From: a virus
Lineage: Duplodnaviria > Caudoviricetes
Length of the DNA stretch: 34,775 nt
Direction: 5' to 3' (one strand)
IMG/VR virus record: IMGVR_UViG_3300046782_000288
Coordinates: 1-34,775 of that record
Of this stretch, positions 1-34,775 are shown one piece after another. Position numbers and translations under genes: made by a program. The notes below the pieces were generated by a model. The model did no database searches. It had not been told where the DNA came from and worked only from the letters and a program-made list of their open reading frames with translations. Positions within the stretch are counted from its first letter, which is position 1. Each line of letters begins with the position of its first letter.

Positions 1-26
1 AACCACTTTTTCAACGAGGAAAGCAA

Positions 27-791
27 ATGAAGCGACTACTAGCTACGTCCGCCATCCTGGCGGCGCTTGCGGTGCCGGCTGCGGCCAGCACCGTCACACT
101 AGGTGGCCAGACCTGGGACACCACCAACTCCGGCAGCCTAAGCCTCGGCAACGTAGTGCCCGCCGGGAATCAGCCGCAGAACGCCCCGTGCGTCATCTGC
201 GGTGCCAACCAGCCGCAGCAGCCGGCCAATTTCGGCTACAACGACTACCAGAACGGCGGCAATCTGACGGCGGCCACCGCCTTCTCCGACCAAGGCAATG
301 GAGCCAGGAATACGCTGACCAACAACACCGTCGGTGACGGCTACCAAGTCGGCATCGGAAGTGCTTTTCTAGCCTATCTGCTTGGTGTCGGTGACACCAG
401 CCTCGGCTTTAGCATCGGCGTCGACGTCAACGACAGCAACACGGCGCAGACGCTCAACGCCTTCTACTTCCTCGACTACACCACCCACACCGTGTTGGCC
501 TCCTTCACTGGCGGTTTGCCCGGCAACGTGCCGTCGGTTCACAACGGCACTGGCATCCCGGACTACAGCATCACCGGGAGCCTGCTCAACCTCAACGATG
601 TCCACCTGGGCGACACGATTGGCTTCGTGGCGATCATGACTGGACTAAACGACGGGCCCGACTCGTTCTTCATCGAGGCGGCACCGGCGGTGGCGCAGAC
701 CCCGCTGCCGGCCTCGGCCTTCCTGTTCGGCATCGGCCTCGTCGGCCTCGCCGGGCTTGTGCGTAAGCGTCAGAGTAATCGTCTTGCGTAA
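27..791 (+). CDS. Secreted protein with a VPLPA-CTERM (PEP-CTERM-like) sorting signal
   Basis: Signal peptide MKRLLATSAILAALAVPAAA. The C-terminus is TPLPA + hydrophobic helix SAFLFGIGLVGLAGLV + basic RKRQ. SD GAGGA upstream. Confidence 0.85.
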   Translation: MKRLLATSAILAALAVPAAASTVTLGGQTWDTTNSGSLSLGNVVPAGNQPQNAPCVICGANQPQQPANFGYNDYQNGGNLTAATAFSDQGNGARNTLTNNTVGDGYQVGIGSAFLAYLLGVGDTSLGFSIGVDVNDSNTAQTLNAFYFLDYTTHTVLASFTGGLPGNVPSVHNGTGIPDYSITGSLLNLNDVHLGDTIGFVAIMTGLNDGPDSFFIEAAPAVAQTPLPASAFLFGIGLVGLAGLVRKRQSNRLA

Positions 792-885
792 TAGCGCGTA
801 GGCTGACGTTGCTTCCCGCTCCGTCAGTGTACAGGACCGCCGGGATGATACCGCCATCCATCGGCATCCCGCCCGGCGGGCCACC

Positions 886-1008
886 ATGACGAGACACCGG
901 CCCAGCAAGAAACGCCGCCACACGGTGGTCGCCCATTGGCGGGTCATCCGTAACAAGAACGGCAGCACCAGACGCATCCGCGTCCGAGGCTCTAAACGAG
1001 GCAAATGA
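886..1008 (+). CDS. Small Arg/Lys-rich hypothetical protein (40 aa)
   Basis: Translated by hand, below the ORF-track cut-off: MTRHRPSKKRRHTVVAHWRVIRNKNGSTRRIRVRGSKRGK. It stops 1 nt before the next ATG. Confidence 0.45.
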   Translation: MTRHRPSKKRRHTVVAHWRVIRNKNGSTRRIRVRGSKRGK

Positions 1009-1009
1009 G

Positions 1010-1228
1010 ATGGTGCCACCCAACCCCGACGAGATCGCTGCGACCGTGGAGGATCGGCGCATCCAGCGCCTGCGGGACGAGCTGGACGTCATGGACCTCG
1101 CCGCGATGCTGGCCCAAGCATTCGGGGCCGGCCAGATGCAGATCGAGATCGCCGACGCGCTAAGGCAGCGGCGCTTGGAGGAGAAACTCAAAACGTGGAA
1201 CTATGACGGAGAAGAAGCATATGAATAG
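1010..1228 (+). CDS. Hypothetical protein (72 aa)
   Basis: SD GAGG upstream, GC3-rich codons, overlaps the next gene. Confidence 0.65.
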   Translation: MVPPNPDEIAATVEDRRIQRLRDELDVMDLAAMLAQAFGAGQMQIEIADALRQRRLEEKLKTWNYDGEEAYE

Positions 1229-1646
1229 CGAGCACGTAAACGGCGTGATGGAGAGCGACGACATCCTCAAGCGCGGGCAGGATCTGGCGCAGGCCATCGT
1301 AGCTGCGGCAGAAAAGCATGTGACCAGGGCGCAGGCCAACCTCGACCGCGCCAAGTCGGTGGCCGATATCATCCTGGCCCAGACCAACGACGAGGTGCGG
1401 CGCATCAACACCAAGACCGCCAACGACAAGGCCGCCACCGAGAAGATCCTGGAGGGCTACCGCATCATCGAGGAGAGCGGCGAGGAGCCGACCAAGCCCG
1501 CTCGGGAGTTGGAGTCGACCGACGCTATCCTGGACGACTTCGCAAATGCTGACCGGATCATGGCCGACATGAACTACGGCAAGGAGATTCGCAAGCTCAA
1601 CTCCACTTCACCATACGACGGCCGCAGGGGCGCAGACAGCAGGTGA
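1221..1646 (+). CDS. Hypothetical helical/coiled-coil protein
   Basis: GGAG 9 nt before ATG 1221 (alternative start 1203); typical codon usage. Confidence 0.75.
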   Translation: MNSEHVNGVMESDDILKRGQDLAQAIVAAAEKHVTRAQANLDRAKSVADIILAQTNDEVRRINTKTANDKAATEKILEGYRIIEESGEEPTKPARELESTDAILDDFANADRIMADMNYGKEIRKLNSTSPYDGRRGADSR

Positions 1647-1692
1647 GCGCACCGGAGCACGGCGCATTCGGGAATAATGCGCACCAGAGGGG

Positions 1693-1860
1693 ATGAAGAT
1701 GGACGAACTAGCGCGGTGGCGGGAGATGAATGAGCGCAATGCCCGCATTCAGGCTCGCTACAACGAATTGATGCAGATAGGGAAACATGGACATTACGAA
1801 ACCATGTTCCAGGTCGTCCGGGAAGAGATCGAGCGAGAGCGGGGCGCACTTACGGAATGA
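1693..1860 (+). CDS. Hypothetical protein (~55 aa)
   Basis: Translated by hand: MKMDELARWREMNERNARIQARYNELMQIGKHGHYETMFQVVREEIERERGALTE. It fills the gap in the operon; the start could be 1699. Confidence 0.5.
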   Translation: MKMDELARWREMNERNARIQARYNELMQIGKHGHYETMFQVVREEIERERGALTE

Positions 1861-1869
1861 GCTAACCGG

Positions 1870-2106
1870 ATGACGGACGAGACCGGCGAGCGCGATACCC
1901 TGTACGTCACGGACGCGGAGCTGATCCGGCGCATGGGCGTGCCTGAGAAGATTGCGCGGGAGGCCATCCGGGCGCTCGACGCGAACCGGGCCAGCGGTTT
2001 TCCCCAGAAGCAAAAGCTATTTGGGGACCGGCGATATTGGCCGGCGTGCGTGGCTTGGTTCGACAAGACGAGCGGACTTATCCCCCACGAGCGCAAATCG
2101 GCTTGA
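1870..2106 (+). CDS. Excisionase/AlpA-like winged-helix DNA-binding protein
   Basis: 78 aa with pattern YVTDAELIRRMGV...GFPQKQKLFGDRRYWPACVAWFD, similar to Xis/AlpA proteins (FP...G.R.W...V..W). Lies upstream of an integrase. Confidence 0.6.
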   Translation: MTDETGERDTLYVTDAELIRRMGVPEKIAREAIRALDANRASGFPQKQKLFGDRRYWPACVAWFDKTSGLIPHERKSA

Positions 2107-2131
2107 CGTAAGCGTATGCGCTGATTACATT
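2103..2131 (+). promoter_or_regulatory. Sigma70-type promoter, likely giving a leaderless mRNA, with an imperfect palindrome in the spacer
   Basis: TTGACG-17 nt-TACATT; ATG 2139 follows 7 nt after the -10 with no SD. The spacer contains TAAGCGTA|TGCGCTGA. Confidence 0.6.
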
Positions 2132-2138
2132 CGGCAGC

Positions 2139-2348
2139 ATGGCAATTTATATAACCGATGAAGAAATTGTTGCGGTCGTAAAGAAGCAGATCGGCCATAG
2201 CTCCCAAAAGGAGTGGGCTGAAAAGGCCGGGATATCGGCCGCCTACCTCTCTGACTTTCTGCTCGGTAGGCGTCGCCCCGGTCCGGCCATTCTTCGCGGC
2301 GCTGGGTTCTCGGTGACCCCCTATTATCGGAAGCTTTCCCATGACTGA
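2139..2348 (+). CDS. XRE/Cro-family helix-turn-helix protein
   Basis: SQKEWAEKAGISAAYLSDFLLGRRRPG is a typical XRE HTH signature. Confidence 0.85.
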   Translation: MAIYITDEEIVAVVKKQIGHSSQKEWAEKAGISAAYLSDFLLGRRRPGPAILRGAGFSVTPYYRKLSHD

Positions 2349-2375
2349 TCACGCCAAAGGACATCGAGGCATCCC

Positions 2376-2702
2376 ATGAGCGATGACGATTTTCGCACCA
2401 TCCTGCGGGCCATAGACGGGTTGCAGGCCGAGTTCGCGCCCGTCCGCGAGCAACTTAAGATAATCGAGATAAAAGTCAGCGGTATTCCGCTGATAGCTGA
2501 GTCAACCCACGACTTGCGTCGCGACCTGCGAATGGTGAAGGCCGCCATCAACGACATGGCGCGCGTCAACATCACGGGTGGAGAGGTCGCGGCCATGCAC
2601 GACGACATCGACCGCGTGCAAACCAGACAGGATCAGATCGAGACCCGCCTCGCCACCGTCGAACGGCTTCTCGCCGATACCGGAGCTTCCGATGAGCGAT
2701 AG
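2376..2702 (+). CDS. Coiled-coil hypothetical protein
   Basis: SD GAGG; heptad-like C-terminal half; overlaps the integrase start by 11 nt. Confidence 0.7.
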   Translation: MSDDDFRTILRAIDGLQAEFAPVREQLKIIEIKVSGIPLIAESTHDLRRDLRMVKAAINDMARVNITGGEVAAMHDDIDRVQTRQDQIETRLATVERLLADTGASDER

Positions 2703-3921
2703 ACCGAAAGTCGCAGACGCTCCCGGCCTCGTTTGGGCGCCCCGCAAATCCGGGTGGGTGGCCGAATGGCACGCCCGCACCGATCTGATCAAGCGGGGCT
2801 TCCTGCCCCAGCGCGCCCGCGTCTGGGTCGGGGAATGGCCCTCCGAGACGGACTGCGCCCTGATCTCCGACCAATGCACCCGCCTCCAGACCGAAATGCT
2901 GGTCTGGGGCCGCGGCGGCATCCCGGTGATCGCAGACGCCTTCGACGGCACGCTGGGCAGCCTGATCCGGCTCTACCAGACCGACAAGGATTCCTCGTAT
3001 CAGGAGCTTCGCTACGCGAGCCGGATGAACGACGACAGCCGGTGCAAGCTGATCGCCAGGGATTACGGCGACACGCTGCTTTCGGACATCGACGCCCGCA
3101 TGATCAAGGATTGGTGGCGGGCGTGGACCTCGGACGGCCGGACCCCGTCGGCCCATGGCAAGGTCGGGCAGCTCCGCACACTCTTCGCGTTCGGCTCCAC
3201 CTTGGTCGGAAAGCGAGGAGATCCCGAATGTCGGCGGTTGCGCGAGGATGCCGGGCTGCTGCGCTTCAAGATGGGCAAGCCCCGGAAGGAATACATCACG
3301 GCGACCCAGGCACTCGCCATCATCGCCAAGGCCCACGAGCTCGGCCGCCACTCGATCGCGCTCGCCCAGGCGTTCCAGTTCGAGTGCACCCTGCGGCAAA
3401 AGGATGTGATCGGGGAATGGGTCCCGATGGGCGAGCCGGAACTGTCGGATGTCCATGACGGTCAATGGAAGTGGCTTCGGGGTCTCCGGGGCGAAGAGAT
3501 CGACGCCAATTTGATCCTGCGCCACATGACCAGCAAACGGCAGAAGCCGGTCGAGGTCGATCTGCGCTTGGCCCCGATGGTCATGGCGGAACTGGATCTA
3601 GCCGGCAAGTTCCCCGAGAAGGGCCCGCTGATCATTTGCGAGGCGACCGGAGTGGCGTGGCAAGCCAAGAACTTCCGCGAGAAGTGGCGCAAGGTCGCGA
3701 CTGCGGCCGGAGTTCCAAACCACGTTTGGAACATGGACAGCCGGGCCGGCGCGATCACGGAAGGGACGGACGTTGCCGCCATGGATGACGTTCGCCGCAC
3801 CGCGACCCACAGCAACGTCAGCCAGACCCAAGCCTACTCGCGGGACGACACCAAGGCGATTGCCAGGGTCATGAAGGGCCGTGCCGCAAGCCGGAACAAG
3901 GCGGGAACGGATGCGCCGTAA
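2692..3921 (+). CDS. int: Tyrosine recombinase/integrase (409 aa)
   Basis: Catalytic pattern R (TLRQKD), K (TSKR), D-x-x-R-like MDSR in place of HxxR, H (ATH) and Y (TQAYSR). GGAG precedes ATG 2692. Confidence 0.85.
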   Translation: MSDRPKVADAPGLVWAPRKSGWVAEWHARTDLIKRGFLPQRARVWVGEWPSETDCALISDQCTRLQTEMLVWGRGGIPVIADAFDGTLGSLIRLYQTDKDSSYQELRYASRMNDDSRCKLIARDYGDTLLSDIDARMIKDWWRAWTSDGRTPSAHGKVGQLRTLFAFGSTLVGKRGDPECRRLREDAGLLRFKMGKPRKEYITATQALAIIAKAHELGRHSIALAQAFQFECTLRQKDVIGEWVPMGEPELSDVHDGQWKWLRGLRGEEIDANLILRHMTSKRQKPVEVDLRLAPMVMAELDLAGKFPEKGPLIICEATGVAWQAKNFREKWRKVATAAGVPNHVWNMDSRAGAITEGTDVAAMDDVRRTATHSNVSQTQAYSRDDTKAIARVMKGRAASRNKAGTDAP

Positions 3922-4098
3922 ATCACCGTAAACGCAACGCGAACATCGATGACTAGCATACACTACCAGGATCTAGCGATTTCAATTGGTTAAGGGGTGT
4001 TTCCGCTCAGCGCCCAAAAGCGCGGGGCCATTGGAATCATTGAATGTCAGTAGCGATTGAACAGGCAACGCGGCGCCTAGAGCCGCAGGAGGCGGAAG
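3922..4098. other. Candidate attP region
   Basis: Non-coding, AT-richer gap right after int, with an IHF-like site TTTCAATTGGTTA (~3980-3992), a weaker inverted one (~4033-4045) and short CTA(G/C)C repeats. No core could be identified. Confidence 0.3.
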
Positions 4099-4347
4099 AT
4101 GGCGGACGGAACGGTTCGATGCTTCATGGACGGCATCGATTGGCAGCACCAACTCGAGGCCGACGCGGACGGAACAGCTCTTTTCCCGAGCGAAGATTCC
4201 CTCCGCAAGGCCAAGACCTGCCTTGCTGGCGGGTGCGGTGTTGTCGAGGTCGAAGTTCGGCTGATCCGATGGGTTGAACCACAGAATTTGGAATATCACG
4301 ACCAGAAGGCAATAAGCCGCCACATGGCGCAAGGAGAGGATTGTTGA
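4099..4347 (+). CDS. Hypothetical phage protein (82 aa)
   Basis: Strong SD AGGAGG; globular-looking sequence (CFMDGIDWQHQL...CGVVEVEVRLIRWV). Confidence 0.75.
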   Translation: MADGTVRCFMDGIDWQHQLEADADGTALFPSEDSLRKAKTCLAGGCGVVEVEVRLIRWVEPQNLEYHDQKAISRHMAQGEDC

Positions 4348-4361
4348 GTTTCACGTGAAAC
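4348..4361. promoter_or_regulatory. parS: parS-type centromere palindrome (ParB binding site)
   Basis: GTTTCACGTGAAAC is the exact 14-bp core of the chromosomal parS consensus TGTTTCACGTGAAACA. It lies in the 25-bp gap between convergent genes. Confidence 0.75.
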
Positions 4362-4372
4362 GCCGCGACGAT

Positions 4373-4567
4373 TTATTTGCGCAAGGCTTTTGGATAGTCC
4401 TTGCCGAGCCATTGCCGTCCATCCTTGGGTCCGTATGACTCGGGAATGAATTCCTGCCCTGCACGCACAGCGGCACGCTGTCGCCGGTTTTCCACCTGCT
4501 TGAAAGCCTTTTCGCTGCGCTCGGTGGTGAAGCCGGCGATCGGGGTCTTTTTATGCGATCTGGTCAT
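4373..4567 (-). CDS. Small basic hypothetical protein (64 aa)
   Basis: MTRSHKKTPIAGFTTERSEKAFKQVENRRQRAAV...PKDGRQWLGKDYPKALRK looks protein-like. The longer frame to 4837 overlaps the upstream gene and the structured RNA. No clear SD. Confidence 0.65.
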   Translation of the reverse strand: MTRSHKKTPIAGFTTERSEKAFKQVENRRQRAAVRAGQEFIPESYGPKDGRQWLGKDYPKALRK

Positions 4568-4598
4568 GGGCCATTTATGCTCGGCTTTGGGTGTGTGC

Positions 4599-4750
4599 GC
4601 AATGAATGGTCCCGCAAGAAGCTTCTGAGTGCCACACTCCGCAGATCGGTCTGATGTCAACCAACGAGAGAGTTTGACCGTCCTTGGCTTTCCCGAGCTA
4701 TGTGATTCGGGACAGGAACCATTCATCGCCCGTCGGCACTCGGAACTCCT
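4599..4750 (-). ncRNA. Unidentified structured RNA with two long crossing helices
   Basis: Helix A pairs 4750-4734 with 4634-4617 (~16 bp, one mismatch, one bulge). Helix B pairs 4729-4715 with 4613-4599 (15 contiguous bp including two G-U). The order is A-B-A'-B', and the G-U pairs work only on the - strand. Confidence 0.55.
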
Positions 4751-4757
4751 GGGTAAA

Positions 4758-5075
4758 TCAGGCGCGCGGTTTAATCGCGGGCAATGACTTATCCTTGGTG
4801 GTGTTCGACATCTCGCCCGTTTTGCCAGACTTAGCATAGCTTTGGCGCTCGATGTTCTCGCGGAATTGGTCTGCAGTTTTCATGAATCGGCTCGCCTGCG
4901 TTTGGATCACCGGCCCCCCCGCGGCATAGCTGGCGGGCATCGGCCCGGTGCCCTTGCTCAGCCGAGGCGCTCGAGGCGGCCGCGGAAGCGCCGGTCCGGT
5001 GCCGGGGAGCTTGTTGCTAGCGATATTCGCGAACATTGCCTTGCGGGCTGCTGGGTCCATGGCCATGGTCATCAT
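4758..5075 (-). CDS. Small basic disordered protein with a YAAGGPV motif
   Basis: ATGA overlap with the upstream gene; shares YAAGGPV with the internal virion proteins. Confidence 0.7.
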   Translation of the reverse strand: MMTMAMDPAARKAMFANIASNKLPGTGPALPRPPRAPRLSKGTGPMPASYAAGGPVIQTQASRFMKTADQFRENIERQSYAKSGKTGEMSNTTKDKSLPAIKPRA

Positions 5076-5227
5076 CCTTTCTTCGGTTTGGGCGGAAGCT
5101 TGGCACCGGCACGCCGAGCTGTATCGAGTGCGATCGCGATTGCTTGCTTGCGCGGCTTGTTTGCGGCCAACTCGGTTTTGATGTTCTTGCCGATCGACGC
5201 TTTCGATCCGGACTTGTCAAGCGGCAC
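5072..5227 (-). CDS. Small basic phage protein (51 aa, MPLDKSGSKASIGKNIKTELAANKPRKQAIAIAL)
   Basis: SD AAGGAG before GTG 5227; resembles the recurring small phage protein pattern K..KQA.AIAL. Confidence 0.75.
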   Translation of the reverse strand: MPLDKSGSKASIGKNIKTELAANKPRKQAIAIALDTARRAGAKLPPKPKKG

Positions 5228-5261
5228 GACTGCTCTCCTTTTTCGCTTTCCAGCGATCACG

Positions 5262-5289
5262 TTGCTCGGGTTGGGCATACTGATACAAT
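5262..5289 (+). promoter_or_regulatory. Promoter for the HNH gene
   Basis: TTGCTC-16 nt-TACAAT with extended -10 TGaTACAAT, about 20 nt before ATG 5310. Confidence 0.45.
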
Positions 5290-5309
5290 CGACGGACAGG
5301 AGAGCACCG

Positions 5310-5816
5310 ATGTCCGACCCGCTTAAGCGCGCCCTGCATTATGATCAAATCACCGGTCAGTTCTATTGGAGAATTCGTGTCGGTAGAGGGAGCCGCAGCA
5401 GATATCCTGGCGATATTGCTGGAACGTCGAGAAGGGGTGGGTACATCCAGATTGGCTATGCCAATAAACTCTATCCAGCGCATCGGTTGGCGTGGTTTTT
5501 CATGACCGGTGCTTGGCCGCCGCGTTATCTGCAGATCGAGCACCGCGACAGTAATCCGTCGAATAATAGCTGGGCAAACCTGTTTGCGGTCCCCGATGCG
5601 AAGAACAAACAAAATTTGAATGACAGGCTGCGAAAAGACAATCGCAGCGGTTGCCGAGGTGTATCGCAACGGCCGGACGGGAGGTGGCATGCTCGTATTA
5701 CGGTTGATGGACGCACTATTCTTCTTGGCGATTATATTGACTTGGAGCAAGCGGTGATGGTTCGTAAAAACGCTGAACGCCGTTATTTGGACCATGACCG
5801 GCTTCCCCTAAGCTAG
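5310..5816 (+). CDS. Free-standing HNH homing endonuclease with a C-terminal AP2-like domain
   Basis: AHRLAWFFMTGAWP...IEHRDSNPSNNSWANL, then NRSGCRGVS...RWHARITVDGRTILLGDY; SD AGGAG; antisense to its neighbours. Confidence 0.88.
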   Translation: MSDPLKRALHYDQITGQFYWRIRVGRGSRSRYPGDIAGTSRRGGYIQIGYANKLYPAHRLAWFFMTGAWPPRYLQIEHRDSNPSNNSWANLFAVPDAKNKQNLNDRLRKDNRSGCRGVSQRPDGRWHARITVDGRTILLGDYIDLEQAVMVRKNAERRYLDHDRLPLS

Positions 5817-8800
5817 GGCGGAGGCTGGAGTGCTGCAGCTGCCTGCGGCTGATGCGCCGCATTCCAAGCGACCTTAGTCGCTTTCAGCGCATGGGGGAGA
5901 TAGCGCACTCGCTCGGCTGGTGAGGCTTCATCCAGTACGGCGGTTTGTTCCTGTTGCGGCAATTTCGAGAACATAAATTGATCGCCAGCCAGCTTCCCGG
6001 TTGCCACCATGCTCTTGCCCGTAATGCCCGCCTTTTGCGCTGCCGCGTAGGCGGCGTTCAGCTCATCCGAATTACCGTGCTGCTTGGCCAGCAATATCTG
6101 GCTGCGCGCCGCCTGCTGGGCCTGGGTGACATCCTCGTCCTGATACGGCCGTGTTTCCGGAGCGACGAAGCGCTGGTAGAGATAACCGATCCGGTTCTGA
6201 ATTGCCGACCGGTTGGCGTAAGCCGGCGCCGGACCGAAGCCAAGATAGGCCAAGGGTGTCTCGATCGGCTGGCCACCGGTTTCCTGGGCGCGCTGAGCGC
6301 CAGACACCGACATGGGCGATAGCTGCCCGGTCGCGATGTGCTTCATCGCCTGCTCGATCTGCTGGTAGCCCGGCGCATTGGTGTCCCAGATTTCACGGCC
6401 GAAATAGTCCCGGTTCTCCCAGAGTTCCTTCAGCGGCTGGAACAGCGTCTTGTTCCATAGCATGGCGCCTGCACCTCCAAGCGTACCGCCGATGCCGCCG
6501 CCTTGTTCCTCAATGTGCTTCTGCAGCATCGGAATTTCGCGCAGGTAGAACATGGTCGAGAGGCGCCGCGGTGAGCCATCAGGATTGACCCCGCCGACCC
6601 GCGGGAAAATGCAGTCGGACAAGTCCTTTGGATCCTCGCCGGACAGCATCTTGGTCATCACCCCGCCGATGAGTGCGGCGGTGCCCATGTAGATGCTGGC
6701 AAACTTGATCTTATTGGTTGCATCACGGGCGATCTGCCGGGCCGCATTCGGGGCCATGCCTGGAACTATCCGGCCCAGCGGGCGGGTGGCGGCCTCAACG
6801 GCGGCCCCCCCGAACTCGCGGGCAAAGCCTAGGTTCCAGCCCAGCGACAGGAAGGAGCCGATGCTGGCATCCTTGACATAGCGGTTCCAAAATAGGCCGC
6901 CGTAGAACATCTCGCCGAACCGGTTGTCGACGCTCTTAGCGATCGCCCGCAGCGCGATTCCACGCTTCGCCGGATCGTTATAGAGATCAGGCCGCCGTTC
7001 CGCGAACGCCGCCACGTCGTTGAGGTAGGCCGCAGTTTTGAGGTGTGGAATCCACTGCTCAAAAAGAGGCTTCTGGATCTGATGGATTGCAAAACGAAGG
7101 CCCTCATAGCCGACCTTGAGCGGGCTCATGTCTTGCCATGCCTGGGTAAGTTTCCGTCCGGCATCAGTGCTCAACTCTTTCGACAGCATCGGCGCGAAGC
7201 CGCCGTCTTCCATATCCCGGACGGCGATCCTGCCCTCCGGCGTCCGGGCGCCATCGCCCAAAAGCCACTGGGCCCGTCCCATCTCGCCGATGGGTTGTCG
7301 AAGCGAAACGGCCTGGCCGAAGCTCTTGAGTGCACCAGCGAGATCGCCAGTTAGCGCTTGGTCGGTCGCCCGCGCGACGCTACTGGAGAAATTGATGTGG
7401 GCGACGTGCAAGGGGTGAAAGAGGCTGAGCGCAAGCTTTACTGGTACCCAAGCGGCCTTGAACCCCATCCAGCCCCTGAATGCATCGCCTGCAAGACCCT
7501 GATCGGCCCATAGCCCCCTCGCCGCAACGGTGTTGTTCCACAACGGAAGGACATCGGGTGCAATCGCCCATTGCTTGCGGTCCGGAGCGTTGATGATCTG
7601 CCAGCCCATGCGCGACAACGCTTTCATTGCCTGCGGATCAGCGCCTTCAGTCCGGTCAGCCATCCCGGTTTTCTTCAAGCTATCGAGCAGCTCCATGGTA
7701 TTGCGCATGTCGGCGCCCGCCATGAGCCGCGCACGAACTAGTAGTTCCGGATTGGTAGACTTGAGCTTGTAGCCGGCGGCCAGGCCGTGCTCGATCAGAT
7801 CGATTGTGCGGGCTTTCTGGAACCCGGTCGGGCCGATGGTTTGCCGCATGTAGTCGGCGATCGGGGCCTGCCCCGTATTAGGTCTCTCCCAAAGATGGGG
7901 AAAATAGTCCTCGATATAGCCGGCCTTGGAGCCGTATTGCTTCTCCAGCGTGTAAGCAGCATCGAGCATCTTGGAGTAGGTTTGCGCCAGCGTCCGAAAC
8001 ACGGGGTTCTGCGGCTGCCGCTTGTTCTCGATATCGGACAGGAAGCCAACCCGATCAGCTTCCGGTGTTTTATTCCACAGAGCCTCGCGCTTCAGGCCAT
8101 CATTGATGATCCGGTCATCTTCCCCCTGCGTTGATACAGCACGTTTGGCGAACAGCGGATCGGCCTCGAACGCCCTCGGGCTGATCGTCTCGGGCTGGAA
8201 CGTCTCCTTGTAGGACCGTATCAGCTTGCGCAGTGCCTGGAAGCGCTGCGGCTGGGTTGGAGGAAGCGGCGTTATGGACCCCGGAGGCGGCCCTCCAGGC
8301 CCTCCAGGCGGGGGTGGCTTGCCGCCTGCACCGCCACCACCTGCGTCGCTGATGGGCCCTTCGGGTGGCGGCGCACCAGGCTCCGGACCGCGCAGCACAT
8401 CGCCCGGCCGCTGCTCGGCGGCAACCGATGGGGCTGCGGGAGTTGCCGGAGCTGCCGGCTCTTGTTCCGGCGGCGGGGCTGCAGCTTCACCCCCGGGCGC
8501 CATCTTGGCGCGGATCGCTGCGTCCAGCGCTGGGTCGGGGACTAGTCCCTCGGTGCCCCCCCCCTGCTGGACGGCGGCCGCAGCTGGTTGTTCGAGTGGT
8601 TTGGACTGCGATCGGAAGTGATCCTGCCATTGCTTGTCTGGAAGAACATATTCGTCAGTACCGCCATGCCCTTGAGCAAATTTATTAAGATCAGCAGGGG
8701 TAATATCGATGTAATTTACGTCACCGTATTTTTGGGCTTTCGCTAGATCGGTCGTATACCAGCCGCCGCCCATGGGGCTTCCAGGCATGGCAGCGCCAGC

Positions 8801-9829
8801 GCCAGGAGTTTCCCCCCGGTAGAGCCGTAGCTTGCCTTGCAATTTTCCTTGCTCGTCTCGATAAATCCCGGTCGGGGCTGGTTCGCCTGCCGGCGCCTCC
8901 TTGCCGTAGTCCTCCGGACCGCCCCTGTCGCCGCCCGGAGCCACCGCCTCTGGCGTGGCCGGGGCAGCGCCAGGCTCGACCGTGGTTCCGGCTTTAGGCG
9001 ATGGCTGTTCCTGGGCGACGCCACCGGCAGCGTCCGGTCCAGCCTTGCCATGGAACTGCTCGGTCAGCCTGGTGCCCAACCGTGCTCCCGCGGATTCGAA
9101 GGGGGTGAGGAATTTGCGCGGCTGCGTGAAGGCCGCGCCCATTCCCACGTTCAGCGCGATCGCCGCCGGATCGAAAGGCTTCCCTTCGGCCAGTTCGCTT
9201 CCCGTTTCGACGCCGCCCATGAGGGCGCCGGAGAACGCCCGCTGTCCAAGGGTCACGACGCCGCGCCCCATGCCGAATGGAACCGCAGCCGTCAGCGCGC
9301 CACCGATCAGCGTCGATCCGGGGTTGGCCTCCTCATTGGCTGCTTGCTGCAAACTATCGTCGAAATTCAGCGCCTTAGCGGCTGCTTCTTGTGCCTCGCT
9401 TGCCAGGTATCCGCTGACGCCGCCGGTCACAAGACCAGCAGCTCCACCGATCAAAGTACCGCCAAGGGTGCCGAGACCCGGAAGGCCCAGGGTCCCCGCG
9501 GCCGCGCCATAGCCGCCCATAGTGGCAGCGCCCGCCGCCGCGCCCGCGAGCGTGGGGCCGATACCGTGCGCGAACTTGCGCACGCCGGACCAGAACGGGC
9601 TCTCGGCTTGCGGCAGCTCGGGTTGCCCTGTCTGCTGCTCAAATTGAGCAAAATAATTATCCGGGGGTTTCTGCTGTGGTGGTTGTTCGAACTGAGCAAA
9701 ATAGTTGTCGTTGGACGCAGGAGCGGCCGCGGCAGGAGCGTTTTCGAACTGAGAAAAATAGTTATCGCCATCGGACGGTACCGACGTAGCATTATCGTTA
9801 TAGTCAGGACCGTCGTAAGCGTCGCCCAT
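5813..9829 (-). CDS. Large internal virion / DNA-ejection protein (1338 aa) with an ADP-ribosyltransferase-like insert
   Basis: Last and largest of three Gly/Ala/Pro-rich genes after the nozzle. It has three N-terminal DNYF(S/A)QFE repeats, Gly-rich hydrophobic segments and an LYRG...WYTTD...DEYVL insert. Confidence 0.7.
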   Translation of the reverse strand: MGDAYDGPDYNDNATSVPSDGDNYFSQFENAPAAAAPASNDNYFAQFEQPPQQKPPDNYFAQFEQQTGQPELPQAESPFWSGVRKFAHGIGPTLAGAAAGAATMGGYGAAAGTLGLPGLGTLGGTLIGGAAGLVTGGVSGYLASEAQEAAAKALNFDDSLQQAANEEANPGSTLIGGALTAAVPFGMGRGVVTLGQRAFSGALMGGVETGSELAEGKPFDPAAIALNVGMGAAFTQPRKFLTPFESAGARLGTRLTEQFHGKAGPDAAGGVAQEQPSPKAGTTVEPGAAPATPEAVAPGGDRGGPEDYGKEAPAGEPAPTGIYRDEQGKLQGKLRLYRGETPGAGAAMPGSPMGGGWYTTDLAKAQKYGDVNYIDITPADLNKFAQGHGGTDEYVLPDKQWQDHFRSQSKPLEQPAAAAVQQGGGTEGLVPDPALDAAIRAKMAPGGEAAAPPPEQEPAAPATPAAPSVAAEQRPGDVLRGPEPGAPPPEGPISDAGGGGAGGKPPPPGGPGGPPPGSITPLPPTQPQRFQALRKLIRSYKETFQPETISPRAFEADPLFAKRAVSTQGEDDRIINDGLKREALWNKTPEADRVGFLSDIENKRQPQNPVFRTLAQTYSKMLDAAYTLEKQYGSKAGYIEDYFPHLWERPNTGQAPIADYMRQTIGPTGFQKARTIDLIEHGLAAGYKLKSTNPELLVRARLMAGADMRNTMELLDSLKKTGMADRTEGADPQAMKALSRMGWQIINAPDRKQWAIAPDVLPLWNNTVAARGLWADQGLAGDAFRGWMGFKAAWVPVKLALSLFHPLHVAHINFSSSVARATDQALTGDLAGALKSFGQAVSLRQPIGEMGRAQWLLGDGARTPEGRIAVRDMEDGGFAPMLSKELSTDAGRKLTQAWQDMSPLKVGYEGLRFAIHQIQKPLFEQWIPHLKTAAYLNDVAAFAERRPDLYNDPAKRGIALRAIAKSVDNRFGEMFYGGLFWNRYVKDASIGSFLSLGWNLGFAREFGGAAVEAATRPLGRIVPGMAPNAARQIARDATNKIKFASIYMGTAALIGGVMTKMLSGEDPKDLSDCIFPRVGGVNPDGSPRRLSTMFYLREIPMLQKHIEEQGGGIGGTLGGAGAMLWNKTLFQPLKELWENRDYFGREIWDTNAPGYQQIEQAMKHIATGQLSPMSVSGAQRAQETGGQPIETPLAYLGFGPAPAYANRSAIQNRIGYLYQRFVAPETRPYQDEDVTQAQQAARSQILLAKQHGNSDELNAAYAAAQKAGITGKSMVATGKLAGDQFMFSKLPQQEQTAVLDEASPAERVRYLPHALKATKVAWNAAHQPQAAAALQPPP

Positions 9830-9830
9830 G

Positions 9831-12800
9831 CTACTGGCCTAGATAGCGTGCAGACGCCCCCGGACCGTAGTAATTATCGAATTCCGCCCGACGTCGGGGG
9901 TCAGCCTTCAAAGCTTGAATTGCTGCGGGAGCAGGCTGCCGTAGCTGCGGCGCGGGCACCAGGTTTTGTGCCGGTTGCGGCACCCGTAGCACCGACTGCG
10001 GCGACTGCTGTGCCGGAGTTGCCGGAGCTACCCCGCCCTGCGGTAACGGCGCTACCGGCTTGGGTACTTGCGCAGGCGGTGCCGCACCTTGACTACCGAA
10101 TATCAGATCGTGAGCATGAACCATGGCGCCAAGTTCGTCATCATTGGGCTTGTAGTTGGGATCGTTCATGGTTTTTGCGCGGTAATCCTTCAATAATTCA
10201 GCGGCTGCGCCACCAACATTACGCTGCACCGCTTCATACGCACGCTCGAACCTATTGTTGTCCGCTATGACCCCCTGCATGTCGGTGTGGTATTGAGTCT
10301 GCTGGTCCTTCGCCAAGCTGCGGAAAGTTTTTCCATCGTCCGCTAGCTTCGCACGCGCCATCCTGCTTTCCGGCGTGTCCCGAGTGGCATACGACTCGCG
10401 TTTGAGTTGGTCCTCCTGCGCCTGGCGCTCGAGCGTGCCCTGGTATTGCACACGTTGTCTCGTCTGGGACGCCATCGGGAATGCCCGCGCTGCGCGGGCG
10501 GCGGGGGATTGGTCGTCGGCGGGCGGCTGCTGACCGACAGCGCCGGGGATGTTGGGCGGCGGCTGCCAAGCCGGAGGCCTTCCGGCTTCCGGCGATCCCG
10601 GCGCGACCCCGACTGGCGCCCCGCTGCCTGGCATGACCTGCTGGGGCGGCGTCACGACCTGTCCGGTATTCGGGTCGTAATAGGGCGCCGGGCGCTCGGT
10701 GACGTACATCGGCGGCGCGCCGCGCGGCATCGGCCGCCCGATCGGCCGCGACATGTCCTGCGTCCACGGCCGCGAGCCCTCGGCTGCCTGCTGCTCTGGC
10801 GATCGGCCGTATTTATCCGACGGCACGATGTCGAGCGCACCGGAGGCCGACAGGTTCTGGTAGGCTTGGTCTTTGGCCGAAAACCCGAACGGCCGGTTGA
10901 GGCTGCCGCGCACGCCGGTACCGCCTGGCGTGCCCTCGCGAGGTCGCGTAGGGATGCCGGTGCCGCCGGTCATCTCCAGGCGCTCGCCCGTGCGCGGATC
11001 GATGACGGTCCTTTGACTCTGATTAGGAGGCGTGAATTCGAGCGTCCCATCCGGCTTGATGATCTCGCCGTTGCGATTGACCGGCACGCCGTTGATGTTT
11101 CTGCCAACAGGCCGTAGGTCTTCCTTGCTGGGTTGTCGGGGAAGCGGTGCCCCATACCCTGTTCGACCCTGACCCTGCTGTCCTTGCTGCCCGTTAGCGC
11201 CGGTAGTGGGGGTACCAGGCCGATCAGGATCATACGGACCGTAGACACGCTGGCCAGCAACGTAACTAGGATCAATTCTACCGCCAAAGTTAACGTTTAG
11301 TTTTGGCGTATCAGTTAGGTATTTTGGCGGTGCAATTGGTTGTCCAGGCGCTGTGAGGGCGTTCTTTAGTGTATTACCATCGAAAGTCCCCCACCTGTGT
11401 GAATAATGCGCTACTGCCTCGTCGCGCTGTTTGGTCAATTCATCTAGTCGAGCGGCACTCTCTGGCGTCAGCTTGTGCGCAGCCTCGTTTGCTACAAGCT
11501 TATCGTATTCAGGCTGGGTCCGACTCCAAAATCCATATGCCAAAAATGCATCGCGCCTCGCCGGATCGTTGCCATAATGTCGCGCAGCATAAGCTTCCGG
11601 CGAATTAGGATCATTCGCCTGCCGTTGTTGCGGGCCGCCATACCCGGTTTGAACCGGAGCGTATCCTGCATGCTCCATCCAATTTGGCGGCTCCGAAAGT
11701 GCGTCGGCGGCTTTCTGCGGGTTAGTCGCAGCGATGCCGGAAGTCCCGCTGCCAGCTGGCGGCTTCTCAGGCATATAACCGGTCGGATCGATCGGTGTCG
11801 GGCCAGCAGGAGCTTCGTTGACAATCGCATCCTGCACATGCTTCGGCGTATCGCCAGCGGGGTCTCTATTGGCTGCCTCGTTGAGGGCCTGTTCTACCTG
11901 CGCAGGCGGTGCCGCGTTGGCACCGTTGATGTAGTCGGCAAGCGCCTGCTTGACGGAACCCCAAGCTCTCGGCAGCACGGCAGCTTTGGCCGCCTGCTCG
12001 GCCCGAATACGCTCATCCATCCCACTATAGAGCTTGGAGCCAGATCTCGACAGCAACGTGCCTATGTCAGTTTCGCCCGACACCGGCTCTTGCACCGGTT
12101 GCTGCGCTGGCGCCGATGCCGCACCACGTTGCGCGTTGAGCATGTAATCGTCGATTGAGTTGTCAGCCGGAACATCGGGCGGCGGCGGGTTGTCCCGTTC
12201 ATCCTGGCTGGTCCATGGCGGATCCGGCGGCAACGTATCGTCGACCTCACCGCCATCATCGTAACCGCGTACCGGGCCACCCGCTGCATATTGCCGAGCA
12301 TCTCCTGCAAATATTAAATTTCCTTGTTCGTCGAACAAAGTATCCCGTACATCCGCAGGAGACGTTCGTCCTTGTTCGTCGGTGTAAACCTCACCACCCG
12401 CCGCATACCCTATGCGCGGCGGCGCCTGGCCGATCCTGTCGACGCCAAACATCTTGCGGGTATGCTGCAGCACCTGGCGCACCTTGTGGATTGGATCGGC
12501 GGGATGCTCCGGCACGCGCGGCGTCGGCCGCCCGGAAGCGATGCCAAGATTGTGCCCCACGCCGTTGTCGATCACATGGTCGAAGCTGGTCGCGGGACCG
12601 ATTAAATAATGGTGGAACTGATCCGGCGTCATGACGTGTCGGCTCTGCTCGCCGCCACGCGGATCGTGGACGATCGCCAGGACGTTGCCATCGGGCTGCA
12701 CATGCAGGATCAGGCTCTTGCCGTCCGGCACCATATCGTGCGCCCGCTGGGCAAAACGGACGGCTGCGTTCTCGTCTCGGTGCGCCAGCGCACCCTGCGC

Positions 12801-13355
12801 CATAGCGATCATGGCGTCGTAACGCTTGCGCAACCCCGCTAGTAGGGCGGCACGCTTGTTTATGTCGGCACCGGGTTGCACTGAGCCGTCTTGAGCGCCG
12901 ACAGTTCCACCGCCCGCGTAGCCGACCGCCATGGCAGCCTGATAAGGGTCGACACTTGTGTCGCTCCAGTCGGGACCGGTCGTAGGATAGACGGTATCGT
13001 CGGGCGCTTTTGGCCTCGGTTTCGGTCGCATTATCGGTTGCGGTACTGACTCATCATAAGCCACAGCGCCGCCGTCCTGGTAACCAACACGCCGCATTGG
13101 ACGGCGCATACGGCGATGCGCTTGAGGCATCGCAGGTCTCGGAGCCGCGAACATCAGGCCTGAAGTGTTGTAGTTGCCGCCGCCGCTGGAACCGGCAGAG
13201 CCAGGATCGGCAATGGGGATAGGCGGAGGCGTTGCGCCTCCTACCGTGCCGGTCGTAGGTCCAGCACCTGCGCCTGGATCAGCAACCGGGATAGGAGGTG
13301 GGATAGCGCCGCCACCCTGATAGCCGACGCGCGGCTTGTGCTTGGTCCTGGCCAT
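9831..13355 (-). CDS. Internal virion / ejection protein (1174 aa), largely disordered
   Basis: Pro/Gly/Gln-rich, six (G)YxxGGx(V/I) motifs, coupled to both neighbours. Confidence 0.7.
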   Translation of the reverse strand: MARTKHKPRVGYQGGGAIPPPIPVADPGAGAGPTTGTVGGATPPPIPIADPGSAGSSGGGNYNTSGLMFAAPRPAMPQAHRRMRRPMRRVGYQDGGAVAYDESVPQPIMRPKPRPKAPDDTVYPTTGPDWSDTSVDPYQAAMAVGYAGGGTVGAQDGSVQPGADINKRAALLAGLRKRYDAMIAMAQGALAHRDENAAVRFAQRAHDMVPDGKSLILHVQPDGNVLAIVHDPRGGEQSRHVMTPDQFHHYLIGPATSFDHVIDNGVGHNLGIASGRPTPRVPEHPADPIHKVRQVLQHTRKMFGVDRIGQAPPRIGYAAGGEVYTDEQGRTSPADVRDTLFDEQGNLIFAGDARQYAAGGPVRGYDDGGEVDDTLPPDPPWTSQDERDNPPPPDVPADNSIDDYMLNAQRGAASAPAQQPVQEPVSGETDIGTLLSRSGSKLYSGMDERIRAEQAAKAAVLPRAWGSVKQALADYINGANAAPPAQVEQALNEAANRDPAGDTPKHVQDAIVNEAPAGPTPIDPTGYMPEKPPAGSGTSGIAATNPQKAADALSEPPNWMEHAGYAPVQTGYGGPQQRQANDPNSPEAYAARHYGNDPARRDAFLAYGFWSRTQPEYDKLVANEAAHKLTPESAARLDELTKQRDEAVAHYSHRWGTFDGNTLKNALTAPGQPIAPPKYLTDTPKLNVNFGGRIDPSYVAGQRVYGPYDPDRPGTPTTGANGQQGQQGQGRTGYGAPLPRQPSKEDLRPVGRNINGVPVNRNGEIIKPDGTLEFTPPNQSQRTVIDPRTGERLEMTGGTGIPTRPREGTPGGTGVRGSLNRPFGFSAKDQAYQNLSASGALDIVPSDKYGRSPEQQAAEGSRPWTQDMSRPIGRPMPRGAPPMYVTERPAPYYDPNTGQVVTPPQQVMPGSGAPVGVAPGSPEAGRPPAWQPPPNIPGAVGQQPPADDQSPAARAARAFPMASQTRQRVQYQGTLERQAQEDQLKRESYATRDTPESRMARAKLADDGKTFRSLAKDQQTQYHTDMQGVIADNNRFERAYEAVQRNVGGAAAELLKDYRAKTMNDPNYKPNDDELGAMVHAHDLIFGSQGAAPPAQVPKPVAPLPQGGVAPATPAQQSPQSVLRVPQPAQNLVPAPQLRQPAPAAIQALKADPRRRAEFDNYYGPGASARYLGQ

Positions 13356-14320
13356 CAGTTTGCTCCATAGCCGACTTTTGCGCCGTCATTACCGGCCATC
13401 GCGCGAGCTTTTCGTGCTTGTGCCATCAATTTATAGAAGTGTTGTTGCCCGAGCCAGGCTGTCACATCTTTTGGCACAACGAACTCGCCTGCATTCAATT
13501 GCGCTGGCACGTCATCAGTCTGTGCGCCGTCGGACGGACTGAGATCATGCGAGACGAAACCACCGGATGTGGCGTCATTTTCGACGGGACCCCCTGCAGC
13601 CATCAATCCATGTACGGGACCTTGCTGCCATATTGTTGTTTGGGGTGAGACTGGGCTGCTCGTGCTATGACTTCCGCCACTGCTCGACCCGCTCGACTCT
13701 GAGGTGCCAGAGGACGTGGTGCCCAGCGGCGAGTACTTTAAGCTCATGCCAGTACCGGCGAACTGGTTGGCCGCATTAGCGGCACCATAGCCGGTCTGGA
13801 CGTTCTGCAGGCTGGACGAGATCGCCTGGTTCTGCATCGCGTTGCCGGTCGCGACGTCGGCCATGCGCTGCTGGTTGCCGGCACCGGCCGCGCTGGCCCC
13901 CGCCTGTACACGAGCTGCCTGGTCGAGCCCGGCGTAGCGCCCAGCCGATGGGTCGATGCCGTAGCTTTGCAGATCACTGAGCGCACTCTGGCGGCCCTTC
14001 TCCGCCCCTTGCGCCGCGCCCGACTCTGCCATCCCCATGTCGGCCGCGATCCGCTGCGGCGAGGCATAGGTCAGCGCATTGCGCATCAGGCTGTCGATGT
14101 TGCCCTGGTTGTTGGCGTATTGCTGCATGCCCCACTGGTAGACCTGCGGAGCCATGCCCTGAGCATATTTAGCGATGCTCTCCAGGATCGGCGTTTCGGA
14201 ATAGTCGGGGATATAGGTCTGCGACTGCTGCTGGCTGGTCGATTGCTGCGTGCTTTGCTGTGACGAGCCTGACGTTGTATACGTGCCGCTCGTGGGTGCA
14301 AATAAATTTTGCCCAGCCAT
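13355..14320 (-). CDS. Internal virion / pilot-type protein (321 aa)
   Basis: SD AGGAGG; Ala/Gln/Gly helical region; C-terminal MAAGGPV...TDDVPAQLNAGEFVVPKDV motif as in tape-measure and ejection proteins. Confidence 0.75.
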   Translation of the reverse strand: MAGQNLFAPTSGTYTTSGSSQQSTQQSTSQQQSQTYIPDYSETPILESIAKYAQGMAPQVYQWGMQQYANNQGNIDSLMRNALTYASPQRIAADMGMAESGAAQGAEKGRQSALSDLQSYGIDPSAGRYAGLDQAARVQAGASAAGAGNQQRMADVATGNAMQNQAISSSLQNVQTGYGAANAANQFAGTGMSLKYSPLGTTSSGTSESSGSSSGGSHSTSSPVSPQTTIWQQGPVHGLMAAGGPVENDATSGGFVSHDLSPSDGAQTDDVPAQLNAGEFVVPKDVTAWLGQQHFYKLMAQARKARAMAGNDGAKVGYGAN

Positions 14321-14434
14321 GACAACTACCTCCTAAGAGACGCAAATTCACCCCAGCATAGCAGACAAGGGTGTGATCATCTCCTGAAAACGCCTTCACG
14401 TACAGGCCGTTTGCTTAACGGCGGCGAGCCCACT

Positions 14435-15361
14435 TTACGTTACATCCTGCAAGATCAAAGGCGGCGGATCGCTAAACGGAATGCCTGTAAAAGGTTCACC
14501 GCGCGGCGGCCGGGCAATAACAGATGACCACTCAGGTGGCAGATTTTGTGTGCCAATTTCTGTAACCTTCGGAGACTCGGAGAAAACATGCCCTACACCA
14601 GCGTCGTCCAATCGATATGCAATAAGAAAATAGCCCTCAAAAGTAATTTTTTCATCTCCGCTATATCCAGCATGCGAACTGCTAATAGGATAACATTGCA
14701 CCATACTATTAGGAAGCAGAGACGCAGCTGTAATAGGTCTATGGATGCCGTAACGCATTTTCCACTGCATAGTTACACCGGCAGCCATGGCACCAGTTTC
14801 AGCACCCCAAAGCAGCCCCGAAGGCGCTACTTCGGAAGGCAAATCCGCGTTCAACGGATTTGCGATATAGAGCGCTGGAGCTATCAATTTTGTGGCAATT
14901 GTCACACTAGATAAACTATTTACGACATTGTTGTTGTGCTCGAAAGCAAATACCAACACATTCAACCACGTACCATTTATGTCCTGCGGGGCGCCGGTAT
15001 TCGGGTCAGCTGGGAGCTTAGGCGCTACCGACGTCAAAAACACACCGCCATTACCATTGACCAGGAACGCCGTATTCTTGAGAGGAGCGGGGTCTTTGCT
15101 CCAAGTAGGTGTAAACCATGTGTCCAAAAGTTGAGCGCGCTTAGCAACCGGCGTGAGTTTATAAGCAGGTTGAGGGTCCCAACCAGAAGTCTCCATGAAC
15201 ACAACAATAACCTCTATATTTACGCTAACCGATGGCAATGGCTCGCGCCAATGCACCCCGACGATGCGCTGGAAGAAATCTTCCCTGTAGCGCGGCAGCT
15301 TGCCGCCGCCTTCCGCGTACATGTATGGCTTGGGTCCGGGCATCAGTAATTCCACTGCCAC
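14435..15361 (-). CDS. Hypothetical virion-associated protein (308 aa), mostly lower GC
   Basis: Long ORF in operon orientation; GC-rich N-terminus to QRIVGVHW followed by a visibly AT-richer body. Confidence 0.7.
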   Translation of the reverse strand: MAVELLMPGPKPYMYAEGGGKLPRYREDFFQRIVGVHWREPLPSVSVNIEVIVVFMETSGWDPQPAYKLTPVAKRAQLLDTWFTPTWSKDPAPLKNTAFLVNGNGGVFLTSVAPKLPADPNTGAPQDINGTWLNVLVFAFEHNNNVVNSLSSVTIATKLIAPALYIANPLNADLPSEVAPSGLLWGAETGAMAAGVTMQWKMRYGIHRPITAASLLPNSMVQCYPISSSHAGYSGDEKITFEGYFLIAYRLDDAGVGHVFSESPKVTEIGTQNLPPEWSSVIARPPRGEPFTGIPFSDPPPLILQDVT

Positions 15362-15711
15362 AAGCCGTTGGTCGTCTGATCCTGAAACGTCAGTTGCGCG
15401 ATCCGCTCAACGTCAACCCACTGGCTCCGATCATTGGGATTGAATATCCGCACCGGAGTGACGGTTCGACTGATCTCCTGCCAGTTCGGGATCGACGTAT
15501 CCGTATTGAACATGGTAATGATCATGTTTACAGCGCGAATTACCGACGGCAGGTCGTTCGCCAGCGGAATGACCGACGGCGGGATCGGGGGCTGGTTGGC
15601 CACCGACTGGCTGCGGCTGACCGGGCAGACCGGCGCCACACCACCGTTCATGGCCAATGGCCGTATATTGCCGCGCATGGGTGCGCGAGGTATGATTCTG
15701 GCTGCAGGCAT
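15343..15711 (-). CDS. Hypothetical virion-associated protein (122 aa)
   Basis: SD GGAG; C-terminal WQEISRTVTPVRIFNPNDRSQWVDVERI. Confidence 0.7.
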   Translation of the reverse strand: MPAARIIPRAPMRGNIRPLAMNGGVAPVCPVSRSQSVANQPPIPPSVIPLANDLPSVIRAVNMIITMFNTDTSIPNWQEISRTVTPVRIFNPNDRSQWVDVERIAQLTFQDQTTNGLWQWNY

Positions 15712-15732
15712 GGTTTTATCTCCGTAGCTTTA

Positions 15733-15806
15733 TGCTATAGTGCGCAGCGAGATGGCGTTGATAGCGCCACCTCGCCACTTGACACACGAACCGATGGAGC
15801 GGATCG
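15733..15806 (+). promoter_or_regulatory. Extended -10 promoter and hairpin leader of the HNH gene
   Basis: TGcTATAGT at 15733-15741, then hairpin GCGAG-a-TGGCG...CGCCA-c-CTCGC and SD GGAG. Confidence 0.4.
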
Positions 15807-16331
15807 ATGCCCACAGCGATTAATATCACAGGCCAGCGTTTCAGTCATCTGGTTGCAATCCGGCCAACGGCCGAACGATCTGACGGGAACATATTGTGGC
15901 TTTGCCAATGCGATTGCGGCAACGTAAAGCTCGTCACTCCCCATGATCTTCTGCGCGATCACGTCCGCTCTTGCGGTTGCAGATCAAGATTTTATCGCCA
16001 CGGCTACGCTAGAGACGGAAAGTGGCACCCGCTCTATGGCATCTGGAAAACTATGATTCAACGATGCTACAACCCGAGCAATAAAAGATATAAAAACTAT
16101 GGCGGCCGTGGAATCAAAGCCCCACAATGGCTCGATGCCGTTAAATTCATTGCCGATGTCGTTGCTGAAATCGGAGATCGTCCGCCTGGACACTCTCTTG
16201 ACCGCGTCGATAATGACGGCAACTATGAACCGGGGAACATCAAGTGGTCCACCCCTAAGGAGCAAGCTGCGAATAGGCGTCCTAGATCAACCCGAGTTCC
16301 TTTGCGGAAGTCGCGAACTGTATGTTGCTGA
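15807..16331 (+). CDS. Free-standing HNH-family endonuclease (DR-type motif)
   Basis: WLCQCDCGN...SCGC, MIQRCYNP...YGGRGI, SLDRVDNDGNYEPGNIKWST..EQAANRR. Antisense, lower GC, overlaps the nozzle 3' end by 50 nt. Confidence 0.85.
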   Translation: MPTAINITGQRFSHLVAIRPTAERSDGNILWLCQCDCGNVKLVTPHDLLRDHVRSCGCRSRFYRHGYARDGKWHPLYGIWKTMIQRCYNPSNKRYKNYGGRGIKAPQWLDAVKFIADVVAEIGDRPPGHSLDRVDNDGNYEPGNIKWSTPKEQAANRRPRSTRVPLRKSRTVCC

Positions 16332-18546
16332 TAGCGACCCGTGCCTCCACTTCGATGACCCACGCTTCAGCTTTTTTGCCAGAGTAGATACGAAGAAGTT
16401 CTCCACTTCTCCGCAACTCACGCGTTGTATAGAGCTGATCGTCAGCAAAAATTCTAATAACCCCATACTGCTGCGGGCCTAACATCGGTTGCGGTTCGTC
16501 TATGTTACGATCAACTTGCGGCGCAGTACCAGGCGGCACGGTAAACCAAGCCTTCATCGCGGAAAAACTCTTCGCGCTTAGCTGTTGGTACGTTTTCGAA
16601 CGCCACTTATAAGGCACGATCGTAGGCGCGGTATCAGTAAAATCCCAGTAGTATACCCCGCCATTTTGTACCAACAGCGCTACACCAGTCCACGGATCGA
16701 GCAATAAATTATCGACATCAAAACCGTTCGGACTGCTGAGTGTACCAAACCCTATCCTGTGACCACCTGGGACCGGCCACACTGTGAAACCTGTCTGGTC
16801 CTGGGTCGACAGCTCGACCGTGAATCCCTGCCGCGCAACCGAGTTGTCGCTGCCCGACACCGATCCAAACGCAAAATAGCTCGTCGCATGCTTGACAGCC
16901 CGGACATATTTCGACGGGATCAACGCCTGCCAGCGCTCACGGGTTACCCACCCTTCGGTGACGTTGTTGGCCGCTCCCGACTGGTCGACCTGGATCAGAC
17001 CATTCTGAGACACGTACAGAACGGTAGTGGCCGTGCTGACAATCGATGCCCGGTGCAAGCAAGGTTCCGGCAGGTTGATCTTGATCATCGACATTGCCGC
17101 TGGATTGACACCGGATATCACGTACGGTGCATCCTGCGTGCAGACGACGATTGCTTGTCCGCACACCCCGATGCCGACGATCGGGAATTCCGTGGTCAAC
17201 ACGTAATTCGGTGGCCAGGCGTGCGGGCGGTACGGCTCGCTGAACCAGACCTCGTTCGAGTTCCACCCGACCGAAACCCCGTTTGGAAACGGCACGATCC
17301 CCTGCAGGTCTGTTGGCGGCGGGAACCAGTACAACGACTGCAGCTGCGTGTTGAGGGCCACCGTAGCGTCGTCGATCGTATCCTCGAAGGTCATCTGGGT
17401 GACCGGAAGCTCGGCAACCAAAAAATACGTGCCCTGGCCGGACACATTGCTGATCGAGCGATATATCCTGGTGGTCGTGATGTTGCGGTCCACGCCCATG
17501 TCGCTGGGCACGGGCGTAAACAAACTCACGGTCCAGGTCGCATTCGACCAGCCGTTCACCACCGACGGCAGCGACGGCGGGCCTTCCTCTCCATATGCGG
17601 TAACCCATGTGTAGACGTAGGCCCGTGCCGTGAATACCGAAGCACCGAGCAGATCGCCCCACATCTGCCAGACCGGATACCCGCCGGTAGCAGTCACGGG
17701 ATCTGGCGGCCCGTTCGAATAGGTGTGGCTCGCCGCCGCGCCGTTGGTGACGCGATCGTCGGCAATGTTCAGGTAAAACGGATTATCGTGCGCTATACCG
17801 ACCCAATAGACCGTATTGCTGATAACAGAGACGCCGTTGGTAAAAGACCCTGTCGCCGCAACACCGGCTGAAATACCGGTGATCTGATCGCCAGCACCCA
17901 ATAGCTGATTAGGCACGCCATTGAGATCGGAATAGACCACGGCTTGGAAATTCAATGCGCCGTCGGTCGACGCAGGCATGAAGCTGACGGACTGAACCAG
18001 CATAGTTCCGCTGGGGACGATCGGGGTCAGGAAAATATCGTTGCCCGGACGATAGTCGGTGCTCCCTGCAGCAGTAGGTAACACAGTCACGTTGCCGACC
18101 TGGCTGGTGTCGCCGCCGCCGGAAACAGTCACGCCCGGCGCGCAGCTCGATGCCGGCACGCCCAGCAGCCAGGGAGGATCCCCATTCAGGATACGATCAT
18201 GGGTGTTGTACTTTGGTTGCTCCGAAGGGCTCGCCCAGTAGTACCGATGAAAGCTGTCGTCCACCACTGGACTTCGAATGACGTCGGTGTCCCGGTCCAA
18301 GAACTCCATCCAGAATGAGTCAGGAGCCGTGATCGAGACGTTGTTGGAAGTCGTGCTCGGAATTCGATAGGCGTATTTTGCAGCACTGTTCTTTAGCGTA
18401 TGAAGCAGCTTGGGCTGCCTCCAGCCAACCAAAGCGCCGGAAAATAAATAGCAGTTAAGAGAGTAGTCCGACTGACCATCCGGAAGTAATCTTGAATCCC
18501 ACGAGGGAAGCATCCCGCCAAAACGGTCTAACTTCAGGGCTGTCAT
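16282..18546 (-). CDS. Tail nozzle / head stabilisation protein (754 aa)
   Basis: Beta-propeller-like content: FGGM.P N-terminus, RAYVYTWVTAYGEEGPPS, WFSEPYRPHAWP, YKWRSK. Positioned before the ejection genes. Confidence 0.7.
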   Translation of the reverse strand: MTALKLDRFGGMLPSWDSRLLPDGQSDYSLNCYLFSGALVGWRQPKLLHTLKNSAAKYAYRIPSTTSNNVSITAPDSFWMEFLDRDTDVIRSPVVDDSFHRYYWASPSEQPKYNTHDRILNGDPPWLLGVPASSCAPGVTVSGGGDTSQVGNVTVLPTAAGSTDYRPGNDIFLTPIVPSGTMLVQSVSFMPASTDGALNFQAVVYSDLNGVPNQLLGAGDQITGISAGVAATGSFTNGVSVISNTVYWVGIAHDNPFYLNIADDRVTNGAAASHTYSNGPPDPVTATGGYPVWQMWGDLLGASVFTARAYVYTWVTAYGEEGPPSLPSVVNGWSNATWTVSLFTPVPSDMGVDRNITTTRIYRSISNVSGQGTYFLVAELPVTQMTFEDTIDDATVALNTQLQSLYWFPPPTDLQGIVPFPNGVSVGWNSNEVWFSEPYRPHAWPPNYVLTTEFPIVGIGVCGQAIVVCTQDAPYVISGVNPAAMSMIKINLPEPCLHRASIVSTATTVLYVSQNGLIQVDQSGAANNVTEGWVTRERWQALIPSKYVRAVKHATSYFAFGSVSGSDNSVARQGFTVELSTQDQTGFTVWPVPGGHRIGFGTLSSPNGFDVDNLLLDPWTGVALLVQNGGVYYWDFTDTAPTIVPYKWRSKTYQQLSAKSFSAMKAWFTVPPGTAPQVDRNIDEPQPMLGPQQYGVIRIFADDQLYTTRELRRSGELLRIYSGKKAEAWVIEVEARVAISNIQFATSAKELGLI

Positions 18547-19046
18547 GTTCGTGGCTTGCCAAATGTTGCGCCACTGACTGGGAACGCTTCTTCCTGCGTC
18601 GGATTTGGGTGGTAGACCGGTGTCATCGTTCCTTCCCGCGCCTCTTGCTCTAGCTTGATTTTCCGCTGGACTTCGCGGTTGCGCTCGATTTCAGCCTCGG
18701 CCTTTGCCACCATGGCTCGCCCCATCGCGACCTCGGCCTCGTATTCAGCCTGCTGCCGCGGCGTGCGATGCGGTACCGGCGTGATCTCGACCGGCTTCTC
18801 CTCGCGCATTTGCCGGATACGCTCGAGCAACTGCTCGCGCGTTGCAGGCTCGAGGTTCACGTTCGAGCTCGCCTGCTTGAGATCGTCCTCCTCGATCCGG
18901 CGAGCCTCCACCTCCTGCGAGGCGCGATGGGCCTTTTGCCTTGCTTCGGCTTCGGCGCGCTCAAGCGCGATGCGCGCGGATTCGTCGCGAATTTTGGCGA
19001 CCCGTTCTTCCGCCTTGATGATCGAGTCGGTTTTTTGCTGGGCCAT
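18543..19046 (-). CDS. Charged coiled-coil protein (167 aa)
   Basis: E/R/A-rich helical sequence, coupled to both neighbours. Confidence 0.75.
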   Translation of the reverse strand: MAQQKTDSIIKAEERVAKIRDESARIALERAEAEARQKAHRASQEVEARRIEEDDLKQASSNVNLEPATREQLLERIRQMREEKPVEITPVPHRTPRQQAEYEAEVAMGRAMVAKAEAEIERNREVQRKIKLEQEAREGTMTPVYHPNPTQEEAFPVSGATFGKPRT

Positions 19047-19253
19047 TTATGCAGCTCCAGTAGCGAGTGCGGCGTGAACCCCGCCAGCCGCACGTTGATC
19101 GAGTGTCGGAGAGCCGCAGACGACGCGCAGCTGCTCCCACGCACCGCCATTGGCATACTGATTGTACGTAGTACCCGGACCCTGAGCATCAGCATCCGAT
19201 ATTTGCTTGAAAACACCGCCTGCATTGTACTGGTTGAACACGATAACAGCCAT
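19047..19253 (-). CDS. Hypothetical protein (68 aa) with an internal NQYxxGGxxxQ repeat
   Basis: SD AGGAGG; FNQYNAGGVFKQI / YNQYANGGAWEQL. Confidence 0.7.
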   Translation of the reverse strand: MAVIVFNQYNAGGVFKQISDADAQGPGTTYNQYANGGAWEQLRVVCGSPTLDQRAAGGVHAALATGAA

Positions 19254-19262
19254 GTTGTCCTC

Positions 19263-19541
19263 CTATGGTGCCACCACAACGAAAGAAAGCGTGTCGTTTT
19301 TGATATTGCCGAGATTGTCCGTCATCACCAACGACAACATCACCTGCTCGTTGACGATGCCGCCGGACAGGAAGAACACGATCTCACGCCCCAAAATCGA
19401 TATGTTGCCGACCGTGCAGGTAACCGAATTCGATGTTATGTCGATCTGTTCGATCGTAGCGGAATTAGCCAACCAATAGTCATAATTGACTACCCAACGA
19501 ATGACGTCGCCTGCTGTATGTGTCCTACTTCCCAAAATCAT
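19263..19541 (-). CDS. Small beta-sandwich virion protein, possible fibre adaptor (92 aa)
   Basis: SD GGAGG before ATG 19541; VVNYDYWL...FFLSGG pattern. Confidence 0.6.
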   Translation of the reverse strand: MILGSRTHTAGDVIRWVVNYDYWLANSATIEQIDITSNSVTCTVGNISILGREIVFFLSGGIVNEQVMLSLVMTDNLGNIKNDTLSFVVVAP

Positions 19542-19653
19542 CGCCGTATGCCTCCATGATCCTGCGCTCTCCTGGAACATCGATCACACGTTCTTCGTCG
19601 TACACCAGCACTATCCTGTCCTGCTTCGGCACGACGATCGTATCCTCGCTCAC
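19525..19653 (-). CDS. Hypothetical protein (42 aa)
   Basis: Translated by hand: [46 protein letters not shown] overlap with the upstream stop, SD GGAG, 9-residue VxxxxR periodicity. Confidence 0.55.
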
Positions 19654-20951
19654 AGCAACGCTCCATAGAACGTCGTGACGAAATTAACCGCAGCCACCGT
19701 CGTCGTGGTGGCGGAAGGTGAGAAGCAGTAGCACTCGTAGTAGTCGGTACCGTTGGCTTGATCGATCGTATCCACCTGAGTATACGCCGAATTCGACGTT
19801 GACTGCGCGCCATTTTGCACGATGCAGGCGCCGTTCTTGAATATCATGACCTGCGGAAATACGTTGTTCCGCACTCCCGCTGAAAAATACAGCCCGGCCC
19901 CGAGATGCACGATACCGGCAGCCGGCGTCCAACGGAAATTGGTGGCGTCATACTTGTTATTGACGTCGAACACCTTGCTGGTGAACTTCATCTTGGTGTT
20001 GGTGCTGTCCGCGATACCGGTCTGGTTCGTCGCCATCTTGGCTCGAAACGCATCTTTCACGGCAGGCTGCGAGCCCGTGGGGCCCGTGATGCCAGTCGAT
20101 CCCGTCATACCGGGAGGACCGGTCATTCCGGTCGGGCCAGGCTGACCGAGTGAGCCAGTAGGGCCGGTGTTGCCGATCGGGCCCGTGACGCCGATGCCCG
20201 TAGGACCGACACCGAATGGACCGGTGTTGCCGGTCGGACCCGTCAAACCGAGAGAACCCGTCGGGCCTGTCCTGCCGATTGGTCCGGTGTAGCCGGTCGG
20301 CCCATCGACGCCGTTGTAGCCATCGACCCCGCGGGGACCGGTGGCTCCGACGCCAGGACCCGTGGGCCCCGTGGCGCCGGTTGTCGACGCAAATCCCGCC
20401 GGTCCTGTCGCTCCGAGGCCCGTCGGCCCGGTGGCCCCTGTCGATCCCAACGCACCCGTCAGTCCGGTCGGTCCCGTCGAGCCCACGATGCCCTGCGGTC
20501 CCGCTATTCCCGCAATGCCTTGCGGTCCTGCCGGCCCCACCACACCCTGCGCCCCGGCCAGTCCCGACGCACCAGTGGGGCCAGTAAAGCTCGCCCCGGT
20601 GGGACCAGGTGGCCCATTGGCTCCCACGAATCCTACTGGACCCTGCGCTCCCGCCGGTCCGGTTGCACCCTGAAGAGCCGCCTGACCGGGAGCGCCCGTC
20701 GGACCGGTCTGTCCGATACCAGCCGGGCCCGTAGCCCCGGTCGCTGATGCCGTACCGGGAGCGCCCGTCGGACCGATCGGGCCTACGTCGCCGAGAGCGC
20801 CTTGTGCCCCCGTAGCTCCTGCGGAGCCCGTAGGGCCGCCAGCAGGGCCGGTCGGGCCAGGACCACCCGCAGGACCGGACGGGCCAGCAGGCCCCGACAC
20901 CACCACAACCGGGCGAGTCGCGATCGGAGCTGCGGGGGCGGGGTTGTTCAT
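19650..20951 (-). CDS. Collagen-like fibre with a C1q/TNF-like head domain
   Basis: About 270 aa of G-X-Y (mostly GPT/GAT), then AFRAKM...[23 protein letters not shown], a C1q-like pattern. Confidence 0.8.
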
Positions 20952-20952
20952 C

Positions 20953-21684
20953 TCAAAGCTCAAATATCGAGCAGTTCACATCATAGATGGTCGCGCCACC
21001 AGCAATCACAGCAACAATCGAAAGATCAAACCACCACGCCGTTCCGAGCGTAAGACCGCCCAGAATGGCATGCGCACTAAATCCTTGCCGACCTGCCGTC
21101 GTCGAAGCGACAAAATTCTGCGGCGCTCCCATTTGCGTGCCCAGCCCCGAAGTCGCGCCATTTACAGGAGCCGTTCCGGTTCCATAGCGACCCGTGATCG
21201 TGACACCATCCCCAGCCGCAGTCGCGTTCGCTACCATGCCGGTAAACAAAACAAATATCGCTCCCGACGAATTCGGAACGATATTGCAAGAGGAACCGAA
21301 CCCCATCGCCTTTTCGGTCGTCGATACATTTCCGACCGGAGAATTGAAGAAGGTCGAAAGCTTGTTGGGCGATCCACCAGCACCGGAACCAGTCGCTCCA
21401 ACCGGGCCTTGTGGACCCGTCGGTCCAACCACAGTCGACGGCGATCCGACCCCTGGCGGCCCAGTCATGCCCGTCGGGCCAGTGAACGCGCCGGCACCAG
21501 GAGAACCCGTGCTCCCGGTCGGTCCGGTATGACCCGTGAGCCCCTGCGGACCCGTCGAGCCCGTCACTCCAGGACCAGCAACACCAGTAGGACCAGTCGG
21601 CCCACCGGATGGACCGGTATGACCCCCGATTACAACAACCGGCTTGGCCATTATGGGAGCGGGAACGCTGACGGTATTGCTCAT
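20953..21684 (-). CDS. Collagen-like fibre with a beta-rich C-terminal domain
   Basis: Short GPT tract plus a ~135-aa beta domain. Confidence 0.8.
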
Positions 21685-21688
21685 GATG

Positions 21689-24600
21689 CTAACTCAGTGT
21701 GATCTGTGGATCGATGTAGTAGGTACTGGAAGGCTTCGCGGCCCGCACCCGCGCGTGCAGGTAGCCGGCCATGCCGGGCTGCGGCGCGGACAGCGTGGCG
21801 GTCAGCTTGAAGGGAGTCCAAGCGATCCAATTACCAAAGCCGGACGGCGCTGCGTTGGCGTAAGAGGTGGCACCGAGGTTAATGGTATCAGAGTCTCCAA
21901 TAGCCGAGCCGGAACCTGAAAATGCCACACCTGGAGTAAGGGTCCACCCGGAAGGGAAACTTAAACCACCAACAGCGGTCGCCGGATTTGCCGTCCCACT
22001 GCCGTTCCAATTGCCATTATTTCTACGCACCCAACACAGCAATGCTCCAAAGTCGAGGGCAAAACCAATTACATCCCCGGCTAAAACCGCACCTAAAGTA
22101 TTGGACGGGAGCACAACAATGTTGTTTATATTGCATTGCCCAGCCTTGGTAACTGTAATTCCGTTTACCCCTGTGGAAAGATCAGTGAAAACGCCGGTCG
22201 GAGACATCAATCCCCAGCCGTCAAGGTTACCATGTCCAAGCGTAGTCTGCGTGATCTCGAAATAATACTTGCCGCTTGCAGTCCCACCTGAAACCCGCGC
22301 CCCAGAAGCACCCGTAGCGGTATTGTGCGTCGCCGTCAGATTTCCGTTCGACAACGTCGTGTTGACGGCCGTTACAGGATCGAACGTGTTAGGTGTATTG
22401 TTCCACGTCGAGCTATCCAACGCTACCGCCGCATTCGCCGCCAACACATTGGCCTTGGTCGTCGTGACCAGCGTTCCCAATGGGCTCGAACTCGATCCGA
22501 GATACTCCACCTCCAACCAGATGTCGTCGTTGTTCGGCAGCGCGCCGGCGTTGATGGTGCCGTATACCGTCACCGTGACGTTGGCACCGGTCGTCGGGTT
22601 CCAAATGGCATAAGGTTCGGCCTTGAATGGGCGCAGCCATTGCGAGTTCGCCGTAGTCACGATCTTGCGCGACTGCGCCTGTCCCGTAGGATCACTCGCC
22701 CCGCCGACGCGCGTGATGCTCGTCTCGGTCGTCTCGGTGCCTTCATAGGCATACCGGGAAGATGTGTAAGCAGTACCGACATTGGTCGATCCACCGCCCG
22801 CAGGCGTCAAGGTGATCTGCGGGTCGATGTAGAATGTGCTCGACGGCTTGGCCGCGCGCACGCGCGCGTGCAGGTAGCCCGCCATGCCGGGCTGCGGCGC
22901 GGACAGCGTGACGGTCAGCTTGAAGGGCGACCAGCCGTTCCAGTTGGCAAACCCCGAAGGTGGCGTTCCCGAGTAGGCAGACTGACCAAAATTAGCCGTC
23001 ATGGCGTCGGTGGTAGCGCCTGAAATAAATGCCACGACAGGCGCAAAAGCTCCACCGGCTATCGTTGCACCACCAGTTCCGGTGGCTGGATTGGCAGTTC
23101 CGCTGGCATTCCAGTTGCCATTATTCCTGCGGAACCAGGCCAGCTTGGCATTAAGGTCGATTGCTACCCCGAAAACATCACCGACACTCGGTGATCCAAG
23201 ATTCATACTTGTATTGGCATTGTTACTCCAGACATTCGAAGTTCCGCCAAGAAGAACGACAGTGCTGTTGGTCCCGCTAACTACGTTGTTAAATGTACCT
23301 GTAGACAGCATAATCCCCAACGCATCTCCACCGTTGACGACGCCCTGCAATGTCACCTCGAAATACCATTTTCCAGCAACAAGAAACGCCGTGCTGTTAA
23401 CTCCAACGCCAGTGTTGTTCGTGCCGTGTGTAACCGTCAAATTGCCGTTTGACACGACAACCCCGGCAGAAGGAACGCCGTCGAACGTATTGTATAAAGT
23501 ATTGTTCCACGTCGAACCATCCGACGCCACCGCCGCATTCGCCGCCAGAAGATTAGCCTTGGTCGTGGTGATCATGGTGCCCAACGGACTTGCCGACGAT
23601 CCGAGATACTCGACCTCCAGCCAGATGTCGTCGTTGTTTGGCAGTGCGCCTGCGTTCACCGTGCCGCACACCGTCACCGTGACGTTCGCTCCCGTGGTCG
23701 AGTTCCAGATCGCATAGGGCTCGGCCCGGAATGGCCGCAGCCATTGCGAGTTGGCAGTGGTGACGATCTTGCGGGACTGCGCCTGACCGGTCGGGTCAAC
23801 TGATCCACCGACCCGGACGATCGAGGTCTCGGTCGTCTCGGTGCCGTCAACAGTGAAGCGATTGGATTGGTACGCAGTAGCCAGATCATCAGAACGTACA
23901 TACTGGACAGCCGCGCCAGCAAGACTTGGCGTTGCTGAAGTCATAGACACGTTAAACACACAATCCTTGACTAATAAGCTCGTTAACGCGGTAGTTGTTG
24001 AATACAAACCACCTGTTAATTGACTTAGATCAAGAGCTTCCAGGATAACCTGACAAGCCGTGCCTGCCGATGCGCCAGCAAAACTGAACAAGTTGTTGGG
24101 CACTGACGAACCGGAAGCAAGTATGGCCCCGGTATTCTGCCAAACGAATACGCCGTTCCCGGTCGAAATGAATTGTGTGACAACCGCAAAACGCACCGTG
24201 CAATTATTGAAAATCATCGTAGTGGCAGCGGCCCCGGAAGCGCCGATCTGCATCTGCGAGACATTGTTGGCCGTTGAATTGGAAAGCCAAAACGAACAAT
24301 TATCAAAAATAACGAAACTACCACTGCTCGGTGTCAGAAGCATGCTGTTCACAGCCGTGCTTACACCAACCCCTGCTCTCAGAGACAATCCGTAAAAATA
24401 AAATCCCCCTATCCCGCTATAAGTTAAGTTCACAGACGCAGCGGTCGTCGAGATCGTCGCTCCGGTGGTCAGATCGGTGGATGCTGGTGGATAACTGCCG
24501 GAATGGTTATGGCAAAGTACCCTGCTGATAGTAGCAGCTGATCCCGTAGGATTTATCGTAATCGCCGTTGTCTGCGACTCCGCATGATTGTCGCCGACAT

Positions 24601-25174
24601 AGATCGTGTTGCCCAACGCGAACCAGGTCGTCGCGCCAGCATTGCCCAGCCGCGCGTGCGGGGCCTGACCGCCGGTGAAATTGCCGATCACGCCCAGACA
24701 GGTCCACGTCGTCGTTCCGTCAGCCTGGGTCGTCCCCGCAGTATCGTTCGGCCACGAGGGCTCGCTTGCCCCCAACGTGCCTGCAGTGCTGGCAATCCAA
24801 TAACTCGCACCATTGTTACGCTTGATGATCGCGCCTAGCGTCGGCGTGCCGATCGCCTTGGCCTGCGCCCACGTCGGCGTATTAGTCACATCACCATTAA
24901 CTGCAGAAGCACCAGTACATTCCTGCCATGTCGCGGTGCCGTCAGTTGTCCGAGCGCCACGGGTTAATACCCAAGTAGCATCGGTCGTGTTCGCCGTCGT
25001 TCCAGCAACAATGCAAATGAAACAACGCTCTGAACCAACCGCCGGTGCGGTGAACTGCCGACGAATAACTCCTGCGGCCACAGCCGTATTTTGCGGACGC
25101 ACGGTCACGGCATAATAACCGGTCGTCGAGCCGTTACCAAAATTCGTGTACCAACTCGTGTCATAGAAGGCCAC
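21689..25174 (-). CDS. Tail fibre/spike, putative receptor-binding protein (1161 aa) with two SPRY/B30.2-like domains
   Basis: Two DGTxTW repeats and a beta-helix-like FxNCxF region. Then two copies of a module containing SNGNLT...GK(W/Y)YFE...GDV(F/I)G(V/F)A(I/L)D...W(F/V)RRNNGNW...NFG/NLG. Confidence 0.8.
21697..23845. repeat. Tandem ~1.1-kb duplication inside the tail fibre gene (units ~23845-22810 and ~22741-21697)
   Basis: Conserved blocks ~23501-23845 vs ~22397-22741 and ~22812-22930 vs ~21698-21815; the latter includes a ~65-nt stretch with 2 mismatches. The blocks flank divergent SPRY inserts. Confidence 0.9.
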
Positions 25175-26295
25175 TAGAAGAAACTCCCGGCATAGATAAC
25201 CGTCACCATCGGTCCCGTCGGTCCTGTCGGTCCAGTGCCGCCAGCACCAGCAGGACCGGTCGCTCCAGTGTTTGTCGCTGCTCCCGGCGAACCGGTCGAT
25301 CCAGTCGGACCCGTCGCTCCAGCTCCGGTTGGCCCCGTCGATCCAGCCACTCCAGCACCGCCGGCCGATCCAGCAGCACCAGTTGAGCCCGTCGGTCCCG
25401 TCGCACCCACCGATCCGGCACCACCGGCGCTTCCCACTGCGCCGGTCGAACCCGTAGGTCCGGTCGATCCTGTGGCTCCAGCGCCCGTCGGACCCGTCGA
25501 ACCCGCGCCACCCGTACCCGACCCGCCGCCCGTAGGTCCGATCGCACCCGTTGGCCCCGTAGTCCCAACACCAGTCGATCCCGTCGGCCCCGTCGATCCT
25601 ATTCCACCCGCCAACCCTGATGCACCAGTCGGCCCAGTCGACCCTATTCCGGTGGGTCCAGTCGGTCCCGTCGAGCCTGCACCGCCAGTGCCCGATCCAC
25701 CACCGCCAGCTCCCGTAGGGCCTGTAGGACCAACCGATCCAGCCGATCCCGCTATTCCCGCAATACCCTGCGGCCCCGCCGGGCCCACTGGCCCTTGCGC
25801 TCCCACCGAACCTGTCGGACCTGATGAACCAGCAGAGCCTGCCGTACCAGCCGCACCTGACGGCCCGGTCGCGCCCGTGTTGACTGCAGATCCCGGCGTC
25901 CCGGTCGGGCCGGTCTGACCCACACGCCCCGTGGGCCCCGTGTCACCCGACGCACCAGTCGCGGACGCCACGCCAGGGATGCCCGCAGGACCCGTGTAGC
26001 CCGTCGGCCCGAGCCCGCTGGCGCCCGTAGCGCCCGTAGGCCCAAGCGTCCCGATGCCCACCGGGCCCGTAACGCCGATCGATCCAGTTGGGCCCGTGAT
26101 TGCCAACCCGGTCGGCCCGAACGGACCCGTCGGTCCAGTGAACGCGCCAAGTCCGGTAGGCCCGGTAGCCGCCGCTCCGGTAGGACCCGTAGGACCGGTG
26201 CCGCCAGTCGGACCGCCGGCCGGACCCGTATGCCCACCCACGACCACAACGGGGCGTGTCGACACGATAGCCGGTTCATTTTTTATAACCGCCAC
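25174..26295 (-). CDS. Collagen-like protein without a head domain (373 aa)
   Basis: Almost wholly G-X-T repeats; ends [11 protein letters not shown]; its stop overlaps the tail-fibre GTG. Confidence 0.8.
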
Positions 26296-26307
26296 CGTGT
26301 CACCTCG

Positions 26308-26682
26308 TCAGGGGTACGTAATTCCTTGTACGATTTTTACGGTTCCGTGCATGAACGGCCAACGGACCCCATAAGAATCAATCATCACGAGATCGTAGAC
26401 GTAATTTCCAGGATCGAGACTAGCCTGGATGTCGGCAGCGGTTACGTTGAAGTGAATGACCCGCTGCACGACGTCGTCGGTGATTATGCGCCCGTTGGCG
26501 GTCGTGAGCGACAGCAACGGCGTCTTGTCGTAAGCGTTCAGTTGAACGTCCATCTCAAAACTGCAGCCGTTCAACGTCCACGTCAGATCATCCGGATCGT
26601 CGAACTGATAGGCGTCGCTCCAACTGCCGTTGTTGTCCACGACCATGGGCTCATACGCCGAAGTAACGCTATGCTTGTTCAT
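26308..26682 (-). CDS. Small beta-sandwich virion protein, possible fibre anchor (124 aa)
   Basis: LLSLTTANGRI...PGNYVYDLVM...FMHGTVKIVQGIT, a pattern typical of fibre-attachment modules. Confidence 0.6.
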   Translation of the reverse strand: MNKHSVTSAYEPMVVDNNGSWSDAYQFDDPDDLTWTLNGCSFEMDVQLNAYDKTPLLSLTTANGRIITDDVVQRVIHFNVTAADIQASLDPGNYVYDLVMIDSYGVRWPFMHGTVKIVQGITYP

Positions 26683-26686
26683 GGCG

Positions 26687-27340
26687 CTATCTCAACGGCG
26701 TCGGCGTGGGATTGACGTTGTACGTGCTCATGCCGCGCTTCTGACCCGTCACCCGGAACTGCTGCGGATAAGCCCACGCCTGCGAGCCGACGGTATTCGC
26801 CCGCATCATCGCCACCCGAGCACGCGCGATCTTATCGCGGAACCTGGTCAGATGGAATTGCGCCAGCGTAGGATTGGAATAGCTCTGCCCCGGCTGCAGC
26901 ATCATGTTGCCGAGAATGCCGCTGAGGATCGCCTGACCGTGCGCCGGCAGCACCCAATCCGGAATATGCGGCGGCACGCATTCCAGCGGATCGGTCACGT
27001 TCTTGACGACGATGGCCGTCATCGGCTGCGTGTTCGTATAGGGATAAAGAAAATGCACCGTCCCAATCACCGGCATGACCGCCGACTGCGGCACGTTGTT
27101 CTGATCCAGTACACCGTACAGCCGCAATATCCGGCCAGTCGACGGATGCAGCGGATAGTCCAGCAACTCCGGTATCACCGTTATGCCGATGTTCTCCTGC
27201 CAGCAATTCGAGTCATTGAAAAATTCATCCAGCACATCGAACAGCTGCGCCTGCATGGCAGCCTGCGAAGCCCCCATCAACGCAGTGTCCGCCTGTCCGA
27301 GAATTTTAACCCAGTAGCCCGCAAGGTTGGATTTGCTCAT
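26687..27340 (-). CDS. Head-tail adaptor-like protein (217 aa)
   Basis: ATGA overlap with the upstream gene; EFF..SNCWQE...AILSGILGNMMLQPGQSYSN; position after the capsid gene. Confidence 0.6.
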   Translation of the reverse strand: MSKSNLAGYWVKILGQADTALMGASQAAMQAQLFDVLDEFFNDSNCWQENIGITVIPELLDYPLHPSTGRILRLYGVLDQNNVPQSAVMPVIGTVHFLYPYTNTQPMTAIVVKNVTDPLECVPPHIPDWVLPAHGQAILSGILGNMMLQPGQSYSNPTLAQFHLTRFRDKIARARVAMMRANTVGSQAWAYPQQFRVTGQKRGMSTYNVNPTPTPLR

Positions 27341-27789
27341 TGTCCTTGTTGTCCTCTGCCTGGCCCTGAACCACCGGCCACGCCAGGCAGCGCACGGCCG
27401 ACCAGTCCGGCGCTGAACAGCGCGAAATACGAAGTCGCCCGGCTGTCCTGGACGTCCTCTTGATCGCGTTCCAGCGCGTGCGCGCACAGCCCGTGCAGGA
27501 TCGCCAACCGGAACTGCGGCTCCATCTCGACATAGGTGTCATCCACCTCAGTGAACGCCTGCGTCTGCCCGCGCGTCCGCATGTTAAAGATGAACAGATC
27601 AGTGCGCAGCCGCCGCGCTTCCAGCAGAGTGACATTTAGAGACGTCAGCAAGGAAGCGTCGTCATACCGATAAGGCGGAACGACATCCTGCAACAGCGTG
27701 CGCGCGTCGGCAACGTAATCAGCGACAGTGGCAAGCGTCGGCTGATCGCGGTCGCTGAAATTGCCGAAATAGGACGGAGACGTGGTCAT
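27337..27789 (-). CDS. Head-tail adaptor-like protein (150 aa)
   Basis: ARTLLQD....RYDDASLLTSLN......RRLRTDLF, an adaptor-type helical pattern. Confidence 0.6.
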   Translation of the reverse strand: MTTSPSYFGNFSDRDQPTLATVADYVADARTLLQDVVPPYRYDDASLLTSLNVTLLEARRLRTDLFIFNMRTRGQTQAFTEVDDTYVEMEPQFRLAILHGLCAHALERDQEDVQDSRATSYFALFSAGLVGRALPGVAGGSGPGRGQQGQ

Positions 27790-28622
27790 CGGGAGTAGCT
27801 CCCTTTAGGGCGCCCAGCCTGCTTCACAGAAGATCGTTCGAACCCACAATACCGGCACCCTTGCCCCCGGTACATAAGCCTCTGAACAGTAGGTTTCCCA
27901 ATATAATCATGCTTAGAACAATAGATGGTAACCCGACCATCAACGGCACCAGGCTTACTTGGTGGTCCGATCTCCCTGCACTCCCAGCCTAATTCAGTTG
28001 TCTTAGCTTTAATCGCTTCCGGTGTGTTCTTACGACCGCGGCGATCCCATATTTGATTCGTAAGTTCACTTTGTCGCTCACCAGCACCCGGTCTGCTCCA
28101 GCGAGCAATGCGAGCAGCTTCGCCGTTATCGATACCTTTCTGTTTTAGCGAAACTCCAGCTCGCTTCTCGGGCGTCCAAGCAGCTATCATGGCAGCAACA
28201 CGAGCAGCCTTCTTCTCAGGGTTCGCCCAGTTCAACTCATTTTGCTCGATAAGATGCTCGCGAAAATCCGGGTTGTTCGCAATCATACGTTTTAAATGAC
28301 CGGAATGGGCCGCACGCTCTGCCTCCGTCATCCTCAAGCCCCTATTGGAATCCGCCCGCAAGCGCGAATTATACCGTGGCTTCAACTTGTCGATCCAAAA
28401 CTGCTCCCGTTCCTCAAGCTGCTCTGGAAGACATTCTTCAAGGAGGCCGAATTCAAAGCCTTCACCACGATATTTCACAAATGCCTTTGACAGCCGACGC
28501 GAAGGGTGCCGATTGCTACGCAAATCACTCAAATGCTGGATACAGCGCTTCTCGGCTCGTATCGAGGAACCAACATACATTTTGCCGCTCTGGCTTTTGA
28601 GGAAGTAAATTCCACACGTCAT
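27786..28622 (-). CDS. Free-standing GIY-YIG homing endonuclease with a C-terminal Zn-ribbon
   Basis: CGIYFL...MYVGSS...R..QHL...EREQFWID...YN catalytic domain; C-terminal IYCSKH...GQGCRYC; lower GC; SD GGAGG. Confidence 0.92.
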   Translation of the reverse strand: MTCGIYFLKSQSGKMYVGSSIRAEKRCIQHLSDLRSNRHPSRRLSKAFVKYRGEGFEFGLLEECLPEQLEEREQFWIDKLKPRYNSRLRADSNRGLRMTEAERAAHSGHLKRMIANNPDFREHLIEQNELNWANPEKKAARVAAMIAAWTPEKRAGVSLKQKGIDNGEAARIARWSRPGAGERQSELTNQIWDRRGRKNTPEAIKAKTTELGWECREIGPPSKPGAVDGRVTIYCSKHDYIGKPTVQRLMYRGQGCRYCGFERSSVKQAGRPKGSYSR

Positions 28623-28623
28623 A

Positions 28624-28723
28624 TTCTGGCCTCCCGTTTGTGTGCAACAGCACTGGAAGGCCAGAAGATGTTACCTAATGTTCAAGCTGTCAAGATTGCT
28701 TCGCTAACAGCTTGATTATACCA
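28624..28723 (-). promoter_or_regulatory. GIY-YIG control region: extended -10 promoter, 10-bp hairpin and 12-bp SD-sequestering hairpin
   Basis: TGgTATAAT at 28723-28715; inverted repeat 28715-28682; UUCUGGCCUUCC (28666-28655) pairs with GGGAGGCCAGAA (28635-28624), which contains the SD. Confidence 0.7.
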
Positions 28724-28725
28724 GA

Positions 28726-28796
28726 CTATCCGCCAGAGATGACCTGAGCTTGGCACAAGGCCGTGCCGTCGATCACTTGATAGCCGTACACCTGCA
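28726..28796 (-). CDS. Major capsid protein, exon 3
   Basis: Joining GGG T|TG CAG restores RGLQVYGYQVIDGTALCQAQVISGG-stop. Confidence 0.88.
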
Positions 28797-29106
28797 CGTT
28801 GTGTTTCACAACCAGTACACCCTGATTGATCGGTCGGCTCTTTATCCGACCACCTGCAACTTTCGCTGCAGACCAGACTATATCTTCCTGCTTGCACAGG
28901 CTCCGCGCTCGTGGGCCTTTCATCCGGTCTGGATTACTCGACCTAGTCGTTGGACCTTCTCCCTGTTCCCAGGGAGCTTGGCTGCTGATTGCCCAATCCG
29001 AAGTGTTTTCAAACCGTCGCATCTACCGTTACCAGTTATGCTGTGGTCACTTCGGCTCTCAGGGGTTCCCAGACAAATTCACGGAGTTTAACGAGAGCTA
29101 ATTTTA
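28797..29106 (-). ncRNA. Group I intron 2 of the capsid gene (310 nt, ORF-less, IA-like with a P7.1 insertion)
   Basis: P1 GAGGGU/GCUCUC with U-G at the splice site; P3 CUCCGUG/CGCGGAG; Q CAAUCAGCAGCC; P6a with GGAA loop; P7 GACUA...AAGAUAUAGUC; P9 CUGCAGC-GAAA-GUUGCAG; terminal G at 28797. Confidence 0.92.
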
Positions 29107-29641
29107 ACCCTCTGAGGATCTGGCCGAAGGTCAGCTCACTCCTCAACGTTTCCAATTTTGAAATCTGGCTTGCGAACGTAATCCCGTGCGCATGCCCAGC
29201 GAAGATCGGAAACTCGCCCGCTGCGAAGTTGGTTGAATCGCTCGTGTTGGTCGGCAGCAGGTTCGAGATATACAACGTGAATCGATCAATCATTCCGAGC
29301 CGGCCATTGCGCAGCATGGAGACCGGATCGCCCGACAGATAGGCCTGGCGCAGTTCCGACTGCTTGATCTGCCGCCCGGCCCACGCCGGCATCACCACCC
29401 AGCGGCCAATCTCCGGGATGTTCTGCTCGTCGAGGCACTCCCCCATGCGCAGAAGCAGATCGATCAGATTGGATTGACCGGCCGTCGCACCCTGCCCAAC
29501 CACCGTGATCGGCGTGCCCTTGATCCCGAGGTTGAGATTGGCGTACTTCCCGGCCGTCGCGCCGCGGTTGGTCGCCGCGCATTGCCCGACGATGCCGTCG
29601 AGCACTTCCGTGTCGACCGCGATTTTGAGCTGCTGAGCTGC
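29107..29641 (-). CDS. Major capsid protein, exon 2
   Basis: AAQQLKIAVDTEVLDG...LDEQNIPEIGRWVVMP...NGRLGMIDRFTLYISN...TFGQILRG, an HK97-fold capsid pattern, in frame with exon 1 after splicing. Confidence 0.9.
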
Positions 29642-30722
29642 CCAACGAACGTTTACGCGTTCGTTCCGACTATCGCTTCAACCACTGGAGCTATTATCTG
29701 CTTACGCCTGTATCCGCGCGTAGGCCGCTTGAGCCTATGATAGCGCTCAAGCTGCCAGCAATTCTTGCATAAGCCTTTAGCGTAAGGCTTACCGCCGCAC
29801 TGACAGAGAACGCCTTCCGCGTGCCTATAGCGAGATTGCGGATCAGGCACGTCGCGCACCAACACAAGTTCAGCAGACACATCCACAGTAGCCGCTAGGT
29901 CATTTAGTCTGTGCGGGTGGGTCTTCATGGCCTTGAGCGTATCCTCGATCACCTCGCCATCGCGAAAATGTCCCATCTTCGCACAGCCAAGAATGAAGTA
30001 CGCTTGTTCCCGTTTAACAGTCAGATGCTTCGCGATCGGATCAAAGAACTTGCGAACCATTGCTGCGTCCGCTCGAAGTTCCCATCGCCAGCAATTACCT
30101 GTCGCACCTCGCTGTCGAATGGCTCCGCCAAATGCCTTTTGCACCAGGACGAGCCCATCCTTTTCTAAACCATCGGAATCAATCGATAACTTGACGGTTG
30201 CTGTCCCACCATGCCGATTTGCATGAGCATAAACACAACCATCAGCATCGAAATATCCCGCCAGCCAGTTGCGAGACGGATAAACAGGAATGCTGTCCGT
30301 TCCAACCCGTTCGGTGAACCCAAGTTCACGCAGGATACGATTGGCACGAACACGCTTGGCCACAAGATACGGCTTCAGCCGGCACAGCAGATCAACCGCT
30401 TTCTGTCCGGTAAACCGCAAGCGAGAACCATGCGTAATGGTCCCGCGACGGCGCCCGGAACGGTTGTCCCGTGTTCCACCTGAAAACCGCTGAGTAAGGA
30501 GATCGATGACTCCGCTATTGGATTCCTTCTGATGGAAACCGAGTTCAAGCCGTTTTACAGGAACTGGGTTAGTGGTCAGCCCAACGAAGAGCGAACCATC
30601 TCCATCAAGAAAACCAGCAGCGTATTTGTCACTCAGGATCAACTTACTATCCCTTCCCTCTGGTTGCCTTTTACAAGGTTCCCAGTTTTTTAGACCTAGT
30701 TTACCGACGACACAACGTCTTT
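29642..30722 (-). ncRNA. Group I intron 1 of the capsid gene (1081 nt) carrying a LAGLIDADG ORF
   Basis: P1 CGACGAU/GUCGUCG with U-G; P3 CUAGGUC (30699-30693)/GACCUAG (29901-29895); P4 CUGG/CCAG; P5 CCUU-GUAA-AAGG; P7 GACUA (29909-29905)/UAGUC (29672-29668); P8 CGGCUACUG/CAGUGGUUG; P9 AACGAACG/CGUUCGUU; terminal G at 29642. Confidence 0.9.
29653..30642 (-). CDS. Intron-encoded double-motif LAGLIDADG homing endonuclease with a C-terminal Cys4 domain
   Basis: YAAGFLDGDG and WLAGYFDADG motifs; C-terminal CQCGGKPYAKGLCKNC; TTG start after a purine-rich stretch. Confidence 0.92.
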   Translation of the reverse strand: MILSDKYAAGFLDGDGSLFVGLTTNPVPVKRLELGFHQKESNSGVIDLLTQRFSGGTRDNRSGRRRGTITHGSRLRFTGQKAVDLLCRLKPYLVAKRVRANRILRELGFTERVGTDSIPVYPSRNWLAGYFDADGCVYAHANRHGGTATVKLSIDSDGLEKDGLVLVQKAFGGAIRQRGATGNCWRWELRADAAMVRKFFDPIAKHLTVKREQAYFILGCAKMGHFRDGEVIEDTLKAMKTHPHRLNDLAATVDVSAELVLVRDVPDPQSRYRHAEGVLCQCGGKPYAKGLCKNCWQLERYHRLKRPTRGYRRKQIIAPVVEAIVGTNA

Positions 30723-31124
30723 ATCGTCGCTCCATATAGACAGGACATTCAGATCGCTCTGCACCTCCATCACGTCGTCGAGGATCAGAGAGAAGTAAAA
30801 GCCGTTGCCGATGTAGAGTTCGACTGAGCCTCCAGTTGGTCGATCAAGACCGAGCAAACCGTCGGCCTGATACTTGCGGATCGTGATCGTAGGCTTTGTG
30901 CGAATCTTGACCCTGTCGCCTTGGTTGGCGATTTCGCCTTCGTAGTCTGTGTTTGATATGGCCGACAAAACGGTCGACGCATAAAATTTCTCAACGAGTT
31001 TAGCACTCCAGATCTCGGGAATAAATCCGGTCGATTGGAGTAGGTTTCCGGTAGACCCTACGGGGGTCAGGGGCGGGACTGAGCCTGACGTTGCGCCAGG
31101 AAAACCCGCACTCGGGATAGGCAT
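30723..31124 (-). CDS. Major capsid protein, exon 1 (spliced product 335 aa)
   Basis: FIPEIWSAKLVEKFYASTVLSAISNTDYEGEIANQGDRVKI...WSDD; follows the scaffold gene; 134 codons to the splice site. Confidence 0.92.
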
Positions 31125-31127
31125 GAG

Positions 31128-31153
31128 GGTAGCTCCATCGCTTGGGAGCTACC
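31128..31153 (-). promoter_or_regulatory. Perfect 9-bp hairpin enclosing the capsid gene SD
   Basis: GGUAGCUCC-8 nt-GGAGCUACC; the GGAG lies 8 nt before ATG 31124. Confidence 0.55.
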
Positions 31154-31183
31154 GGTCCTTATAGGATACGGGCGGCCCCCGGT

Positions 31184-32284
31184 TTATCGGTAGCGCCCCT
31201 CGCGCTGGGCTGCGAACATATCGGCCTCCAGCCGAGCCCACTCGGCTTCGCGACCGACATACGCACCTTTACGGTGCTGTTCGTACAGCTGCTTGACTTG
31301 GGCGCGTGTGTAGATGGGTTTGTCGGGCGGCACCGAGGCATCGCCTCCGGTTGCCGGCCTGGCCCTGCCAGGGGCTGCCAAGGAGCCTAGATCGACGGCC
31401 GGGGTTCGAGGAGGCGGGGCCTGCTGAACGGCGGGCGAAGGCTCGATGTGACCCGTGGCTTGCTCTTCCTGTAGAAATCCTCTGAAGAACGAGATGACTC
31501 TAGGGGCGTCGGCCGCTGAAATCGCTTCGTTCAACAATTGCTGTCTAACACGGCCCGAAAGCATGTCAAGCGAGAGCAGCCACCTGTGCCAGCGGGGATC
31601 GCGGTCGACGTCGCGGAAGTTCGGCACCGCGAGCTCGAGGCGCTGGTCCAGGTTCCGCCGCGCCTCGATCGCGAGGCGCCGCTGCATCTCGGCGTTCTGC
31701 TGCTTGATCTCCTGCAGCTCGGGGCTTAGCGCCTGCGCGGCGGCGCGTTGGGTGAAGTTGATCAGGTCGCTGCCGTAGTTCTGAACGTCCTGCTCCGTCA
31801 CATAAGCCGGTGGCGGCGGAGGGGACGGTGCGGTGCGCCCATTGTGGTAAACCGCCTGCTGGGTCTGTAACAGTTCGTTACCGAGCTGGGTCATCTGCTC
31901 CTGCATCTCGGCGAGCGTCTTCTGCGACGCGTCATAGCGCCCCTTCATCGCCAGATAGCGATGCTCCCAATTGTCCGGCTTGGGCTCGGAGGTAGGAGCG
32001 GATTCCGCGGGCGCCGGCTCGGCCGGTGGGGTGGCGTGGTCGGGGGGAGCCGACGCCTGCGAAGCCGGAGCTTCCGGGGGGGCCGAGGGTTGCTCTGGCT
32101 TAGGCCCGCTTGCGGGCGGCTTCGGGACTACGTCCCCGCTCTCCTGTTGAGCCGAAGCAAGCTGGCCTTTCTTATTGTAAAGCGCATCGACCGCCGCGGC
32201 ACGCTTTTTCACGGCGTCGGGGATCGAGTTCGGGTCGATCGGCAGCTTTGCCATCGGCTTTTCGTCGACGGTCACGTCAGCCAT
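31184..32284 (-). CDS. Capsid scaffolding protein (366 aa)
   Basis: Directly upstream of the capsid gene; Pro-rich linker, coiled coil (WEHRYLAMKGRYD...) and a charged C-terminal helix; SD GAGGAG. Confidence 0.75.
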   Translation of the reverse strand: MADVTVDEKPMAKLPIDPNSIPDAVKKRAAAVDALYNKKGQLASAQQESGDVVPKPPASGPKPEQPSAPPEAPASQASAPPDHATPPAEPAPAESAPTSEPKPDNWEHRYLAMKGRYDASQKTLAEMQEQMTQLGNELLQTQQAVYHNGRTAPSPPPPPAYVTEQDVQNYGSDLINFTQRAAAQALSPELQEIKQQNAEMQRRLAIEARRNLDQRLELAVPNFRDVDRDPRWHRWLLSLDMLSGRVRQQLLNEAISAADAPRVISFFRGFLQEEQATGHIEPSPAVQQAPPPRTPAVDLGSLAAPGRARPATGGDASVPPDKPIYTRAQVKQLYEQHRKGAYVGREAEWARLEADMFAAQREGRYR

Positions 32285-32492
32285 GTTTTATCTCCTCTAG
32301 AATGCGCAGCAACTTCTTGCATTGCTGGGCGTGGCCCTGCATGACCGGCAGATCGCCAGTTGCTTGCACCATCAGGTCGGTGGTTTGGGCCGAATAATTG
32401 GCAAAAGCAGCGACAAATTTCTCGTACTGCTGCGGCGCCGCGTTCCGCAGGAACCGGGTCGCTTCAGTAATTTCCTTGGTCGATGCGCTCAT
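32277..32492 (-). CDS. Hypothetical protein (71 aa)
   Basis: Overlaps both neighbours; helical, ...MQGHAQQCKKLLRIL. Confidence 0.75.
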   Translation of the reverse strand: MSASTKEITEATRFLRNAAPQQYEKFVAAFANYSAQTTDLMVQATGDLPVMQGHAQQCKKLLRILEEIKHG

Positions 32493-32779
32493 TGCCCACT
32501 AGTGTCGTCCGGAAGCGGTGGCCCGGCTCCTGGCCCCATGGCGGCGGGCGGGCTCGAGCCCAGCGGCGGCCCGCCCATCGGCGGGGCCGGCATCTGCGAC
32601 TGATCGGCGGTCGGCTGCGGCTGGGCTGGATACTGGTTTTGCATCTGCGCCAGCGGGTCGCCGCCCGTCAGCGAGCTGCGGCCACCGGAAGGAATGCGTT
32701 GCTGGACCGAGCCTTTGCCGACGTGCTTGACCACGCGGCCGTGCTTCGAAAGGGGAGTCAAATGCTTTTTAAAGACCAT
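32489..32779 (-). CDS. Small basic, Pro-rich protein (96 aa)
   Basis: SD GGAGG before ATG 32779. Confidence 0.65.
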   Translation of the reverse strand: MVFKKHLTPLSKHGRVVKHVGKGSVQQRIPSGGRSSLTGGDPLAQMQNQYPAQPQPTADQSQMPAPPMGGPPLGSSPPAAMGPGAGPPLPDDTSGQ

Positions 32780-32981
32780 ATTTCGGGCCTCCGTAGCCGA
32801 TGCCGGCGCCCTGGACGCCGAAGTTAGGCGCTCCCGACAGCGGCGTTGAGCCCTTGCCGTAATCACGGGTGGAGATGGGCTTGAGCCGCGGCGGTGCCGT
32901 CACGGCTTTGGCAGGGTCGACCGGCTTGGGCGCCTTCGGCATCGGCACCTTGGGCATCCGCGGTCCAATTCCTCGTGCCAT
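32769..32981 (-). CDS. Small basic, Pro/Gly-rich protein (70 aa)
   Basis: TGATG coupling to the upstream gene. Confidence 0.6.
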   Translation of the reverse strand: MARGIGPRMPKVPMPKAPKPVDPAKAVTAPPRLKPISTRDYGKGSTPLSGAPNFGVQGAGIGYGGPKYGL

Positions 32982-33205
32982 CAGCGGGCACCTGTTTGCC
33001 CAGCTGTCGCCGGCACGCTCGGATTAAATCCGAACATCTTGCCTGATCCGCCGGAGGCGAATTTCGCGCCTGGAGCGCTGCTCTGATCCTTGCCGGTGTT
33101 GCCGGGCTTGTCCGGAGTGGCGGCCTGCTCACCGAACATGTGCGTATCTCCACCTTTGGCGAATTCGACATTCTTTTCGGATTCCACTTTCGACTTCTCG
33201 GCCAT
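32981..33205 (-). CDS. Small protein (74 aa) with two FAxGGxxxMFG repeats
   Basis: SD AGGAGG before ATG 33205; EFAKGGDTHMFG / KFASGGSGKMFG. Confidence 0.75.
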   Translation of the reverse strand: MAEKSKVESEKNVEFAKGGDTHMFGEQAATPDKPGNTGKDQSSAPGAKFASGGSGKMFGFNPSVPATAGQTGAR

Positions 33206-33248
33206 GATCTGCCTCCTGCTGGTTTCCACGCATTCTACCGTAACCCCA

Positions 33249-33557
33249 TCAATCGAACAACAGATCGAGAATGACCTCGTGTCTCGATCCGGCCGGCTGT
33301 ACCGGCACGTTGATCGTGACAACCGGACTGACGAGGGACGCCGAATCGGCTCCAGCGATCGCCACGACACCTGTCGGAGGCGGAATCTTGCTGCCAGGAG
33401 ACGCCCCGCCGAACCAATTGACGATAGCGCCTCCCTGACCCGCAGGACTGTTGGTCCCGACCCAGTACGGGCTGATGTTCAAATCGAAAGTAAACGACGT
33501 CGACACCCCATCAGCTATGGCCCACACCATGACCCGGACAACTTTTTGAATCGCCAT
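33249..33557 (-). CDS. Hypothetical beta-rich protein (102 aa)
   Basis: SD AGGAG; TGATG coupling to the collagen gene. Confidence 0.7.
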   Translation of the reverse strand: MAIQKVVRVMVWAIADGVSTSFTFDLNISPYWVGTNSPAGQGGAIVNWFGGASPGSKIPPPTGVVAIAGADSASLVSPVVTINVPVQPAGSRHEVILDLLFD

Positions 33558-34606
33558 CAGCGGATTCTCCTGGCTGAAATGTATCCAGCCGCTCCCATGG
33601 TTCCGCCAGAGAAAATCCCCTGACCCACCAAATAGACATTGGTCGGCGCGTTAACGTTAACGCGGCAGATCCCGGTCTGCATGTACTGATCCACGCCCTT
33701 AGTGAACGGCAAGGCATACTGCGTCATGTTGCCGATGCCGGATGCGACCTGCGCCAGCGTCGGCAATGTCGCCGAGACAGTAGAAACCGATGCCGCCAAC
33801 GCCGTGACGGTCGTCGCCGTCACCGGATCGAACACGATCGCTCCGGACACCGCCCAATCGCCCGGTGTCAGGGCCAAGGTAGCGATGTTCGCCGTCACCC
33901 CCGTCGTCAGGGCGACCTCGACGGTGGTGCTCGTCGCAATGACTTCTCCGATGTTGCCCGCCGCCGCATTGTCGGCCGCAATGGTGCCTTTCAAATTGAA
34001 CGTGCCGGTCGGCCCGGTGGCGCCCGCAATTCCAGCCGCGCCGGTCGGTCCTTGCGGCCCGACGATCCCAACTGCGCCCGACGGCCCGGCCGCGCCCACG
34101 GGACCGGGTACGCCCTGCAAGCCGGTCGGCCCTGTTGGTCCGGCATCTCCCTGCGGCCCCGTTCCCCCTGCTCCGGTTCCGGTTCCGGTTGGGCCGGTTG
34201 GGCCGGTCGGGCCCGCCGAGCCTGCTCCCCCGGTGCCGGCATCCGGCATGTCCAACACGACCTGGAAGGTCCTGTCGGCGTCCTGCTTGATCTGGGTCGT
34301 GAACGTGCCCGAGCGGAACCGCAGCCAGGAAATGCCATAGCCGGTATTGGGCGGCATGGTGATGACGGACCCCGCCACCACGACCGGTATGGTCGCCGGA
34401 TAGGTCGAGAAATCCCCGATATCGGTCGTAAGATGCAGATTATTGTAGGTCACACCGCCATCTGCAGAAACTTGAAACGTCAGCGGCGCTGCGTTCCAAT
34501 CCGGCGGCATGACGATGCGCAGGATCCTGGTGCTGCCCGAGCAATCGACCCCGCTCGACATCGTGTGTCCGGCGGGGATCGTCAGCGGCAGGGTCTTTAG
34601 CGACAT
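33557..34606 (-). CDS. Collagen-like fibre (349 aa), possibly a head fibre
   Basis: N-terminal jelly-roll-like domain (LTFQVSADGGVTY), a G-X-Y tract and a beta-rich head; lies upstream of scaffold and capsid; SD AGGAGG. Confidence 0.75.
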   Translation of the reverse strand: MSLKTLPLTIPAGHTMSSGVDCSGSTRILRIVMPPDWNAAPLTFQVSADGGVTYNNLHLTTDIGDFSTYPATIPVVVAGSVITMPPNTGYGISWLRFRSGTFTTQIKQDADRTFQVVLDMPDAGTGGAGSAGPTGPTGPTGTGTGAGGTGPQGDAGPTGPTGLQGVPGPVGAAGPSGAVGIVGPQGPTGAAGIAGATGPTGTFNLKGTIAADNAAAGNIGEVIATSTTVEVALTTGVTANIATLALTPGDWAVSGAIVFDPVTATTVTALAASVSTVSATLPTLAQVASGIGNMTQYALPFTKGVDQYMQTGICRVNVNAPTNVYLVGQGIFSGGTMGAAGYISARRIR

Positions 34607-34615
34607 TATCCCCTC

Positions 34616-34775
34616 CTATTGCAGCCTAGGTATGTGCAAAGCACCACCACCAGTAAACTGCAACAACAAACCGATCAACACGATCACACCGATCGCCACC
34701 ATCACGATCATCGCAATTTTCCGCAACGGCTCCGGCAAGGCGACTTGCTGCAACAGCCACCACAGGAAGATGCAG
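34616..34775 (-). CDS. Small membrane protein, 5' end outside the window
   Basis: ...IFLWWLLQQVALPEPLRKIAMIVMVAIGVIVLIGLLLQFTGG..., a helix-PEP-helix hydrophobic pattern. Confidence 0.7.
   Translation of the reverse strand, partial: CIFLWWLLQQVALPEPLRKIAMIVMVAIGVIVLIGLLLQFTGGGALHIPRLQ

What the first reader, a model, noticed from the sequence alone, without database searches (positions are those of the whole stretch)
4373..4750. Unknown ~150-nt RNA with two crossing 15-16-bp helices ahead of a small basic ORF lacking an SD
Seen: helices A and B are in A-B-A'-B' order, joined by only 4-nt and 3-nt linkers, with G-U pairs fixing the - strand. The interior has more pairings: UCCCGA/UCGGGA, GCCAAgGA/UCgUUGGU, and loop CGGUC with downstream GACCG. 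I could not match it to tRNA, tmRNA, SRP, hammerhead, HDV-like ribozymes or common riboswitches. Two crossing helices, each longer than one turn, are hard to form together in one molecule. Inference: a two-state switch, an intermolecularly pairing multimeric RNA, or a new ribozyme-like fold. The Arg/Lys-rich 64-aa protein 31 nt downstream may be its partner or target. This is the best candidate here for an undescribed RNA-protein module.
Basis: partly seen in the sequence, partly recalled or inferred. Interest (0 to 1): 0.78.

Follow-up and report, generated by a model that had tools for sequence, protein, structure and literature searches.

The report
Knot-shaped phage RNA translation switch
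A soil phage carries a conserved stretch, matching no known RNA family, with two long interleaved complementary pairs that likely act as an on/off switch for translating the next gene, and that would tie a true knot if both helices formed at once; the small protein beside it is exchangeable cargo, not a fixed partner.

Summary
The two crossing helices are real and unusual: none like them, with short linkers, in 843 kb of other loci. No Rfam family matches. The RNA-protein module is not supported: 6 of 11 phage contigs with the element lack the 64-aa ORF, and 0 of 72 distant ORF loci carry the element. Relatives show a conserved 126-nt core closed by helix A and a long form that adds three things together: a Shine-Dalgarno site before a 13-codon leader inside A, its complement, and B', which holds a weaker SD and start codon. 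A-state and B-state differ by about 2-3 kcal/mol in 3 of 4 long forms. Best reading (0.36): a cis translational switch in the late transcript, built like leader-peptide/pseudoknot switches of I-complex plasmids. All homologues come from one phage population (97-98% alike), so there is no double compensatory change, and transcription is not shown. Boldest open reading: both helices form together and give a natural RNA knot (0.1); a toy 3D model allows it and was always knotted.

The parts
4758..5075 (-). 105-aa basic ORF, last gene before the element; its stop lies 8 nt before the SD in helix A
   Evidence: no Pfam or PHROG family
4621..4746 (-). 126-nt core present in all 5 sequence types, closed by inner helix A
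   Evidence: 122-124 of 126 identical to the window; alignment
4734..4750 (-). Helix A, 5' strand; holds SD AGGAG (4750-4746) and GUG (4739)
4698..4739 (-). 13-codon leader ORF behind the SD, running across B and the first hairpin (translation inferred)
   Evidence: SD -6.9 kcal/mol in 4 of 4 long types, no such SD in the short type
4715..4729 (-). Segment B
   Evidence: 12 inner bases invariant in 5 of 5 types
4691..4712 (-). Interior hairpin, 5 invariant pairs
4660..4688 (-). Interior hairpin of 8 positions; G.G in 4 types, U-G in the short type
4647..4680 (-). Possible 5-pair pseudoknot, 4680-4676 with 4651-4647; one G-C to G-U change
4617..4634 (-). Helix A, 3' strand; its outer part (long form only) is complementary to the SD
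4599..4615 (-). Segment B' (long form only); holds a weak SD and the start position (AUG in 2 types, AUU or UUG in the 2 ORF-bearing types)
4564..4602 (-). 12-codon ORF from UUG whose UGA overlaps the start codon of the 64-aa ORF; alternatively AUU at 4603 is in frame with that ORF
   Evidence: same overlap in L015
4564..4581 (-). B-like segment over the start of the 64-aa ORF, a second possible partner for B'
   Evidence: duplex -13.0 kcal/mol in the window, -22.1 in L015, against -24.7 for B:B'
4373..4567 (-). 64-aa Arg/Lys-rich ORF of a widespread unnamed family; exchangeable cargo
   Evidence: no Pfam, PHROG or NCBIfam family
4348..4361 (.). Perfect 14-bp palindrome that fits the bacterial parS consensus (consensus recalled); one copy per record
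   Evidence: present downstream in L001, L002 and L018 types, partial in L021
2692..3921 (+). Convergent integrase-like gene; the element travels with this module
   Evidence: relatives sit beside tRNA genes in 14 of 20 genome loci; 49% to a Bradyrhizobium phage protein; no Pfam hit, so the integrase label is inferred

Best explanation
The element is likely a structured RNA at the far end of the virion-gene transcript of a likely temperate soil podovirus, and in its long form it likely works as a two-state translational switch for whatever cargo gene follows. Shown in the sequence: helix A covers an SD and GUG for a 13-codon leader; B' covers the only SD-like site ahead of the 64-aa ORF; in ORF-bearing forms B' has a second possible partner over the ORF's start codon. 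Predicted by folding: A-state and B-state are close in energy, and A is complete before B' is transcribed. Inferred: ribosomes ending the upstream 105-aa gene open the outer part of A and re-start on the leader; the state of A and the ribosome's passage over B then decide whether B' pairs with B, with the ORF start, or with nothing, and so whether the cargo is translated, probably through the UGA/AUG overlap. Whether B:B' is the on or the off state is not settled. The interior hairpins would be the sensing or scaffolding part; no ligand is known.
For: SD, its complement and B' are present together in 8 of 11 contigs (one of them, L006, is cut before the SD) and absent together in the other 3. 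Three different downstream contexts part from each other right at the end of the 12-base core of B' (19 of 19 identical up to there, 8 of 31 after). Forced A against forced B: -61.4/-64.3, -74.1/-73.6, -58.8/-60.3 kcal/mol in 3 long types. The SD context is as strong as the top 28 of 1075 ATG/GTG contexts on the strand, approximately (-6.9 against a cut of -7). A ribosome footprint on the leader lowers the cost of opening the B' start region from 11.1 to about 6 kcal/mol in the window. In L015, taking B' away lowers the cost of opening the ORF start from 17.3 to 9.4. All 3 variable sites in inner helix A keep or improve pairing. The core diverges less than integrase four-fold sites: 2 of 126 against 20 of 215, 4 of 126 against 20 of 214, 3 of 126 against 13 of 207 (p 0.005, 0.046, 0.12).
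Against: The core is kept in 3 contigs with no B', no SD and no downstream gene, so the core does not need a cargo. Two long types (3 contigs) keep B' but their AUG opens only a 10- or 46-codon frame with no sign of being a gene. In L015 the A-state is favoured by 9 kcal/mol and the ribosome footprint does not open B'; in L016 and L021 the gain is at most about 2 kcal/mol; in the window, removing B' does not change access to the ORF start (9.4 both ways). A database protein from a further short form reads through the leader's stop (P0083). No pair changes on both sides. The phages recombine freely, so low divergence may reflect a recent sweep. The folding program cannot score A and B together. 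Transcription is not shown.
Confidence: 0.36

Rival explanations
1. A stand-alone structured RNA in which A and B form together as a side-by-side two-helix bundle; the free tail threads the ring closed by A and makes an open knot, or an unthreaded pseudoknot, that protects the RNA's ends. The ORF is a bystander.
For: A and B share no base, have similar lengths and short linkers at both ends. A rigid-body model found clash-free placements, and 99 of 99 closed chains were knotted for 17+15 pairs (21 more loops could not be built), against 40 of 118 for a 6+6 control. Conservation ends at B' in three contexts. The X-Y-X'-Y' layout with helices of 10-12 pairs is the design of synthetic knots (PMC4829277, parts 1-2 of 4 read; PMC13725558, passages).
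Against: 3 of 11 contigs lack B'. Threading is blocked while the 3' end is on the polymerase or continues into a long transcript (inference). The model uses phosphate traces and a 30-step free loop only; the same pairing can exist unthreaded when loops are long (PMC13725558). RNA-library contigs run past both ends and are no deeper over the element than over the upstream gene.
Confidence: 0.2
2. A trans-acting antisense RNA of the P1 C4 / P4 CI kind: the A-closed core is cut out and its single-stranded B binds B' on new transcripts, its own or a superinfecting relative's, to shut off the downstream gene.
For: Closing stem, two hairpins, an exposed segment and a target just downstream over a start site is the layout of CI with seqC (PMC4825925, passages). 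B is invariant even where B' is missing. Two copies pair through B and B' in a cofold that is 11 kcal/mol better than two monomers.
Against: No match to any Rfam family. No second target: in 5 relatives the only exact matches to the B' pattern are B and B' themselves, and matches with 2 mismatches (13) are about as frequent as the control (10). The locus is at the end of the virion genes, not in an anti-repressor operon. No promoter-like site.
Confidence: 0.16
3. A recently acquired or decaying stretch: helix A and the hairpins are real or left over from a former regulatory region, B:B' is a local inverted duplication without function, and conservation comes from a sweep of the integrase module.
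For: Found only in one phage population; not in 7 more distant relatives of the upstream gene, 67 integrase relatives, 401 + 401 genomes by DNA or 87 by model. No compensatory change. Folding z-score is ordinary in the window.
Against: Lower divergence than neighbouring silent sites in 2 of 3 comparisons; 5 of the 8 variable sites lie in predicted pairs and all keep or improve them, with a sixth breaking a terminal sixth pair of the first hairpin; rarity of the layout.
Confidence: 0.15
4. A catalytic RNA of a new class, or a multimer-forming structural RNA such as a packaging RNA, possibly bound by the basic protein.
For: Multi-branch core with a possible pseudoknot; B:B' allows head-to-tail pairing; the phage already carries a group I intron.
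Against: No ribozyme family match; only 8 bases lie where an HDV-like fold needs about 13 (requirement recalled); B' is dispensable; the ORF does not co-occur.
Confidence: 0.07
5. A DNA-level or replication element: an RNA primer origin or segregation cassette next to the parS-like site, or a retro-regulator of the integrase read on the + strand.
For: The parS-like palindrome lies next to the element in the short form and within 260 bases in the others. Mycobacterial prophages use a non-coding RNA beside parABS as origin (PMC7157519, passages). Inner helix A pairs on either strand.
Against: These phages have an integrase-like gene, and no parA or parB was recognised by eye among the ORFs of G404 (not scanned against families). 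G-U pairs favour the - strand.
Confidence: 0.06

Closest known systems
I-complex plasmid repY/repZ (ColIb-P9) and repBA (pMU720) leader-peptide pseudoknot switches
   Same: Long crossing helices, a short leader ORF, translational coupling to the next gene, pairing that decides access to a start site (PMC8053102, passages). ColIb-P9 is listed as a knot candidate with helices of 18 and 10 pairs (PMC4829277).
   Different: No replication protein downstream, no counter-transcribed antisense RNA identified, no Rfam match, about 80 structured bases between B and A', and a form that lacks the second helix.
Phage P1/P7 C4 RNA and satellite phage P4 CI RNA; Gifsy-1 IsrK
   Same: Phage RNA with a closing stem and a segment complementary to a site just downstream, ahead of a short coupled ORF (PMC4825925, PMC8201110, passages).
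   Different: No sequence or model match; one target rather than an upstream and a downstream one; no icd, kil or anti-repressor gene; late-operon position.
Synthetic X-Y-X'-Y' DNA and RNA knots
   Same: Same order of four complementary segments, each at least one helical turn (PMC4829277; PMC13725558).
   Different: Natural; two linkers are only 3-4 bases and the third is a folded domain; knotting untested.
64-aa ORF family (unnamed)
   Same: 48 representatives at E up to 0.001 and 72 loci in metagenomes.
   Different: Elsewhere it has no such element upstream, and 31 of 69 have their own SD at -5 kcal/mol or better.

Membership tests
Any Rfam 15 family | Score at the family's gathering threshold, or any weak match | tested here: not met
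   (0 matches at E up to 10 in 3900-5300)
tRNA / tmRNA | ARAGORN-detectable gene | tested here: not met
C4 / CI antisense RNA | Complementary target downstream, over a start site | tested here: met
   B:B'
C4 / CI antisense RNA | Second target upstream of the RNA | tested here: not met
C4 / CI antisense RNA | Controls an icd/kil/anti-repressor operon | tested here: not met
   downstream ORF has no family match and is absent in 6 of 11 contigs
C4 / CI antisense RNA | Processed to a discrete RNA that acts in trans | not testable with these tools
   only assembled contigs were laid
Leader-peptide pseudoknot switch (repYZ / repBA type) | Short leader ORF with its own SD, overlapping the structure | tested here: met
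   translation itself not shown
Leader-peptide pseudoknot switch (repYZ / repBA type) | Long-range helix changes access to the downstream start | tested here: inconclusive
   predicted in L015, not in the window; opposite-sense effect
Leader-peptide pseudoknot switch (repYZ / repBA type) | Rep gene downstream and a counter-transcribed antisense RNA | tested here: not met
   no Rep gene; no promoter-like site on either strand (sigma-70 pattern only)
Self-cleaving ribozymes (hammerhead, HDV-like, twister and others) | Conserved catalytic core in the family model | tested here: not met
   that these families are in Rfam is recalled
Knotted RNA | Two interleaved helices of at least 10 pairs | tested here: met
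   criterion from PMC4829277
Knotted RNA | Both helices paired at once, with a threaded end | not testable with these tools
   sterically allowed in a toy model only
RNA-protein module | RNA and ORF co-occur across homologues | tested here: not met
   5 of 11 element contigs have the ORF; 0 of 72 distant ORF loci have the element

The most novel reading that the evidence does not exclude
The long form folds both helices at once into a two-helix bundle and threads its short 3' tail through the ring closed by A: a natural, deeply tied RNA knot encoded by a phage, with an unknotted short form in sibling phages as a ready-made control.
Probability: 0.1. Interest if true: 0.92.

Novelty: new variant of a known kind. 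Interest (0 to 1): 0.52.

Why it matters
If the switch reading holds, this is an uncatalogued phage regulatory RNA that ties a cargo gene to late-gene translation, in a long and a short natural form. If both helices form together it bears on an open question: natural RNA knots are reported as extremely rare, with a single case from structures (PMC13725558), and this 155-base element meets the published sequence criterion with both helices at 12-17 pairs, while 2 of the 12 candidates tabulated in PMC4829277 have both helices at 10 pairs or more. It is small enough to test in vitro at once. The limit is that all evidence for structure comes from one population of near-identical sequences.

Tried and rejected
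Homologue hunts that found only the same population or nothing: four exact patterns or protein queries in viral contigs near the element (of 54 hits to the helix A pattern, 9 were the element by nhmmer); blastn in phage and plasmid collections; 401 genomes of the order of G001, 10 of one genus, 401 of a genus reached through a Bradyrhizobium prophage flank, 87 by covariance model; 7 distant relatives of the upstream gene; 67 viral and 20 genomic integrase relatives (14 of the 20 genomic loci were given to the model). An energy-based background scan missed its own positive control and is not used; it did show that GC-rich DNA gives many crossing pairs at -17 kcal/mol or better (45 in 843 kb). 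The leader peptide matches 11 of 11 residues of a cytochrome c-550 PedF in G277 (15 of 22 reading past the stop, 34.7 bits); for about 400 genomes searched that score is near one expected chance hit (my estimate), 7 of 8 variant sites change the residue in that frame (read), and no protein family or other homologue was found, so a cytochrome origin and a coding role were rejected. Expression: 5 RNA-labelled runs hold 8-10% of the words; in 4 laid runs, contigs at depth 2-3 cross the element in two runs and its 5' part in two that look like one data set; DNA in the library is not excluded and a silent-stretch control is missing, so this is not counted as evidence. An attC-like cassette signature around ORF homologues was found in 0 of 69 by a simple pattern. 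The Atlas search gave only unnamed clusters. Resemblances to Y RNA, the SRP Alu domain and twister were noticed by eye from recall and dropped. Literature searches showed no paper on this element; they cover open-access text only, and supplements were not read. Four look-ups in earlier scan findings were empty.

Full report
Setting. The window is a linear virus record, about half complete. Its - strand carries a podovirus-type virion module whose 754-aa protein is closest to Rhizobium and Bcep22-like phages. A convergent gene at 2692-3921 is 49% identical to a Bradyrhizobium phage protein, and its relatives in genomes mostly sit beside tRNA genes (14 of 20 loci), so I take it for an integrase and the phage for temperate; the host is probably an alphaproteobacterium (inferred). 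The runs that hold the DNA are soil and rhizosphere metagenomes. The finding lies between the last virion-strand gene (105 aa, stop at 4758) and the integrase end.

Observation. It holds in every detail checked. B is 15 contiguous pairs (2 of 1000 shuffles). A has 16 pairs with one mismatch that is a normal pair in the other four sequence types. Linkers are 4 and 3 bases. Loose crossing helices are common in GC-rich DNA (91 in 843 kb), but with at least 12 pairs each, at most 2 G-U and short linkers only the element itself was found. No Rfam family matches even at E up to 10.

The ORF is cargo. Eleven contigs carry the element, in five sequence types: five with the 64-aa ORF (window, L002, L003, L004, L006), three long forms without it (L001, L005, L021) and three short forms without it (L018-L020). 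The ORF belongs to a widespread unnamed family, and none of 72 metagenome loci that encode a relative, two of them at 77% identity, has the element (one of those two has only 48 bases upstream).

Anatomy from the relatives. A 126-base core closed by inner helix A is 97-98% conserved, while virion genes of the same phages are mostly 68-79% alike and integrase silent sites differ by 6-9%. The long form adds outer helix A and B'. Outer A is an SD (AGGAG, -6.9 kcal/mol) paired to its complement, six bases before a GUG that opens 13 codons across B; B' holds a weaker SD (-4.0) and a start position, AUG in two types and AUU or UUG in the ORF-bearing types, where the UUG frame ends in a UGA overlapping the ORF's start codon. 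The short form lacks the SD, its complement and B' together. Sequences downstream of B' are unrelated among three types, starting at the end of its 12-base core. In ORF-bearing types a B-like segment over the ORF start can also pair with B', strongly in L015 and weakly in the window.

Mechanism. Nested folding puts the A-state and the B-state within about 3 kcal/mol in three of four long types and 9 apart in L015; along the growing chain A appears first and B replaces it once B' is made. A ribosome on the leader makes B' easier to open in the window, slightly so in two other types and not in L015. I commit to a cis translational switch (0.36), similar in logic to the leader-peptide pseudoknot switches of I-complex plasmids (PMC8053102, passages), but not a member of that family. 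Its weak points are plain: the core persists where there is nothing to regulate, two long types have no credible gene after B', the sign of the switch is unclear, and a further short form lacks the leader's stop.

Rivals. A and B share no base, so only topology keeps them apart. A phosphate-trace model placed them side by side with the natural linkers, and every closed chain was knotted, mostly with determinant 3, a trefoil (76 of 99), whereas two thirds of a short-helix control were unknotted. This is the layout of designed knots (PMC4829277, parts 1-2 of 4; PMC13725558, passages). I give 0.2 to a stand-alone RNA with both helices formed and 0.1 to a true knot within that. A C4/CI-like antisense RNA (PMC4825925 and PMC8201110, passages) gets 0.16: the layout fits, but no second target was found in five relatives. 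A neutral or decaying stretch gets 0.15, a ribozyme or multimer 0.07, and a replication or DNA-level role beside the parS-like site 0.06 (PMC7157519, passages).

What is missing. No divergent homologue was found in viral contigs, phage and plasmid records, or about 900 genome searches, so no pair shows a change on both sides (0 of 50); three pairs show a one-sided change that keeps pairing and two mismatches are pairs in other types. RNA-library contigs cross the element at low depth, in a long and a short form, but without a control for DNA they do not show transcription. PMC5737381 (passages) was consulted only for the c4-2 motif; PMC11218946 was seen as an abstract start in listings.

Verdict. 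A real, uncatalogued structured element of one phage lineage; most likely a translational switch of a known kind in a new form; not an RNA-protein module; and a cheap, well-controlled candidate for a natural RNA knot. Interest 0.52.

Noticed in passing
window 27786-31124: The major capsid gene is in pieces (30696-31124, 29036-29605 and probably more), split by an endonuclease-like ORF at 29653-30642, an Rfam group I intron at 28854-29171 and a GIY-YIG-like homing endonuclease ORF at 27786-28622.
   Followed up: no
window 4348-4361: Single perfect palindrome fitting the recalled parS consensus, kept beside the element across the population but found in 0 of 67 integrase-related viral loci; an integrating phage might recruit host ParB.
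   Followed up: partly
window 4842-5816 (+): Free-standing HNH endonuclease frame on the strand opposite the virion genes (Pfam HNH_3); the true start is probably well inside this frame.
   Followed up: no
window 4099-4347 (+): 82-aa ORF convergent with the 64-aa ORF, present in the L001 type and absent in L018 and L021 types; no Pfam or NCBIfam family.
   Followed up: partly
window 3921-4060: Conserved GC-rich stretch between AT-rich arms, probably the attachment site; it does not look like a tRNA end and was not found in 401 genomes of the Bradyrhizobium-like genus.
   Followed up: partly
window 27-791 (+): 254-aa protein with a signal-like N-terminus and a C-terminal PEP-CTERM-like motif below the Pfam cut-off, unusual cargo for a phage.
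   Followed up: no
G404 (L209-L211): The 55-kb record seems to hold two different virion modules and two integrase-like genes; it may be chimeric or a mosaic.
   Followed up: no
L170:1495-1545: Cytochrome c-550 PedF segment matching the leader peptide at 11 of 11 residues; judged chance.
   Followed up: yes
L052-L055: Four copies of a 64-aa ORF relative with the same match on one 420-kb metagenome contig, suggesting a repeated mobile unit.
   Followed up: no
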